Sequence record: NC_062581.1
Strand: one strand, 5' to 3'
DNA length: 64,000 nucleotides
In this document: piece by piece, positions 1 to 64,000 of the stretch
How the letters are laid out: every line of letters begins with the position of its first letter
Numbering within the stretch: the first letter of the stretch is position 1
Program-made: the position numbers and the translations under genes
The notes under the pieces: generated by a model
The model's input: the letters and a program-made list of their open reading frames with translations, nothing else
The model's database searches: none
What the model was told of the DNA's origin: nothing

Positions 1-82
1 TCTTGACTGCGCCTTTCTATCAACCAGCACGTGTTGAAGAACTAGTTAACACCATGTACCCATTGACCACTACGGACTAAAT

Positions 83-538
83 ATGAAAGCAGTATTAATT
101 ACAGGCAATCCCAAATACATTAACAATGAAGTCGCCCGTAGTTACTACCGCGAAATCACGGAGTTCCTACAAGAACACGGTGTTGATGTTGTTACTGACC
201 CAGGTGCAGATTACACATGCCCACCACATGCTGATTTTTATATTGGTCATTCTCGGGGTGCTGGTAGATTCCGATGTGTTGAAGATACTGAACAACGTAA
301 TGACTTTTTAATGTTTGGTGATCCAGATGGATACATCCATCCAGTTGATCTTGCCTGGCAAGAAGCAAACCCACCTAAGCCTGGGAGATTTAATCCACCA
401 CCAGTGGAACACTTTGAATTCTACCCAGAACAGCAACAGGCCATTCTGAATAAGATTCAAGAATTGAAACATAAGACTACGCCCAGTAATGGAACACGTC
501 AGTCTCCCGGTTTAGGTCGTCCTCGTCCTCGCGGATAA
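83..538 (+). CDS. hypothetical protein with GHSRG (GxSxG) motif
   Basis: 151-aa ORF followed by a hairpin; FYIGHSRGAG resembles an alpha/beta-hydrolase nucleophile elbow, but the protein is short for that fold. Confidence 0.6.
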   Translation: MKAVLITGNPKYINNEVARSYYREITEFLQEHGVDVVTDPGADYTCPPHADFYIGHSRGAGRFRCVEDTEQRNDFLMFGDPDGYIHPVDLAWQEANPPKPGRFNPPPVEHFEFYPEQQQAILNKIQELKHKTTPSNGTRQSPGLGRPRPRG

Positions 539-565
539 TCTCCCCTACGGGAGAGGCTTTATGCC
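539..565 (+). terminator. hairpin terminator
   Basis: TCTCCC-CTAC-GGGAGA then GGCTTTATGCC, directly after the stop codon. Confidence 0.6.
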
Positions 566-576
566 GTTATTTAAAC

Positions 577-598
577 CATTTAAAAGCCTATATTACAA
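577..598 (+). promoter_or_regulatory. phiKZ-type early promoter (TATATTAC, variant B)
   Basis: CATTTAAAAGCCTATATTACAA, 21/22 identical to 47344-47365; TATATTAC is the published phiKZ early promoter core. Confidence 0.75.
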
Positions 599-627
599 AT
601 GGGAATACACACTAAAAGGAAATAATC

Positions 628-1008
628 GTGGCCCTAAGTAATATGTCAAATTTTGCTTACAATGTACTGCATTCGCAACTTGAATACATTGCACGTGCAT
701 GGGTCTGCTGGTTCACACCGGAAGAACATGAAGCAATGAAAGAACTCGATGGCATTAAGCTTTCTATTGCCAACACGGCACTGTGCAAAGCTTATCGCTT
801 TGATGTAAAAGTGGGTGCTGGTCAAGTAAGTTTTTATGTGAACTACCTGGCTGGTGAATACCATAGTTGTTCATCTTCATCAAGCGGAACGTTAGGTGTA
901 TTCAGTGCTTCTCTGGAAGCATTGCAAACGTTAACGCTGGCTATGCTGAAACGTCTTGAGCAGTACGCCCGAGACAATAATTTCTCGCCAGATAACCTGG
1001 CACATTAA
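628..1008 (+). CDS. hypothetical early protein
   Basis: 126-aa ORF downstream of TATATTAC, with an AAGGA SD. Confidence 0.7.
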   Translation: MALSNMSNFAYNVLHSQLEYIARAWVCWFTPEEHEAMKELDGIKLSIANTALCKAYRFDVKVGAGQVSFYVNYLAGEYHSCSSSSSGTLGVFSASLEALQTLTLAMLKRLEQYARDNNFSPDNLAH

Positions 1009-1017
1009 AACGACATA

Positions 1018-1044
1018 AAGGCTATCTACAAAGATAGCCTTTTT
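1018..1044 (+). terminator. intrinsic terminator
   Basis: AAGGCTATCT-ACAA-AGATAGCCTT plus T run. Confidence 0.75.
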
Positions 1045-1068
1045 AATTAAGTAAACAAGAGGTTTTAA

Positions 1069-1335
1069 ATGGTTAACAAGTCTAACGTATTCACTGTGAT
1101 TCATAACTTGGTTGCTCGCCCAGAAGCTGAGAAAGGTTTTACTTTCACTATGGGTGATACCTGCATCAATTACGATTCGGATTCCAAGATGTTCACCGTG
1201 GTTAAGAATGGTCGTAAGATCATTAGCTACAACGTAGATACTCGTTCGGGTTCTACAGCAATGACCGGTACTAATGCCGGTAACGTTGCCGCTGCTATTG
1301 ACGCAGGTGCTTTCCGCCACTTTCGAGTGGCGTGA
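1069..1335 (+). CDS. hypothetical protein
   Basis: 88-aa ORF, GAGG SD, biased codon use. Confidence 0.75.
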   Translation: MVNKSNVFTVIHNLVARPEAEKGFTFTMGDTCINYDSDSKMFTVVKNGRKIISYNVDTRSGSTAMTGTNAGNVAAAIDAGAFRHFRVA

Positions 1336-1343
1336 CAACATAA

Positions 1344-1365
1344 TAGCCACCCGCTGGGGTGGCTA
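1344..1365. terminator. bidirectional terminator between convergent genes
   Basis: TAGCCACCC/GGGGTGGCTA stem between convergent stop codons. Confidence 0.7.
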
Positions 1366-1386
1366 ATGTTCGTTCTTTTTTTTTTG

Positions 1387-2217
1387 TTAACGCATGTACG
1401 CAGGACGACGTACTGCTGGGCGACGTTCCCAACCAAGGTTACGGATCAGATCAGTTACATCTAAAGTAGCTGCACTTTCCAAACCTAAACGTTTACGACG
1501 TTCAGCTTCATCTTGCATTCCCCACAGAGTAGTAGGGTTGATGGTCATCTCGTTAGATTCAAAGTTCTCAAGTGCAGGAGAATTGTGTTTACCTGCTACG
1601 TAGATGCCACCTTCACCAACGAAGTCCCAAGTAGAGATTTCACGGGTGTACTTAATACCACGCATTACGTCGTCTTGTGTAATCGAACGTACGGAGCAAT
1701 AAGTATTGATGTGTGGATTGGTAATGGAGTCTTGGAATATTTTTGCGTAAGGACCGTAAGGTTTAACTTCAGCAATAACCAACTTACAAGGACGACCTTG
1801 TTCATCTTTACCATCAACAATAGTCAATGCACGGATGTGCGCACAAACTCGATCATCGTCGATCTTACGAATACGTTGAAGGTACTCGCGATCATCCATA
1901 GGTTTCCGAAACTTACGACCATCAATAAGCAAATCGGTAAACGGTTCAGGATGTTTAAACTCCATATACAGCACGTTCTTAAGCAAACGGCGCATCAGTG
2001 GAGAGTCTGGTGCAAACATAGATACACCAGATGCAGCATCATAAAACATGCCAGCGGAATTGTGGGTGCCATAAGCGCCAACGCAGAGAGTATAATACCC
2101 ATCTGCATCAGGAGTCAGGATACCTTTCTTACCACCGGCAGTCAGAAGACTACCGCTAATACGTACTTGGTTACCGGCTTGCTTCTGGACACCAAAGTAA
2201 TCTTGAGCTGCGCTCAT
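1387..2217 (-). CDS. prohead (head maturation) protease, phiKZ gp175-like
   Basis: LYMEFKHP (catalytic His), RVCAHI, VKPYGP, YCSVRS (catalytic Ser), TWDFV; C-terminal ALE/GLE candidate self-cleavage sites; syntenic with vRNAP genes. Confidence 0.85.
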   Translation of the reverse strand: MSAAQDYFGVQKQAGNQVRISGSLLTAGGKKGILTPDADGYYTLCVGAYGTHNSAGMFYDAASGVSMFAPDSPLMRRLLKNVLYMEFKHPEPFTDLLIDGRKFRKPMDDREYLQRIRKIDDDRVCAHIRALTIVDGKDEQGRPCKLVIAEVKPYGPYAKIFQDSITNPHINTYCSVRSITQDDVMRGIKYTREISTWDFVGEGGIYVAGKHNSPALENFESNEMTINPTTLWGMQDEAERRKRLGLESAATLDVTDLIRNLGWERRPAVRRPAYMR

Positions 2218-2228
2218 AATGGTGTTCC

Positions 2229-2942
2229 TTATGTACGAAGAATTTCTTCAATCAATTCTACGGATTCGCTAGGGTTAACTACTGCTGTGTTGATAGCATC
2301 AGAAAAGTAAGCACCGTTGAGGCGACTGGTTGTATCAGACGTGTTCCATACCACAGAACGGAATGGAATGACTTTGGGTGGGTTAGTAACGATGTCTTGA
2401 TGTGTATTCAAGATGTGTCGGTATAACCGAGTTAGATCGTCTTTATCTCGCGCAGTTGTCGAGATAATCAATTCTAAGATGGCACGTGAACCTAGGTTAA
2501 CACCAGCATGCAATGAAGCAGTGTCAAACATCTTGGCCATGTCATAGTAGTTCATATACCACGGAATGTTACCTTTAGCCACGAGTTCATCGTAGAGGTA
2601 ATAAGTCAGGGTATCATTAACCACCAAATGATTATTCACAAACACCACGTCCCCAGGTTCAAAAGAGAACTCAAAGTAATCGGTGCCTCGAATAACAACT
2701 TTCTTAGTAGAGCTTGGACGAATCTGCATCATTGCAATAGTGTTGTCTACACCGTAATACTCGTCGTTTACAATGATTGCATAGAACCCAACAATAAAGA
2801 CTTCAGAACCTAGGATTGCTAGGTCCTTATTCTGAAATCGCACAGGTACATGAATCTTGCAAGGAGCATCTGTAACAGTGCTCCCATTTTCTTGACGATG
2901 TAAGTGTTCAAACACACGAGCTGCGTTACGCACTAGCTCCAT
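2229..2942 (-). CDS. putative virion RNAP beta' C-terminal subunit (phiKZ gp176 / SPN3US gp244-like)
   Basis: 237 aa; the C-terminus NTSDTTSRLNGAYFSDAINTAVVNPSESVELIEEIL resembles the RpoC C-terminal block; sits next to the protease gene. Confidence 0.65.
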   Translation of the reverse strand: MELVRNAARVFEHLHRQENGSTVTDAPCKIHVPVRFQNKDLAILGSEVFIVGFYAIIVNDEYYGVDNTIAMMQIRPSSTKKVVIRGTDYFEFSFEPGDVVFVNNHLVVNDTLTYYLYDELVAKGNIPWYMNYYDMAKMFDTASLHAGVNLGSRAILELIISTTARDKDDLTRLYRHILNTHQDIVTNPPKVIPFRSVVWNTSDTTSRLNGAYFSDAINTAVVNPSESVELIEEILRT

Positions 2943-2958
2943 TTATTTTCCCCTTGAA

Positions 2959-3240
2959 CTACTTCTTAATATTAGCTATATCTTTCTCAACTTTAGCAAG
3001 ATCAGCTTTAAATTTCTTTAAAGCTTTAGTATCATCATCTTCATCACTGAGATACCATGATTCGCAAATAGTGTCGTAAATCTTTTCTTTAGCGCTGTCG
3101 CCATTGGTAGCCGCATTTAATATCTCCATGCGGCTAATCATTGGTTCAACTTCTTTTGGAAAAGCAATAGCTAATGTACGTACACGAGTTGACTGACAAC
3201 CCGCTTTATGAATACGTTGATCAAGGGTTAACGCTTTCCC
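2959..3240 (-). CDS. open frame probably reached by -1 frameshift from the upstream head-protein gene (or a 60-aa ORF from ATG 3141)
   Basis: Frame is open from before GGGAAAG (3240-3234) to the stop at 2959, with no ATG/GTG/TTG in the 33 codons before 3141. Confidence 0.55.
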   Translation of the reverse strand, partial: GKALTLDQRIHKAGCQSTRVRTLAIAFPKEVEPMISRMEILNAATNGDSAKEKIYDTICESWYLSDEDDDTKALKKFKADLAKVEKDIANIKK

Positions 3241-4844
3241 GAATAGGCTTCCGTACTAACGTCGTCTTCTTCATCCAGTGCATCTACTTCCGGATCAGTC
3301 TCCTCTACAAGAGGACCTTCACCGGTAGCGGCATCACCGATTGCTTCTTCTGCTTCACCAACTGTAGGCTCTTCTAGAGCTGCTGGTGGTGCATCAACTA
3401 CTTCAGGCTTGAACCGGTCGACTTGGATCTGACTGGCTGCCCAGATAGCGTACAGAGAGAACAGAGCCTGGGTAGATAGTTCACGGCGCGATGCATCAGG
3501 GTAATCTTTACCAGCCTTATCCATCAGAACCATGTAATCCCAATAAGTAGACTCAGGGAAGTAAATACGGCAGATCAATTGACCGAAGGCAACGTATTCA
3601 TTTTCCAGATGTTCTGGGCGCACTGCACGAATAGCATCAACTACTTTATCACGCAGACCATCTACTTGCAGTTCAGCCAAAGTACCTTGTTCTGCTTGCG
3701 ACAAGAATGCTTCAATAATGTCTTTTCGACGGGAGCGTTCAGCATTATCCATAGCTGCTTGTTGAATCAGCGGATAAACGTTTTGGAACTTCTGAATGAA
3801 ATAAGCTTTACGTTCTTCCAAACGATCCAAAGTTTGTGGGCCACTTTCTTCCAGAGCAGAACCAAGTACTACAGACAGATCACCTTTAGCAGCACGCCAC
3901 TGTGGTTCAACGTCACCGTTCAACCAAACTACTAACCGACGGTTTTCGATTGCATTGGCTGCATCAGAACGCAGAATCAATACGCCTTTAGTTTGGTCTT
4001 CAGCGCGTCGTTGATAAGCACGTAGCAGGTATGCACCCAACATCTCGTGGAGCAAACGTAGTACGTGAATCCACTCTTCATAAGTAACCGATTCACTAAT
4101 AGCATCAACTGGGTTCTCACCTAGGTGACCACACAGGAAATAAGCTAACAGCAAAGCATCAATGTTGAAAGGTGTATTAGTGCCTACAACAAAATCCAGT
4201 TCACCTACAGTAACAGCTTTGTTGCGGTTGAACAAGTCAGCGTACGTACGGCTAATAACTTCTGGATCTACACTGAGTAGCCATTCTGTAATTTGTTCAC
4301 GTTCAGCATGTGGGTTGTTGATAGAGACCATTTCGATGATCTGTTCAACACCTTGACCTGGGAGAATAAAAGTACGGTAGCTAGCAGCAGGAGTTACGTT
4401 TGCATAGTTCTGCAAATGAGAAGTCAAACGTGGTTCACTGTGCAGTGGATCGTATTTAAAGATGTCCGCCCGAATATCTGCAGAGGTAGAAATCTTTTGG
4501 CGTTCGTTAAAGTCACGAACCATTGAATCAATACCTGGGACAACAACGTTAGATACGTTGAATTGAATTTTACCCAGTGCAGCAGCTACTAGACCAACCA
4601 TGTCTTTATTGTCTTCTTCGACAGTAATAGGTTGTTCTTCATTCATTTCGGTGAAGTGATCTTCAACCGATGTTACGAGTTCTTCAGATACAGGTGCGCC
4701 GGTAGGGGCTTCATCTACAGCGTAGCCGCTAGCGAACTGAGCAATAGGAAACTCAGGATTCGGCACGACCAGAACTTGACTACCTTCAGTCAGTTGCTGT
4801 GCAATCAGTTTTACCGACTGCACGGTGTTGGCGATATCAGACAT
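3228..4844 (-). CDS. virion head protein (phiKZ gp177 / SPN3US gp243-like)
   Basis: 538 aa, acidic tail with an AALE candidate cleavage site; synteny between the protease/beta'C genes and RNAP beta. Confidence 0.65.
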   Translation of the reverse strand: MSDIANTVQSVKLIAQQLTEGSQVLVVPNPEFPIAQFASGYAVDEAPTGAPVSEELVTSVEDHFTEMNEEQPITVEEDNKDMVGLVAAALGKIQFNVSNVVVPGIDSMVRDFNERQKISTSADIRADIFKYDPLHSEPRLTSHLQNYANVTPAASYRTFILPGQGVEQIIEMVSINNPHAEREQITEWLLSVDPEVISRTYADLFNRNKAVTVGELDFVVGTNTPFNIDALLLAYFLCGHLGENPVDAISESVTYEEWIHVLRLLHEMLGAYLLRAYQRRAEDQTKGVLILRSDAANAIENRRLVVWLNGDVEPQWRAAKGDLSVVLGSALEESGPQTLDRLEERKAYFIQKFQNVYPLIQQAAMDNAERSRRKDIIEAFLSQAEQGTLAELQVDGLRDKVVDAIRAVRPEHLENEYVAFGQLICRIYFPESTYWDYMVLMDKAGKDYPDASRRELSTQALFSLYAIWAASQIQVDRFKPEVVDAPPAALEEPTVGEAEEAIGDAATGEGPLVEETDPEVDALDEEDDVSTEAYSGKR

Positions 4845-4855
4845 GATGTTTCCTT

Positions 4856-5053
4856 TTAGATTGCAAGTTGGGTAGCGATACGACCAGCCAGAGCTTCCTG
4901 GATGTCTTGCTTGGTTAGGAATACCCCGTTCAAAGTAGAGGAGGTATGTTCGGTGCCGAGGATGCGCAGAATTGCTTCTGCGCCCAGTTCGACAGCGGAA
5001 GACAGAATCGAAAGATTCTGCCCGTGTGCGACGTTGTTACTTAGATTTTGCAT
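4856..5053 (-). CDS. small hypothetical protein overlapping the RNAP beta stop
   Basis: 65 aa from ATG 5053 (MQNLSNN); fills the gap in a tightly packed operon. Confidence 0.55.
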   Translation of the reverse strand: MQNLSNNVAHGQNLSILSSAVELGAEAILRILGTEHTSSTLNGVFLTKQDIQEALAGRIATQLAI

Positions 5054-8000
5054 TTGCGGTTCCTCTGTAGACACCTACCAGGTGCTTTGACAATTCGGCA
5101 AGAAGGATAGTTGTGGTGCCGATCAGTTTGGGGCTCAGTACCATCCGCTCTTCTACGGATGTGTTACCGAAGATCAAGTCAATATCCAATCCAGATTTAG
5201 TCTGGTTAACGCCACGCATTACACGAGAGAATACAGTCTTCATCTGGTTAGCAACTACACCTTTATCACCTACACCGCAAGGGATGTCATGGTCGATATA
5301 AATGTTGATTACCAAAGACTGTGGCTCTAGACCATTACCACGGATGCGGTATTCATGATCTACTTCACCACTGAAGAATTCTTGACCACGTGCTTTAGCT
5401 TCTGCTTCACGAACTTTGTCGGATGCATAAGCAACTTTGCGTAGACTATCAGACATCTCATCACGATCACCGTGATAGAAACATTCGATTTTGGATACAG
5501 TACCAACGACCTTCGCACGAGGGGAATAGTTAGAGAGTTTCGCAAGTGTTTCACGCGATACTTCATCAAACACCGAGCCACCGCCCGAGTCGGGATCTTT
5601 AATCGTACATAGAATTGAATCTAAGTCGACGTGATCACCAACTTTTACTATGTCTTCGATGTTTTGCTCAAAACTAACACTGACCGATTTGATCTTAGTT
5701 GTTTGAGTATTCATCTTAATAGCACAGCTTTCGGAAATGACCGAGCCATCTTCTAAGGTGTCTAAGTTATCACTAAAAGCAACAACCGTGTTGATACCAG
5801 CTTTCCAAATTACTTGCCCTGGGGACATGCGATCTGGAGTAAAGTACTTCTCGTTGTACGCTAAAGTTTGACCACGTTTAAACGTATCACCCGCTTTCAA
5901 GTCGGAGATGATTGAATGGGGGTAATGGGTACCTGCCGCAGATCCGTGGATCTTACCCATTTGGTACGATGTAGTTTCACCATTAGCATACTCGACAGTA
6001 ATCCCGTGCTCATCAACGGCAATGACCTTACCGTCGTCTTCCGCCGCAGAAGCAAAGATGCTGCTAGTCCGCTGAGCAACGATCTGCTCGTAGCCAGTCC
6101 TGAGTGGAGTAGGTTCATATCCATCCGCATAAATCCCTTGTTGCTGCTGAATACTAATGAAGTTAATACGCTTGGTGTCATCGTTAGTTGTAGCAACACC
6201 TAACAGCGCACATGTAGAGAGTTGACGAGCTGGCCCATCTGTAGTTGGATCAAATGGACGAGTTGTACCACGCATTGAATTGAAGTTAGCATCCGGAGTC
6301 AGGTAAGCAATAACACCTACATCACCCGAGTCAACCGTAGATTCAGATACGACACCTACGTCAGCTTCACCATAGATCCGAGTACGTGCAACCATGGACG
6401 TTGTAGAACGACCACCATCACCACGATACGTCATGGACTCTTGTTCACGAATGTTAGCCAGTGGGTTAGAGTCTTCAACAACCATGATGGTTGGATCTTG
6501 GGTACACTTCTTCCAGATAACCGCAGGGTCCATTTGTACTTGAACAGCAGCAGAACCAGTAGCATTGTTAAAACGCTTAACAGCTTTGTTCAGTTCGTTG
6601 TATACCGTACCTGCCATCCGCTCATAGCCACGATAGCGCATGTATGCACCATCGACCTCAGCAGGAGACCAATCGATCAACAGCATGTCTACAGCTCGAT
6701 ACAGCAGGGCATCAAATGTAGTTGGCTCACCCATCTGTTTCAACAGACCTTCGGTGATAGGGTCCATCCACGCAGCAAACAACGCATCGATCTCTTTAGT
6801 GAATCGCGCAGTCATTCCTGTTTCCAGCAACAACCGTTGATACACGTCGGGCTTATCAAAGTCATAGATCGAGAAATGCGGCATTAGCTTAGCGTACTTA
6901 CGCATGCCACCCATGATGAGTTGTGTACGGTAATCAGAACGATCAAATACCAATACGTCATCTTGGAAAGCCAACACGTAATTGTCAGATGTCAGAGGAA
7001 TACGCTCACCGCGATGGTGACGGGTATATTTAGCATTCAAACGTTTTAGCGTTGCGGTTAAGCCGTACTTGTAACCAAACACAAAAGCCAGAGGCAGGTC
7101 TTTAGAACCTACGTTCATGAAAGCACCTTCCAGTGGTGCCTTAGTTTGATCCAGACCCAACAGTTCAACAATAGAACCCAACGGTTCTAAGCTACCTTTG
7201 TCGTGTACATAGAACTGACCTTTACGATCAATCATGACTGGTAACTTACCGTTCATTACACCAACTAGGGTATACTCTTTGGTTTCGTATTGCGTGGCAT
7301 CAACTTTAAACTTAGCTTTGAAGTATTCAACGTGATCGTCAAACTTAAAGTAAAGAAAAACGTTGTCAGCAGTAAAGCCTCGGAAAGCAGAACCCAGCTG
7401 TGTATAAACACGAGGCAGCGCATAAGCCGATTGGTCTAGCTCAGCATACAACACCGCAGTAATACGGTTGTCTTCTGGATCAAGTGCTCGCTCACGAATC
7501 TGGCGAGTAATCCAAGCGTCGTAGTTATGCGCAGCCAAATGGGAACGGGTCACAAACGTCTTGTTGTAATAAGAAGTCAGTGCTACGGTATCGGGTTTAA
7601 CTTTACGGATAGGCAAGTCAGCCCGTTGCATACGCATCCGGTAAGTAACACCGTTGGATACAAACCGTCCATCCCGATCAACTACTGGTACACGGAAATA
7701 AATTGTACCAGGCTTACCACGAATCGGTTTCAAAGTAACCTTGTGAATTTCGTAGTGGTTCATTGCATTACGCACTTCTTCCACTTCGTAGTTTGTTACC
7801 GCTGTGCCTTGCTTCTGTACCGACAGTACCGCATTGATCATGTCCTTATTACGGAGATGTGTCTGATACTTACGTTGCATTGCTTTAAGCTTAGAACCCA
7901 ACATGGACTTGTCAAGGACTGTGGCCGAATCAGCAAGTTGCGTGTCAGCAGGAAGTTCGTAATCTTCCTGTGTAAATTGCATTGCTTCTTCTAGCGTCTT

Positions 8001-9515
8001 ACCTGTACCAAAAGGATCTTTGATTCGAGTGTACGACTCAGCATCAGTAATGGCTTGTTCAAATGTACGTGGTTGGATAATACCCAGCTTATAAAGTTCA
8101 TAAGCGGGACCAGCAACACCTGCAACTATCGGCGCGGCTTCAGCCACGTTATCAGGGATGGCATCAACACGTTGAGCTTCGACCTTAATTTCCCGTGGCC
8201 GATGAACCAATTCAGCATCACTCTCAATTTGGAGTTTGGTAGTGAATAGTTCTGCATCCGGCGGGTTATAAGTTGCTCCATTTTCGGTGAAGTCGAGACT
8301 AGGGATTGTAAAGGCTGGGATATCGAAGGCGGTTTCTTCTTCGACGTGAACTGGTTCGACTTCCTCATTCTTGTCCGGAAGTGTTCCGTTGTCTTCTTCC
8401 TCGCCCGATTCCAACTCATTAACAGGTTCCTCTTCAACATCAACCAAATTAGTGTGGTCGATTACATTAGACAATGCTTCAGCTTGGTGATTGTATTCTG
8501 TCATTGCTGCCAGAAGAGACAACACGCGGCGTTGCATTACGGCTGGAGGAAAGAATGCCTCCATACCAAACGTGTGAACAAACGATTCAACTGCAACGTT
8601 AGTGGTCAAACCAAGTTCTTGCATGGTGCCATGAATCTTATTAAAGGCAAATTGTTCCTCTTCTTTAATATCTTCATAGCCCAAATCAAAAACTTGTGTA
8701 CCAAAGATGTTAATGAATTCTTCTACTGTAACAGTAGCTTCAAGATCTTTAGTACCGTCACGCCATTCATCCAGTGCACCCATGTTTAGAACAATAAACC
8801 GATCACGTGCACGAATCAAGAACCAGATCTTAGAATACATATCTGGTTGCACAACCGACATCATCGATTGCTCGCGCATTGGCCCTAACCAACGATACAG
8901 ATCCCAAATGGAAAACTGTTGTGGTGTGGCAAACGTTTCTAAGTTGGTTTGGTTCTGATTATCAGCCATCCGTTTAAAAGAAGCCAGATCAGGCATTTGT
9001 TCCGGTAGATGGATTTCAACAAACTGCTCCCAACCAAACCGGCGGTGAGAAGCAGCAACGTTTTGCCAGAACGTACGCTGGTTGTTAGACCAACGTAAGA
9101 AACCGGCTTTAAAGTTAGGTTGATAGATCCACTGTGGGTCTAGCAGGTTATAGTTGAACACCATGACATTGAGAGGGTTGATTGCCAACGCTTCATCTTT
9201 AGTCAGTGGTTTGAAGAATGCATTCTGTTGACGGAATTCAGCTTGTAGCTTAGACGCTGTCAATGCAGACTTACGTGGGTTACCTTCAGTTGATGCCAAG
9301 CTTGTTACGTGCTCGATATAAACTTTACCTGTCACCTTGTTGAACAGTGGGTCCGTTTGAGACGGACCTCGTACTGCACCGTTAGGATCAGAGAAGTGTA
9401 CAATCGAACGTTGTGGCAGGAACAACTTGTTTAACAGATGCAGTTTGGGTTGTTGTAGTTTGCCTTGTTCGAAAACGGTATATTGTTTCCGAAACTGTTC
9501 AATGGCTAAGCGCAT
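5037..9515 (-). CDS. rpoB: virion RNA polymerase beta subunit (phiKZ gp178-like)
   Basis: 1492 aa; beta motifs ESTVDSGDVG, QQQQG, RTGYE, LEDGSVIS, GVGDKGVVANQMK, DLIF. Confidence 0.9.
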   Translation of the reverse strand: MRLAIEQFRKQYTVFEQGKLQQPKLHLLNKLFLPQRSIVHFSDPNGAVRGPSQTDPLFNKVTGKVYIEHVTSLASTEGNPRKSALTASKLQAEFRQQNAFFKPLTKDEALAINPLNVMVFNYNLLDPQWIYQPNFKAGFLRWSNNQRTFWQNVAASHRRFGWEQFVEIHLPEQMPDLASFKRMADNQNQTNLETFATPQQFSIWDLYRWLGPMREQSMMSVVQPDMYSKIWFLIRARDRFIVLNMGALDEWRDGTKDLEATVTVEEFINIFGTQVFDLGYEDIKEEEQFAFNKIHGTMQELGLTTNVAVESFVHTFGMEAFFPPAVMQRRVLSLLAAMTEYNHQAEALSNVIDHTNLVDVEEEPVNELESGEEEDNGTLPDKNEEVEPVHVEEETAFDIPAFTIPSLDFTENGATYNPPDAELFTTKLQIESDAELVHRPREIKVEAQRVDAIPDNVAEAAPIVAGVAGPAYELYKLGIIQPRTFEQAITDAESYTRIKDPFGTGKTLEEAMQFTQEDYELPADTQLADSATVLDKSMLGSKLKAMQRKYQTHLRNKDMINAVLSVQKQGTAVTNYEVEEVRNAMNHYEIHKVTLKPIRGKPGTIYFRVPVVDRDGRFVSNGVTYRMRMQRADLPIRKVKPDTVALTSYYNKTFVTRSHLAAHNYDAWITRQIRERALDPEDNRITAVLYAELDQSAYALPRVYTQLGSAFRGFTADNVFLYFKFDDHVEYFKAKFKVDATQYETKEYTLVGVMNGKLPVMIDRKGQFYVHDKGSLEPLGSIVELLGLDQTKAPLEGAFMNVGSKDLPLAFVFGYKYGLTATLKRLNAKYTRHHRGERIPLTSDNYVLAFQDDVLVFDRSDYRTQLIMGGMRKYAKLMPHFSIYDFDKPDVYQRLLLETGMTARFTKEIDALFAAWMDPITEGLLKQMGEPTTFDALLYRAVDMLLIDWSPAEVDGAYMRYRGYERMAGTVYNELNKAVKRFNNATGSAAVQVQMDPAVIWKKCTQDPTIMVVEDSNPLANIREQESMTYRGDGGRSTTSMVARTRIYGEADVGVVSESTVDSGDVGVIAYLTPDANFNSMRGTTRPFDPTTDGPARQLSTCALLGVATTNDDTKRINFISIQQQQGIYADGYEPTPLRTGYEQIVAQRTSSIFASAAEDDGKVIAVDEHGITVEYANGETTSYQMGKIHGSAAGTHYPHSIISDLKAGDTFKRGQTLAYNEKYFTPDRMSPGQVIWKAGINTVVAFSDNLDTLEDGSVISESCAIKMNTQTTKIKSVSVSFEQNIEDIVKVGDHVDLDSILCTIKDPDSGGGSVFDEVSRETLAKLSNYSPRAKVVGTVSKIECFYHGDRDEMSDSLRKVAYASDKVREAEAKARGQEFFSGEVDHEYRIRGNGLEPQSLVINIYIDHDIPCGVGDKGVVANQMKTVFSRVMRGVNQTKSGLDIDLIFGNTSVEERMVLSPKLIGTTTILLAELSKHLVGVYRGTANAKSK

Positions 9516-9517
9516 GT

Positions 9518-11170
9518 TTAAGTCCTTGGTTTTGGATCGCCAGTCATGTACCGGAGTACCAGGTTAACAGTGTGAATGGTTGAACTAAAAGCTAGACCAC
9601 CAGTAGCATTCAAATAAGCAATACGAGAACGGAAGAATTTATCCATCTCAGCCAAAGCTTCTTTAGAGTAAACAATGTTTACGGATACAGTGTCACCGTC
9701 AAAGTCAGCGCCCAGTGGCGATAGGATCGAAGGAGATACAGAAGTAGAGTCGTGCCATTGTGCTACCTTACCAATCTCTAACATTGGATACTCTAACGCT
9801 ACAGGAGCGTGAGGATCACGTTTAAAGTCTGGTCCTAGTGGATAACGTAATTCACCTGTTACAGTTGTCTTTACGTAAATAGAAACCGGGATAGAACTGT
9901 TGTAGTTTTCTACGGGGTAACGTGTTACAAACCCACGCAGTGTATACCACATATTTAATCCACACAGGTAAATCAGTTCACCGTAAGTAATAGGCCGTGC
10001 CCACTTACGATCAAAGCCTGCTGGAATCTCGTTAACATCTCGAATGATACGGTAATTCTTTTTATCATCCAAATAAACTAACGCTAGATAGTGCCCAGCA
10101 ATTTCCACGGCACGTGAACGTTTCTCAATAACTTCCAGTTCAGACATTACACGTTCTAGACCTTGCGGTGTAGACCAAGTGTCCATGTCATCGACTGATA
10201 CGTTTACCCATTCGCGAACAAGAGTTTTCTTATTAACCAATTCAACCCGGTTAGTCATGGTTTCAAAGATCTCACCAATAACCGAGTTCTTCATCCCATA
10301 AATAGTTTTAGGTGCAGCAGCACGTGATGCTTGGTGCAAACCAATTACACAGTCTTTAAACTTAGGACGATTTGGTTCACCCAAGTCTGCTGCGTTAGTA
10401 TCCATCGAACTAATAACGTTACGTGTGCCGTTGAACACTCGTCGAGATGCCCACTTCGATTGCACATAACCAGACTTACCAGAAATTAGTTTCTCGTAGT
10501 GATCATAGATCTCTTGTACACGGAGTTGCATTGCTACCCGTCGCTTATCATACATCGACAAATCAGCGTTAGGACCAAAGAACTCTGGAATACCGGTAGA
10601 CTGTTGTAACAACACACGGTAGATGTCATTGATCTCATCGTATTCAATACGACCATCTGGGTTAGGTTCAGCTTCACGATAAGCAGCTGGGATTACCAGC
10701 ATTGCATCCATTGTAGATTGATGCATGTTATCATTAACAAGCTTTACACGAACTCGACGAATATCGGAATCGGTTTGTTTGAATACAACCTTTTTCCAAT
10801 TATCAAAAAAGAAGGTATACCCTGTACGACCATCTAGTTCACTGGCTTTAATAAAATCTTTTGTTTCTTCATCAAAGACAGCATATTGGCGACCCATGAT
10901 GATGTCTTCATAAAAGCCTTTAAGCTTAAGGATGTTTCGATACACCAGGGGATGGATTACAGGCAGACCCAATTTGATGTAACCAAAGTTACTTTCACGT
11001 TCTTGACTACCCACCCGTCCAAAAATAGAAACGGAGAATAAACCTTCTTCATGGAAGTTACCTCCATTACCCACAAAGATCTCGTGGGATGTAACACGCC
11101 CTACACGAGCGAGTAAGTTTTTGTCTGGAATAAGTAGAGAAATGTTAAAAGGTAATAAGGCCTTTTTCAT
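9518..11170 (-). CDS. rpoC: virion RNA polymerase beta' subunit, N-terminal/catalytic part (phiKZ gp180-like)
   Basis: GLFSVSIFG, FGYIKL..PVIHP, and catalytic GADFDGD. Confidence 0.92.
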   Translation of the reverse strand: MKKALLPFNISLLIPDKNLLARVGRVTSHEIFVGNGGNFHEEGLFSVSIFGRVGSQERESNFGYIKLGLPVIHPLVYRNILKLKGFYEDIIMGRQYAVFDEETKDFIKASELDGRTGYTFFFDNWKKVVFKQTDSDIRRVRVKLVNDNMHQSTMDAMLVIPAAYREAEPNPDGRIEYDEINDIYRVLLQQSTGIPEFFGPNADLSMYDKRRVAMQLRVQEIYDHYEKLISGKSGYVQSKWASRRVFNGTRNVISSMDTNAADLGEPNRPKFKDCVIGLHQASRAAAPKTIYGMKNSVIGEIFETMTNRVELVNKKTLVREWVNVSVDDMDTWSTPQGLERVMSELEVIEKRSRAVEIAGHYLALVYLDDKKNYRIIRDVNEIPAGFDRKWARPITYGELIYLCGLNMWYTLRGFVTRYPVENYNSSIPVSIYVKTTVTGELRYPLGPDFKRDPHAPVALEYPMLEIGKVAQWHDSTSVSPSILSPLGADFDGDTVSVNIVYSKEALAEMDKFFRSRIAYLNATGGLAFSSTIHTVNLVLRYMTGDPKPRT

Positions 11171-11223
11171 CTTTAGGGTCCTTTTGGGGTTAACGATATG
11201 AAGTTCATGTCAGGAGTTTGACA

Positions 11224-14200
11224 ATGGCAAGCAATAAAACAAAATTGGCGGCTGCTAATTCTAAATCAGCATTCGACTTTGATGACGACTTTGATAGCAT
11301 GTTTGACGATGAAGCGTTAGGCGGGAGTAAGAAATCTCCAGTCCAACAATTCATGGCCGGTTTCAAAGATGGCATCATCGATCCAGGTAAAAATAAAAGT
11401 CTGTTAAAAGCATTTTTAACAAACGGTGCCCCTAAGGGTTATGACCGCTTATTTGGTGTTTATGACCAAGCTAAGAATGGTGTCAGCTCTTTAAAGGATC
11501 ACTTGGAGAAAACCAATCCAGGTGACTTGCAATATCTTTTCAAACGTGCAGAATCATTCTTGCCCGCCATGAAAGGAAAAGTATCCGATTCGACGTATGA
11601 TCGGATTAACTCGGCACTATCCAATAAGGCTGAACAGTACAAATATCAAATTGAAGCTAACCAAGATCAATCACGTTTAGCGATTCGTCGTCAGAAAACT
11701 CAAGACGAAGAAACCATTAAACAAGGTTTGGGTGAAGACCTTCGTAGCGCAGTTGACCAAGGTACCGTTGTACAACGTAACTTGTTTAACATGGGTCAGG
11801 AAGCTGACCAACGTCGCTGGGACCTCGAACGTATTGAACGTGGCCTAAGAGATCAAGTTGATAACAAACATCACCAAACGGTAGCACGTGGGCTTGCACA
11901 AGCAGTAGACTCGTTAACCCGTATGGCGAGCTACACTGAACAAGTAGATTACGATTTTAAACGTAAAGGATTAGAACTACAATTCCGTTCTTATCAAGCT
12001 TTACGTGACATGTCTAAATTGGCAGAAGCTTCTTTAGAGATGCAGAACAAAGCTTTCCAAGCATTAGTACGTAACACCGGTTTACCAGATCACTTGAAGT
12101 CATCGATGAAAGATCTCATGTCGATGAATATGCGTCAAGGTATGGCACAAGCTGGTACGTCAATGGTTGGTCGTACACTATCCGGTTTCTTAGGGAACTA
12201 CGGTGGTAACGTACAAAACCGTGTTAATGGTAAAGCATCGAGTGCATTGTCTGGTATTGTCCAAGGCATGCAGGCTGGCGAGTCCATGGGTGACATGTGG
12301 AACCAACGCTATCAATTAGCAGGTAACTTAGCTGCCGATGGTGTTCATGGTTTTGCACGTAATACACTGGCTCCTATTGCTGGTCGTATGATTCGTCCTG
12401 CAATGACCCGGATGTCTAACAAGCATGGTCGTGGTAAACATAACCAAGCGGGTTACATGGCGGATAACATTCCTGCATTCATGCAAGAATTTGTAAACAA
12501 CTATCAGAACTCTCATGGTGCCAAAGGCGTCTTGCAAGATATCCTGAGACCGTTTACTCCGCAGTTTGGTTTGGACACTGCAACCAAAGCCGGTAACTAT
12601 CAAACAATTGGCCAGCACACAGCCTTCAACCAATTGTCGCAACGTTCTTTGACTGAAATCTTACCAGGTTTTCAAGCTCGTATTTTACGTGAATTGCGTA
12701 TGTTGCGAACAGGTCGTTCAGATGTACCAATGGAAGTGTTTGACATTACCAAAGGTGTGTTTGCTAATTCTAAAGATGCGTTAAGCAATGCTCAAGATCG
12801 AATTGTATCAAAAGGTACTACTCGGATGGTATCGGGTCAGATCAATGAGACTTTGGATAAGATCGACAAAGATGGTAAGTTGTCTGAGAATGCACGGAAA
12901 ACTTTAAGCGAACGTCTCCTAAGAGATGCTTCCTCTAACAAACGTTTTGATCCAATGAAGTACGGGACCAAACACGGTTACAGAGAAGGTACTGATAAAG
13001 AGACCCTAAAAGAATTGGAAGATTTCTTTAAAGGACAATTTGAACGTGACAGTAAAGGTAAGTTTGCAGATACTGCATCTAACCATGCTAAACGTAAAGA
13101 ATTTTCTGATTCGTTTCTGGATATCCGCAACGTATCGCGCGACCCAGCCCAGGAAATCCATCGTCTCATTGAAGCAGGTAAAACTGATCAACTTCGTGAG
13201 ATGGGTATTCTGATTACGGTTGAAGGTCAAGACCGGATTAACTATCCGAAGCTGTGGGAAATGATGTCTGCGGATGTCAGTTCTAAACATGGTGGTCCAG
13301 GCAAGAAATATCACGATGCTTCTGGCGATACCGGTGACCGTAATTTCGTAGGTCCACACTTCCCAGGCTCGGGTTCTGCTCGCGCCCAAAACGCAGTCAT
13401 TAACTTTGTTGACGGTCCTGGCGGCAAACGTATTAAAGACGGTGCTAAACGTCTAGGTTCTGGTGCTAAAGATTTGATGGATCAGTTTAAAACTGACCCA
13501 ATGCAATTCATGCGTGATCAGTACGAGCAAGGCAGTACTGCTGTTAAAGGGAAAGCCCAGAACTTACGTGATTCTGCTAGCGCTGCAGCTGATGCTGCTA
13601 AAGCTGGTGGCTTACCTGCAGTGTTGGAACATTTCTCAGCTAAAGAAAAGCTAGACTTTGCCAAAGCGCTGTTGAACAATGTAATCGATAAAGAACCCCC
13701 AGCAATGAGGGAAGCCCGGTTACAAATGGCTCAAGCCATTATCAACTCCATTGAGTCTGGTAAAGAACAAGGTGCTAAGCTATTAGGTTCTGAAGCTGGT
13801 CAAGCTGCGATTGGTGCAGGTAATAATGTTTTAGCTTTAGGACATGACAAAGTTGATCAGATTCGTAAATCTGAAGCTGCTGGTATTGTTGACCTCAAAT
13901 TACAAGGTACACAAGAAACGCTTATTAAAGCTGTTGATATGGCACAAGGTAAATTGATTGATGTCAATACCAATAAGATCATTACTAAAGCATCGGACAT
14001 TACAGGTGAGGTTCGTAACTACTTAGGTCAGCAAGTTGCATCGGCTGAGGAAGTAGCACAAGGCCTGTATAGTGAGCGTGGCCAATTAATGGCTCAAGCT
14101 AAGTCTAAACTGGATGCGGTTCAAGCAGTTATTGCTAAGCATGCGGCAGCGGGTAAAGCAGCGGCTAAAGAGAAGCTAGATGATTTTAAAGACTGGTGTT

Positions 14201-17200
14201 TAGAAGGTAGTGATGAAGTCATTATTAAAGCCCGTGATTTAGCTAACGGTGCTTACATTGATGAAGAATCCGGTAAACCAGTTTATTCGTTGGATGACAT
14301 TAAAGGCACAATCACTGATCATTACGGTAAAGTTGTAGCCACTGCCCAAGAACTTGCTCGTGGTCTTCGATCCACAGAGGGTACCAAGTTTGATATGGCC
14401 GGTGTCAAAGATCGGGCATCTAAATACGCACAACAGATCTGGAGAGGTAATACAACCCAGAACGTATTTGCTGGTATGAAGATGGCTGGTAAGGTAGCAT
14501 GGGCATTAGCCCGTAATACTGCTGCCCGAATGATGGGTGATCGTGACGCTTACTTACCCGGTCAAGTTAAACCTGTGCTTACAGTTGAGAAACTGAAAGA
14601 GGGTGGATACTTAGACAAAGACCAGAAACCTATTAAATCTTTCAGTGATATTGATGGTCCTGTATTTGATGCTGAAACAGGTGAACCTTTGTTGGATAAA
14701 TCAGAACTGAAAGATCTGGTTGAAAGCAACGGTAAGAAACACAAGATCGCTAAGAACCGTGGGTTAATGCGTCGTGCATTCAAAGCCACAGTAGGTAAAG
14801 CTGCAGCTGGCTACTGGAACTTAACTAAGAAGTACTACGGTGCTTTAGGTCGAGAACTGGGTAACGATGCAATGGCTGGAGCTAAGACTATCCTGGCTCC
14901 AATGGGTACCTTTACAAAACGTCAACTTGCTAACTTGTCTACTACTGACCAAGTACTAGTTCAAATCCGAGACGCTATCCGAGAAACCGTACCGAAGAAA
15001 AATCGGAAGGGTAGCTGGATGGAACGTGAGGAAAAGAAAACTGCAGATGAACTCAAGAAAGATGCTAAAGACGAAAAAGAACAGAAGGAATCAAAAGGTC
15101 TGTTCAGTAAAATGTCGGTAGCCTTGGGTGGTCTGTGGGATAAAATGCGCGGTAAGAAGAAAGGCGAGGAAGAAGAAGAGGAAGGTGACGGCGGTGGTAT
15201 CATGGATACCGTTAGTGAAGCCGTAGGTACTGCCTCAGACGCTAAAGACCTTTTGGGTGGCGGTGGTAACGATCGTGGCCCTAGTCGTCGTGGTGGACGT
15301 ATGGCTCGCTGGGGTAAGAAACTGGCAGGAAGTCGTGCAGGTCAATTAGTAGGTAGTGTTGTTGGTCGTGTTGGTGCTACTGCTGGTGGACAGATGATTG
15401 CTCGTGGTGCCATGATGGTAGGTACAGCTTTGGCTGGTTTAGTATCGGCCCCAGTGTTAATTGGTGCTGCCGTAGTTGCAGGCGTAGCTGTAGCGGGTTA
15501 CTTTACTTACAAGTATTTTGCTGGTGTCCGTGGTGAGTTCATGAGTATCCGTATGCTACAGTACGGTATTACTTCTACTCGTCAACGTCACAAAATCTTG
15601 GAGCTTGAACAGCTACTAGAAAAGACTGCTGTCCGTGGCCCTAATCCACAGTTGAACGTAAGTGCAGCTGGTGGTAAAGCTATCTTGGATATCATGGGCT
15701 TTGATGCTACCGATGAAGCTTCTATTCACCGCTTTGCTCGTTGGATGGATCTACGTTTCAAACCAGTATTCTGCACTTGGCTAAAAGCATTAGACGCTGT
15801 GGGTAAAACCCAGATGTCTCTAACTGAGATTGAAGAGAAACTTGACGAACCGCTGAAAGGCACATTCGTTAAAGAAATCTCTGTACCTTACGGTGATGGT
15901 TCTCCTTTTGCAATGCGTGATAACCCATTTGGTGATACTGATCCATTGGATGACACGCAAGAAGAAGTTAAAGCGGCCATTGAAGAACTGAGTAAGAAGT
16001 ACAAGATCGATCCAGATAAAGCCAAGGCTGCATTGCCGGGTGTTAAGGCTGCTCCTACAGAAGAAGCCAAAAACAACATCGAACCAACTGCAGTAGTGGG
16101 TGCAACTGCTGCCGCAGCAGCTAAGAAAGCTGTTGACGATGCTAAAGCTATTGGTAAAGAAGCTAACGAAGGGAAAGAGGAAGCAGCCAAGTCTGTTCAA
16201 CAGAAAGTTAATGCTATGGCGAAAGCTGCTGGTGTGGGCGCTGTTGGTGCTGCCGCTGTGAATAGTGTCATGCCAGTTGCTATCACTTCGCAAGAATTGA
16301 ATGCATTGGATTCTATTCGTGCTCGTGCTTACGGTATGGAAAGTCTGAACAAGAACCAGATGGAATCGTTGATCGCTATGGAAACTCGCTTAGACCTTCA
16401 GTCTAAGAAAGACCAAGGTGGTAACGTGAAATTCAACGGTGATGTGGAGAAATTCATTTCCGCTGCTGGTGGTTTGTTTGGTATGAATACTGCCGACCAT
16501 GGTGCTGAACGTGTTAAGTTTGTTAACTGGTTTACTGAGCGTTTCATTCCAGTTGCTGAGACATTCTTAACTGTAGCTCGTCAAACGTATCAAGGGAAAC
16601 CTTCTGATGCCGGTACAGCAATGAAACTAGGTGATCAAGTCCGTGTGGCTAACGCCGTAATGGGTGCTGTTTCTCCTAATGGTAATTCTGTATGGTCTAG
16701 TCCAACTATCTTTGAAGTTAAAGGTAGTCTTCCGGATCTGAAGAAACTTGCTGATGCCGACATGGCGCACCTGCAAAAACTGTCCGATGCTGTTATTGCT
16801 TCACCTACCCAGTCTGCCGGTGCTCAAGCCGCAGGTGCTGCCGCTGCTGCTAGCGGTAAGTCATTCATGGATGGTGTTATTGATAAAGTGTCTGATGCTT
16901 TTAATAGTGCTACTGATGCAGTTAGTGGCGCGGCTAGTAAAGCTGGCGCTGCTTTAGGTAGTGCTGCCTCGTACGTGTCTAATGCTGCTTCTAAGGTAGG
17001 GCATGAGATTGCTTCTGCTGGCGTAGTTGCTTACGGTGCTGCTTCTAAAGCCGTAACGGGTCAATCGTACGGTTACGTTTCAGACGGGAATGGTGGTTCT
17101 TGGGAACAAGTACCAATGCCTACATCGAAAGATGCTAAGGGTTCTCGTAAGACACTGGAAGTTGTTTCTCAGATGACCGGTGTACCAATTGAATACCTAA

Positions 17201-18234
17201 TGGTTTTCTGTGCGTTGGAATCTAATTTCGACTGGACAGTTAAAGCCGGTGCTGGTGGTTCTGCTACTGGCTGGTTCCAATTCATTAACTCGACTTGGGA
17301 TTGGGTAATTGGTCAACACTCCGCTAAGTATGGTTTGCCTGCTGACGTAGGTCGTCGTTTGCGTTTAGATCCACGAGTTAACGGTTTGATGGGTGGCGAG
17401 TACATCAAGTATTCGATGAACGTCATTAAGAAAGGTACAGGTAAAGATCCTACGGATATTGATTTGTATCTGGCTCACTTCTTAGGTCCTGGTACCGCTG
17501 TTAAATGGATCAAGATGCCAAAGACCACGATTGGTTCGACCGCGTTTCCTAAAGAGGCACGTGCTAACCCATCGGTGTTTACTGACAAGCGTACAGGCGC
17601 TCAACGTACACTTGGTCAAATCGAACAGTCCTTTGATGAACGTATGGCTAAGTATCGTTCGATTGCATCGGCTGGTACTTCCACAGGTGCTCCGGTACCG
17701 TTAACCACGGAAGAGATGGAGAAGAAACAAGCTGCTGATAAAGCTAAGCAATCCGAGACAGAAGCTAAACAGGATGATAAATTCATTCCTGGTGTATCGG
17801 CAATGCCTGGTGGTCCAGCGGTTACAGGTTCAACTCCTACTAATACCGGGTCTGGTGGTCCAGCTACTTCGTTGGCCGCTTCTGCAGCCGCACAATCTCC
17901 AACAGGAGGTTCTGAAAGCGCTACCGATGTCACGGCAGAGTCAGCTGGTCAAACAGCTGCAGCGACTCCTGACAGTTCTGCATCTAATGCAGCCTCGGGT
18001 GCACAAGCTGCTTCGGCAGCTAAAGATGCACAGCGTGCTAAAGAAGTACAGCAGTCAACGCAAAATGACAGCGCTATCATGAGTATTCAACAACAACAAC
18101 TCGATACTCAGAAAGCAATGTTGGAAGCGCTTAATGCGATCCTTGCAGGACAGGCGGCTCCAGCTCAGGGCAATAGTATGCCCAAGCAACAGTCGCGCGC
18201 AGCTAATAAAACTGCGTACCCTGTTACAGTCTAA
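11224..18234 (+). CDS. tail tape-measure-like protein with C-terminal lytic transglycosylase (phiKZ gp181-like)
   Basis: About 2336 aa (ATG 11224 after AGGAG); Ala/Gly-rich helical body, hydrophobic segment near 15410-15520; SLT motifs [27 protein letters not shown]. Confidence 0.88.
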
Positions 18235-18239
18235 ATATA

Positions 18240-18267
18240 GGGCTCACCTTCGGGTGGGCTTTATTTT
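18240..18267 (+). terminator. intrinsic terminator
   Basis: GGCTCACC-TTCG-GGTGGGCT-TTATTTT. Confidence 0.75.
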
Positions 18268-18283
18268 GTCTAAAGGTTCCAAT

Positions 18284-20263
18284 ATGGCAACTCCAACAGT
18301 CGATACACCAATTTGGCTGCGGCAAGCTTTCTTATTACCAACGTCTACTAATCAAGTGTCGTTTGGTTCTGAAACACGTCGTCGCTTTGCAAACTCTGCA
18401 GCCTTCAAATTTACAAATACTACACCTGGTGGTAACTTCACCATTAATAACCTGCCTCAATACACTCGACATGCTGATATCCGGCAGCCGGGTCGTGGGC
18501 GTGACCCCAAGAACAAACGTCTTGGTATGGGTCGATATTATTCAGAAGCACATGACGACTTAGCACAAAAGCTGCATATGTCGTTTGGTGTTCCCCGGTT
18601 CTCTAGCTGGGCTAGTTTCTTTACAAACTTTTATGATCGGTCAGCAGCTACATTTGCTAACTCCGGTAAGACAACAGACATGTGGTACCAATTGGGTAAC
18701 ACAGCTATGTTTGTGGTATCTTTACCAGTACAGCCGTTCATCATTGGCATTACCGCTGTCTCTCGGGTATTGAACTTTCTATCGAAGTCGTCGCCTTCTA
18801 AGTGGTTCTACTTTAAACCCACAATGCATGCCTATTGGTCAGCTGTAAATACACTGGCTAACGAATTTGCTATTAACATGGGTCTACAACCACGGCTGTA
18901 CACCGATCCAGATACTCAGTCACAAATGGCCGATCCTGGGCAAACTGTTACCGTTAAAGACATGGAAGACTTTTCCCGTATTATGCCAGGTTTGTTTTCA
19001 CCTAAAGGTGGTGTGGACGTAATGGCCTTGGCGGGACGTGCTCAACGTAAAGCGGACGAAGCTAAGAAAGCTTGGGAAGCTATGGCTGAGAAAGCTCGAA
19101 ACATTGATGATCTCCGCAAAGGCGTTAATGCCGAAATTGGTAAGTACTACGGCGATACCAACGCAAACGTTTCTACTCGTGAATATTTCCTAGAGTATCT
19201 AAAGGCCGACCCTGTAGGAGATTCGGCTGTTATTGACTCTGAGAAATTTACCGAGTGGGGCGATCTGTCTAAAGTGATGAACTTTATTACAGGTGCTCAA
19301 CGAGATGGCATGCAATTTGTAACGTTGCGTGCTGACTATAACGGTGAACAATCAGAATCGTTTACATCCAGTACTACCTCGGTAGGTGTTGCGCAAACAC
19401 TGAACACAAAAGTAACTGAAGGACGGGCTGCACAATTTAACTTCATGCAAGGTAACGTGTCTGAATTAATTGGTGGTGCTTTCCAAGCAATCAGTAGTTT
19501 TGTCGGTGGTGCTTTGGATATGGTTAACATGTCTGGCTTGGCTACGTTGGCAGGTTCTGCATTTGTTGACGTACCTGAATATTGGGAATCGTCGGTAGCT
19601 TCTTTACCAACGGCTTCATACACCATTCCTTTGGTGTGTGCTCACGGTAATAAGATGTCACGTTTCCTAAACATCTATCTACCGCTGGCTATGATCTTAC
19701 CAATGGCATTGCCGCGTTCTGCAGGTCGTTCGGCTTATACGTCGCCATTTATCTGTCAGCTATTCCACCAAGGTCGTAACCAAAAACAATTGGCCATTGT
19801 TGATTCATTAACAATTCGTCGTGGTACTGGTCACGTAGGTTGGAACGCTGATAATGAAATGCTTAACTGTGAAGTAACTATCTCGGTTAAAGACTTGTCG
19901 AAGATCATGCACATTCCACTTAAGGCTGGTTTTGCTTCTGCTAGTTGGTTGGGTACAGCTGCTCGTGGTGCTGCTTCAGCTGCAGCTGAGATGGTGGGTG
20001 AAACTACGCTTAACACAGTTACTGCATTAACTAACGGTGCGGTATGGGATGAGCAATCGTTGTTTAACGATTACACGGCTACATTGACTTCTCAGTCTTG
20101 GGCTGACTTCTATTATGCTGGGAAACGTTTGAATCTAAACATTGCTAAGCAAGTACAAGCATTCCAATCTTGGCGTAGTCCTTCGAACTTCATGTCGTGG
20201 GTATTGGATGGTGACGTGGCCCGTACAGTTGCAGCGTTTGCTGCATCTACAGATCGATTCTAG
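18284..20263 (+). CDS. virion tail/baseplate protein (phiKZ gp182-like)
   Basis: 659 aa from ATG 18284 (MATPT); follows the tape-measure gene; the ORF-track start lies upstream of the terminator. Confidence 0.65.
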
Positions 20264-20338
20264 GAAAGAAATACTAGTCTTCGTGATTTAATGTAGACAT
20301 CGTACGTGTCATTTCTAAAATCCAATTGGAGTTACCCC

Positions 20339-20734
20339 ATGTCCATCCTGCAAACTATCGGCCTCAAACTTCTCGGTACTGAAGCCCTTGCTACAATCAA
20401 GAAAGAAGTAGTTGAAATCACTCGCAAATCCGTGCTAGCTGAAGAAGCTGGTAAATCGATTGGCGAGCGTGTTGGCTATACCAAACTGAACGATTACGTT
20501 CGCGCAGTAAATGCTCAGCCTGCTTACCGCGATGTTATTCTGCGTGCTGCTCTGGGGCACCTGGTCGGCCCAGATAACGTTAAAGCTCTGGTATCGTCTG
20601 CTGTAGAAGCTGAGAAATCTGGCGAAGGTTTCATGAAGAAGAAATCGGCTGTTCTGAAAGATGCTAAACTGTACACCACTTCCAAGTCCGAAGCACAAGC
20701 TGCTGTCGAACTGGCTGTTCAGTTGACCAAGTAA
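20339..20734 (+). CDS. hypothetical protein
   Basis: MSILQTIG start after GGAG; strongly biased codons. Confidence 0.7.
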   Translation: MSILQTIGLKLLGTEALATIKKEVVEITRKSVLAEEAGKSIGERVGYTKLNDYVRAVNAQPAYRDVILRAALGHLVGPDNVKALVSSAVEAEKSGEGFMKKKSAVLKDAKLYTTSKSEAQAAVELAVQLTK

Positions 20735-20741
20735 ACATAGT

Positions 20742-20761
20742 GGCTTCCCCTAGGGGAAGCC
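20742..20761. terminator. hairpin terminator
   Basis: GGCTTCCCC-TA-GGGGAAGCC, flanked by CATA and TATG. Confidence 0.65.
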
Positions 20762-20786
20762 TTATGATGTGATATGGAGATATTAC

Positions 20787-21062
20787 ATGAACAAAGAACT
20801 GAATCGCTGGCTAGTGTCAAATGAACAAGTTTATTATACTGAACAAGAAATCAATCAGCTAGTAAACAAACCCTTAGATCCACAAGGGGCTAACATTGAA
20901 GAAGATAATGCTCCACAGGCTCAGGGTGGATTAAAAGCTTTAATCTCCACTGCAGACTTACCTAAAAATCCGAAAGAGGGTGAGTCATATCAAGTTGGAC
21001 CAAACCATTGGGTTTGGGCAAATGGACGATGGATGACGACTGAAGGATTGTATGGTCATTAA
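20787..21062 (+). CDS. hypothetical protein
   Basis: 91 aa; C-terminal LPKNPKEGESYQVG..WVWANGRW module of a type seen in phage structural proteins. Confidence 0.6.
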   Translation: MNKELNRWLVSNEQVYYTEQEINQLVNKPLDPQGANIEEDNAPQAQGGLKALISTADLPKNPKEGESYQVGPNHWVWANGRWMTTEGLYGH

Positions 21063-21063
21063 T

Positions 21064-21084
21064 AGCTTCCCCTAGTGGGAAGCT
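21064..21084 (+). terminator. hairpin terminator
   Basis: AGCTTCCC-CTAGT-GGGAAGCT then TTATGTCG. Confidence 0.65.
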
Positions 21085-21102
21085 TTATGTCGTCACTCCA
21101 AA

Positions 21103-21123
21103 AAATCTCAGATCTATATTACT
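21103..21123 (+). promoter_or_regulatory. phiKZ-type early promoter (variant A)
   Basis: AAATCTCAGATCTATATTACT, identical to 51219-51239. Confidence 0.8.
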
Positions 21124-21157
21124 ATTCTGACATTAAACACATCAACAAGGTTAGCAA

Positions 21158-22225
21158 ATGAACATTGAAGCATCTACTAAATTTACTACCGCATTGGTTG
21201 CTTTTCTTTTTGCAAAAGTAGAACTAAACGCCGGTATCAACAGTACCGAATATTGCTTTCCACACGCTATTCTTTTTACCTCATTAGGCGATAGACTAAC
21301 ATGTCTTACATGTACTAACCTTGAAGGGCAAATACTTTGGAAAGCTTGGAAGATGGATTCTCCTCGGTGCTGGATAGAAGATGATATTAATTTGATTGTT
21401 GAAAAAGAAACGTTTTCTATTAATCAATTAAGCAGTAATCGCAACATCATGTTTTATGATCCCGCTGGCATGATTGAAGATTCGAATCTACATAGTCCAG
21501 AAAGGCTAATGATCCCTAGTCTGAATGATCAAGTTCGTTATGGTGGACAAATTGGTTGCAAGGGGCAGCACCCATCTAAAGGTAACTATACTTTTCCAGC
21601 TGGTCCTGGAGACTTTCCATTTAATCCAGGTCCAGGTTTGCCCGACATGACGCCAATTTGGCCATTGTCCCAACCACCAAAAGAAAACGTCAGGTATGCA
21701 ACTGACACTACTTCAATCAGAACCAAAGGTGAACCAATGCCACGACAATACCGTCATCCTGATCCTTTACCACATCAAGAATACAATTTGGAAGTTCAAG
21801 CCAAAATTGATGTAAATATTGGTAATCAACGGGATCGTTTGGATCGCGCTATTTGGCTACTAAAGACAGTTACAAATATCTGTAACAGCCGCTTCGGTAA
21901 TAAAACCACACTGCTTAATACAGCCATTACTAAAGCGTTGCCAGGTGTGGTTGCCAAAGTAACTCGACATGGTTTCTTCAGTACCAAACAAGTATGGCTT
22001 GCTGTTGAACTGGATGAGTTTGTGTTGGCTATTCCAGATGGCTGGAATCCTACCATAGATGAACTCTCCACCATTTATGGCATGCATGGTGCTCGTTTGG
22101 GTATTGAAGTTATTAGTACCGACCACGGTATTGTTTACCAAAACTCAAATCAACTTACCAACGAATCGTATTGGGCCGAGCTTCAAAAAATCTGTCCAGC
22201 GTATCAATTGTTGCACGTTGACTAA
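21158..22225 (+). CDS. hypothetical early protein
   Basis: 355-aa ORF; two apparent domains joined by a Pro-rich linker. Confidence 0.7.
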   Translation: MNIEASTKFTTALVAFLFAKVELNAGINSTEYCFPHAILFTSLGDRLTCLTCTNLEGQILWKAWKMDSPRCWIEDDINLIVEKETFSINQLSSNRNIMFYDPAGMIEDSNLHSPERLMIPSLNDQVRYGGQIGCKGQHPSKGNYTFPAGPGDFPFNPGPGLPDMTPIWPLSQPPKENVRYATDTTSIRTKGEPMPRQYRHPDPLPHQEYNLEVQAKIDVNIGNQRDRLDRAIWLLKTVTNICNSRFGNKTTLLNTAITKALPGVVAKVTRHGFFSTKQVWLAVELDEFVLAIPDGWNPTIDELSTIYGMHGARLGIEVISTDHGIVYQNSNQLTNESYWAELQKICPAYQLLHVD

Positions 22226-22235
22226 GTAGAAAGAA

Positions 22236-22253
22236 ACTCAGATCTATATTACT
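22236..22253 (+). promoter_or_regulatory. phiKZ-type early promoter (variant A)
   Basis: ACTCAGATCTATATTACT, intergenic. Confidence 0.8.
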
Positions 22254-22286
22254 ACACTGTAATCAACCAAAAGGGAAACACCTGCA

Positions 22287-22709
22287 ATGACCGATGTATC
22301 TAAAATCAATGCTGCTTCGTACTCCGAGAAAAATGGTCTGGCTGACAAGATCACTCTGGCGGATACTGGTATCTACACTATCCCCGCTGATCTGGCACAA
22401 ACGCTGGTTCTTGATCCACTGAATGTATCTGCGGAAACATTCAAAAAGATTGAAAAGGGTTTCACCGAGCTGGCCGGTGGTGTTGTCTATACCGCTGGTA
22501 ATCTGGCTGTAGAGCATTTCAAAGCCAACCCAGAAGCTGTCGAGATTGGCTTTAACTATCAGCAAGGTTCTATGACTACCGTAAGTGGTCTGTTCAACCG
22601 TGATGCCAAAGACCATACTGTACTAGCATTTGAAACCAAGTACAAAACCGCTGACATGAAGCGTGTGTTGTCGTACTTGGGTGATGAAATCGCAAACATC
22701 AACTCGTAA
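22287..22709 (+). CDS. hypothetical early protein
   Basis: 140 aa directly after the promoter; strongly biased codons. Confidence 0.75.
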   Translation: MTDVSKINAASYSEKNGLADKITLADTGIYTIPADLAQTLVLDPLNVSAETFKKIEKGFTELAGGVVYTAGNLAVEHFKANPEAVEIGFNYQQGSMTTVSGLFNRDAKDHTVLAFETKYKTADMKRVLSYLGDEIANINS

Positions 22710-22718
22710 GGGTACACA

Positions 22719-23147
22719 GTGAAAAAACCAGATATCGTGGGCATGGAACGTGATAAAGCTTCCATGTATATTCAACGCATCTTGAAGCAGGAACAAAACG
22801 AACTCCCTTCTGGCTACGGTATCTGGTTCAACTGGTATAGTTATCCAGAACTTCGCCGAGGGTATTTGTCTCACCCAGTGATGTACAAACTAAACCCCTG
22901 GGGACCACCACCGCCAAAGCAAGAAACAATACGGCATGTCAAGATTGTTGGCCGCTTGCGTAAACGTGGAATTCTGGGTGTACGTGTTACTGGGCCGATC
23001 GAACTCAGTCCTTCAGCGATCAGGGTTCGTGAATATGAACGTACACGTAAAATCGAAGATGAACAACGCTTGATCGAAGAGTGGAAAAAACATCACATGC
23101 CCCAACACATTCAACGTTACGGGCTACCAGATAATCTGGACTTCTAA
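22719..23147 (+). CDS. hypothetical protein
   Basis: 142-aa ORF in operon. Confidence 0.65.
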   Translation: MKKPDIVGMERDKASMYIQRILKQEQNELPSGYGIWFNWYSYPELRRGYLSHPVMYKLNPWGPPPPKQETIRHVKIVGRLRKRGILGVRVTGPIELSPSAIRVREYERTRKIEDEQRLIEEWKKHHMPQHIQRYGLPDNLDF

Positions 23148-23317
23148 TGGTTCGGCAGGCAGTTGTCATGTTTGAAGCAACAAAAGATTTAATGAACGTT
23201 GATTGTCCCTATATCAGTCCCGAATATGAAGTAGCTATGAGTCTTTGGTATCGTGTGCGTAAGTCCACTACCCTTGTAGCTATCCGTGTTTCTAAAAAGG
23301 AAAACAAAGATGTCTGA
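23147..23317 (+). CDS. small hypothetical protein (not in ORF track)
   Basis: 56 aa MVRQAVVMFEATK...KENKDV; TAATG overlap with the upstream stop, overlaps the next start. Confidence 0.55.
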   Translation: MVRQAVVMFEATKDLMNVDCPYISPEYEVAMSLWYRVRKSTTLVAIRVSKKENKDV

Positions 23318-23555
23318 GTTCAAGAAAATGTTTGTACTGGTTGATGCCCATGGCGTTATCTTCAGCAACGGTGCAGAACTGTCGCAGCAATTTGCCGCTG
23401 AGCGTCTGTCCGTACGTGTAGAAAAAGGCAATCTGAAAAGCATCGTAGTTACTCACCGCAGCAAGCCCGCTGGCCGTGGTGACATTACTGGTTTTACCAT
23501 CACCGAAGAAACTGGCTATGCCAATGCTTTCGCCCCAGCAACTCAAGCGGCGTAA
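23310..23555 (+). CDS. hypothetical protein
   Basis: MSEFKK start after AAGGA. Confidence 0.65.
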   Translation: MSEFKKMFVLVDAHGVIFSNGAELSQQFAAERLSVRVEKGNLKSIVVTHRSKPAGRGDITGFTITEETGYANAFAPATQAA

Positions 23556-23919
23556 TCAACTGCTTGATATTCCGGATGTGTCTAAAAAGTATTTGCTAGG
23601 TGACTTACATAAAAAACAACGCATGCTGGATCGTCGTTCTCCTGGCATTGTAAAGATTTTTGTAAAGCACGTTGCACAGAAACTGTATGCTTGGGATGTT
23701 GTTATTAATGATAACAAATCCGAGTTTGATCCGATTGTATTAGAGGGACGTTTTCCTTTGACGCGGATCTACGGTAATGTGTACCACGCGTACTTTGATG
23801 TACCACGGGGTGATCAAGTAGAATTGATTGTTCATTGGAATGGTGGCCATGTAATGTTAGCATGCCCTGGTCGTCCATGGAATGTCTATTGTCAAGTAGG
23901 TAATGATGGCCCAGCGTAA
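23476..23919 (+). CDS. hypothetical protein (start uncertain, probably after 23555)
   Basis: Open frame filling an operon gap. Confidence 0.55.
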   Translation: MVTLLVLPSPKKLAMPMLSPQQLKRRNQLLDIPDVSKKYLLGDLHKKQRMLDRRSPGIVKIFVKHVAQKLYAWDVVINDNKSEFDPIVLEGRFPLTRIYGNVYHAYFDVPRGDQVELIVHWNGGHVMLACPGRPWNVYCQVGNDGPA

Positions 23920-24352
23920 ATGGAAAAAATTGGTTGAACGAACCAGTGAAGAAAAAGCAATGGCACGTGCTTTGGTTAAGCTGCGTGAGTATTTGCGCTC
24001 TCAGTCAAAAAGCACTACGGGTGTAGTTACCCGTAAGATCTCCGGTAATGGTCGTGAATTGCTGGTCGGGATTGCCAAAAGTGGTTCAATGACAGTAACT
24101 CTACAAATGGGTAAAAGCCATTACTACACTTCCATGAACACAGAACAAGAAGTTCATCTACAATACACTGTACCAATCCCAAAATGGGACCCGGACCAGG
24201 ATCAAATTGTGAACATCCTGAAATCTGCTTTCAAACGGTTCTACCCAGAGTACAATGTCAAAGCCAAAACAACTTCGGCAGCGACTATTGCAAAACGATT
24301 GATTCCTGAAGGCTATGCTTCTTCAATCAATACCGATTACTCAGGGCGTTAA
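23903..24352 (+). CDS. hypothetical basic protein
   Basis: 149-aa ORF overlapping the upstream stop. Confidence 0.65.
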   Translation: MMAQRKWKKLVERTSEEKAMARALVKLREYLRSQSKSTTGVVTRKISGNGRELLVGIAKSGSMTVTLQMGKSHYYTSMNTEQEVHLQYTVPIPKWDPDQDQIVNILKSAFKRFYPEYNVKAKTTSAATIAKRLIPEGYASSINTDYSGR

Positions 24353-24455
24353 TAAAGAAATACCTATTCTGTCAATAGAATAGGAACACTGCTGTAAAGT
24401 GAGGGTCCTTCGGGACCCAACACTCAATTCTTTTTTATACAAGAGGCTGTACTTA

Positions 24456-25532
24456 ATGACTCAAGATGTTCAATTCGTTGCTCCGTTTATTGTTCTGGAA
24501 GGTGACGAAGGTACCGGTAAAGGGACTGTTGCTCTGGAAGTAGTTGCAAAGCTGACTGCTAAAGGTATTCCATTTGTTCACACACGTGAACCAGGTGGTA
24601 CCGAAATGGGTGAAGTGCTGCGTCAACAACTGTTGATGAAACGTGAAGCCAAATTGGAACACGTTACACAGATCTTGCTGCATCAAGCTTATCGTAAAGA
24701 ACACGTTGAGAAAGTAATCAGTCCTGCTTTGCAAGCTGGTGTAGTTGTCCTGAGTGAGCGATTCTTCATGTCGACTCTGGCACTAAACATCATGCCTTAC
24801 TTGGACCCTACAGATCCACAGAGCGAAGGCAATCAGCTGTATCAACTTTTCATGGACACCATGCCTCACGTTGCATCGGGTGTTATTGAACCTATTACTT
24901 TCCTGCTAAACATTGACGACGAAGAAGTTCGTAAACAACGTTTGGTGGGTCGTGAACTTGATGCTTATGAATCCCGTTCCCCAGAAGAACTGGAAGGTAC
25001 TACTCAAGCGTACAAGATGTTCCAAAAGCATCCGACCACTATTACTCTGGACGCCACTCAGTCACCAAGTGATTTGGCTGACCGTATTGTTTCCCAGATT
25101 GAAGAACAAATCAAACTGGCTAAAGATCAAGCTCTGGAGTTTGCTGAGCAAGAAAGCAAACGTGAACAAGCGGTGCAAGTTGAAGAACAAGGGGTTAAAC
25201 TCCCAGAAGAACTTACGGCACTGGATGATGGTGTTAAAGCACCAGTAGTTGAAGAGAAGCCATTTGATCTGCAAGGTTCTGTAGAAGAATTCCTGGCTGA
25301 AAACCTGGTACCTGCTCTGTTCAACCACGATGCTGAACAAGTAGAAAAGTATCTGCCAACTGCACGATCTTATGTATTGTCTGTTTACAACCAGATTCAA
25401 GATCCAGGTTTGTTCTTGGGTCAGAACCGTGCTCAGCTGCGTACTAACATGCACAGCATTTTCCACTACGGTCACCAAATGGATCTGTTGCGTGAACGCA
25501 TTGCAACCACTCCCGCTGCTGAAACAGTATAA
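24456..25532 (+). CDS. tmk: thymidylate (dTMP) kinase with C-terminal extension
   Basis: FIVLEGDEGTGKGT P-loop, TREPGGT, ERFFMST; ATG 24456 after GAGG. Confidence 0.9.
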   Translation: MTQDVQFVAPFIVLEGDEGTGKGTVALEVVAKLTAKGIPFVHTREPGGTEMGEVLRQQLLMKREAKLEHVTQILLHQAYRKEHVEKVISPALQAGVVVLSERFFMSTLALNIMPYLDPTDPQSEGNQLYQLFMDTMPHVASGVIEPITFLLNIDDEEVRKQRLVGRELDAYESRSPEELEGTTQAYKMFQKHPTTITLDATQSPSDLADRIVSQIEEQIKLAKDQALEFAEQESKREQAVQVEEQGVKLPEELTALDDGVKAPVVEEKPFDLQGSVEEFLAENLVPALFNHDAEQVEKYLPTARSYVLSVYNQIQDPGLFLGQNRAQLRTNMHSIFHYGHQMDLLRERIATTPAAETV

Positions 25533-25544
25533 CAAGGAACACAA

Positions 25545-25778
25545 ATGCAAGTGAGTAATAAACCTTCATCTACCCCAGTCAGTGAATTGGGTGAACTAGA
25601 CGATTACATTGGTCGAAGTTTCTTGATCAAACGAAATAATCAAGTCACGTGTGTTAAACTTGAAAAGGTTAAACGCCGTGTTGTGTACTTAACTCATCCA
25701 GGTCGTGATGATGGGTTTACTGTACCAATTGAAAAGTTTCGGGAATATTACCACTTGCTTCCTAGCAGTAAGGTTTAA
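25545..25778 (+). CDS. hypothetical protein
   Basis: 77 aa, AAGGA SD. Confidence 0.6.
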   Translation: MQVSNKPSSTPVSELGELDDYIGRSFLIKRNNQVTCVKLEKVKRRVVYLTHPGRDDGFTVPIEKFREYYHLLPSSKV

Positions 25779-25782
25779 TAAG

Positions 25783-25808
25783 AGCCTCCCTTTTGGGGAG
25801 GCTTTATT
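25783..25808 (+). terminator. intrinsic terminator
   Basis: AGCCTCCC-TTTTG-GGGAGGCT-TTATT. Confidence 0.7.
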
Positions 25809-25824
25809 CCGTAAGGATTAGAAA

Positions 25825-26064
25825 ATGGCAACGCGTGAATTTAAGAAAGATGAATGGTTAGTTGAAAAACAGCATACTTACCAAGTTCTTGTAGTGACTA
25901 AAGACTTCGTAACTATTCAATCTTGTTACGCTATGGCGGCTGCATGGTTACAATGGTTTCAAGATAATGGCTGGGAATTGGCAGCCCCTTCAATTGAAGT
26001 GCCACCAGCTTACCGTGACTGGGACCGCATGTATATCACTACCTTCAGAAGAATTCCATTCTAG
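25825..26064 (+). CDS. hypothetical protein
   Basis: 79 aa, AAGGA SD. Confidence 0.6.
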   Translation: MATREFKKDEWLVEKQHTYQVLVVTKDFVTIQSCYAMAAAWLQWFQDNGWELAAPSIEVPPAYRDWDRMYITTFRRIPF

Positions 26065-26073
26065 GAAATAATA

Positions 26074-26517
26074 ATGCCTCTTACACGAAATAGTAACGAG
26101 CAGAAAATTGCAGACATTCTATTCAGTATTGAACAGTATCTGGCAGATAAAGAAGATATAGTCTACAGTACCACATCTGAAGGGTTTTTGTTTCAATCAC
26201 CAAATGGCCATAATCGTTGTGTTTTGGCACGAGAAAAAACAGTACATGGTTGCTGGAGATTGGAATGTGACAATGTCACTGAAGACTGGACTCGTACTGT
26301 ATTAGCAATTCTTCCCGACAATGAAGCCATTCATGTTTTACCTGAAATGATTCGTCGTTGGTGTCACGGCACAGGGGCACTGTTTAACGTAAGACCAAAT
26401 GGTAACATTCCTGCTTATCAAGCATGTCGTACCAACGGCAAAAATCATCGTCTTCCTTTAGGTGTAGACTACAACGAATACACCACTATAAAAACTGACC
26501 GGCCTAAGGAAAATTAA
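26074..26517 (+). CDS. hypothetical protein
   Basis: 147 aa in operon. Confidence 0.65.
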   Translation: MPLTRNSNEQKIADILFSIEQYLADKEDIVYSTTSEGFLFQSPNGHNRCVLAREKTVHGCWRLECDNVTEDWTRTVLAILPDNEAIHVLPEMIRRWCHGTGALFNVRPNGNIPAYQACRTNGKNHRLPLGVDYNEYTTIKTDRPKEN

Positions 26518-27191
26518 TGAAGTACCTAACACTGTTTTTCATTATGTTATTTGCTTCAATTACCCAGGCAGCAGAACCTTTGCGTTGGGTAGGGGTACCT
26601 GTTTTCTATTCCAAATTTATTCCTAAAGTAGCTCAATGTGAATATACCACAGAAGCCCGATATGGTTTTTGTGGTTGGGCATTGTATCCTGAGGAAGGAG
26701 AACTTGGAGTAACGTCATTTGATGGTCAAATAAAAGAAGCATTCCTAGTTCGGTTTTATGATGAAATCACATGCGTAAAGGGCACATGTAAATCTAATTA
26801 CGGTGAACCCCGTGGCCAGTCTAGTAACCTAACAACGTCGTATTGGTATATCCCAAAAGGATTCTATCTTACTGAACTAAATGGAATTGCCACTGCTGTT
26901 AAATATGGCAATGGTCCCCAAGCCAGTAAGTACCCTATTCGGGCGGTTAAGATCTTGCCTGAGTACAATGATTATCCAGATGGTCAGTATGTGCCAGAAG
27001 AATCAGAACGTCTCTTATATGACGTCTGGTGCAATGACGGAAACATGTGTAGTTACATGGGTCGTGAACTAACCTTTAACGACTTGCGTAAGTACATACC
27101 AGCACGTTTAACTACACGTTGCAATAATCAGTTTTGTTATAATGAACAAAATCGAGTAGCTGGAATCAATCCAAAGTCATTAATCCCTTAA
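26517..27191 (+). CDS. predicted secreted/periplasmic Cys-rich protein
   Basis: Sec-type signal MKYLTLFFIMLFASITQA-A; 8 Cys. Confidence 0.7.
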   Translation: MKYLTLFFIMLFASITQAAEPLRWVGVPVFYSKFIPKVAQCEYTTEARYGFCGWALYPEEGELGVTSFDGQIKEAFLVRFYDEITCVKGTCKSNYGEPRGQSSNLTTSYWYIPKGFYLTELNGIATAVKYGNGPQASKYPIRAVKILPEYNDYPDGQYVPEESERLLYDVWCNDGNMCSYMGRELTFNDLRKYIPARLTTRCNNQFCYNEQNRVAGINPKSLIP

Positions 27192-27203
27192 GACAAACAT
27201 AAC

Positions 27204-27223
27204 GGCTCTCCCAAAGGAGAGCC
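27204..27223. terminator. hairpin terminator
   Basis: GGCTCTCC-CAAA-GGAGAGCC. Confidence 0.65.
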
Positions 27224-27262
27224 TTGTGCCATATTTTCTTTTATTTAAAAGTTTTATAACAC

Positions 27263-27270
27263 TATATTAC
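27263..27270 (+). promoter_or_regulatory. early promoter core TATATTAC
   Basis: Intergenic, 36 nt upstream of ATG 27306. Confidence 0.65.
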
Positions 27271-27305
27271 TTTTTTGACAATGCAGTCAAAATTAGGAGC
27301 TTTAT

Positions 27306-27689
27306 ATGTCTTTTGTTAAAATTAGTTTGGCGTTGGTTGTAGGCGTTATTGGTGGTGTTGCTGGCGGCATTGCAATAAAAAGTATTCATGATCTTGAAAA
27401 AGACCAAGTGGCTAAAAGCCATGCTAGATATCAAGAACAAGAAATTATTAACCTGTTGAACGCACGCTACCGTTCAATGGTGGAGTATTCTTTGGCAGAG
27501 CTTACCGCAGATTGGGCACGTGCAACCGAGGATAAAGAAAGATTGTGGGAGCATGGTATTTCCGCCGTAGTTTACGGTAAATGTTTTGCCGAGCTGCAAG
27601 ATTCACATTACTCTTTTCATGTTAAAGGGGTGGTTTCAAGAGAACTGGACAAATTGTTTGAAGAGTACAAAGTTTGCAAATTGGTGTAA
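27306..27689 (+). CDS. membrane-anchored hypothetical protein
   Basis: N-terminal hydrophobic Gly-rich helix ISLALVVGVIGGVAGGIAI. Confidence 0.65.
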   Translation: MSFVKISLALVVGVIGGVAGGIAIKSIHDLEKDQVAKSHARYQEQEIINLLNARYRSMVEYSLAELTADWARATEDKERLWEHGISAVVYGKCFAELQDSHYSFHVKGVVSRELDKLFEEYKVCKLV

Positions 27690-27698
27690 TGTAATAAT

Positions 27699-27720
27699 GG
27701 CCTACCCTTTGGGGTAGGCT
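27699..27720. terminator. hairpin terminator
   Basis: GCCTACCC-TTTG-GGGTAGGC. Confidence 0.65.
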
Positions 27721-27780
27721 AAACATTATTTTTTTTTTGTTCAATCCCATGTGTTATAAAAAGCCCCATTAGGAGGGGAC

Positions 27781-28263
27781 ATGGTAATCACGCATAATAC
27801 CATCACAGAGATCAATGAGCAAACACTCAGGGGTCTTCCTATCGGGTATTACGGAAAAGAAGATGATCTATCTGACGTTCCGAGGATGCTGGGCGATTGG
27901 AACATTCGCACAATCAGTGACAGTAGGTGCCCTGGTACCGGTTACATCGTTGCTGTACCATCAAACGCTAGGACTCGTTTAGTCTACATGGAAGGCCGAC
28001 TTACTTGGTTGAAGGCTCTTGGGTTCTCTCAAGAACAAGCTCTTAAGTATTATCGTGCTGGTATGACGGTGAGTCGTAAGTGGGATCACGAGGTGGCATT
28101 GTTTGTTTTAAACAATATCAAAATGGATGAATTTGTTTTAGATGTAATGTTAGCTAGCCACAACCCTAAAAAGGTTGGGGAAAAGTACGACATCTATACA
28201 CGAAGTACTCGTGGGAAAGTGTTAGCAGGATGTCAAATACTAAAGAACATGCTAACCTATTAA
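27781..28263 (+). CDS. hypothetical protein
   Basis: 160 aa, AGGAGG SD. Confidence 0.7.
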   Translation: MVITHNTITEINEQTLRGLPIGYYGKEDDLSDVPRMLGDWNIRTISDSRCPGTGYIVAVPSNARTRLVYMEGRLTWLKALGFSQEQALKYYRAGMTVSRKWDHEVALFVLNNIKMDEFVLDVMLASHNPKKVGEKYDIYTRSTRGKVLAGCQILKNMLTY

Positions 28264-28266
28264 AAT

Positions 28267-28292
28267 AGCCTCCCTTTGGGGAGGCTTTATTT
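28267..28292 (+). terminator. intrinsic terminator
   Basis: AGCCTCCC-TTTG-GGGAGGCT-TTATTTT. Confidence 0.7.
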
Positions 28293-28336
28293 TGCCTTTA
28301 TTACTATGTTTAATTATCCAAGCGAGTATTTCACCC

Positions 28337-28771
28337 ATGGCTCTGTTTTTTATTGATTGCGAATTTGAAGACTCAACCCGTACACTCATCTCACTGGGTA
28401 TTGTGAGTGAAGATGGGCAACGCGAGTTCTATGAAGTCCTACCATTTTCCAATGTACGCGAACAATGGGTGCTCGACAATGTTGTACCTATTCTAAAGAA
28501 AGCTCCCATCACATTTGAAGCATTCCAAGCTAAGCTTACTGCATTTGTAAGTCAGTTCCCTGGTATGACTATCATAGCAGATCACATTAACGACATAGCT
28601 TACTTTAGTCGTGCCTTAGATAAAGGTATGGGTAAATGGGTTATGATTCAACCGTTGACCATGATTGTAGATGATGAGCTCTCCGCTAAGAAATCTGTAG
28701 TTTTACACAACGCCCTTTCCGACGCTCGTGCAATTCGCGATAGTTTTCTTAAGAAAGAAGGGTTGACCTAA
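28337..28771 (+). CDS. DEDDh 3'-5' exonuclease (Rv2179c/RNase AS-like)
   Basis: FFIDCEF (ExoI), LISLGIVSEDG..EFY, HNALSDARAIRD (ExoIII). Confidence 0.82.
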   Translation: MALFFIDCEFEDSTRTLISLGIVSEDGQREFYEVLPFSNVREQWVLDNVVPILKKAPITFEAFQAKLTAFVSQFPGMTIIADHINDIAYFSRALDKGMGKWVMIQPLTMIVDDELSAKKSVVLHNALSDARAIRDSFLKKEGLT

Positions 28772-28791
28772 TACCTATATGGAACCTCCTC

Positions 28792-29445
28792 ATGTCAAAG
28801 AATTATAATCGGATGACGTCACGCCCTAACCGAAAGAATCGTCCAGAAACGCTTCTGCGGTTGCTCATGTCTACGTCTTATCCCCATTCGTCACTTGCTG
28901 ATCTGATGTTTGCATTCTCTGATCATTCTGGGCCTAAGGACCAAGAAGAACTTGATGCAATTGCTGATGAGATGACTGCAGTTGAACGTCAATTTGGGAT
29001 GACTGATTTTATTCGTACGATCGAAGTACTGCGTAATAAAGATCAGGTGACAATTGTTATCCGCACTTTGGATTTTGATCCTAGTGTCCGTGAGATTGTA
29101 GACAACAATCAAACCCACGTTGAACTTGCACGGATTGCATTTCATTTACCTGCAGAAAATACACAACTTACTGACCTTGATAATTTAGCCGCAATGCTTG
29201 TTAACATGTTCCGTAAAGCACAGCAAGATAATATTCGAGCTGATCGTGTATGGCGACTACGCCAACGTCCTACCACTAAAGGCAATGCAAAGTTAGGTAA
29301 CGCTGATGTTCCTGCTGTCGAGGAACTGATTGATACCAATACTGTTATTGCTTTACTAACTGCTTCGTTAAGTAAACAAAGATTCCATGTTGTGCTAACC
29401 CATAACACCATTCTTTTGTTTGATCAACAACGCAGCTTGAAATGA
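28792..29445 (+). CDS. hypothetical protein
   Basis: 217-aa ORF. Confidence 0.65.
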   Translation: MSKNYNRMTSRPNRKNRPETLLRLLMSTSYPHSSLADLMFAFSDHSGPKDQEELDAIADEMTAVERQFGMTDFIRTIEVLRNKDQVTIVIRTLDFDPSVREIVDNNQTHVELARIAFHLPAENTQLTDLDNLAAMLVNMFRKAQQDNIRADRVWRLRQRPTTKGNAKLGNADVPAVEELIDTNTVIALLTASLSKQRFHVVLTHNTILLFDQQRSLK

Positions 29446-29452
29446 CATAAAC

Positions 29453-29473
29453 GCCTCTCCCTTAGGGAGAGGC
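29453..29473. terminator. bidirectional terminator
   Basis: GCCTCTCC-CTTAG-GGAGAGGC between convergent genes. Confidence 0.7.
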
Positions 29474-29484
29474 AATATGCCGTA

Positions 29485-29919
29485 TTAACCCACCAATGTT
29501 AAACCTGTAGTCATTAATCGGTGGAAGTCACCATACTTATCAACTATCCAAACTCTTCCGCCCCAGGGGCTGTAATATGTCCTGAGTCGTTTAACATAGA
29601 CCGGATATAATTCCGGATGAGATGTCCAGGTATCATTAGCGACACTGTAACTTTCTGCAGTTTGTAATAATACATTAATCAACAATGTCCCAGCACCAAC
29701 AGGATTTGCTTTTATAGCCGCCTTAGCTTGAGAAACTTCGTTGGGTGTAGTTGCAATCTGCCAAATAGGAATAGCCAATTCAGGTGTAAAAGAAAACACA
29801 CCGTCTGAATTGTCGTATACCAAAACCTGATCTTTGTTACCAGATGTTTTAGCAAACAGCGCAATGATCTTATCTAAGTATCGTTTAATGTTAGTAAGCA
29901 TTGAAGCTTGAGTAGCCAT
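29485..29919 (-). CDS. putative virion/fibre-associated protein (paralogue family)
   Basis: Shares N- and C-terminal patterns with the two adjacent - strand ORFs. Confidence 0.55.
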   Translation of the reverse strand: MATQASMLTNIKRYLDKIIALFAKTSGNKDQVLVYDNSDGVFSFTPELAIPIWQIATTPNEVSQAKAAIKANPVGAGTLLINVLLQTAESYSVANDTWTSHPELYPVYVKRLRTYYSPWGGRVWIVDKYGDFHRLMTTGLTLVG

Positions 29920-29929
29920 GTTACGTACC

Positions 29930-30328
29930 TCATGTAGTAGGGGTAGTTGTATCGACTAAATAGAACTTTCCCGACTCAGCAAAGTAATAAACTTTGCCAT
30001 TGTTTCGACCCAGTACTAAACAATTATTACGTAAGAAAGAACGATTACCTGTGTATGGGCTAGACACCCATGACCCTGAACTTTTTGTCCAGTTGGTGCT
30101 GTCTCTTACATCAAGGTAATCAACTGGTGCACCTGCCTGCAAAGCTGTTGCTTCTGCCGCACTTGTGGCCAGGTTAAAAATAGCCATAGGCATACCTGGA
30201 TAAAACGTCATCCCTTTAGAATTGTTAGTTGAAATAAAGGCAGATGAATTTTTAGGTACGCCTGTAATTAAATCAGTAATCCTTTTTAATGTGGTAAAAA
30301 TACTGGCAGTGAATTCATCAAATGTCAT
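29930..30328 (-). CDS. putative virion/fibre-associated protein (paralogue family)
   Basis: 132 aa, same layout as 29485-29919. Confidence 0.55.
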   Translation of the reverse strand: MTFDEFTASIFTTLKRITDLITGVPKNSSAFISTNNSKGMTFYPGMPMAIFNLATSAAEATALQAGAPVDYLDVRDSTNWTKSSGSWVSSPYTGNRSFLRNNCLVLGRNNGKVYYFAESGKFYLVDTTTPTT

Positions 30329-30330
30329 AA

Positions 30331-31389
30331 CTACAACCTGTATAAACGTAGGGCGGAATCCATGTAATAGTATTTACCCGTAGTAACATTGAAATGGAGC
30401 CATTCTTTTGCTAACCAACCTTCAGCAACTATTTCTGCTTTAGTACTGGTTACCTTAGTCCATGTTCCAGAGGCGTCTACCCATTTACTCCAATCACGAA
30501 TATCAATAATGGGTTCACGTCGTTCGGGCCTTTGAAATACTTTCCAGGTTGCTAATCCCTGTGACATTGCGGTATAGCCAAAAGACTGAGGTCCACGGAA
30601 TACGGCTAAGTTAGGATCGGTACTAAGATCAATAATGGTTTTAGCCGGTTCAAAGTAAACGGTACTACCCATCTGGGTTGTTTCAATTGTAAGGATATCC
30701 CCTTTACGGGTAACTTTTACACGACACCCATTTGGTTGCAATGACCAACCTCCATGTCCACCATTCAAACCAGCCCCAGTTGCAACTGTACCGTCCATCC
30801 AAGTAAGTCCATTTAGAACCGTAGCAACACGATAACGACTGTCGGCAAAATTAAAATAATCTACATCTATAGTCATAGGTGCAGCACCGTTACCGCCACG
30901 CATTACAGATAACGTGTGCGTTAAACCAGTTGCTTTATCTAACGCGTAAGCTACAATAACACCCGCAAAATCGTCATCTCCATCTGTAGATGAAATTTGT
31001 ACTTCAAATACGTAGTCATCAAATTTTTCAGGAGAAACAAAACCCATTACAGAAACTGAGTTTATTGTAGATTTGATAGAATCAGATGGTTGGTCGTATG
31101 TCCATGCATTTAATTCATCGGTATTAAAAGAATCGGTAGTGGGGTCATCCCCACGACTTATTCTTTTCCACCACTTAAATACATTCTGAAAGTTTTCTGC
31201 TACACCTTTTTGTGTTTCCAGTTCATCTGTAGTTTCAACAATAGATGCTGGTTTGGTACTGGCTCGCCCTGTAAACTTACCTTCCGGTGTAGTAACAAGA
31301 ATTGTGTTCTGTAAATTCTCTGGAACAACAAAACTGGCGGCCACATCATCGGTGAATTCATCAACGCCTGAAATAAGGGTATCAATCAT
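30331..31389 (-). CDS. putative virion protein with inserted L-type lectin / thrombospondin-C-like domain
   Basis: DYVFEVQISSTDGDDDFAGVIVAY resembles TSP-C DDDYAGFVFGY; termini match the neighbouring paralogues. Confidence 0.55.
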   Translation of the reverse strand: MIDTLISGVDEFTDDVAASFVVPENLQNTILVTTPEGKFTGRASTKPASIVETTDELETQKGVAENFQNVFKWWKRISRGDDPTTDSFNTDELNAWTYDQPSDSIKSTINSVSVMGFVSPEKFDDYVFEVQISSTDGDDDFAGVIVAYALDKATGLTHTLSVMRGGNGAAPMTIDVDYFNFADSRYRVATVLNGLTWMDGTVATGAGLNGGHGGWSLQPNGCRVKVTRKGDILTIETTQMGSTVYFEPAKTIIDLSTDPNLAVFRGPQSFGYTAMSQGLATWKVFQRPERREPIIDIRDWSKWVDASGTWTKVTSTKAEIVAEGWLAKEWLHFNVTTGKYYYMDSALRLYRL

Positions 31390-31392
31390 AAT

Positions 31393-31755
31393 TTAAACCC
31401 TTTTATTAGGATGTTCAATACGCACCAGTAGTTTTAATGGTCCAGTGTGAAAGTTGTGTAATGTAACAACCCCAGCAGCGGTAATGCCAATAACTACGTA
31501 TGCCTCTGAGTTAATCCATGAATTTAAAGTAACCGAGCCAGCAACCGTGTCTTGGATTAATGCAGTAATGCGGGTAGAACGATAATCGTAATTAACCCCT
31601 GCAGCGCCTAACAGTGTTGCCAAGTTGTATGTCTTTGTACTATTTTCAGCTACTGTAATTTCTTCATATACCACTGGTCGAGTAACTGCTTCAACACGAG
31701 TAAAATAACTAGTGATGTAAGAAAGCATTGCTGTAAGTGTCATGTGTAACTCCAA
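31393..31755 (-). CDS. putative virion structural protein
   Basis: 120 aa, Thr/Val-rich, beta-type, within the cassette. Confidence 0.5.
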   Translation of the reverse strand: MELHMTLTAMLSYITSYFTRVEAVTRPVVYEEITVAENSTKTYNLATLLGAAGVNYDYRSTRITALIQDTVAGSVTLNSWINSEAYVVIGITAAGVVTLHNFHTGPLKLLVRIEHPNKRV

Positions 31756-31761
31756 TTGGAT

Positions 31762-33303
31762 TTAGTGGGCCATGTATTGTTTAATAACTGACATGATCTT
31801 ACCCAGATTAACATTTTTGACTTTGCTACTTGGAGGTAGGTAATCATAAATAGCAGTAAACAATTTAGCCACCCTCTGATTGGCTGGAATGGTTGGCGTA
31901 TTAATCAAACTAACCAATTCGCCGTAACCTAAAGGACCTTCCAGATTAGGCTGGAACCGAGTAATGTCAACGGTGGTTGTATATTCAAAAGGTTCTCTAA
32001 GTTTACCAATGACTTTATCGCCATTATTAATCTTAAACGGGGTGCCATTTCCACCAAACCAAACATCTACTGAACCTACGCCTTGGGTATACTTTAGACT
32101 GCCTACAACTTCATCATTAAGATAAAGATCGCCAATGATAGTACCTAGACCGTCAACGCCAACAATGTGGCTACGCAAAGCTACCGTGTCTGCATACCCA
32201 GTGTCCACAGCACTAACAATTACATTAGCGGTATTGGTGAACTGAACAATGGGACTGCCACCCGTGGTATAAAGGAAGACAAATGTTTCAACGGAACCAT
32301 CTTCCAATTCCAACAGAAAGTTAATTTGGTTTAAACCTAACTTAGTCAGTGTAACCGTAGGCATATCCTCGGGGTCAATCAAAGTTGCTGAGTTTACAAT
32401 CAGTTTACTTTCAGACCCACCTGCCCAAATATCTTCACTGTCTAACAAACCGTTGTACAATGGGTGGTCACCGTACGTGCTACGTAAAAAGCCTACGTTA
32501 ACAGGTGTCCGGTTATAGTCACCAGAGAAATAAGCCCCAAAGTTAACAGCTAGTTTATTAGCCATTGCAAACCATGCTTGGTTAGCTACGGGATAAGCTT
32601 GTTGAATATTAGGGATTACCGAACCATGGTCAGTCATGATTACTAAACCACCGCCTTGCCGTCGGTACGTAATTAGATCACGCACGGCGTTATCGGTAAG
32701 CTCTGTAGTGGACGTAGTGTATGTCGAACTCATTATGAACACACCAGCGTATTGTTCCAACTCATCTAAAGTTGGATTCAGATTACCAGCGGGATAACTT
32801 GTTCGGATTTTATACGTTGGTGTAATACCAGCAATTGCACAAATTCCATTCAGTGTAGTAAGAAAACTAAAACTGTCGGAATCAATAAGGCAATAGCTTG
32901 CACCGTAAGGAGCATTACCCAAGAACAGAAACTTATTATTACCAGCTGCAACTTTCTTAGGGTCGGCTACCCACTTCAATGCGTTGTGTACGTATTTGTG
33001 AGCACCTGATAAACCAGCAAACGTGGTAGCTCCGTTCCATGATCCGTTTTGCATCTTAGGGAAACCACCATCATACACAATTCGGCCACGACCGTCTTGT
33101 GTTACACCGATGAATGGATTGGGTGGAGTCAGTTGATCATAGGCAATGTATTCAGATAGCACTGGGGGTAGATCATTTAATGTCCATGCTACTCTTTTTA
33201 CATCAGAACTAAATGACCAATCCAGGTCAATACTGCCAACATAATTGCCGGGAATTTTACTAGGGGTTACGGTGGCCATTACAGTTACCTTTACCGCATC
33301 CAA
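31762..33303 (-). CDS. putative virion structural protein with class-I GATase-like (DUF4350-type) fold
   Basis: GRIVYDGGF, LEQYAGVFI, YRRQGGGLVIMTDH, ANKLAVNFG. Confidence 0.5.
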   Translation of the reverse strand: MDAVKVTVMATVTPSKIPGNYVGSIDLDWSFSSDVKRVAWTLNDLPPVLSEYIAYDQLTPPNPFIGVTQDGRGRIVYDGGFPKMQNGSWNGATTFAGLSGAHKYVHNALKWVADPKKVAAGNNKFLFLGNAPYGASYCLIDSDSFSFLTTLNGICAIAGITPTYKIRTSYPAGNLNPTLDELEQYAGVFIMSSTYTTSTTELTDNAVRDLITYRRQGGGLVIMTDHGSVIPNIQQAYPVANQAWFAMANKLAVNFGAYFSGDYNRTPVNVGFLRSTYGDHPLYNGLLDSEDIWAGGSESKLIVNSATLIDPEDMPTVTLTKLGLNQINFLLELEDGSVETFVFLYTTGGSPIVQFTNTANVIVSAVDTGYADTVALRSHIVGVDGLGTIIGDLYLNDEVVGSLKYTQGVGSVDVWFGGNGTPFKINNGDKVIGKLREPFEYTTTVDITRFQPNLEGPLGYGELVSLINTPTIPANQRVAKLFTAIYDYLPPSSKVKNVNLGKIMSVIKQYMAH

Positions 33304-35441
33304 CCAGGAATACGGTTAACAGTTTTAGGGATTTCAAATTGCTTACTATCAATGACAATATCGAATTGTTCAAAAGCTTTCTGGAGAGTACCGTGCATTA
33401 GACGATGTTCATCAAGCTCTTCAGGTTGTTCTTTGATGAACGATTCAAATGCTTCCTTTTGTTCAAAGGGAGATTTAACACCTGTGATTTCTTCAACCAT
33501 TGATTGACTCCAAGCAAGGATGTCGGCTGAACGGGTAGAGATGTTAGGTTCCTCACCTGTATCCAAAGTAGCAGTAAAAACAATTGTCTGTGAATCCTGA
33601 CCAATCCGATAGATACGAGCAATAGCTTGTTCTAGAATATAGCTACGGAAAGGGGAATTCAAAATCAACATGGTGTCGGCCATGGTAAGGCGTACAGCTG
33701 TTGCTAAAGAAGCGTATGTAGCCAACAATGGGTTTAGCTTAGGGTCTTTATCAAAACGAGTAACAATAGAAGCTAGCTCGTTAGATGTTTTACCATAAAC
33801 TGCAATTGGAGACATGCCCAATTTACGTACATGCACTTCAGAAGCTTCTAGCGCTTCAACAAATGAAGTGAACATGATGGTTTTCTTTTGGGTAGATTCG
33901 ACAATACCAACCCAGTCTACATACGGAACCATTGCAACGTGACATTCAATACGTTTACCACCCAAGATACGCCCAAGGGTTTCTCCTTGGATCTTAAGCA
34001 TAACGTATTTAATAGCTGACTTAACATCACGGAACTCATGAATCATTGATTGCGGTAGCGATGGACCAAACACCAGTTTCTCATAACGGTTAGTTGCTTT
34101 GATTTCTTCCCCTGTAAATCTAGGGTCAGGGTTAGCAATAACAATCTTGAGCACTCTACGGTATTCGTTGTACGCAGCAATCTGTTCTTTAGTCTTTAAC
34201 TTAGATTCATGAATAGCAAGACACTGTGCCCAATACTTATCATCTTGGGGTTTGCGATCTTTATAGAACTTCACCCGTTCTCGAATGAACTGTTCCATTA
34301 CTACTTTAATAGCAGCCAATGTAAAGTCTTTACCATTAGGAATCTGAATCTTGTAAGGTTTCATAATGGGTGGCTTTAGACCAGTTGATTCTTCCGTCTT
34401 AGCAATAAAGAAAGACATGAATCCCATTCGATGTCGGATGATATCTAAACCTTTACCGCCCTCTTTACCAAAGATCAGTTTAAAGCGTGCCTCAACCTCA
34501 GGAGTAAACAATGGATCAGATACGGCCATCAGTGTGATGAGTTCTGTACCAAGTGCCTTCACGGGCGTACCAGAGGCTAGGATGTTATCTTTAGAACCTA
34601 ACGCTTTAACACATGCAATGTACAATTGTGTTTGTAGCGACTTAGGATCGTTCATGTTGTGGCATTCATCTAGGGCTGTAAAGATTTTCAGTCCTTTGAA
34701 TACACCTGAATGAATAATGTCTAAGAAATTAGCCAGCCATTGGTAGTGTACAACAATTACTTTTTCATTGTTGTATGGACGACCCATATCCGATGCCCAA
34801 ACAGATGGTCCTTCCTTATACATCTCTTCTAGAGAAACAGTATCGGAATAATCATTCGATTCCATAGAAGGAACCCAAACTGTGTTGACTGCTCTTTTCT
34901 CAACAAAGAAGATCATTCGATCGGCATGAAGCATCTCACCAATCATTGTGGTCATGGCTGTTTTGCCAGTACCAGGTTCAGCGTGTAACAGATCACCCGT
35001 TAAGTTCCACTGATCAAGTCGATGGTTATAAGACTTGAAATAATCCATCTGTTCTTGTTTAGGGGTAAACTTAAATTTCTCTAACTGCTTGAAGTCTAAT
35101 CGGCCCGGCTTATTAGGATCTGGTTTAGCATAAGCTTGACCAATCCATGTGGACTCTATCATTGCTGCCCGAATAGCAGCGGCTTGCTTGACAGAAATGT
35201 ACCGAGAACGATAGTTCATTACGCTATCAAGAATGTACATGAAGTCAGGAGCAAAGAACTTATAAAAACGTAGTTCCGTACTTGATGCATGGTTAAAAAT
35301 GTTAGATGCAATACGTGAGGTTTTCCAGTGCTTGGAAATGTCTCGGACGAGGTGGCTCCCGTTTACGCCAGAAAGGATGATTTCGTTGCCTTGTTCTTTG
35401 GCAACTACGACGCCCATCACACGTCTGAAATAGCTCTGCAT
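33291..35441 (-). CDS. SNF2-family (SF2) helicase/ATPase, phiKZ gp203-like
   Basis: AEPGTGKT, LDECHN, ASGTP, QAIARIYRIGQ. Confidence 0.88.
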   Translation of the reverse strand: MQSYFRRVMGVVVAKEQGNEIILSGVNGSHLVRDISKHWKTSRIASNIFNHASSTELRFYKFFAPDFMYILDSVMNYRSRYISVKQAAAIRAAMIESTWIGQAYAKPDPNKPGRLDFKQLEKFKFTPKQEQMDYFKSYNHRLDQWNLTGDLLHAEPGTGKTAMTTMIGEMLHADRMIFFVEKRAVNTVWVPSMESNDYSDTVSLEEMYKEGPSVWASDMGRPYNNEKVIVVHYQWLANFLDIIHSGVFKGLKIFTALDECHNMNDPKSLQTQLYIACVKALGSKDNILASGTPVKALGTELITLMAVSDPLFTPEVEARFKLIFGKEGGKGLDIIRHRMGFMSFFIAKTEESTGLKPPIMKPYKIQIPNGKDFTLAAIKVVMEQFIRERVKFYKDRKPQDDKYWAQCLAIHESKLKTKEQIAAYNEYRRVLKIVIANPDPRFTGEEIKATNRYEKLVFGPSLPQSMIHEFRDVKSAIKYVMLKIQGETLGRILGGKRIECHVAMVPYVDWVGIVESTQKKTIMFTSFVEALEASEVHVRKLGMSPIAVYGKTSNELASIVTRFDKDPKLNPLLATYASLATAVRLTMADTMLILNSPFRSYILEQAIARIYRIGQDSQTIVFTATLDTGEEPNISTRSADILAWSQSMVEEITGVKSPFEQKEAFESFIKEQPEELDEHRLMHGTLQKAFEQFDIVIDSKQFEIPKTVNRIPGWMR

Positions 35442-35519
35442 GGTTAAACCCTTGTTCTTTATTAGAAGTCATAAGATTAGCCTCAGTGTAGTTTAAGTAA
35501 TAAAGTACGCAAGAATGCC

Positions 35520-35690
35520 AATACTATAGACAAGGGTACGCGCGAATGCGCAGACCGCGAGGAGGTGATCCAGTCGTTAATCCCAAACCAGGTGCTTTAC
35601 CAAGCCATAGCTGAGAAGCTACGAAAGCCTGACTACGAACCTTGTCTATTAGAGTCTGACCTCTGTTGGTTACCTTCGGGTAACCATTAT
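35520..35690 (+). ncRNA. candidate structured non-coding RNA complementary to the 16S rRNA 3' end
   Basis: 10-bp closing stem 35526-35535/35640-35649; internal hairpins including a GAGA tetraloop; AGGAGGTGATCCAGTCG at 35560-35576; UUCG hairpin at 35667-35686. Confidence 0.5.
35667..35686 (+). terminator. UUCG hairpin terminator
   Basis: TGGTTACC-TTCG-GGTAACCA then TTATG. Confidence 0.65.
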
Positions 35691-35702
35691 GTCCTAACAC
35701 AA

Positions 35703-35723
35703 AAAATCTCACGTCTATATTAC
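35703..35723 (+). promoter_or_regulatory. early promoter (variant A)
   Basis: AAAATCTCACGTCTATATTAC. Confidence 0.75.
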
Positions 35724-35751
35724 ATATTCACACTATCAAAAGGAATTTACC

Positions 35752-36255
35752 ATGTCCCATAATCCAATGTCTGAATTGCACCAACAACAGATCACCGGTG
35801 GTACTAACCCACTCACTAACATCTCTGTGTCCAGTGTAGCGGGTAAAGTGAGCTTTGGTACCGAAGCTGATCCTACCGAAGTATATCAAGATTGGCCTGC
35901 GCGTTTTCATGTGCTGGACTCAGTTGACTTCTTGACTTACGAACAAGTGTTAAAAGCGTTTACTGACGAAGATACTTGGTTTAAACTTGATGCAGTTCAT
36001 GACGCTATTAATGAAGCAGGTCAACGCTTGGTTAATATAGGCTATGATGACGATATTGGTACTGCTGTTAAACGCATGACTGTGTCGCTGCCTGGTATTA
36101 TGCCACCCGATGTATTGAAAGCACTGTACGAAAAAGTGCGTGATGCTGGCCATCTACTTTATCCGGTACGCCGTATGGGTATTGACAGTACTACGTTTAC
36201 CGTCTTCACTATTGTCCCAGGATATGCAGCTCTTGCACAGCACTCCAACAGTTGA
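35752..36255 (+). CDS. hypothetical early protein
   Basis: 167 aa, AAGGA SD. Confidence 0.7.
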   Translation: MSHNPMSELHQQQITGGTNPLTNISVSSVAGKVSFGTEADPTEVYQDWPARFHVLDSVDFLTYEQVLKAFTDEDTWFKLDAVHDAINEAGQRLVNIGYDDDIGTAVKRMTVSLPGIMPPDVLKALYEKVRDAGHLLYPVRRMGIDSTTFTVFTIVPGYAALAQHSNS

Positions 36256-36670
36256 TACAATCCCACTAGAGACTCGTGTAAAGATCATTGCTGAAGCTGC
36301 GGCCTATGCAAATGAAAGATACATGGAACGGTGCTGGATTGAAAACGATGCAGAAGGCTTTACCGGTTGGCGGTGGGACAAGCACAATGTGATACCTTAC
36401 ATTGTCTGCGCCGCTAATCGTTACAAAGATTTTATTGTCACAGGTAGTCGTCATCTATCTGCACCTATGTGGATGACAATTGAATTGGTGGGTATGGATG
36501 CACTACATGCCTACGCTGGTGGGCGCGATAACGAAGAACAAGGTTTCATTGACCAGTTCGGTACTTATTGGAATCGACGTGATGCGTATGCCCACTGTGT
36601 TAAACATGGTCGTCTTTTGTTAGAAGACGGGGCGTCTAAAACACAGTTGTTTTCTGAACATCTCTTTTAA
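36140..36670 (+). CDS. conserved-type phage hypothetical protein (true start probably 36224-36323)
   Basis: IVCAANR, GSRH, QGFIDQFG, LFSEHLF pattern recalled from a widespread phage family of unknown function. Confidence 0.6.
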   Translation: MMLAIYFIRYAVWVLTVLRLPSSLLSQDMQLLHSTPTVDTIPLETRVKIIAEAAAYANERYMERCWIENDAEGFTGWRWDKHNVIPYIVCAANRYKDFIVTGSRHLSAPMWMTIELVGMDALHAYAGGRDNEEQGFIDQFGTYWNRRDAYAHCVKHGRLLLEDGASKTQLFSEHLF

Positions 36671-36678
36671 GGATTAAC

Positions 36679-37134
36679 ATGGCTAAGAAAAAACCAGCTA
36701 CTACAGTTCGTATTGAATTTGTAGGTACTGGGATTGTAATTGAAAACGTTATCTTTAAGTCTATTCCTTTAATGCCCGGAATGACACAGTATGCGCACAT
36801 TGAACAAAAAGGTAATTCCTGGTTGTTCTTGCATACAGAAGGAATGCTGTTTGATGAATTGTGTGGTGAAAATGAAACGCGTGTTTTGCGTTCTTTTACT
36901 AAGGAACCAACACCTCGTTCAAAAACACTCACTCTACCAATTGTTTGTTTGATGACTGCAGATGACAGACCTTTGGCTGTAACGCGCTACACGGTGTTGA
37001 CTGCAATGAATGCAAACAAGTTTTATTTCCTAGATGAGTTACCTGATCACACGTTCCGTATCTGTCATGAGACCAAATGGTTTCCAGGTACGTTACATGA
37101 ACAAGTAACCGCTATTAAAATTACAAAGGAATAA
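36679..37134 (+). CDS. hypothetical protein
   Basis: 151 aa, AAGGA SD. Confidence 0.65.
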   Translation: MAKKKPATTVRIEFVGTGIVIENVIFKSIPLMPGMTQYAHIEQKGNSWLFLHTEGMLFDELCGENETRVLRSFTKEPTPRSKTLTLPIVCLMTADDRPLAVTRYTVLTAMNANKFYFLDELPDHTFRICHETKWFPGTLHEQVTAIKITKE

Positions 37135-37136
37135 AA

Positions 37137-37517
37137 ATGCCTGATCGTAACTTTGTATGTGACTGGTTTGGGGGCATCCATTTGATAGTTGCTAATAATC
37201 TTAGTGACGTTGAATGCCTGCAAAAACAGTTTCGTGCTTACTTGCCACAAACCAAAATTGTGGCCATGGACGATTTTGTTAAAGCTCCTGAATCATATCC
37301 AAGCAGTAGTATAGTTTGGCAGGTACGGGGTGACGGAGCGGGATTAGCTAGTCTTCTGGATAAAGAAGAGTGGGATGGTTCTATTCTTTTTATTCCCACT
37401 AGCGTAATTATTGTTAATGACGACGGTAGCTATGTTGATCTCCGTGATCAATTTGGTAGTAAATGGGGTGTACACCCTTATCACGTTAAACGAGATTCCA
37501 ATGAAGCCAGCCAGTAA
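37137..37517 (+). CDS. hypothetical protein
   Basis: 126 aa in operon. Confidence 0.6.
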   Translation: MPDRNFVCDWFGGIHLIVANNLSDVECLQKQFRAYLPQTKIVAMDDFVKAPESYPSSSIVWQVRGDGAGLASLLDKEEWDGSILFIPTSVIIVNDDGSYVDLRDQFGSKWGVHPYHVKRDSNEASQ

Positions 37518-37845
37518 CGAAGACCGAGAGTTGTTTATTGCCCATACCGCGGGTTGGATAAAAGATTTTCAGAAACAAGTTACAGAAGGTAAATTAACGG
37601 AACGTGAATTAGCCTGTTTTAATCAAGGCTTGGACATGGGGGTAGGTATACTGTTATCTCTTACAGATTCGCGGGAAGATAATAAAGCACTTTATCGCAT
37701 TACCAATACTGAAGGTGAATTCATTCCATTCTATGCTGATAATCATCCTAGTGGGTTCATTAAAGAAGCTGATGGTAATTTTAAATCTGAAGAAGGTTTA
37801 ATTGTTGCTATTCAAAATTGGGATATCAACAAGATTAATTCTTAA
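37501..37845 (+). CDS. hypothetical protein
   Basis: MKPASNE start overlapping the upstream stop. Confidence 0.6.
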   Translation: MKPASNEDRELFIAHTAGWIKDFQKQVTEGKLTERELACFNQGLDMGVGILLSLTDSREDNKALYRITNTEGEFIPFYADNHPSGFIKEADGNFKSEEGLIVAIQNWDINKINS

Positions 37846-37914
37846 GGATACATAATGCCTGTATATGAACAAGTGAGGATACGATTTTAAACTGTTAACC
37901 CAAAGGGGTCTCTC

Positions 37915-38082
37915 ATGTCAAAGTCGTATCGTACCTGCTATTACTCCCGCAAAGAACTCTGGTCCCCTCGCCCAATGCGTTTCTGGACTGCTAATAAATG
38001 GTCCAAGGTTAAATGCCATCGGATCGAACGAGTTCAAGCAAAACACCAAATCTTCAACGAACTACATGCACTGTGCTGCTAA
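37915..38082 (+). CDS. small basic protein (55 aa, not in ORF track)
   Basis: MSKSYRTCYYSRKELW...HALCC; purine-rich SD; stop codon lies in the terminator stem. Confidence 0.55.
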   Translation: MSKSYRTCYYSRKELWSPRPMRFWTANKWSKVKCHRIERVQAKHQIFNELHALCC

Positions 38083-38105
38083 CCCTTCGGGGTTAGCTTT
38101 ATTTT
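38078..38105 (+). terminator. UUCG terminator
   Basis: GCTAACCC-TTCG-GGGTTAGC-TTTATTTT. Confidence 0.75.
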
Positions 38106-38120
38106 CTTTAGAGGTTTTAC

Positions 38121-39506
38121 ATGCAAGTATCAATGGGTGAAACAATCCTGCACACCGTTACATTGGCCTATGGTCCTGTTAACGGTGTATCTATTCTTCG
38201 TACTACACCCGAAGAAGCAGAAGTTGTAGCGGGTTGGTTACGAGATGGCTCTATTGTTTGCGATATTAAACAATCCGGTTTTTGTATTAACGATACTTTA
38301 TTTACCAAAGTTATTTCTGGTGAATCGATAGAAAACATTTTTGTAGCATACATCACGTGGTATGATGAATGTCCATTTCCTTTCTTTACACCAAAAGACT
38401 ATTGTGAGTCTGCTTTCTTTGATACCAGTAAAAGCCATATTGGTTTGCGTCAATACTGTTTTCAGAATGATCAACTCCATATGTTCGATGCAGATTTTTT
38501 AGAGCTGATGCACGCTCACCGTCGAAATATTACAAAACGTGCCGATGCTGATCCATCTATTCCAGATGAACTGGATGTAGAAATGGATGAACAATGGCGA
38601 GTAGCTAATAGTTCTATCAAACCCGATCAATGGCCTAGTTTTATGCCAGGTGGGGTTTACAACAAAGAACTACACCGTCAAAATTGTGAAGAACTCGCGC
38701 AGCTGTATCCTAACGTTGAGATTCTGCGTCTTCCGGATCTTTTCAAAAGAAACGGTGAAATAGATGAAGTTAGTTTGCAGAAAAAACGGGCTAATCTACA
38801 CCAAGCTTTACAACGGAATGTAAACGATACAACTTGGCTGGCTGGGTTGTTTGCTTCTTTTCGCGGAGCAATCAGTAGTGTCGCTAAAATGAAAGATGTT
38901 GCAAATGCCATTGATGTAAAGATGCGTGAAGCTCACGAAATGGCATTAACTCCAACTGAACGATGCCGCCAATTGGATGTACGCACGAGCCGCATTAAAC
39001 TAATTGATTGTTATGCTACTCAGATTTTTGCAGCAAAGCCAAGAATGAGTCCTTACACAAACACCGATATTAATGCTTTACTTTGGTTACTTTCTGAGAT
39101 TCGCCATAATGATGAATTCTTTAAAGGTATTCCAATTACTAAGACGGTATTGCCTTACATTGGTAAGGTGTTACATGACCTGGAAATATATGTACAAAAA
39201 GATATATTTGATGTAGCCCCCGAACTATCTCCAAAAGAAACACTAGATACGTTGGTCTTGCGTTACATTGCCATGATCAATGTTAACACTGATAAAGGTT
39301 TTGATTGGACTGTCGATTATTATGGGGAATACACCAACCTTAATCACTTGTTGTGGATGTTGAAAGAAGTACAAGAAAACCCAGAGCAATCCCATACTAA
39401 GAAACATCGTTGGATTGGTTTTGTACAGAGTCAACTGGTTGCATATAAGTTCACCACTGTTAACTATGAACGCAATGCTACTCGTTGGATTCTGGACGGC
39501 CAATAA
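38121..39506 (+). CDS. multidomain hypothetical protein
   Basis: 461 aa; C-terminal HLLWML...KHRWIGFVQ...ERNATR motif with a partial internal duplicate. Confidence 0.7.
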   Translation: MQVSMGETILHTVTLAYGPVNGVSILRTTPEEAEVVAGWLRDGSIVCDIKQSGFCINDTLFTKVISGESIENIFVAYITWYDECPFPFFTPKDYCESAFFDTSKSHIGLRQYCFQNDQLHMFDADFLELMHAHRRNITKRADADPSIPDELDVEMDEQWRVANSSIKPDQWPSFMPGGVYNKELHRQNCEELAQLYPNVEILRLPDLFKRNGEIDEVSLQKKRANLHQALQRNVNDTTWLAGLFASFRGAISSVAKMKDVANAIDVKMREAHEMALTPTERCRQLDVRTSRIKLIDCYATQIFAAKPRMSPYTNTDINALLWLLSEIRHNDEFFKGIPITKTVLPYIGKVLHDLEIYVQKDIFDVAPELSPKETLDTLVLRYIAMINVNTDKGFDWTVDYYGEYTNLNHLLWMLKEVQENPEQSHTKKHRWIGFVQSQLVAYKFTTVNYERNATRWILDGQ

Positions 39507-39547
39507 TGTGTAGGGTACATTGGGTACCCTTAACAAAGGAAATAATA

Positions 39548-39889
39548 ATGCCTCTTACAGAATGCACTGGTCCCACTGGTTTTGATACTGAGCCGCATGG
39601 CGCTGGTAATCAAGAACTTCCTGATGTGGTAACCCCAGAAATCTACATGGATATGTTTACTCACAATACCGCTACCAAAACAATCTTGTTGATTGAAGCA
39701 GCATTGATTGGTACAGCACCAATTCCGAGTGGGGAAGGTAGCTATCTTCGTGTAGAAGTACCTATTGTTGTAAACGGTCGAGTGGGTAGCATTGTTACAC
39801 AGCGTTATACTGATGTGGGTTGGAAAAACGTAACGTTGGTACGTATGACCGATACAAGCAAATCTTTGTTCACTGCATATTTTCCGTAA
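39548..39889 (+). CDS. hypothetical protein
   Basis: MPLTECTG start after AAGGA. Confidence 0.6.
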   Translation: MPLTECTGPTGFDTEPHGAGNQELPDVVTPEIYMDMFTHNTATKTILLIEAALIGTAPIPSGEGSYLRVEVPIVVNGRVGSIVTQRYTDVGWKNVTLVRMTDTSKSLFTAYFP

Positions 39890-39891
39890 GT

Positions 39892-40539
39892 ATGCATCTG
39901 GGTGTAGTAGCGGGAGTCGGTTCTCGTACTGTTCCTGAATGGGCATTAGAGCTCATGATCCGTCTGGGTCGTACCTATACGGATCTAGGTTATCAAATGT
40001 CATCAGGGGACGCATGGGACTCGGACCGTGCGTTCCTTTATGGCGCAGCACAGTCGAAACGATACCAAGAAATTGGCGCTAAAGTTTATTTGCATAAAGA
40101 TGGAACCAACGGTAGGTGGATTAAAGATAATCCATTTTACTACGATGCATCACTGTTTGATACAACTGTAGCAACCACCGCAAGATCAATGGCTATATTA
40201 GCCAGAGGTTCAACGTGGGGGTTAAATGAAACAGGGTTAGCACTGCATACCCGTAATGTTTATCAGATTCATGGTATCAATTTAGATGAGCTAGTTAAAG
40301 CCATTTACTTTTATGCCGAGCCTTTAGGCAAGACTAAAGTGTCAGGTGGTACTAACACGGCGTTACAGTTAGCTGTCAAAGCTGGTGTACCCATTGTTAA
40401 GAATCTGTATTACCAAGAAACAGTTGATGAAATAACCAAATGGCTAGAAGAGAACGAACTGGATTATCCATACATCGATATTGACTGGCATCAAATACAC
40501 AAACCAAATGATCCGCGTTTACAGGAATTTGAAGAATGA
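39892..40539 (+). CDS. SLOG-superfamily (DprA/Smf-like Rossmann) protein
   Basis: VAGVGSRTVP, GYQMSSGDAWDSDRAFLYGA, SGGTNTALQLA. Confidence 0.75.
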   Translation: MHLGVVAGVGSRTVPEWALELMIRLGRTYTDLGYQMSSGDAWDSDRAFLYGAAQSKRYQEIGAKVYLHKDGTNGRWIKDNPFYYDASLFDTTVATTARSMAILARGSTWGLNETGLALHTRNVYQIHGINLDELVKAIYFYAEPLGKTKVSGGTNTALQLAVKAGVPIVKNLYYQETVDEITKWLEENELDYPYIDIDWHQIHKPNDPRLQEFEE

Positions 40540-41090
40540 AGTTGTGGCAATGGTTGAAAAGTCTGTTTACCCGCAAAAAGAAAGTTACTCCCATTCGATC
40601 TACACCAACTCGTTCTCATGGTGAATCCGAAAGCCGCCATTGGCCTGCCCTGACCGCATCGGCACATGGGCGACATGTAGCACAACAGAGTGTTGGCCGG
40701 TCACTCCATAACAACTATGCACCGGTGAAGCGAACATATACCGCAGCCACTCCTGTGCACCAAGTAGACACTGGTCTGGATACACTTTCTACCGTTTTGT
40801 TGATTGATGCATTAACAGACGTGTTTGATCATAACGACACACCTCTTCGCAATATTGATGATGAAGTTCGAGAACGCATTGCAACCACACGTAATGAACC
40901 CGTATACGAATCGACACCGTCAGTAGAACCTACCCGCTCTACTTATACGCCATCACCTGAACCAACGACTCGTTTTGACGATGATCGCAGTTCTAGTTTT
41001 GAGCCATCACCCACCAGCAGTTGGGGTGGAGATAACGGCGGTGGAAGTAGTAGTTCTTGGGGTGATTCTTTTTCATCGGCTTTTGATTGA
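40536..41090 (+). CDS. hypothetical protein with amphipathic N-terminus and Ser/Gly/Pro-rich tail
   Basis: MKLWQWLKSLFTRKKK ... SSSWGGDNGGGSSSSWGDSF. Confidence 0.65.
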   Translation: MKLWQWLKSLFTRKKKVTPIRSTPTRSHGESESRHWPALTASAHGRHVAQQSVGRSLHNNYAPVKRTYTAATPVHQVDTGLDTLSTVLLIDALTDVFDHNDTPLRNIDDEVRERIATTRNEPVYESTPSVEPTRSTYTPSPEPTTRFDDDRSSSFEPSPTSSWGGDNGGGSSSSWGDSFSSAFD

Positions 41091-41098
41091 GTTCAAAC

Positions 41099-41281
41099 AT
41101 GAAGAAAGGTTTTCGTCGGCTGTATACCAGTTTGCATCGAACTGATCGTAAACGGTCAGCACGGCATAGAGAGCTAGCCGATAGCCAGCTCATGCCTGAA
41201 ATAATTGGATGGCGGAAGTGTACAACCATCCAACCACTTGAACGAGAATTTACACATGTCGCTACGGCACAGGTTGCATAG
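41099..41281 (+). CDS. small Arg/Lys-rich protein
   Basis: MKKGFRRLYTSLHRTDRKRSARHR. Confidence 0.45.
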   Translation: MKKGFRRLYTSLHRTDRKRSARHRELADSQLMPEIIGWRKCTTIQPLEREFTHVATAQVA

Positions 41282-41771
41282 TTTTCCACACCCCAGGGTT
41301 ATCACGCTAGAAGAAAGAGAAGATGCTGTAGCTTTTACTAATTACATAGGTGAGCTTAGTAAAGTATCTTTGGCTGATCTTAATTCCCCTATTCGTCGTT
41401 TTTCATTCAACTGGCGAAGGCGTATGACCAAGTGGGAACTGGCCAAAATGTCAGGTCGTGTAATGTGGATGGGTCTTACCGATATCGGTGCTACTGAAGT
41501 AGTACTACGTCGGGAAATTCGTAAAACGTTTGAACAACCCGTAAAGAGACTTGCATGGGGTAATTCAAAGAAAGTTGAACCATTTGGTAACATATGCTTG
41601 GAAAAGCCGCATCCAGGTCTACCAGTCACCTATACTTACTCTACCCCACTGAGTAAAACAGAAACACGTATTTGGAAATGGTTAGAGGAAGTTAATGCAC
41701 AGTTTAGATTATCCGCACACAAACACTACGCCCAGCTTCCAATCGACCCAAGATATCACCGAACTCTATAA
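41256..41771 (+). CDS. hypothetical protein
   Basis: MSLRHRL start after GAGA; basic. Confidence 0.6.
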   Translation: MSLRHRLHSFPHPRVITLEEREDAVAFTNYIGELSKVSLADLNSPIRRFSFNWRRRMTKWELAKMSGRVMWMGLTDIGATEVVLRREIRKTFEQPVKRLAWGNSKKVEPFGNICLEKPHPGLPVTYTYSTPLSKTETRIWKWLEEVNAQFRLSAHKHYAQLPIDPRYHRTL

Positions 41772-41878
41772 ACGAATTCGGAGATTTACACAAAATAAAA
41801 AGATCGTTTGGATTACAGCTAAAGCCCTTGTGCAAAGTACTGACAATCCCAATCTAATGAATAAACAGGAGCAATTCA

Positions 41879-42505
41879 ATGTCAGTTCTTTCGGACAAAA
41901 CAATCAAGCGGTTGGCTACCGACCCCATCAAGCCGATGATCAAACCTTTTTTTGGTCAATCAATAAAAAAGAAGAACAACCAAAAAGTAGCCAGTTACGG
42001 ATTGTCCACGGGCGGATACGACATCCGGGCTGCGCAGGAATTCATGGTATTCAAGCCTATCAAATACACCCTTTGGGAACGTTTGAAATTCCTGTTCACC
42101 GGGAAACCAAAACCGATTAATCCGCTTAGTTACAAAGAAATTACCGAAGACATGTTTGACGTAGTTAAAGGTCAGCAAGTCGTAGTTCCAGCTGGAGGCT
42201 TTCTATTAGCCCGTAGCATGGAATATGTTGATATGCCTCGCAATGTATTAGCTTTGTGTATTGGTAAGTCCACAATCGCTCGTGCGGGCTGGAATTGCTT
42301 GTGTACTCCAATCGAACCAGGTTGGGATGGCTACATTACACTAGAATTCCAAAACACCACAGATCGACCAAATATCTTCTATGCAGAAGAAGGTTGTCTA
42401 CAATTGGTATTTATGCATCTCGATGAAGATCCAGATGTGTCGTATTCTGACCGTGGTGGTAAATACAACAACCAAGATCCACGCATCGTTCTACCACGCG
42501 TATAA
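41879..42505 (+). CDS. dcd: dCTP deaminase
   Basis: SYGLSTGGYDIR, GKSTIARAG, TPIEPGWDGYITLEF, YSDRGGKY. Confidence 0.93.
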   Translation: MSVLSDKTIKRLATDPIKPMIKPFFGQSIKKKNNQKVASYGLSTGGYDIRAAQEFMVFKPIKYTLWERLKFLFTGKPKPINPLSYKEITEDMFDVVKGQQVVVPAGGFLLARSMEYVDMPRNVLALCIGKSTIARAGWNCLCTPIEPGWDGYITLEFQNTTDRPNIFYAEEGCLQLVFMHLDEDPDVSYSDRGGKYNNQDPRIVLPRV

Positions 42506-42506
42506 A

Positions 42507-42538
42507 AGTGAGCCTTCGGGCTCACTACTTATTTTCTT
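42507..42538 (+). terminator. UUCG terminator
   Basis: AGTGAGCC-TTCG-GGCTCACT then a T-rich tail. Confidence 0.7.
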
Positions 42539-42551
42539 TTGGAGGTTTTAT

Positions 42552-45112
<2,561 letters not shown>

Positions 45113-45116
45113 GTAA

Positions 45117-45383
45117 ATGGAAATACCGATAGTAAGCGGAATCTTTAAATGGTTCCGTAAACGAAAAGAAATAAGTCGGTTATTGCGACGACGTTACAAC
45201 GTGGTTCACGAAGCAGTTTGTATGGGCGTTCATTTTGAACCCAGTACAGAGCGGTTTCAATGTCCATGTTGTGGTAATCGAATTTGTGGTAAGAAAAAGA
45301 ATGGTTACATGGTACCTATTATCTTAGTGCACCAAGCAGACTACGATAATTATACCAATCAGATTAAAGCACTGCAGTCTTAA
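45117..45383 (+). CDS. small Zn-ribbon-like protein
   Basis: FQCPCCGNRICG; amphipathic N-terminus. Confidence 0.55.
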   Translation: MEIPIVSGIFKWFRKRKEISRLLRRRYNVVHEAVCMGVHFEPSTERFQCPCCGNRICGKKKNGYMVPIILVHQADYDNYTNQIKALQS

Positions 45384-45390
45384 GGCATAA

Positions 45391-45410
45391 GCTCTCCCTT
45401 CGGGGAGAGC
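45391..45410. terminator. UUCG terminator
   Basis: GCTCTCCC-TTCG-GGGAGAGC. Confidence 0.75.
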
Positions 45411-45433
45411 ACTATATTTTTTTTGATTACATC

Positions 45434-45454
45434 AAATCTGAAATCTATATTACT
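45434..45454 (+). promoter_or_regulatory. early promoter (variant A)
   Basis: AAATCTGAAATCTATATTACT. Confidence 0.75.
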
Positions 45455-45488
45455 AACATGTATCTACTACACTTAAATAGGATTTGTA

Positions 45489-46412
45489 ATGGGCATTAAA
45501 AGACGGCTTCTGGAAAACCATAAAGAATGGTTATTCCGCGTAATGAATCTACATGATGTTGATTTTGCCATTGCTACCGATGAGAATGGTAAAAAGTGGG
45601 TAGCTTTTATTGAAGCCCATAACACTTATTCGGTTAGTCTACATTCAATCGATGATGGTCCACAAATTGGGCGTTGTATATTTACTGAAAATAGTGATGT
45701 CAAAAAGCACAGTTGGGAGTTTTGCACGCGAAATCCTAAACCGTCATTGAATGGGTTGTCGTTCAAACCAGATCTAAACAGTGTAGTGGAAGATGTTATT
45801 TCATACACTGATGCAGCGCAAGATCTTGATGATAATCAAGGCATTCACATTTACACTTCACCTAATGGAACCGAATGGTATTTAACTAACGATTCTATTG
45901 AACGCGATCGTTTGAAATTGTTTCAATACATACCACATGCACGAATGTTTGGATGTGGGTATTGGTTTGATATCAGTTTGCTGGACCAATATAACGGCAT
46001 TTGGAACACCCCGGTAACAACCCCCGTCTTTGAAATTCCTCCCGCTCCTGAATCTGAAAGGCCTTACATTACAAAAGTATCCGACAAGCCAAGTGCTTTG
46101 TTGGTACTTACAAACAAAGGCGATGGGATCAGAAAAATTAAACATCTTAACTTGACTTTAAATCTAAAGAAAGAGTTAGAGCCTGATGAAATCATGGACA
46201 TTTACCCTGCGTTAAGAAGCGCGTTGCAGCGTGAATTCCCCCAAAACAAAATTGTGATTGACCTAGACCAAGTTGTCTTTGTAATACACGGTACCCGTAT
46301 TACTGGTCGTAACATGCGGGCTGCACATGGCTCACGCTACTATTGTGATATACCTAAAGATCAATCGCAATTTCAATTCCAACCTAACCATTTTCCTGCT
46401 CGTTACTGCTGA
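45489..46412 (+). CDS. hypothetical early protein (tandem paralogue 1)
   Basis: 307 aa. Confidence 0.7.
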   Translation: MGIKRRLLENHKEWLFRVMNLHDVDFAIATDENGKKWVAFIEAHNTYSVSLHSIDDGPQIGRCIFTENSDVKKHSWEFCTRNPKPSLNGLSFKPDLNSVVEDVISYTDAAQDLDDNQGIHIYTSPNGTEWYLTNDSIERDRLKLFQYIPHARMFGCGYWFDISLLDQYNGIWNTPVTTPVFEIPPAPESERPYITKVSDKPSALLVLTNKGDGIRKIKHLNLTLNLKKELEPDEIMDIYPALRSALQREFPQNKIVIDLDQVVFVIHGTRITGRNMRAAHGSRYYCDIPKDQSQFQFQPNHFPARYC

Positions 46413-46420
46413 GGTTTTAT

Positions 46421-47332
46421 ATGTTCAAGGCTTTACGTAATCGTTACCGTTTGACGCGTTTGTTTGAAATGGATGCCATCAAAAACAACATCTGTTGTTT
46501 CCGTACAGATGAAGATGAATACGTTCATCTGTTTTTGGATGACAAAGGACAACGCCATGCATACAGCTCTGTAACTTTGCAACCAATTGATATAGCAACC
46601 GTTACTATTCCAGATAAAGATTGTTTCCGTTGGACCTCTTGGGATCGTAAACCATTTTCTAGTTATTACGAGCGCGGTATCAGTGCAATTAAAGTACTGA
46701 AAGCTCGGCATGCCGAAACATGGCAGGGTGTTCCATTTATCAAAGTAAATGGAAAGGTGTTGTACATTAGCCGAGGTAGCGATGGCGGCGAGTGGTTTGA
46801 ACTAACCGATATTAATGGAAATGAATTTATTTTTCCTACGGTTATGTTGAACGTGCTTAATTCAAGCAATTATATTGATCTGGATATGTACACTGCAAAA
46901 GTGGTTAACCTTTACGGCGAAGGTAATCCTGTTGAAGATTGGAAACCTATCATTGCCTGGGGTAATGAACCAACCTCTAATCAACCAGCGTATTCTGAGT
47001 TGATTGAAATGGATGGGTTTCCAGGTATGTTAGAACTACATACCAAAGACATTGTTATTAACATCAGTGAAATTGATAACAGCGCTACACCAATTGTAGA
47101 TTTGCATCCATTTGTTAAAATCATCAAATGGAATTTGTTGGATCACAATGCACGCTGGACACTCGATGTAAGTAACATTCTTTTGCAAGTGGGTAAAAAT
47201 CCAATCCTGATTCGTGTTGGTGATTTACCTACGGAAGTGCCAGGACATCGTTTCATTATGTCCAATATGGTAGATGGCAACGAAAGTCAACATATCAACT
47301 ACAATGTTGACCTGCCATCAACGTATCCATGA
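46421..47332 (+). CDS. hypothetical early protein (tandem paralogue 2)
   Basis: 303 aa, GAGG SD. Confidence 0.7.
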   Translation: MFKALRNRYRLTRLFEMDAIKNNICCFRTDEDEYVHLFLDDKGQRHAYSSVTLQPIDIATVTIPDKDCFRWTSWDRKPFSSYYERGISAIKVLKARHAETWQGVPFIKVNGKVLYISRGSDGGEWFELTDINGNEFIFPTVMLNVLNSSNYIDLDMYTAKVVNLYGEGNPVEDWKPIIAWGNEPTSNQPAYSELIEMDGFPGMLELHTKDIVINISEIDNSATPIVDLHPFVKIIKWNLLDHNARWTLDVSNILLQVGKNPILIRVGDLPTEVPGHRFIMSNMVDGNESQHINYNVDLPSTYP

Positions 47333-47343
47333 TGGATTTAAAA

Positions 47344-47365
47344 CATTTAAAAGGCTATATTACAA
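47344..47365 (+). promoter_or_regulatory. early promoter (variant B)
   Basis: CATTTAAAAGGCTATATTACAA. Confidence 0.7.
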
Positions 47366-47386
47366 TAGTGATCTAGCTACCTATTT

Positions 47387-47413
47387 AGCCTCTCTTCGGA
47401 GAGGCTTTATGCC
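47387..47413 (+). terminator. UUCG hairpin
   Basis: AGCCTCTC-TTCG-GAGAGGCT-TTATGCC. Confidence 0.65.
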
Positions 47414-47434
47414 CTTTAACTACAGGTATATCAA

Positions 47435-47722
47435 ATGGCTCTTCCAGCTCGCTGGACTACGTCTGTGAAAGCTACTGCTACCCTCTACTTAAATGGAGGT
47501 AAACCAGAAGTTGTTCGCAGTATTGTAAAAGACTTAAACGTTTTGTACAATACACATCTCGCTACTGATAAAGAAGCTGGACGTGCCGTAGCCGTACTAG
47601 AGAAACTCACCGACTGTGTTGGTGGGCGCTTTGATCACCACCGTAATACCAATAACCTAACTGCTGCTAAACGCATGCAGATAGTGGAAGCACAGCTGCA
47701 TAAAGCCAGGCCTCCCTACTAA
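47435..47722 (+). CDS. hypothetical protein
   Basis: 95 aa. Confidence 0.6.
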   Translation: MALPARWTTSVKATATLYLNGGKPEVVRSIVKDLNVLYNTHLATDKEAGRAVAVLEKLTDCVGGRFDHHRNTNNLTAAKRMQIVEAQLHKARPPY

Positions 47723-47767
47723 CCGTATTGGGACCTGGTAATAACTAATCATACCAGGAGGTTCCCA

Positions 47768-48130
47768 GTGGGTCCAGTATATTTCCAACTAACAAACAAC
47801 ACCATTACTTTTGAAGATCTGATCCCAGTTGGTCAGAACGCAGAAGGCCTTAAGTTCACGCTAGTCGATCGTTACAGTCGTAAGCCGATAGATCATCCAA
47901 TGTCGATTAAAGCCATCGACAAACGCCATGAGGGCGTTGCTGTGTCATCTGTCGTTATGCAAGGCGACACAGAAAGTACCATGCAAGCACTTAAAGCTTG
48001 GTGGAACAAATGTGAGATCCATGAAATTGAACTTGAGTGGTATCACATTGACAGTGCAAAGGTAGACATTCGTGTCAAAGGTAATCCTAAGCACATTATG
48101 AATTATGCACTAAAAGTAGAAACAGCATAG
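47768..48130 (+). CDS. hypothetical protein
   Basis: 120 aa; GTG start after AGGAGG. Confidence 0.65.
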   Translation: MGPVYFQLTNNTITFEDLIPVGQNAEGLKFTLVDRYSRKPIDHPMSIKAIDKRHEGVAVSSVVMQGDTESTMQALKAWWNKCEIHEIELEWYHIDSAKVDIRVKGNPKHIMNYALKVETA

Positions 48131-48145
48131 TTCATCCTATTCGGA

Positions 48146-48200
48146 ATGGACTCCTCTGGCCTTCGGGTTAGGGGAGTCCATACTAATGGTTTTTTCTTTT
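48146..48200 (+). terminator. long UUCG hairpin/terminator
   Basis: ATGGACTCCTCTGGCC-TTCG-GGTTAGGGGAGTCCAT (16 bp with G-U pairs), T run 3'. Confidence 0.65.
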
Positions 48201-48324
48201 TATACTGACCACCCTCTTAGTATAAGTAAAGAGCGCTACTAAAGAGCAATGAGGGAGGCTTTTATTTTGTAACATGGTTGCATAGCAACATCCTTATTCT
48301 AAAAATACAATCGGAGCTACGCCA

Positions 48325-48717
48325 TTGAAACAAGTTGTACTTATTCCGGTTTTAGATACCGGTACTAACGAGCAACGCAAATTGTTCACTGATGGTACGC
48401 AAATTGATGCGGTTCACAACTGTGAGTTGCTGAATGCGTATCTGGAACGTTTTACTGATTACTTTGTTGTATGTGATGCCATTATTCCTGGTGTCTATCA
48501 ACGGACAATCTATTTTAAAGGTCCAACCGCTTCTATTCAAATCGGTTCGCTGATGGTCGATCTTAAGACGGGGCTTTATACTTTGAAGCTCAGTGATCCC
48601 ATGGCACGTCCAGCTGGTTTGGATATTCATCTCACTGTTAACACTATCCCCAAGGAAAGCGAATGTCGATCCAAGTATCCCTCCGAGCAATGCCACTCGA
48701 TGAAAGCAGTGGCGTAA
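48325..48717 (+). CDS. hypothetical protein (small paralogue family)
   Basis: 130 aa; TTG start after GGAG. Confidence 0.6.
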   Translation: MKQVVLIPVLDTGTNEQRKLFTDGTQIDAVHNCELLNAYLERFTDYFVVCDAIIPGVYQRTIYFKGPTASIQIGSLMVDLKTGLYTLKLSDPMARPAGLDIHLTVNTIPKESECRSKYPSEQCHSMKAVA

Positions 48718-49127
48718 AAGAACTCATTGTACAAGTACCTATTGTTGATTCAGAGTGTTACCAGCTACCTGATATTTTAAAAGTAGACAGTAACCGAATT
48801 AGTTGGGTTTCCCCTGTACAAATCTGTGTACAATACACGGATGTTCCTGCTCCAGGTTTTACATTTACCCTAGGTCCTAATCCAGATGGAAAGGGCCAAT
48901 GGTTATACGTGTGGTATAAATTGCATCGAGTAGCTATAGTTGCTATTGGTGGACCACATGGGCGAATTGTAGTCGGATCAAATTTGGTTGATGAAACTAC
49001 ACCAGCTGATTTAGCTGAAGTTATAAACCAAGTAACCATTGCTTTCCTTGTACACATCAAGGAAACTCATGAAGACGACACTAACACTGGACTTCTCCAA
49101 CAGGGGAGTTGTATCGGGACGGTCTAG
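48663..49127 (+). CDS. hypothetical protein
   Basis: 154 aa in operon. Confidence 0.6.
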   Translation: MSIQVSLRAMPLDESSGVKELIVQVPIVDSECYQLPDILKVDSNRISWVSPVQICVQYTDVPAPGFTFTLGPNPDGKGQWLYVWYKLHRVAIVAIGGPHGRIVVGSNLVDETTPADLAEVINQVTIAFLVHIKETHEDDTNTGLLQQGSCIGTV

Positions 49128-49446
49128 CTCATTAGTACACGTAGGTTCTAAAGACCACACGTTTATTGATGTTGATGTATTGTCAATAACACAAGGGCCA
49201 CAAAACTATGAATCTGAATTGGGTGTCTATAAGGAACCACAAATTGAATTCCCTAATCGGGTAATCTTTACGTTCTTTGACAAAATCCAAAACCAGATGA
49301 TTGCTGAACTAGAAATAGAACTGCAGTTAAAAAGGTTACGTTGGATTAAACCTGTTAGTATGCGCCGCATGACACCATTTCAGACGACTATCGAATTGTC
49401 TCAAGATCCGGCTATCTTGGTGCACTTACCGAGTATAGCTGTATGA
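49069..49446 (+). CDS. hypothetical protein (small paralogue family)
   Basis: MKTTLTL start after AAGGA. Confidence 0.6.
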   Translation: MKTTLTLDFSNRGVVSGRSSSLVHVGSKDHTFIDVDVLSITQGPQNYESELGVYKEPQIEFPNRVIFTFFDKIQNQMIAELEIELQLKRLRWIKPVSMRRMTPFQTTIELSQDPAILVHLPSIAV

Positions 49447-49859
49447 TCGAAGTTACTATAGCGCTGTATGACAAACGCCAAGGAGATCTTGGTGACTTTG
49501 TTAGAGGGACAGAAGACAAGACCTTAGGGAACCCTTATTGGATTACCCCAGGCCTAACTTTTGAAACGGATGGTCAAGCGGTACATGCTTTTAAAACAGT
49601 ACCCACGTTGCATTCTTATGAAGGAATTAAACAATTCCAGATTTGGGACAAGCGCAGTCAGTCCGTTAGGAAATTAGTAGCCACTATTACAATGGATACT
49701 AATACTAACACCTACACGGTAGCATTAGAACCTTACTACCAACGGCGTCGGTTGAACACTACTTTCCATGTACATGGGAATTATAATCGACCACCAGCGC
49801 CTGTGGCATTCCATAACAAAACTCATCACGGCGATTGGGTTTTCGACAACACGATTTGA
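49443..49859 (+). CDS. hypothetical protein (small paralogue family)
   Basis: 138 aa; ATGA overlap with the upstream gene. Confidence 0.65.
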   Translation: MIEVTIALYDKRQGDLGDFVRGTEDKTLGNPYWITPGLTFETDGQAVHAFKTVPTLHSYEGIKQFQIWDKRSQSVRKLVATITMDTNTNTYTVALEPYYQRRRLNTTFHVHGNYNRPPAPVAFHNKTHHGDWVFDNTI

Positions 49860-49861
49860 CT

Positions 49862-50068
49862 ATGAGCAAAGAATCTCGCATTTTGGACTTAGAAGAACAA
49901 CTGGCTAATTATGTCAGCAATCTACAAACGTTTACCCGAAAGCTCAGTGACCTAAACAAAGAAATTCAGAAAGCCAACGATGTTAATGAATTGTTGACTA
50001 AACGTGTTGAACGTTTAGAAGCCCACATTGTTTGTGTTTCAGGTAAATCCCTTCCAGATTTAGATTGA
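49862..50068 (+). CDS. small coiled-coil protein
   Basis: Heptad pattern LEEQLANYVSNLQTFTRKLSDLNKEI. Confidence 0.6.
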   Translation: MSKESRILDLEEQLANYVSNLQTFTRKLSDLNKEIQKANDVNELLTKRVERLEAHIVCVSGKSLPDLD

Positions 50069-50075
50069 GGTTAAC

Positions 50076-50546
50076 ATGCTTCATCCAGTAATTTCCAGAG
50101 AACATTTTGCTAAACTGAATCTACCTATTGACAACTTTACCTATTTCCCAGAAAATACTGTGGATGCGGTTTTGGTTGAAAAACTCTTGCTGCGTGAAGC
50201 CCGTTGGTTATCCCGTAATAAAGCAGGGGTACTGGTAGGTTACAATCCAGAAGAAGATATTCAAATTGGTATTCGTTTGGCATTGAACCAAGATCAGAAA
50301 GTTTTGGACAGTGATATTTTCTGGACTAATCTGACCGGGAAAGGTAAAGACGATCATCTGGATATTTTGTTCTCAGACGCTATGACGGACATCATCAACA
50401 TCACTCGTGCAACACATAGTTACCACATGCATTCAACAGCACCACGTGGTTGGGCTGCTTGCTTTGGTCCTAATGGGGAAGTAGAAGCGATTGGTCGAAA
50501 CTATGTGATTGGTGCCACCAACATTGAAAGAAGGTTTGCTGAATAA
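50076..50546 (+). CDS. hypothetical protein
   Basis: 156 aa, GAGG SD. Confidence 0.65.
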   Translation: MLHPVISREHFAKLNLPIDNFTYFPENTVDAVLVEKLLLREARWLSRNKAGVLVGYNPEEDIQIGIRLALNQDQKVLDSDIFWTNLTGKGKDDHLDILFSDAMTDIINITRATHSYHMHSTAPRGWAACFGPNGEVEAIGRNYVIGATNIERRFAE

Positions 50547-50548
50547 CA

Positions 50549-50992
50549 ATGTCAACTATTTTATACGCTTTGGATAATCGTTTTCTAGAAACAATTAAAA
50601 CCATGCTGGCTAAGCCAATGGATAAAGAATATTGGACTGGGCCATTAGTTAAAAATTCAGCTTTGGTTCGATTGGTCCAGAAAGCCGAACGTATTGTTAC
50701 TGAACAAGATTTGCTTACCCCTAATATTGAAGTACCTAAAGGCAAATTCATTTTGGGGATTGGTGCCGAATGGAACGATGTTAATGGGGTAATGCATCGA
50801 AAGAACAGCGATCTGTTCTTTGATCATGAGTTGTTTGATAACCCCATGGCTACATTGGTAAAACAATTGCACGGCTTTGGGGATGCCATAATCCCAGTGG
50901 AATGTGTACCTGATCAAACCACAGCTTATGCCTGGACCTTGAGTAGCTATGAAGGCTACACTGTTCTTCGTATCTGCGGACAATTTAAATAA
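50549..50992 (+). CDS. hypothetical protein
   Basis: 147 aa. Confidence 0.65.
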   Translation: MSTILYALDNRFLETIKTMLAKPMDKEYWTGPLVKNSALVRLVQKAERIVTEQDLLTPNIEVPKGKFILGIGAEWNDVNGVMHRKNSDLFFDHELFDNPMATLVKQLHGFGDAIIPVECVPDQTTAYAWTLSSYEGYTVLRICGQFK

Positions 50993-51038
50993 TGCATGAC
51001 TCTCCTATGGAGGGTCTTATGCCCCTGTGAGATAGACC

Positions 51039-51212
51039 GTGTTAATAGACAACCCACCTGTAAATTGGTTACATGCAGTAGGTACCCTGTTGTTGGCACT
51101 CAGTTATTTGTTATGCCACGGCACTTTTGGTAAGAACAAAGCATTAGTTAACTTAGGGATTCTAGTATTCATGCTAGGGGTTGCCTCTATTACCGCAGCT
51201 GAACTTAAGTAA
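51039..51212 (+). CDS. small two-TM membrane protein (57 aa, not in ORF track)
   Basis: GTG start; WLHAVGTLLLALSYLLC and ALVNLGILVFMLGVASITA hydrophobic helices. Confidence 0.5.
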   Translation: MLIDNPPVNWLHAVGTLLLALSYLLCHGTFGKNKALVNLGILVFMLGVASITAAELK

Positions 51213-51218
51213 CTTAAT

Positions 51219-51239
51219 AAATCTCAGATCTATATTACT
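51219..51239 (+). promoter_or_regulatory. early promoter (variant A)
   Basis: AAATCTCAGATCTATATTACT. Confidence 0.8.
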
Positions 51240-51274
51240 ATCTTGAATTCAAGACCATTCCTTAGGAGTATTAC

Positions 51275-52021
51275 ATGCAACAAGTTCAAACAGATACCAA
51301 CATGTGCCGCGTTATGATGAATGCAATGATCCAATGGATGATTGATACCAACATGGCTCAACGTATTCACGTAGTAACTGACGCAACCATGTTTGACGTG
51401 GGTATCTTGAAAAACAATGTAAACGGTTTGTATCAAATCGTACTGAACATTGCCGCATCGGCTGTTCGTAATTTCTCATACAACGAACATACCTTCAGTT
51501 TTAACTGCTCCAATAATGGTGTTGACGTTCCTCTGAATGTCCCATATGAAGCAGTGTTGGGTTTCCTGATTCCTACCGCTGAAGGTTACACTTCTTTCTT
51601 CCCTATTCCAAACATGGAACGGGAATTGCTTGCTCTTCAAAAGACGCAAAACATGTTGCAAGAACTGGATCAATTGGATCTGGGTGATGATGCTCCGTCA
51701 ATGGCGCAGTTGAATGAACTCATGCGTGGTGTAGGGGTTAATGAACCGGCCAAACCAGTTGAGTCTTCCCCATACGCGGTACATGGTCTTAACACAAATA
51801 GCGGTGAAGACGACACTAACACCCACGCTAATTCTTTGCCCACCAATGTTGAACTCATGCGTCGTAAACCATTCACTGAACGTCCGGTGGCAAAAGTTGA
51901 AAAAGAAGCCCCACGACCATTGTTGGATTTTGGTCCAGTTGGCGGTGTAGTGTTTCAATCTAAACGTCCACGTCGTAAAGACGGTCCGAACCTGACCCTT
52001 ATCCAAGGCGGAAAGAAATGA
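51275..52021 (+). CDS. sspB: stringent starvation protein B (ClpXP adaptor) homologue
   Basis: QWMIDTN..RIHVVTDAT, QIVLNIAASAVRN, FSFNC..G....VPYEAVLG match the SspB core; C-terminal GPNLTLIQGGKK resembles the ClpX-binding tail. Confidence 0.82.
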   Translation: MQQVQTDTNMCRVMMNAMIQWMIDTNMAQRIHVVTDATMFDVGILKNNVNGLYQIVLNIAASAVRNFSYNEHTFSFNCSNNGVDVPLNVPYEAVLGFLIPTAEGYTSFFPIPNMERELLALQKTQNMLQELDQLDLGDDAPSMAQLNELMRGVGVNEPAKPVESSPYAVHGLNTNSGEDDTNTHANSLPTNVELMRRKPFTERPVAKVEKEAPRPLLDFGPVGGVVFQSKRPRRKDGPNLTLIQGGKK

Positions 52022-52740
52022 ATTTGTGCGAACTACGTGCACACGTCATGCGGCGTGATTCTACACGCATGGCGGCAATCTTCAATGAACTAAAAGAAGA
52101 TTCACAGTTTAAACAATTTGATATTTACGAGATGAATGACTTTTTGTTTCGTGAACTGGTATGGGCACCCGAAGAAGTGTCGGTTGATTCCAGAGAACTA
52201 TATCAAATCAACATCCGAACTATCCCCATGGTTCGTTACGGCAATGGTAATCTGTGTATCCTTCCTGAAGATGCACAAACATTCTGGCCAAGTCTGAATG
52301 ACATTACTAACCCCCATACACCTATTCATGACATGGTTCATGCTGCATTGGTCAACCATGTTACAGGTTGGGACCTGCGCATCGATGCGCCAGCCATGCG
52401 AATGCCGGTTCCTTTCACCTACGATCAACTGCGTCAGAATTTTGATGGCATTGTTGTAGGTGCGGAAAAAGTCATGTATTTGGATACCGAACTGAAAGTA
52501 GCCAAACTGACCAAGCACTTAACTATTACTGTGGTTTTGTTGATTACACCAAACGTGCTGTACGCATTGGGAAATCAGAAATACGGCGGAGAACGTACTG
52601 GTTTCTATACTTGCGACAATTCACTAAAAACAGAAGTGGAAGATAGCGAACTACCATTCGATCAGAATGAAAGTTTCTATGCGCACCTTACCAAAAACAG
52701 TTTTGATGCAACTGTAATGTTGCTACCGGGGCTTGAGTAA
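52018..52740 (+). CDS. hypothetical protein
   Basis: 240 aa; ATGA overlap with sspB. Confidence 0.7.
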   Translation: MNLCELRAHVMRRDSTRMAAIFNELKEDSQFKQFDIYEMNDFLFRELVWAPEEVSVDSRELYQINIRTIPMVRYGNGNLCILPEDAQTFWPSLNDITNPHTPIHDMVHAALVNHVTGWDLRIDAPAMRMPVPFTYDQLRQNFDGIVVGAEKVMYLDTELKVAKLTKHLTITVVLLITPNVLYALGNQKYGGERTGFYTCDNSLKTEVEDSELPFDQNESFYAHLTKNSFDATVMLLPGLE

Positions 52741-52743
52741 AAC

Positions 52744-54108
52744 ATGACTTTTCAAGATGTGTTGGGCTTTTATCATGAAACGCTTAACTTGTTGTCTCAT
52801 GGGGATTCAACCGTAAAAGGTTTCCTTGTGTTAGGTATCATGGGTGCACTGGGCTGGATTGGTCGTACATGGCCAGCTATGTTCATTGCATTCATTCGAC
52901 GTAACATCATTGCGTCTATGACATTCACTCGTGCTGGGTCCTATTCAATGGACCTACAAAACTACGCAGAATTCATGCGTTGGTTCAGTGAATCTAAATG
53001 GGCAAAGTATGATCGCAATCGTCGAGTAACATTTGACCGCGATAATCCTTATTTTGGACCAGGAGCAGGTTTTCACTGGTTCATCCATAATGGCCGCTAC
53101 TTCTGGTTTCATGTGGTGCGTTTGAATTCCTCGGGTACAGATATCGAGAAAGAAGAATTCACCCTTTATACCTTCGGTCGTGATACTGCTCCGCTGGAAG
53201 CAATTGTAGAAGAGTTCCGTATTAAACCATGCAAAAGTTCTATACGTATCTTTGCACCTAATGATGGTGATTGGAAACGTCAAGGCAAATTGCGTTTGGA
53301 TGCGGATGAAACTCTCATCATTGACCCGGACGTGGAACAAGAGTTCTTTGGTTCACTGGACTGGTACATTAACAATGAGGCATGGTATCGTAAACGTGGT
53401 CGTGCTTACAAACACACGGTCATCCTGCACGGCCCACCTGGTACCGGTAAAACGTCTCTGATCAAGCGTGCAGCGCGTAAGTATAAACGTGACTTGCATT
53501 TCTTGAATTTGTCAACACACGGTCGTTCTCTGGCAGAACTGGTAGCTAAATTGCAACCGGGTGACATTCTCTGCATTGAAGACTTTGATGATGTGCGTTC
53601 TTTGCATCGTCGAGTAGAAACCAAAACGGTTGGTGTAACCGATGGTGATGATAGCAAAAGCCCTGGTGCTTTGCTGATGGATTGTGACATTGCACTGAGC
53701 ACGTTCTTGAACGTATTGCAAGGTGTTGTGGAACTTGATGACATCATCATTATCATGACTACTAACCACCTGGAAAAGATTGACCCAGCTGTTTACCGTC
53801 GTTCTCGCGTAGACAAATTGATCGAAGTCCTGCCTCTTAAAGATGCAGAGATTAAACGCTACATCGATCAGATGTATGATAATCCTACTTACGATCGTAA
53901 TGTAATGTATCCAGATGTACCGGCTTCTACTTTGTCCGGTATATTCCAGGAACACCCAGACGATCATCTGGCTTTTATTAATAAGCTAGATTCCTTGGAT
54001 GATGCGTACATCGCTAACAACTACGCATTACAACCAGAACCTAAACGGCCACCAGTGATTAAAAAGGAACCTGCTCCTGCATTGGAGGCTGTTGCTCTAT
54101 CGGAATAG
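52744..54108 (+). CDS. BCS1-like membrane AAA+ ATPase
   Basis: N-terminal TM helix and BCS1_N-like region; GPPGTGKT, IEDFD, LSTFLNVLQG, TTNHLEKIDPAVYRRSRVD. Confidence 0.82.
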   Translation: MTFQDVLGFYHETLNLLSHGDSTVKGFLVLGIMGALGWIGRTWPAMFIAFIRRNIIASMTFTRAGSYSMDLQNYAEFMRWFSESKWAKYDRNRRVTFDRDNPYFGPGAGFHWFIHNGRYFWFHVVRLNSSGTDIEKEEFTLYTFGRDTAPLEAIVEEFRIKPCKSSIRIFAPNDGDWKRQGKLRLDADETLIIDPDVEQEFFGSLDWYINNEAWYRKRGRAYKHTVILHGPPGTGKTSLIKRAARKYKRDLHFLNLSTHGRSLAELVAKLQPGDILCIEDFDDVRSLHRRVETKTVGVTDGDDSKSPGALLMDCDIALSTFLNVLQGVVELDDIIIIMTTNHLEKIDPAVYRRSRVDKLIEVLPLKDAEIKRYIDQMYDNPTYDRNVMYPDVPASTLSGIFQEHPDDHLAFINKLDSLDDAYIANNYALQPEPKRPPVIKKEPAPALEAVALSE

Positions 54109-54113
54109 AATAC

Positions 54114-54455
54114 ATGGAACAGCTCAAACAAAAAGAATTCGACGTCTACCCAGATGAGATGACCTATCACAAAGATCGATTCCTGCACCCTAGCCGGAAA
54201 TGTGAACTGGTCCGTTTTGTTGGTGCATTCCATTCGGATCATGTGCTTACAACCGAAGTCGAAGTTATTTGTCGTGGGAATGAACCGGGCAAGGTAGCAC
54301 GGTTCTTGGTTCGTTACGGTGATCAAGAAGCTGATTTGATCATGGATTTGGAAACTTGCCGTTACTCTGCATCTGTTAACATCAAAACTAAACTAGTCGA
54401 TGTGATCCTTGTATTCCGCGCAGAATATCGGGAGGCACCAAAGGAAGCAGTATGA
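54114..54455 (+). CDS. hypothetical protein
   Basis: 113 aa. Confidence 0.6.
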   Translation: MEQLKQKEFDVYPDEMTYHKDRFLHPSRKCELVRFVGAFHSDHVLTTEVEVICRGNEPGKVARFLVRYGDQEADLIMDLETCRYSASVNIKTKLVDVILVFRAEYREAPKEAV

Positions 54456-55396
54456 TTAAAATCGAAGCTACAATACCAACAGGTTATGGCAGTACATCAA
54501 CTCGTTCGGAAGTAAAGATGGGTAAGATGCCTGGTGGTGAACTTCACCCCACAATCCCACCACACCTTGCCTGCTATCCCGATTACAAACTAATCGCAGA
54601 TACACGTAGTGCTGAAGACATCATGGCGATCTTGTTGACTGTTGATGCCCTGCGGCGACAATGTGCTACCAAGAATCCCAGAGTCTCGTTGGAAATTGGT
54701 TACGTTCCTTACGCCCGGCAGGATCGGGTTTGTAATCCAGGGGAATCATTGAGCATTGCTGTTTTTGCTGGATTGATTAACTCGTTGAATCTTGACGAAG
54801 TAATCATTGTTGATCCACACAGTGATGTTACACCTGCATTGATTAACAACGTTACAATTGTTACTCAGACCGATGTGTTGAAACAAACACTGATCCGTGA
54901 GCATTGTGCTATTTATTATCGGGATGTAGCCATTGATCCAAAAGAATGGATTCTGGTTGCTCCTGATGCGGGTGCGGTTAAAAAGACCGAAGCTCTGGTA
55001 AAAGAGTTTGGTTTTAAAGGGATTGTTTATGCAAGTAAATTGCGTGAACTTTCTACGGGCAAAATTGTTAAGACCTCGTTGGACCGTGTTGTCTACGATG
55101 GCACCACTCAACCACATGAATCATTGGCTGACCAGAAAGTGTTGATTGTTGATGACATTTGTGATGGTGGTCGTACATTCCTGGAATTGGCTAAAGTCAT
55201 CCAGCCTTACGAACCCAAGCAACTGGATCTCTTTGTCACCCACGGGATTTTCTCTCAGGGTCAAAAAGAACTTTGTAAACATTTCAACCGCGTAATGTCG
55301 TCAAACACATATCGCATGGACGCCATCACTGATTTTGATAATCTTGAAATCAATGATCTCCTGGCACTTACCGAAATTCGTTTTCCCTACCTGTAA
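54452..55396 (+). CDS. prs: ribose-phosphate pyrophosphokinase homologue (NARP1 Adps-like)
   Basis: MPGGE, GYVPYARQDR, DPHS, VAPDAGA, IVDDICDGGRTF. Confidence 0.9.
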   Translation: MIKIEATIPTGYGSTSTRSEVKMGKMPGGELHPTIPPHLACYPDYKLIADTRSAEDIMAILLTVDALRRQCATKNPRVSLEIGYVPYARQDRVCNPGESLSIAVFAGLINSLNLDEVIIVDPHSDVTPALINNVTIVTQTDVLKQTLIREHCAIYYRDVAIDPKEWILVAPDAGAVKKTEALVKEFGFKGIVYASKLRELSTGKIVKTSLDRVVYDGTTQPHESLADQKVLIVDDICDGGRTFLELAKVIQPYEPKQLDLFVTHGIFSQGQKELCKHFNRVMSSNTYRMDAITDFDNLEINDLLALTEIRFPYL

Positions 55397-55408
55397 ATAG
55401 GAGCTTCA

Positions 55409-57238
55409 ATGAACGCACTCAATGCAGCAACAGCAACCGATTTTTACAAACCTGGTCACGGTCCATTGTACCCAGCGGGTACTACCCGTAAGTACTCGAA
55501 CTTCACCCCACGTTCGGCAAAGAACTTTATTCGTTCTAAAAGCTGCTCATCGTTCTACGACAACAAAGTCGTAAACTTTGGTCTGTACGGCAGCTGGCAA
55601 GAACTGGTTGCTTTGTGGGATCGCACGTTCTTCCAGGTTTCCAAAGAGAAAGCCGTCAAAGCCATCAAGCGTCGTTTTGATAATGCTTGCGGCCCAGACG
55701 TTATCTCGGTTGCCCAAATTGCTGCGCTGCATGATGTAGGCTTCCTGCCTGTCACCGTGCTGTCCATCGAAGAAGGTAATCGTGTTAATGTTGGTATCCC
55801 ACTGTGGGTTATCTATAACTCGGAAGAATACCCAGAGCACTACTGGCTGGTTAACTACCTGGAAACCGTAACCAGTTCTTACAACTGGCAATCCATCACC
55901 AATGCCACCATTGCTTACGAATATCGTCGAGTAATGGAACACTGGGCTGAAAAGACTTGCGATAACAATCTGCACGTCAAGATCCAGGGTCATGATTTCT
56001 CGTTCCGTGGGATGCCTGGTCCAGAAGCTGCCGCTCGTTCAAACTCTGGTCACTTGGTTTCGTTCATTGGTACTGACACTATCCCAGCAATCGACTACGT
56101 GGAAGAATATTACCACGCTGATAGCGATAAAGAAATTCTGGGTGTATCGGTTACTGCAACAGAGCACGCCGTGGCAACCGCCAACATCCTGACCATGTTC
56201 AAGCACCGCTTCGATGCTGTATGGGATGCTAACCACGGGGACATGGACATTGTTGGTCCATTGCTGGATAAACTCAAGCTTGAGTGTGAGCGTGATTACA
56301 TCCGTCAAATCATCACCGAAAAAGTAAACAAGGGCATTATCTCCCTGGTTTGCGATTCGTTCGATTTCTGGGGCGTCATTGCAGAAGTACTTCCATCACT
56401 GCGTACTGAAATTGAAGCTCGGATCAAGAATGAAATTGGTCTGGCTAAAGTTGTAGTGCGTCCTGATTCCGGTGATCCTGTTAAAGTCATCACTGGTTTT
56501 AAACTGGTTGAGTACAACACTGCAAAAGAATTCGATGATGCATTGTATAACCTCGGTTGGGAAGCAGTCAACGGCGAAGCTGTCCGGGTAGGTGACAAGT
56601 ATTACGAACTGCGTAACCACGATGCTCCAAATGCATTCCAGGCTCAGTCAACTTACGAAGACTTCCTGGGTCGTGAAATGTCTCGCGCAGAAGCTATCGG
56701 TGCCATTGATAGCCTCTACGAATCGTTTGGTGGACATGTAAACGGAAAGGGCTACAAAGTCCTGAATGAATACATTGGCTTGATCTACGGTGATTCTATT
56801 ACTGTAGAACGTGCTGAACAAATCTTTGAGCGCCTGGAAGAAAAAGGTTACGCTTCTTCTAACGTTGTTCTGGGTATTGGTTCGTTCACTTATCAATTCA
56901 ACACTCGTGATACTTTTGGCATGGCTATGAAAGCCACCGCGTGTGAAGTTAACGCCGAACTGATTGAACTGTACAAAGATCCAAAAACTGCTGCTTCCAA
57001 GAAATCTGCTAAAGGTTTCCTGCGCGTAGTGCGTGATGCTGCTGGTAACTATACACTGGAACAAGAAGTAGAAATGGACTGGAAAGATCTGTTCTACGGT
57101 TCGGGTGAATTGAAACCACTGTGGCACAACGGTAAGTTCCAGCGCGCTGAGTTCTTCCGTGATGCCCGTGATCGTTTGGACCGTACATTTCTGCCTGCAG
57201 ATACTGCTGCGGTAAATGATGGTTTTGAAGTAGCCTAA
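55409..57238 (+). CDS. nadV: nicotinamide phosphoribosyltransferase homologue (NARP1 Namat-like)
   Basis: TDFYKPGH, HDFSFRG, ATEH, SLVCDSFD, VRPDSGDP, IYGDSI, GIGS, RDTFGMAMKAT, KKSAKG. Confidence 0.92.
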   Translation: MNALNAATATDFYKPGHGPLYPAGTTRKYSNFTPRSAKNFIRSKSCSSFYDNKVVNFGLYGSWQELVALWDRTFFQVSKEKAVKAIKRRFDNACGPDVISVAQIAALHDVGFLPVTVLSIEEGNRVNVGIPLWVIYNSEEYPEHYWLVNYLETVTSSYNWQSITNATIAYEYRRVMEHWAEKTCDNNLHVKIQGHDFSFRGMPGPEAAARSNSGHLVSFIGTDTIPAIDYVEEYYHADSDKEILGVSVTATEHAVATANILTMFKHRFDAVWDANHGDMDIVGPLLDKLKLECERDYIRQIITEKVNKGIISLVCDSFDFWGVIAEVLPSLRTEIEARIKNEIGLAKVVVRPDSGDPVKVITGFKLVEYNTAKEFDDALYNLGWEAVNGEAVRVGDKYYELRNHDAPNAFQAQSTYEDFLGREMSRAEAIGAIDSLYESFGGHVNGKGYKVLNEYIGLIYGDSITVERAEQIFERLEEKGYASSNVVLGIGSFTYQFNTRDTFGMAMKATACEVNAELIELYKDPKTAASKKSAKGFLRVVRDAAGNYTLEQEVEMDWKDLFYGSGELKPLWHNGKFQRAEFFRDARDRLDRTFLPADTAAVNDGFEVA

Positions 57239-57244
57239 TTGGTT

Positions 57245-57280
57245 GGGTCCCTTCGGGGACCCTTCCTATTTTCTTTTTTG
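57245..57280 (+). terminator. UUCG terminator
   Basis: GGGTCCC-TTCG-GGGACCC then a T-rich tail. Confidence 0.75.
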
Positions 57281-57296
57281 TTGTGAGGTATAGTAA

Positions 57297-57881
57297 ATGA
57301 GTTGCTGCAATGATTGTAAAAAAGATGAAGGTGAACGAGTGGAGTTTGACGTAGGTATTAACTTCAATACCAATAACTCGTATCATCCAGATTTGATTGG
57401 AAAAAAGATCAACTTCGTCAGCGGCTTTCTAGTAACAGCTGAAGGGGCAATGCCTAAGGGTGGGTTTCAAATACAGTTCCACAGTTATGGTGCCCGTAAA
57501 CACATCAACATTTATCGGAACCGCTTACCGTTTGATGAACTGATGGCTACTATTCAGTTTAATGAAACCACAGGTCATTTTGTGGTACAGCAATTGACTC
57601 GGATAGAGTTTGAAAAAGTTCAATTGATTTTTACCAAAGAGCATGTTGAAGAAGTACAGTATCAAGAACTGGCTCTAGGTGTATACCGTGTACCTAACTT
57701 GGATGCAGGTATTCAACTTAGTGGACACTTGGATATCGATGATTACACTTTAACACAACTTCAAATTGGTCTGCGTAGAATTAATAGCTGGCCAGCGCTG
57801 GTATTGCACCATAGTCAAGAACTCTGTGTATTGTTTACTCCCGAACACCCTACTTGGAAAAATGACGCGTTGTGGCAATAG
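57297..57881 (+). CDS. hypothetical protein (small paralogue family, extended)
   Basis: FHSYGARKHINIY...LMATIQFNETTGHFVV matches 49443-49859. Confidence 0.65.
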   Translation: MSCCNDCKKDEGERVEFDVGINFNTNNSYHPDLIGKKINFVSGFLVTAEGAMPKGGFQIQFHSYGARKHINIYRNRLPFDELMATIQFNETTGHFVVQQLTRIEFEKVQLIFTKEHVEEVQYQELALGVYRVPNLDAGIQLSGHLDIDDYTLTQLQIGLRRINSWPALVLHHSQELCVLFTPEHPTWKNDALWQ

Positions 57882-57904
57882 TGTGTAATTAACGGGAGCA
57901 TTCA

Positions 57905-59326
57905 ATGAAACAATATTTGGCAATGCAAAGGGACATTTTGACCCTGGGTACAGAAAAACAAGATCGCACTAAAACAGGTACGATCTCTTATCCGGGGATG
58001 ATGGCACGTTACGACATTAGTGATAATCGTCTAGCTGTAACATCAACCAAAAAACTTCATCTGAAAACAGGACAAGTTGAAGAAGACTGGATGTTCTCAG
58101 GTGATACACGACTAAAGTTTCTGAAAGATAACAACTGTAACATTTGGGATGAATGGGTATTACCTGGTACGGGTACCTATCGTCTACGTACATTAAAAGA
58201 AATGCGTCGTGTATATGTGCGTAACCATTTTGGCTGGGATGAACCAGGCTTCTTTAATGCACCTTTATCAGAAGAACAAAAGGGCTACTGCAATCTAGTT
58301 CATACCGAAATTGATTTTGACATTTACGAAGTGGTACCCACCACATTGTCTAAACCTCGGCACATGGTACTAGATAAATCAGATCCAAATAAAAATTGGC
58401 TTAACTGGATTAATCCTGACGATCCAATGTGGGTTAAGTTCTACACTGGTTTGAATATCTCCGATCAAGAAGTTGTTGATGGTGAATTGGGTAAAGTGTA
58501 CGGTGCTATGTTTCGTAGCATTGAAGATACACGCATTGTAAAAGATGCGTCAGCCAAAGAAACATTGGCCATGAAAAAACGTGGGTTTACCTTTGAAGGT
58601 GAACTGGCAGGCAAGCGTTCTGTGTTTACTCGGAACATTGACCAGCTGGCAAATCTACTGCATGATCTTGAACATAACCCAGATTCACGTCGTTTGATTC
58701 TTTGCCCATGGAATCCAGCGTATGTGGATGAGCAAGCCTTACCACCTTGCCATTCATTTATTCAATTCTGGACACGTGAAATTCCTGCGGAAGAACGTTA
58801 CAACATTTACGTGAAACGTTTTGAGCGGGAAAAAGCTGAACTGTTTGACGATATTGCTCGCCGGGGGCGGGCAGATATCTACACAGTCCATGTACCGTAT
58901 CCACTAAGTTCTTTCATGCATGTTGAAAACGATGCATTGGTTCGTGATGAATATAAACTACATGCCTATTTGGATGAGCTTAATGTTCCTCGTCGTGGTT
59001 TGACCTGTATCTTCTACATGCGCTCCAACGATAACTTTTTGGGTGCTCCGTATAACCTGACGTTTTATTCGTCGTTGACGCACAAACTTGCTCACCAGTT
59101 TAATATGTATGGTGAAGAGCTAGTGCACATGGTCGGTGATGCACACATTTACCTGAACCATTTGGATCAAGTAAAAGAACAGCAACTGCGTACTCCGGAT
59201 GAAGATATGCCACGACTAAAGATCAAATGTCCTGTAGGTACTTCCATTCTGGATATGACCTTTAATGATCTTGAAGTTGTTGGCTACAATCCACAACCGG
59301 CTATTCCTGCGCCCGTAGCAGTTTAA
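57905..59326 (+). CDS. thyA: thymidylate synthase with two large insertions
   Basis: DRTKTGT, WDEW, LGKVYG, PDSRRLI, LPPCH, MRSND..LGAPYN, DAHIYLNH. Confidence 0.93.
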   Translation: MKQYLAMQRDILTLGTEKQDRTKTGTISYPGMMARYDISDNRLAVTSTKKLHLKTGQVEEDWMFSGDTRLKFLKDNNCNIWDEWVLPGTGTYRLRTLKEMRRVYVRNHFGWDEPGFFNAPLSEEQKGYCNLVHTEIDFDIYEVVPTTLSKPRHMVLDKSDPNKNWLNWINPDDPMWVKFYTGLNISDQEVVDGELGKVYGAMFRSIEDTRIVKDASAKETLAMKKRGFTFEGELAGKRSVFTRNIDQLANLLHDLEHNPDSRRLILCPWNPAYVDEQALPPCHSFIQFWTREIPAEERYNIYVKRFEREKAELFDDIARRGRADIYTVHVPYPLSSFMHVENDALVRDEYKLHAYLDELNVPRRGLTCIFYMRSNDNFLGAPYNLTFYSSLTHKLAHQFNMYGEELVHMVGDAHIYLNHLDQVKEQQLRTPDEDMPRLKIKCPVGTSILDMTFNDLEVVGYNPQPAIPAPVAV

Positions 59327-59334
59327 CGTCATAA

Positions 59335-59360
59335 AGCCTCCCTGCTAGGGAGGCTTTTAT
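59335..59360 (+). terminator. intrinsic terminator
   Basis: AGCCTCCC-TGCTA-GGGAGGCT-TTTAT. Confidence 0.7.
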
Positions 59361-59371
59361 ATTGGAAGATT

Positions 59372-59575
59372 ATGATCACATTAGTTGTTGGATGCATTTT
59401 ACTAGCAATGGGTATCATTGGTGGTGGATTCCTATTATGGGCGTGCATTACCAATTACATCGAGAAAGATGATCAGCTCAATTATTGTTTCGGTGCACTG
59501 ATTAGTTACCTAGTGCTACTTATGGTAATGGTTGCTATTGCCATGGCTGAAAAACAATACCTGATGAACAACTGA
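59372..59575 (+). CDS. small two-TM membrane protein
   Basis: Two hydrophobic helices in 67 aa. Confidence 0.6.
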   Translation: MITLVVGCILLAMGIIGGGFLLWACITNYIEKDDQLNYCFGALISYLVLLMVMVAIAMAEKQYLMNN

Positions 59576-59582
59576 GGTTAAC

Positions 59583-59888
59583 ATGCAAAGTAATCTAATT
59601 GTAGCAACTGTCTACCCAATCACTGGTTGTGATAGTGTTGGGTATGTTCGTGAAATCAAACAAGACGAAAATGGTAAGTATTCTTTTGTCCGTACAAACT
59701 CCGTTGAACGTGCACAGTTGTTCGGCGCGGAAGTTAATGCGGTAATTGATTGGATGCGTAAGGAATGCCATTACGATGGCCTGGACACAATCTATTCATT
59801 TAGCCCATTTCCAGTTAACAACCTAACCCGTATGGTGGAAGTTAGTACTCTTTCAGAACAAGCCGAGGCAAATGATGTTCAGGCGTGA
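59583..59888 (+). CDS. hypothetical protein
   Basis: 101 aa, GAGG SD. Confidence 0.65.
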   Translation: MQSNLIVATVYPITGCDSVGYVREIKQDENGKYSFVRTNSVERAQLFGAEVNAVIDWMRKECHYDGLDTIYSFSPFPVNNLTRMVEVSTLSEQAEANDVQA

Positions 59889-60399
59889 ATTAACCATTAG
59901 TGAACGTTGCAGTTTGATTAACCTGCGCAACGATACACGCATGACCGGGCGGCGTTCCAACGAAGAATTTATCACTCCGGAATCACTGTGTAAGTTTCAT
60001 GATCGCACTGTGGCTGAAATGACTACTTTGTTGGATACCAAGAAAGCCCCTACGCATACGACTAATCCATACCCATTGGTTGAAGTAGTTGAGTGGCTGG
60101 CTAACCAAAACAAATCGTTAGATGCTGCCATTGTTACTGACGATTTGAATTTTAGTTCTACTACACATGGGTATCTGGAATTTTTTCTAGACAAAGCTTT
60201 GCAGGGGGAAATACAACGAGTTAAAAATACCACCATTCGTTTAGATTTTCCAAAACAAGATGCCCCGACTACGACCATGCATCTTTATGAAAACGATATG
60301 TTGATCCGTCGTCCAAAAGACGCTACGACGTATGTATACTTCTGTGCCATACAACCAGTAATTGACAAAGAGACTGTACACGATGCAGATTCAGATTGA
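59872..60399 (+). CDS. hypothetical protein
   Basis: 175 aa. Confidence 0.65.
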   Translation: MMFRRELTISERCSLINLRNDTRMTGRRSNEEFITPESLCKFHDRTVAEMTTLLDTKKAPTHTTNPYPLVEVVEWLANQNKSLDAAIVTDDLNFSSTTHGYLEFFLDKALQGEIQRVKNTTIRLDFPKQDAPTTTMHLYENDMLIRRPKDATTYVYFCAIQPVIDKETVHDADSD

Positions 60400-60817
60400 T
60401 TTAGCTACTAAACGTCCAGGTTATAAAGAAGCATTGGACGCGTTCATAGAACGAAATAAAGTTCATGGTACTTTGGTAGAGTGGGGCAATCCACCTATGG
60501 GTGCCTACAACACACCTGACCGTAAACTGTGGCGCATGAGTCAAGTAAACCCCGGACAAGTCTGTGCTGAACTTGTAGAGCCTGAGTTTGATGCATCTAC
60601 CGGTATATTTACCTTTCAAGTAGCACCTTACGGTCCGCGTCGGGATATGTTTGAAAAGTATGTTAAGGAACAAAAAGATTTGGCCCTTAATAGTCGTATG
60701 ACTGTAGATGGAATGAACGAAGTTGTAGAGCTTCTACAATACAGTCTTGTTCCTATTGCTGAACAAGATGACATGGTCCTACAATCCACACGTAAAGTTA
60801 AAAAGAGTAGCAAATGA
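60383..60817 (+). CDS. prohead-protease-like protein, predicted inactive
   Basis: TLVEWGNP / RMSQVNPGQVCAEL / VAPYGP / LNSR align with LYMEFKHP / RIRKIDDDRVCAHI / VKPYGP / CSVR of 1387-2217. Confidence 0.6.
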   Translation: MQIQIDLATKRPGYKEALDAFIERNKVHGTLVEWGNPPMGAYNTPDRKLWRMSQVNPGQVCAELVEPEFDASTGIFTFQVAPYGPRRDMFEKYVKEQKDLALNSRMTVDGMNEVVELLQYSLVPIAEQDDMVLQSTRKVKKSSK

Positions 60818-61107
60818 AAAAGAAAGATTGGATTGCTGAACTGGGTAAAAACGTAATCATTGGGGCCTGTTTTGTTTGGTGGTTTATTATTCGTTGGTTT
60901 GAACCACGTGAAAACTACAAAACTTTTGCGTTGTATCTGACTGCACGCCCTAACATGGGTTATGCTACACGGAAACTGTTAGAACAATTTAAAGCAACAT
61001 TAAAACCTGATGATGTAGTACGTGTTATTCAATCGCCAGGTTGGTATCCAGATAGTACCACATGGACTTTTTCTTATAAAGACGTAACTTGGAAAATAAC
61101 AGAGTAA
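60814..61107 (+). CDS. small membrane-anchored protein
   Basis: VIIGACFVWWFIIRWF hydrophobic segment. Confidence 0.6.
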   Translation: MKKKDWIAELGKNVIIGACFVWWFIIRWFEPRENYKTFALYLTARPNMGYATRKLLEQFKATLKPDDVVRVIQSPGWYPDSTTWTFSYKDVTWKITE

Positions 61108-61175
61108 GATAATACTCGTATGGTTTATTGATTGCGGTGAGATTGCCGCTTTCAATATCCTACGAGGTCGTTACA

Positions 61176-62516
61176 ATGTCTGAAGCAGAAGTTGTACAAA
61201 AAGAAATCAAAGCAGGTTTTGGTGTAGTAGAAAAAGATCGTAAACTTGCGCGCATCGTTATCATTGACGATGTTGTTCCACACCCTAATGCTGAACGCTT
61301 GGAACTTGCTGTAATTGGTGGTTGGCAACTCTGTGTCAAATTGGGCGAATACAAGAAAGGTGATCGTGCCGTTTATTGCGAGATCGATTCCCTGCTACCA
61401 TTGTCCAACGTAGAACTCTTTGGTTTCCTGGAAGAACGCCGTTCTGATAACCGTCGGGTTGATGGTGTTAACTTTCACCGGCTGAAGACTATCAAACTGC
61501 GTAAAGAAATTTCACAAGGTCTGTTGGTTCCAGTGCCAGCTAAGTTTAAAGATTCTCCGGTTGATACTAACCTGACTCTAGAACTGGGTATCTTGAAATA
61601 CGAACCACGTGCACCAATGGAGCCATCGAACAAAGAAGCTCGCGGTTCTGACTGGTACTCTCGTTTGATTCGTAAGATCATTGGTAACCTGGATGGTTCA
61701 CTGATTCCTTGGCCAGCTCAACTGACTAAGTCTGATCAGGACCGAGTACAGAACAAAACTGTTGCCTTCACCCTGGCTAAAGAAGCCGGTGAAGTATTTG
61801 AAGTTACCTACAAGCTTGATGGTAGCTCGATGACTGTGTTCTGCATCAACGATAAAGGTGTCCGTACTGGTGTGTGTTCTCGTAATTACGAGCTAGGTCT
61901 GGGTGAAGGTAATTGGTCGTTCTCTGAACAGCTGCGTCATTGGGTTGGTGCTTTCCTCATCCGTAACCGTAAAGTAGTTAGCTTGAAGAAAGTTCCTTTG
62001 GAAGAAGGTGGTTTCAAACGTAAACTACATTGGACTGGTATTCACATTCCACAGTGGTTGAAAGGTAGCATTGCTACTGAGAACAACTTCACTCGTTATG
62101 TGAAAGAACATGAAGTTACCAAGGCGCTGCGTGAATACCAAGCGCGTACTGGTGAATTCATTACTGTTCAAGGTGAATTGATTGGTCCGGACATTCAGTC
62201 TAACTTTGAAGGTGTAGACAAACACGAATACCACGTGTTCTCTGTGTACCGTAATGGTAACGAAGAAGTCTTGCCTGAAGAAGCTGAAAAGATTGTTAAA
62301 GAACTGGGTCTTACTTACGTTCCAATCTTTGATCGTGCGTTTGTAATCAAACCAGAACAAGGTGTTAAAGAAATCCTGGAATTGGCTGAAGGTCAACGTG
62401 CTTTCAATCCAAAGAAAGGTACTTACCGTGAAGGTCTGGTATTCAAGTCAAAATCTCGACTGATGTCCTTCAAAGCCATCAGCAATAGCTACCTTATCAA
62501 AAAAGCAGACGAATAA
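61176..62516 (+). CDS. ATP-dependent RNA ligase, DRB0094/Rnl2-like, with N-terminal OB-type domain
   Basis: HPNAERLE..GW, YCEIDSLLP, TYKLDGSS (KxDG), VCSRN, QGELIGPDIQ, REGLVFK, FKAISNSYL. Confidence 0.88.
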   Translation: MSEAEVVQKEIKAGFGVVEKDRKLARIVIIDDVVPHPNAERLELAVIGGWQLCVKLGEYKKGDRAVYCEIDSLLPLSNVELFGFLEERRSDNRRVDGVNFHRLKTIKLRKEISQGLLVPVPAKFKDSPVDTNLTLELGILKYEPRAPMEPSNKEARGSDWYSRLIRKIIGNLDGSLIPWPAQLTKSDQDRVQNKTVAFTLAKEAGEVFEVTYKLDGSSMTVFCINDKGVRTGVCSRNYELGLGEGNWSFSEQLRHWVGAFLIRNRKVVSLKKVPLEEGGFKRKLHWTGIHIPQWLKGSIATENNFTRYVKEHEVTKALREYQARTGEFITVQGELIGPDIQSNFEGVDKHEYHVFSVYRNGNEEVLPEEAEKIVKELGLTYVPIFDRAFVIKPEQGVKEILELAEGQRAFNPKKGTYREGLVFKSKSRLMSFKAISNSYLIKKADE

Positions 62517-62521
62517 CATGG

Positions 62522-62545
62522 GTAGGCCTTCGGGCCTGCTTTTTG
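62522..62545 (+). terminator. UUCG terminator
   Basis: GTAGGCC-TTCG-GGCCTGC-TTTTT. Confidence 0.75.
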
Positions 62546-62568
62546 TCAACTAAACCAAGAAGTGAAAT

Positions 62569-62883
62569 ATGCACGATTCAAGCGTCATTCATCCATTTTT
62601 CAAAAATAAACCCAAACAAAAGAAAAAGAAATACGCCGTGAGTAGCGTTTATATCCGTGGTGCGACATCGTATTTAATCGATGCTATCCGTTGTTTGCCG
62701 CCAGAAGTATACCCACGCACTGCTGAAATTATTGCTATACTGCAAGAACCTAGATCGGGTAGTAGTATCGTAAGAATTGACCATAAAAAGACATGGTTTC
62801 TTCGGCGTCCTTATGAAACTATTTTGGTCACCGATTACCTACACACAACCATTTATGAAGTGAAACATTTTCTAGATAAATAA
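62569..62883 (+). CDS. hypothetical basic protein
   Basis: 104 aa. Confidence 0.55.
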   Translation: MHDSSVIHPFFKNKPKQKKKKYAVSSVYIRGATSYLIDAIRCLPPEVYPRTAEIIAILQEPRSGSSIVRIDHKKTWFLRRPYETILVTDYLHTTIYEVKHFLDK

Positions 62884-62897
62884 AAAGAGTTATTACC

Positions 62898-63014
62898 GTG
62901 AAAAAACTGATGACCATGTGTGTAGCACTATTAATGGGTCTGGTATTAGCTGGTGCCACTATGGCAGCTATGCAAGTGACCGTAGTTAAAACACATAACC
63001 TGGAATCCAAATGA
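62898..63014 (+). CDS. 38-aa hydrophobic peptide (not in ORF track)
   Basis: GTG-KKLMTMCVALLMGLVLAGATMAAM...; ATGA coupling to the next gene. Confidence 0.45.
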   Translation: MKKLMTMCVALLMGLVLAGATMAAMQVTVVKTHNLESK

Positions 63015-63622
63015 CTTACGAAGAACAACGTAAATCTGATATTGTACATATCACTGATCTGCAACAGAATCTGTTGCGTAAACCACAAATGTGGAAAGAT
63101 ACATCAATGATTGAAAGCAAGTGGATACGTTTGCTGGCCGGTGAAGAACCAATTGATGATTTCATATACGCTATTAACTATCTGTTGAAGCACTGGCTTA
63201 GTCAAGAGAACATTACTTGTTCGGCAGGTATGCATCTCTTTGCTTACTTTCAAGTCTGGGCTTGTTTTCCACAACATATCCGTGACCAACATACGTCTAC
63301 ACTGGAAGCTATTCAAGAATTCCTAAGACGTCCTGAATGTACACTGATGGTTTTTCTTGATGTACTGGATGGCCCACATGACGTTAGTGAATGGGTAGAC
63401 ATCTGGTGGGATCGGGATGTACTAGAAACTTACGTCCGGGGCAAAAAAGAAGAACTTGAAAATCCACCGTTTAACTTTGATCTGGATAGAATGAAAGCGT
63501 CCATTGAATCAGGCACTATTTCAATTCCTCCTGGACTTGCAGGTAAAGGTGAATTGCGTGCTTATTTGAAAAATCGGTTAATTGAACTGGATAAAGATAA
63601 TGGCCAAATCGGTAAGGTATAA
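63011..63622 (+). CDS. hypothetical protein
   Basis: 203 aa. Confidence 0.65.
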   Translation: MTYEEQRKSDIVHITDLQQNLLRKPQMWKDTSMIESKWIRLLAGEEPIDDFIYAINYLLKHWLSQENITCSAGMHLFAYFQVWACFPQHIRDQHTSTLEAIQEFLRRPECTLMVFLDVLDGPHDVSEWVDIWWDRDVLETYVRGKKEELENPPFNFDLDRMKASIESGTISIPPGLAGKGELRAYLKNRLIELDKDNGQIGKV

Positions 63623-63881
63623 AGACGGCACTCGGATCATGGAAGGATCGGAAGCGTGGGAACTTTATCATAACCCACCTAAGATTCTAAAAGTCCCTAA
63701 TGCTCCAAAAAGTCTTGATAAACACATGGAAGACTTGGATAAGACCTTTCGTAAAATAGAAGGTCGGAAACCACGCAACGAATTAACAGAACGTGAAAAA
63801 ATAATGGAAGGAATCATTCCTTTTAACGTACAACGCATTAAACAAATTGATGCGGAACAAGCTGCGCTACAATTAATTTAA
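63600..63881 (+). CDS. hypothetical protein
   Basis: MAKSVRY start overlapping the upstream gene. Confidence 0.6.
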   Translation: MAKSVRYKDGTRIMEGSEAWELYHNPPKILKVPNAPKSLDKHMEDLDKTFRKIEGRKPRNELTEREKIMEGIIPFNVQRIKQIDAEQAALQLI

Positions 63882-63891
63882 GGAGTAACAA

Positions 63892-64000
63892 ATGTTATTA
63901 AAATTGTGGAAAGCTTTTTTAAGCTTATTTGTACCTGAAGTTAAAGACCGTCATTATTGGTTTCAAGATTTGAATGACGACCGTGATGTTCGGCGTGCAT
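63892..64000 (+). CDS. hypothetical protein, truncated by the window edge
   Basis: AAGGAG SD; MLLKLWKAFLSLF... Confidence 0.55.
   Translation, partial: MLLKLWKAFLSLFVPEVKDRHYWFQDLNDDRDVRRA

Follow-up and report, generated by a model that had tools for sequence, protein, structure and literature searches.

Almost all frameshifts annotated in phage genomes are found in tail chaperone genes (PMC10885494), so that gp242 of Pseudomonas phage Psa21, as described here, adds a well-supported non-tail case. In the G/GT system of phage lambda, ribosomes shift to the -1 frame shortly before the upstream open reading frame (ORF) ends, so that a single mRNA gives rise to a short product and to one with a C-terminal extension, and the same is predicted for gp242. 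The likeness extends to the letters of the heptamer, G GGA AAG, which a preliminary description of this DNA had named as the lambda gpG/gpGT site and which indeed match the published entry (PMC3296357, Table 1). This heptamer is reported to be highly shift-prone in E. coli (PMC5009743). However, gp242 has no tail-chaperone family match in Pfam or PHROGs, and it is presumably a packaged head protein rather than an assembly chaperone. Its gene has virion RNA polymerase and head-protease genes on either side instead of tail tube and tape measure genes, which confirms the earlier remark that the context is not that of a tail-chaperone gene.

Gene 10A/10B of phages T7 and T3 offers a further parallel, where a -1 shift late in a virion protein gene produces a minor longer form (PMC5009743). 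In T7, however, the first triplet of the site is non-canonical and the stimulator is distant (PMC5009743), and the major capsid protein gains a short tail, whereas in Psa21 an internal head protein would gain a whole folded domain and relatives of gp242 carry different modules. Recoded, C-terminally extended capsid and tail proteins are also attributed to Listeria phage PSA in work cited in PMC5009743; the shift is in the +1 direction and involves other genes and sites. The logic of Gag-Pol, in which a frameshift fusion loads cargo at a fixed low ratio and the capsid protease releases it, is comparable in concept only: it belongs to eukaryotic viruses, there is no homology, and packaging and release in Psa21 are suggested by the carrier family, an S-x-E motif and the adjacent protease gene. 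In the literature searched, no description of this gp177-family frameshift was found, and a 2026 jumbo-phage review nowhere mentions frameshifting. A paper on the interaction proteomics of PhiPA3 contains nothing on the ORFs in question, and no Psa21 proteome was found.

The gp242 locus and its slippery heptamer

The window, i.e. the 64,000 nt of record NC_062581.1 that were analyzed, stems from the jumbo phage Psa21, whose genome was determined by Illumina MiSeq sequencing at ~600x coverage (PMC6544186; reads deposited as PRJNA236447). According to RefSeq numbering, the upstream gene is gp242 and the downstream ORF gp241. The zero-frame coding sequence of gp242 (3228..4844, minus strand) encodes a 538-aa head protein of the gp177 family (PHROG 3841), in which a conserved body reaching to about residue 480 is followed by an acidic tail. 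PHROG 3841, annotated as unknown function, was the sole PHROG match in the profile search (E 3.9e-101), and tblastn detected 44% identity to PHIKZ177 of phage phiKZ (E 3e-128). Pfam yielded no match to gp242, and a search for a solved-structure relative of the gp177 body returned none. A report that covers phiKZ only describes gp177 as a protease-processed, injected head protein that interacts with the inner body (PMC10449902). The phiKZ protein has a homologous body encoded at the same locus, but its gene lacks both the terminal heptamer and a -1 extension. The neighbors of gp242 are encoded on the minus strand as well, namely gp244 (5037..9515), a virion RNA polymerase beta-type subunit homologous to phiKZ gp178, gp240 (2229..2942), a virion structural protein homologous to phiKZ gp176 (PHROG 2926), and gp239 (1387..2217), the head maturation protease homologous to phiKZ gp175. 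This matches the gene order of the gp177 family: virion RNA polymerase subunit, small ORF, gp177, gp176 and prohead protease.

The gp242 gene ends with TCG GGA AAG CGT TAA, which places the slippery heptamer G GGA AAG (3234..3240, minus strand) in X XXY YYZ register of the zero frame, separated by a single sense codon (CGT, 3233-3231) from the stop codon TAA (3230-3228). The -1 frame is open from five codons before the GGG triplet up to a TAG at 2961-2959, i.e. 90 codons past the zero-frame stop. Upstream it is closed by another TAG (3256..3258, minus strand), so that no initiation is possible in this frame further upstream, and its first ATG, GTG or TTG is the ATG at 3141. The positions given in the preliminary description were all reproduced here. 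The window contains 48 ORFs of 150 aa or more, of which gp242 alone has both an in-register heptamer among its last 10 codons and a long -1 frame. In-register heptamers occur only 14 times in the 12,022 internal codons of 21 family members, which corresponds to a chance of ~0.35% for one to fall within the last three codon positions. Moreover, GGA accounts for 5 of the 147 glycine codons in the five Psa21-type genes, and thus the heptamer accounts for the single GGA of each gene. The placement of the heptamer at the end of gp242 exceeds chance expectation.

The heptamer is identical, and its spacing of one codon from TAA is kept, in the relatives L011, L012, L013 and L025, which derive from four independent metagenome assemblies, exhibit 79-83% protein identity and possess -1 frames of 95-98 codons. 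Both the site and the downstream frame are therefore kept in these homologues, a comparison that the preliminary description had proposed. Across the family, the heptamer is present in 5/5 Psa21-type genes and in 8/8 genes of a sister clade that uses C CCT TTR instead, and the rare codons are kept. It accompanies all 13 genes bearing an extension and none of the 8 close relatives without one (Fisher p = 5e-6, uncorrected for phylogeny), although this test overstates independence because the positives are confined to two clades. In total, the heptamer is absent in 14 relatives lacking an out-of-frame extension, including five distant relatives; distant homologues in phages of Xanthomonas, Erwinia, Ralstonia and Burkholderia have neither site nor extension. 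In the close relatives D6 and RVTF4 the whole extension is missing, indicating that it is dispensable.

In the sister clade, C CCT TTR occupies the same layout in eight lineages, including 201phi2-1, PhiPA3, Phabio and Viktualia, and the -1 extensions comprise 116-411 codons. No start codon of the -1 frame is common to all members, and two of them reach their first start only 60 and 81 codons past the shift. A conserved TTG start was considered and ruled out, as L021 and L024 have CTA and L029 has TTT at this codon. The dN/dS ratio is 0.33 in the -1 frame versus ~1.5 in the other frames. In the PhiPA3 record there is a 313-nt gap at the extension, while other records show a small orphan ORF. 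The unannotated -1 ORFs of 201phi2-1 and PhiPA3 are found at L009 3001-3369 and L005 4252-4602.

The usual distance of a stimulatory RNA structure is 5-9 nt downstream of the slippery site. A small, nearly invariant hairpin is located 7 nt downstream of the heptamer in the sister clade. No stimulatory structure was found at 5-9 nt in the Psa21 type. Here, a conserved bipartite hairpin of 14 pairs (3178..3217, minus strand) begins 16 nt past the heptamer. Its pairs show a single compensatory change and a single exchange of G-C for G-U, and the remaining substitutions are located in loops; the folding z-score is only -1.7 and not exceptional. This hairpin is a possible frameshift stimulator, albeit with atypical spacing.

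Probable decoding of the -1 frame

Heptamer conservation, the coding signal in the -1 frame, an in-frame fusion of the same domain and the sister clade all support the frameshift that the preliminary description had proposed. On this comparative basis, we regard it as very probable that gp242 is decoded in two ways through a -1 shift at G GGA AAG. The size of 538 aa given for the short form holds, whereas the long form, put at about 628 aa, is predicted to have 627 residues (536 + 91). The 91-codon extension (2959..3234, minus strand), designated domain B, runs from GCG (3234-3232) to the TAG at 2961-2959. Its AlphaFold model (pLDDT 90.4) displays five helices, and the domain contains two invariant cysteines. 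On the coding strand, the interval between the two ORFs showed no promoter-like or terminator-like site.

In RefSeq and in the output of gene callers, gp241 is a 60-aa protein starting at ATG 3141 (2959..3141, minus strand), which corresponds to the 3' two-thirds of the extension. If gp241 were an independent gene, the preceding 86 nt would be non-coding and the heptamer coincidental. Apart from the annotation, a weak purine-rich stretch in front of the ATG speaks for such a gene, and internal initiation could also coexist with frameshifting. However, the ATG is not conserved: the aligned codon is TTG in L011 and L013, the first ATG of the open -1 frame is found at codon 36 in L011, 39 in L012, 21 in L013 and 39 in L025, and no start codon is conserved at all. 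The allegedly non-coding stretch behaves as protein-coding sequence, as had been suspected earlier from the look of its codons. Across these 31 start-less codons, the -1 frame has a dN/dS of 0.24 as compared to 0.63 and 2.4 for the two remaining frames, and 6 of the 18 invariant residues (Q6, A11, C13, S15, P26 and E28) are encoded 5' of the annotated ATG. Furthermore, helices 1 and 2 of the AlphaFold model, together with the beginning of helix 3, derive from codons upstream of this ATG, and the confident fold requires them.

Full-length homologues of domain B either begin at the position of the junction or are fused in frame. A free-standing homologue (P0004, locus L031) has its own Shine-Dalgarno sequence and an ATG exactly at the junction position. 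In an uncultivated relative, protein P0025 (locus L037) belongs to the same carrier family (PHROG 3841, E 9e-102; 37% identity to gp242). Domain B is fused to it in frame (E 1e-18), and its locus shows the same synteny with a gp176-like gene and a Peptidase_S80 protease. The Gly-Lys pair matching the heptamer position is encoded by GGT AAG in this case and the heptamer is thus missing, in contrast to gp242; P0025 being a single uninterrupted ORF, domain B is present on every copy and not on a fraction. Start non-conservation, dN/dS, the invariant residues and the fold rule out ATG 3141 as the main initiation route, and we consider an independent gp241 gene very improbable. In all likelihood, and as judged from sequence comparison, gp241 is the 3' end of the -1 extension and no separate gene.

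Alternatively, domain B could be made alone from a non-standard start following termination of gp242, e.g. by reinitiation at ATT 3213-3211, in which case no fusion protein would be formed. The close overlap of the gp242 stop with the start-less frame resembles that of coupled genes, and the ORF B homologue of Viktualia possesses its own ATG overlapping the preceding stop. Yet the ATT is ATC in L013 and CTT at the matching codon of the free-standing homologue, and the invariant Gln6 as well as conserved residues before it are encoded upstream of the ATT. Reinitiation also leaves the invariant heptamer, its rare GGA codon and the layout common to the sister clade unexplained, and the same holds true for loss of the heptamer in the in-frame fusion. 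Reinitiation therefore appears as improbable to us as an independent gp241.

The same two products would be expected if the change occurred at the RNA level, i.e. if slippage of the polymerase on the GGG or AAA run introduced an extra base in some transcripts, and these phages indeed use their own RNA polymerases. The runs comprise just three bases, however, while known cases need far longer runs (PMC5009743), and conservation applies to the X XXY YYZ register of two triplets, realized as CCC TTT in the sister clade, rather than to a single run; we rate transcriptional slippage as highly unlikely. Least credible is an artefactual frame break (an error in sequencing or assembly, a recent inactivating mutation or the remnant of a decaying insert): even though short G and A runs are indel-prone places and the segment is missing from D6 and RVTF4, sequencing error is ruled out by the ~600x Illumina coverage of Psa21 and by the same frame arrangement in five independent assemblies, and the extension is under purifying selection over its full length (dN/dS 0.18-0.24).

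As for the function of domain B, searches yielded no Pfam or PHROG match, and no Pfam family was assigned to other proteins bearing it. A structure search of PDB and BFVD retrieved no neighbor except the annotated 60-aa protein itself. A PADLOC match reached only 14 bits and was judged meaningless.

Proposed mechanism and fate of the extension

According to the frameshift model, the majority of ribosomes would read TCG GGA AAG CGT and stop at TAA, thereby producing the 538-residue head protein. Some ribosomes would slip backward by one base with GGA in the P site and AAG in the A site, the tRNAs re-pairing to GGG and AAA, and then translate 91 codons of the -1 frame, beginning with GCG. The resulting 627-residue form would present the acidic tail with the complete domain B behind it.

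A body of the gp177 type may bring this extension into the prohead, where the prohead protease could cut it free close to the junction. This idea is based on an S-x-E motif of the prohead-protease type, Ser-Thr-Glu at residues 529-531 of the zero frame (3252..3260, minus strand), which matches the consensus taken from PMC10449902 but is short and of low information. The motif is located 5 residues ahead of the last zero-frame residue decoded prior to the shift and is present in 5/5 Psa21-type sequences. Fusion and subsequent release would correspond to Gag-Pol logic, and a co-packaged, possibly injected cargo would thereby be kept at a low and fixed copy number.

More tentatively, the 3' end of gp177-family genes may represent a fixed docking joint, consisting of heptamer, one codon and TAA, for interchangeable frameshifted cargo in the nucleus-forming jumbo phages of Pseudomonas. 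Brought in by the carrier, a set minority of cargo copies would be packaged, freed by the protease at S-x-E and ejected along with the DNA as early effectors; we put this forward as a conceivable scheme, which we hold with considerably less confidence than the frameshift itself. Some of the extensions have enzyme-like modules and gp177 of phiKZ is reportedly injected, which makes the extensions candidates for co-injected early effectors. Very few examples of such effectors are known (PMC13282480). In 201phi2-1, GenBank notes list gp271 as seen in virions by mass spectrometry and make no such entry for gp270, the annotated part of the -1 extension, so that the extension may be rare, removed or absent from virions.

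If correct, dual decoding would reveal a hidden proteoform of a conserved head protein in a much-studied group of phages that includes the nucleus-forming models 201phi2-1 and PhiPA3, and proteomic searches and knock-down designs based on present annotations would miss or misassign the extension. If the cargo scheme also applied, packaging logic of the Gag-Pol kind would exist in a bacteriophage.

The extension modules encountered across the family are domain A, a PHROG 17560 insert, a GNAT-like domain and domain B. A ParB-like identity of the PHROG 17560 insert was not confirmed, with no Pfam match and only a weak match to PcrA (E 0.009), and homology of the 228-aa ORF of PhiPA3 to domain B was not supported. 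With two different heptamers in one fixed layout, the family provides a useful natural comparison for the evolution of slippery sites.

Slippery site at the 3' end of gp242

Psa21, with which the region shares 100% identity, is a 305-kb phiKZ-like jumbo phage (Tepukevirus) that infects Pseudomonas syringae pv. actinidiae. Its gene gp242 (3228-4844, minus strand; 538 aa, annotated as hypothetical) belongs to PHROG 3841 (E = 3.9e-101) and is homologous to phiKZ gp177 (44% identity), a head protein reported to interact with the inner body, to be cleaved by the prohead protease and to be injected into the host (PMC10449902). At this locus, gp242 is preceded by gp244, encoding a β-type vRNAP subunit, and gp243 (65-aa ORF), and is followed by gp241 (60-aa ORF), gp240 (virion structural protein, gp176 homologue) and gp239 (head maturation protease). 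Of note, gp243 (4856-5053, minus strand; PHIKZ177.1 in phiKZ) shares 17 nt with the 3' end of the vRNAP subunit gene, and all related loci examined have an ORF of about this size here.

The preliminary description had proposed a lambda-type -1 frameshift site at the end of gp242. Indeed, the gene terminates with TCG GGA AAG CGT TAA, which places GGGAAAG (3240-3234) in the X XXY YYZ register. As also described there, the -1 frame opens after TAG 3258-3256, ends at TAG 2961-2959 and contains no ATG, GTG or TTG ahead of ATG 3141, which coincides with the annotated gp241 start. The predicted long product comprises 536 + 91 = 627 residues. No promoter-like or terminator-like site was found on the coding strand between gp242 and the -1 ORF. 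The window contains 48 ORFs that are 150 aa or longer, and gp242 alone combines an in-register heptamer within the last ten codons with a long -1 frame. One further long ORF (25062-25550, minus strand) has an in-register heptamer, GGGAAAC, among its last ten codons; its -1 frame reaches only 7 codons beyond the stop and therefore gives no hint of recoding. An assembly error at the Psa21 site can be excluded for practical purposes, since the genome was sequenced by Illumina MiSeq at about 600x (PMC6544186) and five assemblies are concordant.

The pattern fits tandem slippage, in which GGA would occupy the P site and AAG the A site and both tRNAs would move back by one base to pair with GGG and AAA. 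G_GGA_AAG is described as highly shift-prone in E. coli (PMC5009743) and, as had been claimed, has the same letters as the lambda gpG/gpGT heptamer (PMC3296357). A conserved, bipartite hairpin of 14 pairs (3217-3178) is a possible stimulator in the Psa21 type, but begins 16 nt past the heptamer, and its energy z-score is only -1.7. Substitutions comprise one compensatory change (A-U to G-C) and a G-C pair turned into G-U, the rest being located in loops.

Coding capacity of the -1 frame and distribution of domain B

As to the suggested check for conservation of the heptamer, four uncultivated relatives (L011, L012, L013 and L025; 79-83% identity, four separate metagenome assemblies) retain TCG GGA AAG followed by one codon and TAA, and their -1 frames comprise 95-98 codons. 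The first ATG in these frames is codon 36, 39, 21 and 39, respectively, and the position of the Psa21 ATG reads TTG in two of the relatives; thus, no start is conserved. The amino acid sequence of the extension is conserved in Psa21 and all four relatives right from the first -1 codon. For the 31-codon stretch that leads from the heptamer to ATG 3141, dN/dS computed across Psa21, L011, L012 and L013 is 0.24 in the -1 frame as compared to 0.63 and 2.4 in the other frames. Synonymous divergence of this stretch (0.32) is about half that of the remaining extension (0.61), suggesting an extra constraint at the nucleotide level.

In an AlphaFold2 model (mean pLDDT 90.4, pTM 0.78), the 91 residues form a compact domain of five helices, subsequently designated domain B, of which helices 1 and 2 and the beginning of helix 3 are encoded 5' of ATG 3141. 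In an alignment including more distant homologues, 6 of the 18 invariant positions (Q6, A11, C13, S15, P26 and E28) precede the annotated ATG, among them one of the two invariant cysteines. The stretch between heptamer and ATG 3141 is accordingly coding. Given the dN/dS of the -1 frame and the invariant residues and helices upstream of the ATG, the 60-aa gp241 annotation is a truncated reading of domain B.

Neither heptamer nor extension is present in D6, RVTF4 (78% and 70% protein identity, respectively), PS119XW, phiKZ, Noxifer and several uncultivated relatives; the extension is dispensable in close relatives. Where it is lacking, the structural-protein gene mostly follows within about 10-70 nt, the gap in phiKZ being 147 nt.

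Domain B also occurs outside Psa21-type genes. A free-standing 89-aa homologue (P0004, 56% identity) with a strong Shine-Dalgarno sequence has its ATG exactly where the Psa21 -1 frame begins; its surroundings are unrelated, with a resolvase as neighbour (L031 30-299). In Viktualia, the homologue is an ORF of 107 aa (E = 4e-12; L003 3929-4252) that starts from its own ATG, this ATG sharing bases with the stop codon of the -1 extension (ATGA). In the uncultivated L021, domain B forms the C-terminal part of a 374-codon -1 ORF following the gp177 homologue. A profile search of 1.8 billion representatives retrieved P0025 (695 aa), a gp177-family protein (PHROG 3841, E = 9.4e-102) that is 37% identical to gp242 over residues 5-493 and carries domain B in frame at its C-terminus (residues 606-686 versus 4-84 of the Psa21 -1 frame; 40% identity, E = 1e-18). 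Its gene (locus L037) shares synteny with Psa21, i.e. small ORF, gp177 homologue, gp176-like gene and Peptidase_S80 protease, and lacks the heptamer, reading non-slippery GGT AAG at the corresponding place. This in-frame fusion without a slippery site argues that body plus domain B is a natural architecture, the heptamer occurring only where a change of frame would be needed to make it. Viktualia would thus arrive at domain B through coupling, L021 and L037 through in-frame fusion, and Psa21 through its frameshift layout. Domain B is also found at the C-terminus of unrelated proteins without Pfam family (P0010, P0022 and P0023, about 500 aa each; P0019) and behaves as a mobile module.

Sister clade and conservation of the site

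In Viktualia, PhiPA3, Phabio, 201phi2-1 and the uncultivated relatives L020, L021, L024 and L029, the in-register heptamer at the end of the gp177 homologue is C CCT TTA or C CCT TTG, in the same geometry as in Psa21 (heptamer, one codon, TAA). Their -1 frames open 1-8 codons upstream of the heptamer and are 116-411 codons long. The encoded domain A, which would be entered at C CCT TTR (L003 3582-3929, Viktualia; L005 4252-4602, PhiPA3; L008 3001-3378, Phabio; L009 3001-3369, 201phi2-1), is conserved from the junction on; its first 26 codons give a dN/dS of 0.33 in the -1 frame versus about 1.5 in the others. A TTG present in five members reads CTA in L021 and L024 and TTT in L029, and the first possible start after the shift lies at 81 codons in L021 and 60 in L024. 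In model phages the -1 ORF is thus mis-started or missing from the annotation: 201phi2-1 gp270 and Phabio gp260 are annotated from an ATG inside this frame, and the PhiPA3 record has a 313-nt annotation gap over the -1 ORF. The GenBank notes on virion-detected proteins of 201phi2-1 list gp271 and not gp270, which counts against the extension.

The make-up of the extension varies, comprising domain A alone or together with a PHROG 17560 insert (E = 1e-24), a GNAT-like end or domain B (L021); modular extensions are located at L021 5459-6580, L024 5516-6748 and L029 5372-6061. The PHROG 17560 module, present in some extensions, contains a DG[FY]HRV-like motif, and the end of the L024 extension gives a weak GNAT acetyltransferase-like match below Pfam thresholds. 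Downstream of the site, the sister clade has a small hairpin at 7 nt and a GC-rich hairpin at about 50 nt. The latter (13 pairs; L003 3642-3672, alignment A3 columns 64-94) lies inside a conserved RRL.RL.ERRGE coding stretch, several pairs being changed on both sides. No published account of the shift behavior of C CCU UUR was found; judging from pattern and conservation, it presumably works like G GGA AAG.

An in-register heptamer was present in 13/13 genes followed by 95 or more codons of -1 frame and in 0/8 others (Fisher p = 5e-6; 21 family members, no correction for phylogeny, heptamer at constant distance from the stop). None was found in five distant homologues (Xanthomonas, Erwinia, Ralstonia and Burkholderia phages and Noxifer); the gene that follows in RSL2 is in the -1 frame but has a start of its own. 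In all 13 loci, one of two unrelated heptamers is followed by exactly one variable sense codon and TAA as sole stop. Internal in-register heptamers are rare (14 per 12,022 codons). The site stands out in its codon choice: of the 147 Gly codons in Psa21-type genes, 5 are GGA, one per gene. Sister-clade genes use CCT for 45% of Pro codons, TTR for 26% of Leu codons and NNC for 24% of Thr/Ala codons, yet at the site these choices never vary, although synonymous positions around it have diverged heavily. As the positives fall into two clades, they represent a small number of independent events, and the weight of the argument lies in conservation of the site against a diverged background.

Relation to known systems and possible role of the extension

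Annotated phage frameshifts are almost all in tail chaperones (PMC10885494), and a 2026 review of jumbo phages never mentions frameshifting (PMC13282480). The gp242 site would work like that of lambda G/GT, but it lies outside this family, without homology, and differs in genomic position and carrier role; the claimed context outside tail-chaperone genes is thus borne out. Likewise, T7 10A/10B has a site working alike, but gp242 is not homologous and differs in genomic position and role of the carrier. A prior description of gp242-type frameshifting was not found in the literature searched, of which journal coverage was partial, and an earlier mention may exist. The gp242 layout would extend canonical -1 frameshifting to a new gene family and be unusual in its modularity.

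All 13 sequences carry an S-x-E motif at a fixed place beside the junction, which agrees with the S/A/G-X-E consensus reported for the phiKZ prohead protease (PMC10449902). In the Psa21 type the motif is encoded in the zero frame, its Glu 5 residues ahead of the last pre-shift residue; the sister clade has the motif in the -1 frame, where the Glu is residue 8. Counted separately in each frame, this Glu is 5 + 12 = 17 residues away from the first invariant domain B Cys in the Psa21 type; the distance is again 17 in Viktualia ORF B, and 15 in L021. The free-standing domain B homologue outside jumbo phages has no S-x-E leader. A protease gene lies two genes downstream of gp242. Placement of the motif, a carrier family reported in phiKZ to be packaged and injected and the nearby protease gene suggest that a minority of carrier molecules would bring the extension into the prohead, where it would be cut free. 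We propose this as a hypothesis, since the S-x-E motif is short. In its logic, the proposed packaging and release resembles Gag-Pol.

Follow-up and report, generated by a model that had tools for sequence, protein, structure and literature searches.

A conserved candidate RNA complementary to the 3′ end of host 16S rRNA in Pseudomonas nucleus-forming jumbo phages

In the Pseudomonas phage Psa21, the gap between an SNF2 helicase gene (minus strand) and PSA21_272 (plus strand) contains AGGAGGTGATCCAGTCG at 35560–35576, exactly where an earlier sequence-only reading had placed it. That reading proposed that the gap specifies a structured phage RNA antisense to the 3′ end of host 16S rRNA, raising the question of whether such an RNA is likely to exist and what it would do to the ribosome. 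We analyzed the locus in a 64,000-nt stretch of Psa21 DNA (NC_062581.1), referred to here as the window, and in related phages; coordinates are those of the window unless another accession is given (Table 1). A Pfam search of the neighboring genes gave no match except the helicase. On balance, and from sequence comparison, we lean toward the explanation that the gap encodes a non-coding plus-strand RNA of ~160 nt, a transcription unit of its own, which would pair with the host 16S tail and serve in ribosome capture or reprogramming.

Table 1. Positions of the features of the element and its surroundings
Feature	Position	Strand	Remark
Middle-promoter motif, A-rich tract + TAC	35497–35508	+	its C lies 20 nt before the inferred start site
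TATAG start-site motif	35525–35529	+	inferred transcription start G35529
P1 5′ arm GACAAGG	35529–35535	+	pairs with 35640–35646
P2 hairpin GCGC-GAAU-GCGC	35540–35551	+	covaries
J2/3 single-stranded segment GAGGAGGUGAUCCAGUCGU	35559–35577	+	complementary to 16S rRNA 1523–1541
P3 domain	35589–35631	+	closing helix 35589–35593 with 35627–35631
GCTT-TACC-AAGC hairpin	~35594–35605
P3b hairpin, GAGA tetraloop (TAGCT-GAGA-AGCTA)	35608–35621	+	enclosed by the P3 closing helix
J3/1 segment ACUACG	35632–35637	+	unpaired, nearly invariant; complementary to 16S C1510–G1514 (helix 45 5′ strand)
P1 3′ arm CCUUGUC	35640–35646	+	also complementary to 16S 1499–1505
P4 small variable hairpin AGAG...CUCU	35651–35664	+	position kept per lineage, sequences unrelated
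Terminator hairpin GGUUACC-UUCG-GGUAACC, then AUUAUG	35668–35691	+
Early-promoter-like TCTATATTAC of the PSA21_272 operon	35714–35723	+	outside the RNA
phiKZ copy	NC_004629 ~212,854–213,036	+
201phi2-1 copy	NC_010821 ~229,020–229,200	+

Complementarity to the host 16S rRNA

The sequence-only reading had described a 14-nt identity, and a match in 16 of 17 positions with one G-U pair, to the reverse complement of the 16S end. At least 120 genome contigs, almost exclusively from Pseudomonas or close relatives, contain the Pseudomonas 16S 3′ end with the start of the spacer (AACAAGGTAGCCGTAGGGGAACCTGCGGCTGGATCACCTCCTTA followed by ATCGA) letter for letter, and the description is therefore correct. 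Written as a consensus, AGG(A/G)GGUGAUCCA(GYC) is the exact complement of the last 14 to 20 nt of Pseudomonas 16S rRNA; it covers the anti-Shine-Dalgarno (anti-SD) tail and the 3′ strand at the base of helix 45, and it stops at the mature 16S 3′ end. The 14-mer occurs once in the window, where 0.24 matches are expected even with 2 mismatches permitted, and no second site complementary to the 16S end was found elsewhere in these 64 kb.

Across 21 of 21 copies of the element (see below), AGG(A/G)GGUGAUCCA is invariant, and it is predicted from the consensus fold to be unpaired, forming an accessible single-stranded seed between covarying helices of the kind looked for in small RNA (sRNA) genes. 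It is the most conserved part of the RNA and, with no conserved start codon behind it, not the SD of an ORF. In Psa21, the J2/3 segment was computed to form 19 contiguous pairs with the 16S tail (−36.9 kcal/mol) at an opening cost of 6.6 kcal/mol; across copies, the computed duplex ranged from −27 to −38 kcal/mol and the cost of opening the motif from 5 to 8.5 kcal/mol. Contiguous pairs with Pseudomonas 16S 1523–1542 numbered 16 to 20 in 19 of the 20 copies computed, a complementarity of at least 16 nt as in the rreB/rreR mRNAs discussed below, and 14 in Phabio. Substitutions inside the duplex were of four types (R opposite U1541, R opposite U1537, Y opposite G1526, and Y opposite G1525), all of which preserve the pairing to 16S as G·U wobbles. 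GACCUCU (35659–35665) was weighed as a possible anti-SD-like partner of GGAGGU within the RNA and discarded, being missing from the L061, L119, and 201phi2-1 lineages.

A second match, CTACG-A-ACCTTGT, had been assigned to the other side of helix 45. The string is present at 35633–35645, and a stretch complementary to 16S ~1499–1514 recurs in most lineages; the match is looser, however, and ACCTTGT primarily forms the 3′ arm of a covarying closing stem, replaced by CUUCUU in the L119/L117 lineage. The ACUACG segment together with the P1 3′ arm had its best match in the entire 16S at 1492–1515 in 8 of 14 lineages, and CUACG was kept in 17 of 19 aligned copies. The two 16S-complementary stretches are separated by the ~55-nt P3 domain, which has no 16S counterpart. 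Pairing beyond the free 16S tail is doubtful, given that 16S residues 1499–1529 of the mature 30S subunit are folded and in part buried.

Homologues and the conserved fold

The 21 homologous copies recovered come exclusively from nucleus-forming jumbo phages of Pseudomonas: phiKZ, phiPA3, 201phi2-1, PS119XW, Phabio, Noxifer, Viktualia, D6, RVTF4, HPP-Temi, and metagenomic relatives. The syntenic gap is 83% identical among Psa21, D6, and RVTF4. Additional copies lie on IMG/VR jumbo contigs and on two metagenome contigs, and a metagenome scan gave two new members only. None of the 47 near-identical phiKZ-like records with a copy annotates a feature there. Because all copies are related, these counts do not represent independent events. 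The sequence-only reading had suggested a covariance model of the gap in related jumbo phages, and such a model did recover the relatives; built from the phiKZ/201phi2-1/phiPA3 clade alone, it found the Psa21 clade with E values of 1e-8 to 1e-13.

Beyond these phages, a scan of genomes from 185,579 bacterial and archaeal species gave no match, indicating that the element is phage specific. No copy was found within 2.5 kb of the helicase in the Klebsiella, Serratia, Ralstonia, Vibrio, and Erwinia relatives, among them Eowyn, Totoro, RP31, BONAISHI, and RAY, or in the Pseudomonas phage EL, and a scan for the enterobacterial-type complement (..CCAAYC) returned more than 120 matches with no convincing homologue. 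Matches to the bare 17-mer pattern were mostly coding sequence rather than homologues, because GAG GAG GTG ATC CAG reads E-E-V-I-Q; likewise, a family of 30- to 45-kb contigs carrying GAGGAGGTGATCCAGCC was rejected, the string lying inside a 346-codon ORF. Rfam searches of the whole window (gathering threshold), the gap (E ≤ 10), and six relatives assigned no family and gave only a chance-level match to CC2171. They revealed no SSU rRNA similarity at E ≤ 10 of the kind expected from an inverted 16S fragment, and no tRNA or tmRNA was found.

The fold was modeled by a hand-specified structure and a covariance model, and the pair statistics derive from the alignment fitted to that model: 94.5% of cells were paired, and 24 of 28 pairs showed compensatory changes on both sides. 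None of 500 shuffles reached the observed pairing, and slid controls gave 25 to 41%; in a held-out clade, 96.9% of cells were paired versus 28 to 45% in slid controls. MAFFT with RNAalifold on 16 copies returned 6 pairs and did not recover the fold because that alignment is not structure aware.

The predicted architecture is a closing stem, P1, around a junction that bears the P2 hairpin, a long unpaired strand, the three-way P3 domain, and an unpaired ACUACG. Helix 1 (P1) was paired in 91.9% of cells with both-side changes in 8 of 9 pairs (e.g., ACAAGG/CCUUGU, CCAAGG/CCUUGG, GCAAGG/CCUUGC, and AAGAAG/CUUCUU). P2 appeared as GCGC/GCGC, GUGC/GCAC, and GCAC/GUGC, with GGCUAC/GUAGCC in Noxifer. 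Helices 3 and 4 were 100% and 95.5% paired, with compensatory changes in 5/5 and 7/7 pairs, respectively, and the P3b loop was GNGA, a GNRA-type tetraloop, in 18 of 19 aligned copies. The earlier reading had bounded the segment with a perfect 10-bp stem; both of its strings are present (ATAGACAAGG at 35526–35535 and CCTTGTCTAT at 35640–35649), but only 7 of the 10 pairs (GACAAGG/CCUUGUC) fall within the RNA because the inferred start site is G35529. The three hairpins that it listed inside the segment are also in place, although GCTT-TACC-AAGC is not conserved, being missing from D6, RVTF4, and L006.

A riboswitch or attenuator leader would combine a P1-closed junction and a terminator with a mutually exclusive antiterminator pairing. 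The element has a P1-closed junction with a hairpin behind it, and in one lineage the 3′ strand of P3 has two covarying alternative partners. According to PMC10612078 and PMC10542519, phiKZ genes are transcribed by phage RNA polymerases, replicating phage DNA lies inside a nucleus-like structure, and phage mRNA has to leave this structure before it meets host ribosomes. It is therefore implausible that 30S subunits are sensed during transcription.

The conserved strand might also be recognized by a partner other than 16S, such as a phage or host protein, another RNA, or an internal tertiary contact, with the complementarity being a relic of antisense rDNA captured by an ancestor. Two co-linear 16S-like stretches could stem from an inverted rDNA fragment, an invariant loop also resembles a protein-binding site, and PMC10542519 reports dedicated RNA-binding proteins in the phage nucleus. 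We nevertheless consider this clearly unlikely: every substitution in the motif is one tolerated by pairing with a fixed 16S sequence, the complementarity ends at the mature 16S terminus, and SSU similarity is lacking in Rfam. Moreover, the element has been retained while the helicases diverged to ~38 to 44% amino acid identity, which favors selection over a relic.

Transcription unit, strand, and coding potential

Judged by motifs, each copy looks like a transcription unit of its own, in which a middle-promoter motif, a start-site motif, the fold, and a standard terminator follow one another; a promoter and a terminator of its own around a short non-coding unit are what an sRNA gene would have. 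The predicted RNA is 149 to 184 nt long across copies and ~160 nt in Psa21 (~35529–35690). In nearly all 21 copies, an A-rich tract with TAC precedes the G of TATAG, at exactly 18 nt in 16 of the 21 and otherwise at 20 nt. This agrees with a phiKZ-type middle promoter, when counted from the inferred start site, for which the motif AAanTTACc centered near −24 (PMC4666361) and a TACT ~22 nt upstream, after an A-repeat (PMC8244752), have been described. TATAG was found in 20 of 21 copies; Noxifer shows, at this position, the canonical TATG of late type, the G of which is +1 in phiKZ (PMC4666361). The P1 closing stem starts at this very G.

The C(UUCG)G hairpin noted earlier behind the segment is present as GGTTACC-TTCG-GGTAACC (35668–35685), but it is a generic terminator module. 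The window holds eight such modules (hairpin plus TTATG(T/C)C), at least five of which stand directly behind the stop codon of a same-strand ORF; unlike these, the module here has no ORF before it. Every homologue carries a terminator-type hairpin, with a different sequence each time. The TATG at 35688–35691 doubles as a late-promoter motif for the downstream operon.

These boundaries bear on whether the element is instead a cis-acting leader, in which transcripts from the middle promoter would read through the hairpin into the PSA21_272 operon and the structured leader with its super-SD would give the downstream cistrons a platform for 30S loading or standby, or else a brake. In every copy a gene cluster follows on the same strand, the next gene begins 20 to 40 nt past the hairpin in L119, L117, and L094, and ONT-cappable-seq has revealed many 5′UTR-derived small RNAs formed by premature termination in phiKZ and 201phi2-1 (PMC10914365, PMC11512511). 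However, the hairpin is the phage's standard gene-end terminator, and past it, in Psa21 as in phiKZ, lie late (TATG) and early (TCTATATTAC) promoter motifs that belong to the downstream operon itself. An exact TCTATATTAC occurs five times in the window, each time on the plus strand and upstream of genes, and there are 12 matches with at most one mismatch versus 4.2 expected. The downstream genes also vary among lineages, and a 14- to 20-bp helix would keep a subunit rather than hand it over; a 17-nt SD impeded rreB translation (PMC5711450). A leader function hence appears rather unlikely to us.

The plus strand, proposed earlier on the grounds of tetraloops and G-U pairs, is supported by the orientation of promoter and terminator together with the GNGA tetraloop in 18 of 19 copies, whereas the count of 24 G·U versus 16 A·C cells is not decisive by itself. 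The two strands hardly differ in folding strength (z = −2.75 and −2.65), and a functional minus strand could be a helicase mRNA leader or a 16S 3′-end mimic that decoys factors or nucleases; an anti-SD decoy in the helicase leader had been offered as the alternative. This is very unlikely, given that promoter motif, start motif, and terminator are plus oriented in 21 of 21 copies, and that the GNGA and UUCG loops are correct on the plus strand only. The helicase has a conserved TATG start motif of its own (35473–35470), 29 nt from its ATG, other plus-strand genes lie between the element and the helicase in the L062–L064 lineage, and the minus strand does not reproduce the helix 45 pairing.

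The motif could, finally, serve an unannotated small ORF as its ribosome-binding site, either an ordinary or an rreB-like one. Psa21 has a GTG-started 65-codon ORF (35565–35762), and HPP-Temi and Viktualia annotate small CDSs over the element; the GTG, though, falls within the SD core. Consistent with the earlier remark that a properly spaced start codon is missing, the region 3 to 15 nt past the GGAGG core lacks one in Psa21 and holds no conserved one across 16 relatives: it is free of start codons in 10 of 16 copies, and the rest have non-homologous TTG or GTG codons opening ORFs of 3 to 25 codons, so that no conserved small ORF at ribosome-binding-site spacing, as in rreB/rreR, was found. 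Indels of 2, 3, and 5 nt among close relatives break the reading frames, and substitutions track base-pair covariation rather than codon patterns. We regard a coding role as highly improbable.

Engagement of the 30S subunit and known systems

For the favored non-coding RNA, the following course can be envisaged. The RNA would be exported from the phage nucleus and then encounter 30S subunits, whose free 16S tail (1530–1542) would be its landing site. The predicted duplex, at ~−27 to −38 kcal/mol, by far exceeds the stability of any mRNA SD helix (~−9 to −12 for GGAGG or AAGGAGGU), so the RNA would be expected to dock on the platform and occupy the anti-SD. Most likely, subunits bound in this way would drop out of SD-dependent initiation, or take part in it in altered form, from the middle phase of infection. 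Psa21 genes use SDs themselves, e.g., AAGGA before PSA21_272, and a blanket anti-SD blockade would therefore harm the phage, too. Speaking against capture, titrating tens of thousands of ribosomes would require very high expression.

More speculatively, the flanking complements could enable the RNA to enter the base of helix 45 at the expense of its P1, which would open. Instead of simply plugging the anti-SD, the RNA would then act as a helix invader, landing on the tail, zipping into both strands at the base of helix 45, opening P1, and remodeling the 30S subunit; we find this possible but doubtful. CCAGYC(G) would pair with 1523–1529 and CUACG(G)..CCUUG with 1499–1514; the 5′ arm of the P1 that opens copies 16S ACAAGG. 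If true, a phage RNA would restructure rRNA, remodeling the 3′ minor domain in host 30S subunits or in 16S precursors, such that ribosomes are switched off or marked, or the 16S end is protected against 3′-end-directed nucleases or hibernation factors.

The closest known parallel is rreB/rreR, small mRNAs of alpha-proteobacteria, of which rreB has been demonstrated on 30S subunits (PMC5711450). Like them, the element would yield a short transcript able to pair with the 16S 3′ end over at least 16 to 17 nt, well past a normal SD. The rreB/rreR genes are chromosomal and translated, with a 14- to 18-codon sORF after the SD (PMC5711450), whereas the element is phage encoded, has no ORF, and combines the motif with a conserved multi-helix fold and a second complement to the other helix 45 strand. 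Rfam family RF01867, CC2171 of Caulobacter, is probably of the same kind as rreB/rreR and has AGGAGGUGAUCCAGU in common with the window; the element is not a member, since it scored 10.3 bits against a gathering score of 75 (E = 8.8), with the motif and terminal hairpin alone aligning.

6S RNA, which sequesters RNA polymerase through open-promoter mimicry, offers an analogy in mechanism only: a stable structured RNA would mimic the ligand of a core machine, here an mRNA with a "perfect" SD, and hold the machine, while machine, fold, and origin differ. A Val-tRNA fragment of Haloferax, as far as the available parts of PMC5711459 and PMC11009984 describe it, binds 30S subunits and competes with mRNA, and like the element it is a non-coding RNA proposed to act directly on the small subunit against mRNA binding without pairing to an mRNA target. 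It is a host tRNA processing product, is reported to bind the decoding site (PMC11009984), and, unlike what is predicted for the element, forms no long duplex with the 16S 3′ tail.

Non-coding RNA candidates of phiKZ and 201phi2-1 have been cataloged by Grad-seq and ONT-cappable-seq (PMC8545117, PMC10914365, PMC11512511), and they come from the same phages; many of them share with the element the short unit and a terminator close behind the start site. Those in the main texts sit elsewhere (5′UTR of p40, 3′UTR of PHIKZ298, and upstream of gp182/gp277), and the searchable paper texts, supplementary tables aside, mention neither the gp203-gp204 gap, nor the motif, nor 16S complementarity; the element may be among the 17 phiKZ or 11 201phi2-1 candidates of those tables. 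With the same exception, no published description of the RNA was found.

PMC10914614 and PMC11849849 describe phiKZ gp014 as an early phage protein in stable complex with host ribosomes, which means that phages of the phiKZ family were already known to engage the ribosome. The phage family and the general target are the same for gp014 and the element; one is a protein and the other would be an RNA. To our knowledge, only protein factors such as gp014 have so far been known to contact the ribosome in nucleus-forming jumbo phages.

The finding bears on the takeover of translation by these phages, whose mRNAs have to exit a protein shell and then compete for the ribosomes of the host. Copies of the element occur in phiKZ, phiPA3, and 201phi2-1, which serve the field as laboratory models. 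As a compact natural module predicted to bind Pseudomonas 30S subunits very tightly, the RNA could serve as a tool. If the proposal is true, it would be, as far as we have found, the first RNA of a bacterial virus proposed to pair with rRNA itself.

A conserved element beside the helicase gene

Over the 601 bases around the finding, the window matched Pseudomonas phage Psa21 at 100% identity (record position minus 186,000 gives window position). Psa21, a member of the genus Tepukevirus, is a jumbo phage of 305 kb whose host is P. syringae pv. actinidiae. The element lies in the 310-bp gap from PSA21_271 to PSA21_272. All strings quoted in the sequence-only reading were found where it had placed them. 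The host 16S end with its spacer, AACAAGGTAGCCGTAGGGGAACCTGCGGCTGGATCACCTCCTTA followed by ATCGA, was present as an exact string in at least 120 genome contigs, nearly all from Pseudomonas and close relatives, the P. syringae group included; against the end thus confirmed, AGGAGGTGATCCAGTCG is complementary at 16 of 17 positions, the sole difference being a U opposite G1526. The 14-mer occurs once in the window, for which 0.24 matches are expected even at two mismatches.

Aligned with its counterparts in phages D6 and RVTF4, the gap shows 83% column identity. IMG/VR pattern scans, a helicase-anchored search, and BLAST against GenBank phages reached progressively more distant phages, giving a total of 21 distinct copies, all in nucleus-forming jumbo phages of Pseudomonas or in similar-looking contigs of 200 to 325 kb. 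They were found in four additional Psa21-like jumbo contigs; in contigs with helicases of 68% (L061) and 52 to 53% (L062 to L064) identity; in 201phi2-1, Viktualia, and phiPA3; in phiKZ and 46 near-identical phiKZ-like records; in PS119XW, HPP-Temi, Phabio, and Noxifer; and in two metagenome contigs. Because the adjoining helicase of Psa21 is so diverged from those of phiKZ, 201phi2-1, Phabio, and Noxifer (about 38 to 44% identity), the element must be old within the group. The phiKZ copy lies between gp203 (helicase) and gp204, a gap with an annotated feature in none of the 47 records, and the phiKZ-type pattern (AGGGGGTGATCCAGYC..AACTACG) had no match in 185,579 bacterial and archaeal species, represented by one genome each. 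In HPP-Temi and Viktualia, short "hypothetical protein" CDSs of about 30 to 50 codons are annotated across the element on either strand; these are probably spurious calls.

Features of the element, its locus, and related sequences (window positions unless a scanned sequence, L-number, is named)
Feature	Position	Strand	Detail
PSA21_271, SNF2-domain helicase	ATG at 35441	-	Pfam: Helicase_C, ResIII, SNF2
Conserved helicase 5′ region	35450-35482		CCTTGTTCTTTATTAGAAGTCATAAGATTAGCC
Helicase TATG	35473-35470	-	29 nt from its ATG
P1, closing stem		+	GACAAGG/CCUUGUC Psa21; CCAAGG/CCUUGG phiPA3; AGCAAGG/CCUUGCU phiKZ
P1, other lineages		+	AAGAAG/CUUCUU L119; GUGCAAGG/CCUUGCAC Noxifer
P2		+	Hairpin; long unpaired strand next
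P3		+	Domain around hairpin; GNGA cap in 18/19 copies, N being all four bases
AACUACG		+	Unpaired, after P3
3′ of P1		+	Small variable hairpin, then strong terminal hairpin
Terminal hairpin module	35668-35691	+	No ORF before it
Module/TCTATATTAC pairs	559/587, 21085/21113, 35687/35714
Three-part operon boundaries	520-596, 21045-21122, 35668-35723
PSA21_272	ATG at 35752	+	Downstream of the gap
CDS over element, HPP-Temi	L128 1440-1858
CDS over element, Viktualia	L252 1540-1629
Second model match, 201phi2-1	L066 1803-1909		Contains AAGGAGGGGGAGUUCCUCCC
P3 alternatives, 201phi2-1	L066 about 3020-3075
AAAGGGGGTGATCCAACCGCA	L131 about 4830-4850	-
AGGGGGTGATCCAATC	L134 6254-6269; L142 5618-5633

Fold, boundaries, and strand

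MAFFT with RNAalifold did not recover a shared fold from 16 copies, so four helices were set by hand in a covariance model, with the alignment limited to the phiKZ/201phi2-1/phiPA3 clade. The model recovered all eight unseen Psa21-clade copies (E = 1e-8 to 1e-13). When 19 sequences were aligned by fitting to the model, 94.5% of cells were paired, with two-sided changes in 24 of 28 pairs; none of 500 column shuffles reached any of five measures, and sliding the 3′ partners by 1 to 3 columns left only 25 to 41% pairing. The held-out clade alone had 96.9% of cells paired, versus 28 to 45% when slid, and 66 of its cells were changed on both sides relative to 201phi2-1 with pairing kept. The element is thus almost certainly a structured RNA.

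In the 201phi2-1 lineage (also L119, L117, and L094), the P3 3′ strand GUACCUA has two possible upstream partners, UAGGU or GGUAC. All three segments are changed jointly in L094, to UAGAU, GAUAC, and GUAUCUA, suggesting that two alternative conformations are kept. About 1.1 kb upstream of its copy, 201phi2-1 has a second, weak model match (17.4 bits, E = 0.02) that resembles a plain hairpin.

In nearly all copies, the G of an invariant TATAG is preceded by an A-rich tract ending in TAC, at a distance of exactly 18 nt (16 of 21) or 20 nt; L011 and Noxifer are without a recognizable TAC, and the start motif of Noxifer is TATG, not TATAG. These motifs fit the published phiKZ promoters, with middle promoters having AAanTTACc centered near −24 and late promoters having TATG, whose G is +1 (PMC4666361); an A-repeat followed by TACT about 22 nt upstream has also been described (PMC8244752). 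Since the motifs fit and P1 starts at the G of TATAG, the predicted 5′ end is G35529. At the other end, the terminal hairpin plus (U)UUAUG is a recurrent module, with eight strong hairpins directly before TTATG[TC]C in the window; in at least five cases, an ORF on the same strand has its stop codon within about 35 nt of the start of the module. Three times, an early-promoter-like TCTATATTAC follows the module 27 to 28 nt on. This layout suggests that the phage RNA takes the place of an upstream gene, with its end at an ordinary operon boundary. A role as a cis leader for the downstream operon is unlikely. Its predicted length, with both ends taken from motifs, is 162 nt in Psa21 and 149 to 184 nt across copies.

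The three-part boundary itself, in which a strong hairpin precedes TTATG[TC]C (terminator tail plus late-promoter TATG) and the early-promoter-like AAATCTCAnnTCTATATTAC comes 27 to 28 nt later, offers a simple means to segment Psa21 transcription units.

The sequence-only reading favored the plus strand on the basis of tetraloops and G·U pairs. The loops do read as GNGA and UUCG on that strand; the G·U argument is not decisive alone, given 24 G·U and 16 A·C wobble cells, several from local misalignment. A functional minus-strand transcript is very unlikely, as promoter, terminator, and loops are all oriented plus and the helicase carries a conserved TATG of its own. The helicase 5′ region holding this late-type TATG is almost invariant in Psa21, D6, and RVTF4, a conservation exceeding the apparent need of a short 5′ UTR.

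Complementarity to the 16S 3′ end

Each of the 21 copies carries the motif, AGG(A/G)GGUGAUCCA, and most go on with G(C/U)C. Uninterrupted pairing with Pseudomonas 16S 1523-1542 ranges from 14 pairs in Phabio to 20 in phiKZ. The calculated duplex energies are −26.6 to −38.2 kcal/mol, versus −8.7 for GGAGG and −12.2 for AAGGAGGU, and opening the motif strand in the folded RNA costs only 5 to 8.5 kcal/mol. Complementarity starts at the mature end (U1540-A1542), with no consistent extension into the spacer. The variable positions (A/G at U1541, A/G at U1537, C/U at G1526, and, in Noxifer, C/U at G1525) all carry changes tolerated as wobble by the fixed 16S partner; with about a quarter of random substitutions being wobble-compatible, four of four by chance comes to about 0.005, a rough estimate from few events with shared phylogeny. 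No other complement of the motif was found in the 64-kb window. We consider 16S the probable partner; a nonribosomal partner, with the 16S complementarity a relic, seems quite unlikely. The earlier interpretation is partly supported: the complementarity looks selected, while 30S binding and function are putative.

The lack of a properly spaced start codon, also claimed earlier, was borne out: no ATG, GTG, or TTG lies 3 to 15 nt downstream in 10 of 16 copies, and those in the remaining six are unrelated and followed by 3 to 25 codons. Close relatives differ by indels whose lengths are not multiples of three. The motif was rejected as a ribosome-binding site on these absent or unrelated start codons and frame-breaking indels, and a small-ORF site is extremely unlikely.

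Similar strings occur elsewhere. GAGGAGGTGATCCAG[CT]C is common in coding sequence of many IMG/VR contigs (L014 to L054), as GAG GAG GTG ATC CAG (E-E-V-I-Q), and lies inside a 346-codon ORF in a recurrent 30- to 45-kb contig family, so the string alone does not identify the phage RNA. In the 163,965-bp IMG/VR contig L131, AAAGGGGGTGATCCAACCGCA is complementary over 20 nt to a 16S end of the enterobacterial type (GGUUGG) and shares the central G·U; its surroundings score at chance level with the covariance model (E = 0.63). In two unrelated small viral contig families, AGGGGGTGATCCAATC overlaps a gene's TGA stop with an intrinsic terminator directly next, probably by coincidence.

A second proposed match, to helix 45 of 16S, survives in part. 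Its ACCUUGU is the P1 3′ arm, which covaries and is explained by the fold alone; its CUACG(G), just before that arm, is near-invariant and complements 16S 1510-1514 (to 1508 in phiKZ, phiPA3, PS119XW, and L061). CCUUG of the arm complements 1501-1505, and the P1 5′ arm correspondingly resembles 16S ACAAGG. When 14- to 19-nt segments comprising the unpaired ACUACG (J3/1) and the P1 3′ arm from 14 lineages were slid along a complete Pseudomonas 16S (1513 windows), 1492-1515 was the best window in eight and in the top 1 to 4% in the others. Because the blocks are 1 to 3 nt apart in the phages and 4 nt apart in 16S, a helix formed by both would contain a small bulge. The second match thus appears real but looser, and fits either antisense-rDNA ancestry or strand exchange on helix 45. 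Folding of these 16S nucleotides in the mature subunit disfavors easy pairing. Remodeling of helix 45, which would be a categorically new activity, is unlikely.

Proposed role and relation to known RNAs

The phage RNA is a conserved, independently bounded, structured plus-strand element in which a perfect complement of the 16S tail is accessible. We propose that its synthesis would begin in the middle phase and continue thereafter, that it would leave the phage nucleus by export and bind 30S via the free tail (1530-1542), and that occupation of the anti-SD would change or remove the SD-led initiation capacity of the bound subunit. We give this package as a whole a slightly better than even chance; the physiological outcome is far less certain than the identity of the partner. 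The chief difficulty is that the genes of Psa21 themselves rely on SDs, so that any effect must be partial, timed, or local, or else serve another end; protection of the 16S end and exclusion of factors that bind it are possibilities. A cotranscriptional "30S riboswitch" is unlikely, since DNA replication and transcription take place in a nucleus-like compartment from which mRNA must be exported to host ribosomes, as described in two reports (PMC10612078, PMC10542519).

The closest precedents are the alpha-proteobacterial small mRNAs rreB and rreR, which have an SD of 17 nt and are found on 30S (PMC5711450). The extended-16S-complement principle is common to both; however, the phage RNA lacks their defining ORF and is phage-encoded, folded, and bipartite. 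Rfam CC2171 is a weak match with the same string as the motif, and the likeness to Haloferax ribosome-bound tRNA fragments and 6S RNA is in logic only. We class the phage RNA with RNAs of extended 16S-end complementarity. The ncRNA candidates named in the text of the phiKZ and 201phi2-1 papers (p40 5′ UTR, PHIKZ298 3′ UTR, and upstream of gp182/gp277) are at other sites, although supplementary tables may list it anonymously; searchable papers contained neither the motif together with "phage" nor the gp203-gp204 gap as an RNA. The original observation holds and is larger than first reported, extending to a family-wide small RNA present in the field's model phages.

Follow-up and report, generated by a model that had tools for sequence, protein, structure and literature searches.

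PSA21_299, a gene of Pseudomonas phage Psa21 that is annotated as a hypothetical protein in MK552327, encodes a so far unannotated SspB-like protein of a known kind. Judging from its folded core and its C-terminal tail, we lean, though not strongly, towards regarding it as a ClpX-tethered adaptor of the SspB type that would act in the cytoplasm of the host. Its variant architecture, comprising a long motif-bearing linker and an XB motif extended by GGK, is, at the level of sequence, partly shared with gp232 of phage phiKZ.

The stretch of 64,000 nucleotides analyzed here (the window) corresponds to bases 186001-250000 of the Psa21 genome (305,260 bp, genus Tepukevirus), and the positions below are those of the window. 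Psa21 is a phiKZ-like jumbo phage that infects the kiwifruit pathogen P. syringae pv. actinidiae (PMC6544186), and its genes include counterparts of PhuZ and of the shell protein of the phage nucleus. The coding sequence of PSA21_299, established as an open reading frame and by its Pfam match, occupies 51275-52021 on the plus strand and specifies 248 residues. A ribosome-binding site, AGGAG, can be read directly at 51264-51268 on the same strand, 6 nt upstream of the ATG. Four parts of the protein, all encoded on the plus strand, can be distinguished. The SspB-fold core (residues 1-113; 51275-51613), composed of an N-terminal helix and a beta-sandwich, was delimited by Pfam, AlphaFold and Foldseek. 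It is followed by a predicted helix (residues 114-133; 51614-51673), seen in the AlphaFold model and the family alignment, which starts with an invariant PN-ER motif (residues 112-116). Subsequently, a long linker of low confidence (residues 136-236; 51680-51982) leads to the C-terminal XB-like tail GPNLTLIQGGKK (residues 237-248; 51983-52018), defined by alignment with the family and with bacterial SspBs.

Sequence and fold of the SspB-like core

The Pfam model of SspB (PF04386) matches residues 14-129 of PSA21_299 at 39.7 bits, above its cut-off of 27 (E 6e-10), and a genome-wide Pfam search returned this as the single SspB match in Psa21. A phmmer search against PDB SspB chains gave a match at E about 5e-5. 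The AlphaFold (AF2) model, a monomer built on 24 homologues, has a pLDDT of 85-92 for the core (residues about 11-130), the C-terminal half being of low confidence. Foldseek returned 13 PDB matches at E <= 0.001, every one of them an SspB, with target-normalized TM values of 0.65-0.74 and 26-28% identity, and the strand QIVLNIA is identical in PSA21_299 and E. coli SspB. Among phage profiles, phrog_25970 (E 2.9e-9) and phrog_8945 (“SspB-like”, E 5e-4) match the protein, and its structural matches in BFVD include PhiPA3 gp270, Phabio, Noxifer, PA7 and 201phi2-1. The SspB core claimed in the original prediction is thus confirmed, and a predicted structure that does not match SspB, named there as a possible refutation, was not what the model gave.

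It should be noted that the relationship stops at the level of the domain. PSA21_299 fails all NCBIfam SspB equivalog models (NF008762-NF008770), with a best score of 44 bits against a cut-off of 191, while P. syringae SspB reaches 248.8 bits on the same model; this failure counts against the adaptor reading. PSA21_299 is an SspB-domain protein but not an SspB equivalog. The pattern of conserved residues gives a more detailed picture. Among 81 bacterial SspBs, 42 core positions are at least 90% conserved, of which Psa21 keeps 17/42 and the phage family, at 70% or more, 11/42, namely W20, D23, Q50, I51, L53, N54, I55, A59, F72, G78 and P86 in E. coli numbering. Residues invariant in bacteria but lost in PSA21_299 are R75, F76, Y94, E97, N98, G99 and G101 (same numbering), a loss that likewise counts against an adaptor. 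In SspB, the ssrA groove and the dimer interface are the only regions of high conservation (PMC9963277), and these losses therefore imply that peptide specificity, dimer geometry or both may have changed. A diverged groove may allow an altered client specificity in PSA21_299.

The C-terminal ClpX-docking-type tail

The tail of PSA21_299, whose terminal string the original prediction had quoted exactly, aligns with RPSLKVVK of P. syringae SspB and RPALRVVK of E. coli SspB. Nearly all of the 80 gammaproteobacterial sspB loci compared, that of P. syringae included, end in [RK]PxL[KR][VI][VI]K followed by the stop codon. Relative to this pattern, PSA21_299 has T for K/R after the Leu and Q for the final K. 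The ends of phage SspBs form a graded series, running from PTLRVVK (pf16), PTLTVVK (RAY) and FLSVVK (FLC4-3B) through PKLTVIKGGKK (phiKZ gp232) to PHLRVIQGGKA (D6), PHLTVIQGGKA (RVTF4) and PNLTLIQGGKK (Psa21). This tail form is shared by 24/24 family members and by the distant phiKZ gp232, in which it is kept despite a core identity of ~27% and an unrelated middle region; the family alignment (n = 24) shows little or no variation at the tail residues I, Q, G, G and K. A relaxed XB pattern matched once in 170,660 aa of six-frame Psa21 ORFs, the match being the tail of PSA21_299 itself. These observations support the presence of a ClpX-tether (XB) motif of the form P-x-L-x-[VL]-[VI]-[KQ], as judged from alignment and conservation. 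The XB-like core PNLTLIQ does not, however, lie at the extreme C-terminus, since the four residues GGKK follow; this extension and the two substitutions count against the adaptor reading.

In bacteria, the SspB tail binds to the N-domain of ClpX (PMC9963277, PMC7226468). Replacement of the last eight residues of P. aeruginosa SspB by alanine changed ClpX binding from 27 nM to 179 nM, about 7-fold weaker (PMC13251409).

The linker

At 248 aa, compared with 165 aa in E. coli SspB and 137 aa in the SspB of the host P. syringae, PSA21_299 is truly expanded, as the original prediction had stated from the E. coli comparison. The same prediction described the expanded linker as acidic; its length stands, while its charge is mixed, with a mild excess of acidic residues at 136-200 (9 D/E, 5 K/R) and a basic stretch at 201-248 (pI 10.6). 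Residues 136-236 have a pLDDT of 43-68 and are almost without secondary structure, which fits a flexible linker longer than that of bacterial SspBs.

The family alignment reveals three conserved islands in this region, all on the plus strand: SSPYAVHGL (residues 164-172; 51764-51790), SLPTNVELMRRKPF (residues 187-200; 51833-51874) and RPLLDFGPVGG (residues 214-224; 51914-51946). Conservation is 0.64-0.79 within the islands and drops to 0.25-0.37 between them, the core standing at 0.63. With these conserved islands, the linker is more than a featureless spacer. Neither bacterial SspB nor phiKZ gp232 has a counterpart of them. Such conserved motifs have no role in the canonical SspB mechanism, and they count against the adaptor reading.

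Promoter-like motif and transcription unit

A promoter-like motif, AATCTCAGATC-TATATTAC-TA, is located at 51220-51240 on the plus strand and, on the basis of motif counts and conservation, is a putative early promoter of the virion RNA polymerase. Its octamer TATATTAC occupies 51231-51238, 36 nt ahead of the PSA21_299 ATG, and reads CTATATTAC (51230-51238) when the preceding C is included. Within the 64-kb window, CTATATTAC occurs in 8 copies, all on the plus strand, against 0.33 expected, and copies of TATATTAC are found at 589, 21115, 22245, 27263, 35716, 45446, 47356 and 51231. The whole Psa21 genome holds 31 copies of TATATTAC, again all on the plus strand; an ORF starts no more than 120 nt downstream in 29/31, mostly at 20-45 nt. 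The motif is kept at the same place 5' of the orthologues in five relatives, namely D6, RVTF4 and three metagenome contigs.

In jumbo phages that encode RNA polymerases, a conserved AT-rich motif of ~10 nt ahead of early operons is recognized by the virion RNA polymerase (PMC7598289), and in phiKZ, 32 early promoters of AT-rich sequence give rise to 5'UTRs of 31-40 nt (PMC8244752, PMC10914365). The Psa21 motif displays these features, being conserved, AT-rich, confined to a single strand and placed ahead of operons, and the way its number, strand and spacing agree with phiKZ is good reason to infer an early promoter. By this analogy, the TATATTAC site looks like an early promoter of the virion RNA polymerase, and, from the promoter motif together with the comparison with phiKZ, early expression of PSA21_299 is plausible. 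Of the early promoter originally proposed ahead of this gene, the motif itself is present, repeated and kept in relatives, while the word “early” holds by analogy. None of the RNA runs searched contained this locus.

Two extended flavors of TATATTAC can be observed, one with AAATCTCAGATC before and TA after the octamer, the other with TTTAAAAnATTTAAAAGGC before and AA after it, and the flanking letters give hints of two promoter subclasses. Immediately 5' of the promoter motif ends PSA21_298 (51039-51212, plus strand), which encodes a very hydrophobic protein of 57 aa with two likely membrane helices.

A terminator-like GC hairpin with a T-run lies at 57245-57262 on the plus strand, directly 3' of a NAMPT-like gene. 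This strong hairpin suggests a six-gene unit starting at the SspB-like gene, in the order SspB-like, 240-aa protein, BCS1-like AAA+ ATPase, small ORF, Prs-like and NAMPT-like, and on sequence grounds the hairpin is the likely end of the unit begun by PSA21_299. Between 47000 and 64000, matches resembling sigma-70 promoters number 25, fewer than the 36.3 +/- 5.2 in shuffled sequence. This scarcity is consistent with host-independent transcription.

Neighboring genes

PSA21_300 (52018-52740, plus strand; 240 aa) starts within the stop codon of PSA21_299, the two overlapping as ATGA. Its synteny is conserved and its C-terminus is an invariant PGLE. No Pfam match, no Atlas match and no similarity to phiKZ gp233 were found for it. 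An AF2 model from a shallow alignment (pTM 0.71) resembled Nudix folds only weakly (E 7e-4, TM below 0.5), and inspection by eye revealed no Nudix box. The gene lies in the same predicted unit as the Prs-like and NAMPT-like genes.

PSA21_301 (52744-54108, plus strand) encodes a BCS1-like AAA+ ATPase, identified by the Pfam domains BCS1_N and AAA and by phrog_7485 (E 4e-108). Its annotation as “cell division protein FtsH” was rejected in favor of this domain composition. Phage records with a homologue number 162, and many are those of jumbo phages, across several host genera. The SspB-like and BCS1-like genes are syntenic in every family member examined. This synteny carries little weight, however, because the genomes concerned are collinear relatives of one clade and the two phiKZ genes lie ~30 kb apart; a functional link between PSA21_299 and PSA21_301 was accordingly rejected as a main reading and retained only within a minor alternative discussed below.

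Family, origin and relatives

The PSA21_299 family comprises 24 members in contigs of jumbo-phage size (about 305-318 kb). A phylogeny against host SspB, which had been proposed as a check, was run on the SspB core. The Psa21 family groups as a single clade (SH-aLRT 99) whose stem is long, at 1.87 changes per site. This clade is separate and far from the tight Pseudomonas SspB clade and is weakly paired with phiKZ gp232 (support 73), a long-branch placement that is unsure. In an alignment of 86 residues, PSA21_299 and P. syringae SspB are 29% identical. Recent capture from the host was rejected on account of this low identity and the long separate stem, and, judged by the tree, the phage lineage to which PSA21_299 belongs is old. 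Many jumbo phages infecting Pseudomonas, Erwinia, Ralstonia, Xanthomonas, Aeromonas and Vibrio carry SspB-like genes, and relatives already annotated as SspB include the RVTF4 orthologue and two JGI homologues.

Bacterial SspB (E. coli b3228, and its P. syringae and P. aeruginosa counterparts), the specificity-enhancing factor of ClpXP, has the same fold (TM 0.65-0.74), the identical QIVLNIA strand and the same three-part plan, in which a folded core and a flexible linker are followed by a short C-terminal motif P-x-L-x-[VIL]-[VI]-[KQ]. PSA21_299 differs in its 248 aa as against 137-165 aa, with 29-31% identity over about 90 residues, and in having three linker motifs, a basic second half of the linker and GGKK after the tether motif. 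Furthermore, it is phage-encoded and stands behind a phage promoter.

The nearest relative in a characterized phage is phiKZ gp232 (PHIKZ232, 302 aa, phrog_25970). Like PSA21_299, it combines an SspB core, 27% identical between the two, with a long insert and the end PxLT[VL]I[KQ]GGKK, whereas its middle region is unrelated and looks helical, and its gene lacks both a neighboring BCS1-like gene and a promoter motif directly ahead of it. When phiKZ was screened with transposons, 22 and 43 insertions fell in PHIKZ232 in the two tables, as against none in essential genes such as that of the shell protein. On the laboratory host, phiKZ can therefore do without this homologue, which counts against the adaptor reading.

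Erwinia phage RAY gp039 has been published as an “SspB-like ClpXP adaptor”, with cytoplasmic localization of its GFP fusion (Prichard et al., bioRxiv 10.1101/2023.02.24.529968), and the idea of a phage ClpXP adaptor is thus already in print for this protein. Like PSA21_299, it is an SspB homologue of a nucleus-forming jumbo phage, and the same anti-host role was proposed for it (bioRxiv 10.1101/2023.02.24.529968). It differs in its 150 aa, in its canonical terminal PTLTVVK, in having no extended motif-bearing linker and in its separate long branch in the tree. An earlier phage-borne SspB is gp18 of Pseudomonas phage pf16, for which a competitive role was proposed in 2017 (PMC5587285). With 128 aa, 49-68% identity to gammaproteobacterial SspBs and a canonical tail, it is a recent host-like copy, and pf16 is a T4-like phage, whereas Psa21 is a nucleus-forming jumbo phage. 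By their sequences, pf16 gp18 and FLC4-3B gp94 look recently host-derived. Our literature search found no biochemical test of any phage SspB. Gene 196 of Xanthomonas phage LucasX (L009 2953-3519) encodes an SspB-like core with 37% identity to E. coli SspB over 89 residues, and its C-terminus lacks any XB-type motif, making it a natural tail-less variant.

Proposed role and alternative explanations

The conservation of both the core and the tail fits the needs of a tethering adaptor. The original interpretation is supported in part, for the SspB domain and the tether motif; redirecting ClpXP to other targets, or competing for it, would be a possible function. In the reading that we prefer by a modest degree, PSA21_299 would probably be transcribed early, from the promoter of the virion RNA polymerase. 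Its SspB-fold core would then bind a short peptide signal on client proteins, which may be the ssrA tag or something else. The flexible region of ~110 residues ends in a motif homologous to XB, through which the protein would dock on ClpX, raising the local concentration of the client at ClpXP and leading to its degradation. Neither a ClpX zinc finger nor ClpP was found in the Psa21 genome, so that any such partner must be the host enzyme. As a source of tags of the phage's own, a tmRNA was looked for in Psa21 and none was found, only 9 tRNAs. The function of PSA21_299 would be accessory rather than essential.

During infection by nucleus-forming jumbo phages, early phage proteins and host defense proteins are together in the cytoplasm, where ClpXP works. 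With a conserved adaptor that plugs into ClpX, these phages would gain a means of influencing host proteolysis; the adaptor could eliminate host factors, set when early phage proteins are cleared, or block host stress signaling. The SspB-like family is widespread in jumbo phages of Pseudomonas, Erwinia, Ralstonia and other hosts, and the present analysis offers handles in the defined tail, the three linker motifs and phiKZ as a model with a dispensable homologue.

Competition at ClpX, with nothing delivered, is a rather unlikely alternative. Here, an early and abundant protein would saturate the ClpX N-domains, perhaps sequestering ssrA-like tags as well, and host adaptor delivery (SspB with AlgU-MucA, RssB with sigma-S) would be shut off, protecting phage proteins that are recognized through the N-domain. 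[quoted passage not shown] The tail being the best conserved part of PSA21_299, the large-scale replacement of conserved groove and dimer positions, and the location behind an early promoter, which fits host takeover, all point in this direction. Such a blocker, however, needs the tail alone, and very deep divergence has left the SspB fold, the QIxLNI strand and W21 in place.

The SspB fold may also have been reused independently of ClpX, the tail and the three linker motifs docking on another partner, such as PSA21_301 from the same predicted transcription unit, PSA21_300 with its translational coupling, or some unrelated protein of the host; we regard this as improbable. The order SspB-like, 240-aa, BCS1-like is kept, with overlapping stop and start, in Psa21, D6, RVTF4 and three metagenome contigs, the linker motifs match the core in conservation, and the tail deviates from a canonical XB terminus. 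The collinearity of all syntenic genomes nevertheless deprives the gene order of independent value as evidence, phiKZ has the same tail although its BCS1-like gene is ~30 kb away, and the tail grades smoothly into the canonical XB tails of other phage SspBs.

That PSA21_299 is a decaying or functionless captured host gene, as its strong divergence from host SspB (29% identity, 86 residues) and the transposon insertions tolerated by the phiKZ homologue could suggest, is very improbable and already close to refuted by the conservation pattern: the frame is intact, the single clade (support 99) has 29 invariant columns, tail and promoter are conserved, and homologues extend across jumbo-phage genera.

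A bolder variant of the ClpX-tethered adaptor, to which we give a low probability, is that of a viral “degrader hub” that dispenses with the ssrA-helper role. The remodeled groove and the motifs PYAVHG, LPTxxELMxRKP and PLLDFG would recruit new clients, and the XB-GGK tail would pass them to host ClpXP. The clients could be host defense or regulatory proteins, for example at the AlgU-MucA node, or early phage proteins sharing a C-terminal tail. If true, such a hub would be the bacterial-virus counterpart of the hijacking of host degradation machinery by eukaryotic viruses.

Outside the window, at genome positions 258991-270714, eight small ORFs share the C-terminal pattern [WFY]xxx[IV]N[ST] directly before the stop codon. 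The SspB-like core could be a common docking partner of these proteins.

Follow-up and report, generated by a model that had tools for sequence, protein, structure and literature searches.

Comparison of sequence profiles confirms gp310 of the Pseudomonas phage Psa21 as a true, distant homologue of the S80 prohead protease of the same phage. The protein (MZD04_gp310, YP_010347859.1) is annotated as a hypothetical protein, and is encoded in addition to the full-length protease. It has lost every one of the catalytic triad's three residues, and its gene is maintained by purifying selection. The best explanation, which we consider on balance probable, is that gp310 is a non-catalytic paralogue that acts by binding, and that its partner is probably on the host side. 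Psa21 is a 305-kb nucleus-forming jumbo phage whose host is P. syringae pv. actinidiae, and megablast matches the region to it with 100 % identity. The window is the whole stretch of DNA analyzed here, 64,000 nucleotides in length (sequence record NC_062581.1), and coordinates in the Psa21 record are obtained by adding 186000 to the position in the window. The features discussed are collected in Table 1.

Table 1. Position of gp310, the prohead protease and associated features. Positions are those of the window unless stated otherwise.
Feature	Position	Strand	Remarks
S80 (phiKZ gp175-type) prohead protease	1387-2217	-	276 aa; Pfam Peptidase_S80, E = 7.7e-91
Psa21 protease D198 codon	1624-1626	-	Third triad residue
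Psa21 protease S175 codon	1693-1695	-	Catalytic Ser
Psa21 protease H89 codon	1951-1953	-	Catalytic His
Pribosyltran (PRPP-synthetase-like) gene	54452-55393	+	Pfam domain; just upstream of the run
NAPRTase-family gene	55409-57235	+	Pfam domain; adjacent to the Pribosyltran gene
Terminator-like hairpin	57245-57262	+	7 bp stem with 6 G-C pairs, T-rich tail; directly after the NAPRTase-family gene
Densely packed run of genes on one strand	57297-62516	+	hyp194, thymidylate synthase, three small ORFs, gp310, hyp97, RNA ligase
gp310 ORF	60383-60817	+	ATG at 60383, stop at 60815-60817; 144 aa; locus-2 lineage, PHROG 7478
Glu33 codon	60479-60481	+	Invariant in 32/32 paralogues and in S80 proteases (E86)
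Asn36 codon	60488-60490	+	At the catalytic His column (protease H89, T4 gp21 H85); VEWGNPP against MEFKHPE
P37 codon	60491-60493	+	Conserved family-wide
R51 codon	60533-60535	+	Conserved family-wide
G84-P85 codons	60632-60637	+	Conserved family-wide
Asn103 codon	60689-60691	+	At the catalytic Ser column (protease S175, T4 gp21 S140); LNSRM against CSVRS
R105 codon	60695-60697	+	Conserved family-wide
Ser121 codon	60743-60745	+	At the Asp column, the third of the triad (protease D198); Asp in the other 31 paralogues
Psa21 gp175	133457-133837 of the record, outside the window		126 aa; very diverged locus-1 copy, syntenic with 201phi2-1 gp206

The Psa21 protease is an enzyme of the same type as phiKZ gp175, with which it shares 59.6 % identity. 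Its H89, S175 and D198 are invariant across an alignment of 18 S80 sequences, and the triad of the corresponding enzyme of SPN3US, gp245, is H77, S153 and D178 (PMC5694885). The C-terminal tail of gp245 is self-cleaved and has an inferred role in targeting to the prohead, while phiKZ gp175 exhibits activity in vitro on its own (PMC5694885). In the predicted model of the Psa21 protease there is a confident core between residues 40 and 200, disorder at 1-31 and 203-223, and helices towards the C-terminus.

The relationship of gp310 to this enzyme was proposed in a sequence-only reading of the window, in which four co-linear blocks had been aligned by eye. Such a resemblance is weak on its own because a pairwise BLASTP comparison does no better than E = 0.012 over 53 residues, which is marginal. 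When the alignment of the paralogues is compared with the 18-sequence S80 alignment, however, hhalign gives a probability of 97.8 % (E = 9.7e-13), and pairs all four blocks exactly as they had been written. Residues 1-124 of gp310 match the 147-position profile of PHROG 7478 ('head maturation protease') with E = 2.6e-12, and the Psa21 protease also matches this profile (E = 6e-11). When 1.8 billion representatives were searched exhaustively with phmmer, 20 real short relatives of gp310 were obtained (124-150 aa, with E values from 1e-4 to 1e-26). A hidden Markov model of the resulting family of 21 sequences, run against every ORF of the window, finds the protease with E = 8.7e-10, and 11 of the 21 members individually match Pfam Peptidase_S80 (best E = 5e-9). 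gp310 itself matches no Pfam family at E values up to 1 and falls below the gathering score of PF20034; in a word-indexed protein search and a scan of viral contigs its sole match was to itself.

Several other matches were discarded. The protein P0014 (615 aa) gave nine matches to residues 30-74 of gp310, but this is an artefact of tandem repetition and thus a phmmer false positive; we take its repeat motif to resemble a fragment of reverse transcriptase. Two ORFs of the window considered as further copies, at 48642-49124 and 49359-49856, scored between E = 0.14 and 4 with the hidden Markov model, which is not significant.

The predicted structure leads to the same assignment. An AlphaFold2 model of gp310 based on the 21-sequence alignment has a pLDDT of 95.2 and a pTM of 0.85, and its best match in the PDB by Foldseek is T4 gp21 (5JBL; probability 0.99). 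VIA-align superimposes the model on 5JBL with Z = 10.5 and an rmsd of 2.4 Å over 111 residues (1-126 of gp310 against 40-173 of gp21), compared with 4.9 for the next unrelated fold. The herpesvirus assemblins, the proteases of VZV and HCMV, share the fold of the model with Z scores of 3.6-4.8. Structural matches in the ESM Atlas are S77 and S80 proteases, with TM scores of 0.68-0.71. The predicted fold is therefore that of the prohead proteases and assemblins, and is held in common with the S77 enzyme gp21 at a sequence identity of 14 %. Taken with the hhalign comparison and PHROG 7478, it bears out the earlier view of gp310 as paralogous to a prohead protease of the gp175/gp21 type.

The order of strands and helices in residues 2-124 of gp310 corresponds one to one with that in the protease core (residues 42-199), save for a hairpin at 93-106 that is found only in the protease. 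The region of the protease aligned with gp310 by hhalign runs from residue 77 to 201. The N-terminal 39 residues of the protease and its 75-residue C-terminal tail have no counterpart in gp310, which terminates ~20 residues beyond the last strand of the core. As modelled, gp310 is thus a complete protease core domain minus the N-terminal segment and the tail. No solved structure of the paralogue family or of the S80 proteases was found by sequence search. The possibility of a split gene was raised by Ali et al. for SPN3US gp117/gp118 (PMC5694885). In Psa21 the ORFs flanking gp310 (59872-60399 and 60814-61107) were considered as the missing parts of a protease, and were rejected at a probability of <1 % against the S80 profile.

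How much of the active site is left? The sequence-only reading placed Asn at the positions of the catalytic His and Ser. Both substitutions are correct on the profile alignment (N36 and N103), and the third residue of the triad, on which that reading had not remarked, is lost as well, with Ser121 in place of Asp. The triad is therefore absent from gp310 altogether. The residues of T4 gp21 that occupy the first two positions are those altered in the published catalytically dead mutant H85A/S140A (PMC12991175). We surveyed the same positions in 32 paralogues with intact ORFs, of 124-161 aa and 25-40 % identity. His is kept in just two and lost in the other 30. Ser is present in 12, and is otherwise replaced by Ala, Gly, Val, Lys or Asn. 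By contrast the Asp is present in 31 of the 32, gp310 being the sole exception, and gp310 is also the only member of the survey that lacks all three residues. Because it has lost the Asp that the other 31 have kept, gp310 may not share the usual function of the family.

Around the vacated triad the conservation is strong. E33, P37 and R105 are found in every one of the 32 paralogues, G84 in 31 and R51 in 30, and the six residues conserved throughout the family are invariant or nearly so in the S80 proteases too. The motifs common to gp310 and the S80 enzymes are E-x-x-(H)-P, R-x-x-x-x-D/N-x-x-x-V-C-A, P-x-G-P, (S)-x-R and x-D-x. The conserved polar residues frame the former active site and point to a retained cleft, judged from the alignment, although the E/R/R/D set could instead form a structural network of salt bridges rather than a binding site.

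The length of 144 aa given in the earlier reading is confirmed by the positions of the ATG and the stop codon, and the start is supported by homologues that share the initial residue with gp310. There is an overlap of 17 nt between the ORF and the gene upstream, and the G+C content of the ORF is typical for the region. Selection was assessed against a close relative, found in an unrelated sequencing run as a 6.7-kb contig with ~98 % nucleotide identity and the same gene order. Here gp310 differs by six synonymous and two non-synonymous changes, giving pN/pS = 0.09; the binomial probability of at least six synonymous changes among the eight, for gp310 in this one relative, is 0.0017. The neighboring genes on the contig have a similar pattern of synonymous and non-synonymous change. 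With this value of pN/pS the gene is not decaying, but is kept by selection. The earlier description of gp310 as a dead paralogue is thus apt for its catalysis, since the triad is gone, but not for its gene, which is under purifying selection and encodes a protein with a confidently predicted fold.

The sequence-only reading also regarded gp310 as a hidden paralogue, but it is not new, since the family was published in 2017 and corresponds to PHROG 7478. Ali et al. described truncated 'cryptic protease' paralogues in giant phages, including SPN3US gp117, 201phi2-1 gp206 (145 aa), PhiPA3 gp143 and proteins of Erwinia phages (PMC5694885). PHROG 7478 is matched by SPN3US gp117 (E = 9.5e-48), 201phi2-1 gp206 (4.4e-40) and 201phi2-1 gp210 (5.3e-32). 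Like gp310, the cryptic proteases SPN3US gp117, 201phi2-1 gp206 and PhiPA3 gp143 are short, lack the C-terminus of the protease and the catalytic His, and have not been reported in virions. In SPN3US gp117 the Ser and Asp are kept and the His is lost, with another His nearby (PMC5694885), whereas gp310 retains no triad residue. Compared with the S80 enzymes phiKZ gp175 and SPN3US gp245, gp310 has a homologous core fold but no triad, no hairpin and no tail. As a kind, therefore, gp310 is already described, and it is an unusually complete example of triad loss. What is new here is the division of the family into two old lineages, each with a syntenic locus of its own, the second copy in Psa21, the residue survey, and the full loss of the triad in gp310. 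In the literature after Ali et al. we found no paper that assigns a function to the paralogue family.

In a maximum-likelihood tree of proteases and paralogues rooted on T4 gp21, the proteases (support 98/57) are set apart from the paralogues (88/82), with the deepest nodes moderately supported and several long branches. The paralogues form two lineages that coincide with the two syntenic loci. Locus 1 follows genes for a virion-RNA-polymerase subunit and a phiKZ gp124-like protein, and its members are 201phi2-1 gp206, Phabio gp193, Viktualia CDS0414 and SPN3US gp117. The surroundings of locus 2, by contrast, are nucleotide, NAD and RNA-repair genes, including that for RNA ligase. At this locus are found Psa21 gp310, the D6 and RVTF4 paralogues, the tandem Phabio gp341 and gp342, Viktualia CDS0053 and 201phi2-1 gp210; in the tree gp310 is placed within a locus-2 clade of 25 rows with support of 95/89.

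A scan of the whole Psa21 genome with the hidden Markov model finds exactly three members, namely the protease, gp310 and Psa21 gp175. The last matches the paralogue family with an hhalign probability of 89 % (E = 2e-6); it has kept the His (within EYGHP) and the Asp, and has Val at the position of the Ser. The number of paralogues per phage varies between one and three. A scan of 118-140 kb of phiKZ, the syntenic locus 1, found no copy. RVTF4 has a further paralogue at 44113-44565 of its record, far from its locus-2 gene. In Phabio the gp341/gp342 tandem, the locus-1 copy and the enzyme make four genes with the protease fold. In RefSeq or pharokka-style annotation every one of these Phabio and RVTF4 copies bears the name 'head maturation protease'.

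Members of the family appear to stay out of the virion. In the record of 201phi2-1 neither gp206 nor gp210 carries a note of detection by mass spectrometry, while their neighbors, which are virion proteins, do have one. SPN3US gp117 is not listed in those virion tables that are given in text form, and the 'virion' labels in Psa21 derive from homology. No [SAG]-x-E cleavage motif is present in gp310. The notes and tables from the other phages, together with the lack of both a C-terminal tail and a cleavage motif, suggest that gp310 lies outside the virion and the head, with the proviso that virion mass spectrometry would miss a paralogue that is degraded in the prohead.

The earlier placing of gp310 among accessory genes is upheld. 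It is found at a distance from the head module, in a run of nucleotide, NAD and RNA-repair genes. The close packing of the run on one strand suggests a single transcription unit, and the terminator-like hairpin that precedes it probably separates one unit from the next, which carries gp310. A search of sequencing runs yielded none with RNA-seq of a Psa21 infection. The Pribosyltran and NAPRTase-family genes upstream form a pair that we take to resemble NARP1, a phage pathway for NAD+ reconstitution that acts against NAD-depleting defenses. Two other neighbors deserve brief comment. The thymidylate synthase (57905-59326, + strand) has 473 aa and is far longer than a typical ThyA, as are those of D6 (466 aa) and RVTF4 (474 aa). 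The RNA ligase is annotated from position 61176 (446 aa), the length that is also called in a relative, and has a possible TTG start at 61128 (462 aa).

Genes of this region and the protease have diverged to very different extents. Between Psa21 and D6 the identity of the protease is 86.7 %, falling through 72 % for RNA ligase and 54 % for thymidylate synthase to 34 % for the gp310 paralogue and 30 % for the small ORF adjacent to it. The corresponding values between Psa21 and RVTF4 are 75.4, 68, 50, 31 and 26 %. The divergence of the paralogue is thus ~2.5 times faster than that of the protease, although such fast evolution also fits with relaxed constraint.

The evidence can be drawn together as follows. 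gp310 goes back to an old duplication of the S80 prohead protease of chimalliviruses, and is devoid of the N-terminal segment and of the C-terminal tail, to which targeting to the prohead is ascribed in SPN3US gp245. It is a pseudoenzyme, with its core fold intact and the substitutions His to Asn36, Ser to Asn103 and Asp to Ser121, and should be unable to cleave peptides by the mechanism of the family. It would then work as a soluble binding protein in the infected cell, and would not be built into the head. Most likely it binds peptides of the type targeted by the protease, or a partner with which the protease would normally be in contact, in a non-productive manner; we favor this because E33, P37, R51, G84-P85 and R105 are shared with enzymes that cut after Glu. 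The partner would be variable and probably host-side, for example with gp310 as a shield or decoy against immunity that senses the protease. We prefer this to a function in core head assembly because of the faster evolution of the paralogue, its presence in one to three copies and its accessory-gene setting. Inactive caspase-like and rhomboid-like proteins are examples of pseudoenzymes made from proteases. Such proteins resemble gp310 in that a protease was duplicated, and the fold and the residues of the cleft were kept while catalysis was lost.

A decoy, a substrate trap or a regulator had been put forward as possible roles in the sequence-only reading. A role as shield or decoy is made concrete and testable by the triggering of CBASS by prohead-protease activity. 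In T4 the activity of gp21 cuts the activation loop of the CBASS CD-NTase and immunity is triggered, which does not occur with dead gp21 (PMC12991175, a 2026 preprint). The link of gp310 to anti-defense would rest on its gene neighborhood and on this one preprint, which concerns T4 and E. coli rather than Psa21. A bolder proposal, which we regard as quite unlikely, is that the tail-less paralogues of nucleus-forming phages are as a group a form of counter-defense, in which a catalysis-free cleft masks 'tripwire' loops or protease sensors of the host. The activation loops of CBASS CD-NTases would then be occupied, so that heads could mature without abortive immunity, and an arms race would be mirrored in the fast evolution of the paralogues and in their varying number of copies.

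The partner might instead be the protease itself. gp310 could join it as a tail-less, non-catalytic subunit or cap its active site, thereby restraining the protease in the cytoplasm until it has reached the inside of the prohead, comparable to a dominant-negative subunit or T4 Inh. We consider a regulator of this kind unlikely, though worth taking seriously. Since the core fold is the same as that of the enzyme, protease-like interfaces are plausible; T4 gp21 is pentameric, and is inhibited by its own N-terminus (PMC9958956). There would be some use in restraining the enzyme outside the head because phiKZ gp175 is active alone in vitro (PMC5694885), and the activity of free protease can set off CBASS (PMC12991175). 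Yet between Psa21 and D6 the identity of 87 % for the protease against 34 % for the paralogue is odd for a tightly co-evolving pair, so that the conserved protease fits poorly as a partner of so rapidly diverging a protein, and phiKZ is without a copy at the syntenic locus 1. If gp310 does regulate the protease, this would add an extra control step to head maturation in giant phages. We think it very unlikely that gp310 is a transient part of head assembly, a core- or scaffold-like protein taken into the prohead and afterwards removed or degraded, which would thus escape detection in the proteomes of virions. In favor of this, gp310 has its origin in a head protein, head and virion-RNA-polymerase genes adjoin the locus-1 lineage, and T4 has non-essential core proteins that become degraded (PMC9958956). 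But gp310 has neither the C-terminal tail inferred to direct the protease to the prohead nor an S/A/G-x-E site, and is encoded in a run of nucleotide, NAD and RNA-repair genes rather than in the head module. Nor is there an analogue in T4 gp68, a prohead core protein of 141 aa whose gene adjoins gene 21, and which might have been a dead paralogue. It has no similarity to gp21 or to the profile of the paralogues, falls into different PHROGs, and has a sequence that is acidic and then strongly basic, and was therefore rejected as unrelated.

Two further explanations turn on what the loss of the triad means. gp310 may have become a functionless relic that survives merely as an open reading frame, as might be thought from its high divergence between phages, the loss of every catalytic residue and its variable presence. 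This is made highly improbable by the pN/pS of 0.09 against the close relative, by the very confident fold prediction, and by the retention of length and of six invariant residues across 32 relatives at 25-40 % identity. Alternatively gp310 might still be an enzyme, with protease or other hydrolase activity based on non-canonical residues such as Ser104 with His28. Both are present in gp310, Ser104 lying beside the old Ser position; a His near the site was remarked upon in SPN3US gp117 by Ali et al. (PMC5694885), and the relative 201phi2-1 gp210 could be active from the residues it retains. Neither His28 nor Ser104 is conserved, however, with Ser in the column of Ser104 in just 2 of 32, and all three canonical residues are absent from gp310. 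We consider continued catalysis extremely improbable.

As a non-catalytic paralogue that would act by binding, gp310 offers a clean test case for the use of a protease fold in a phage after catalysis has been lost, in a protein that is still selected, and with prohead proteases as triggers of CBASS there is a concrete reason for which a phage might retain a protein of this kind. The annotation of the wider family calls for some care. RefSeq applies the label 'head maturation protease' to paralogues in Phabio, 201phi2-1, Viktualia, RVTF4 and SPN3US, and for many members this is misleading because catalytic residues are missing. 201phi2-1 gp210 stands apart as the only one of the 32 paralogues in which His, Ser and Asp are all present, and by this token it might be an active mini-protease.
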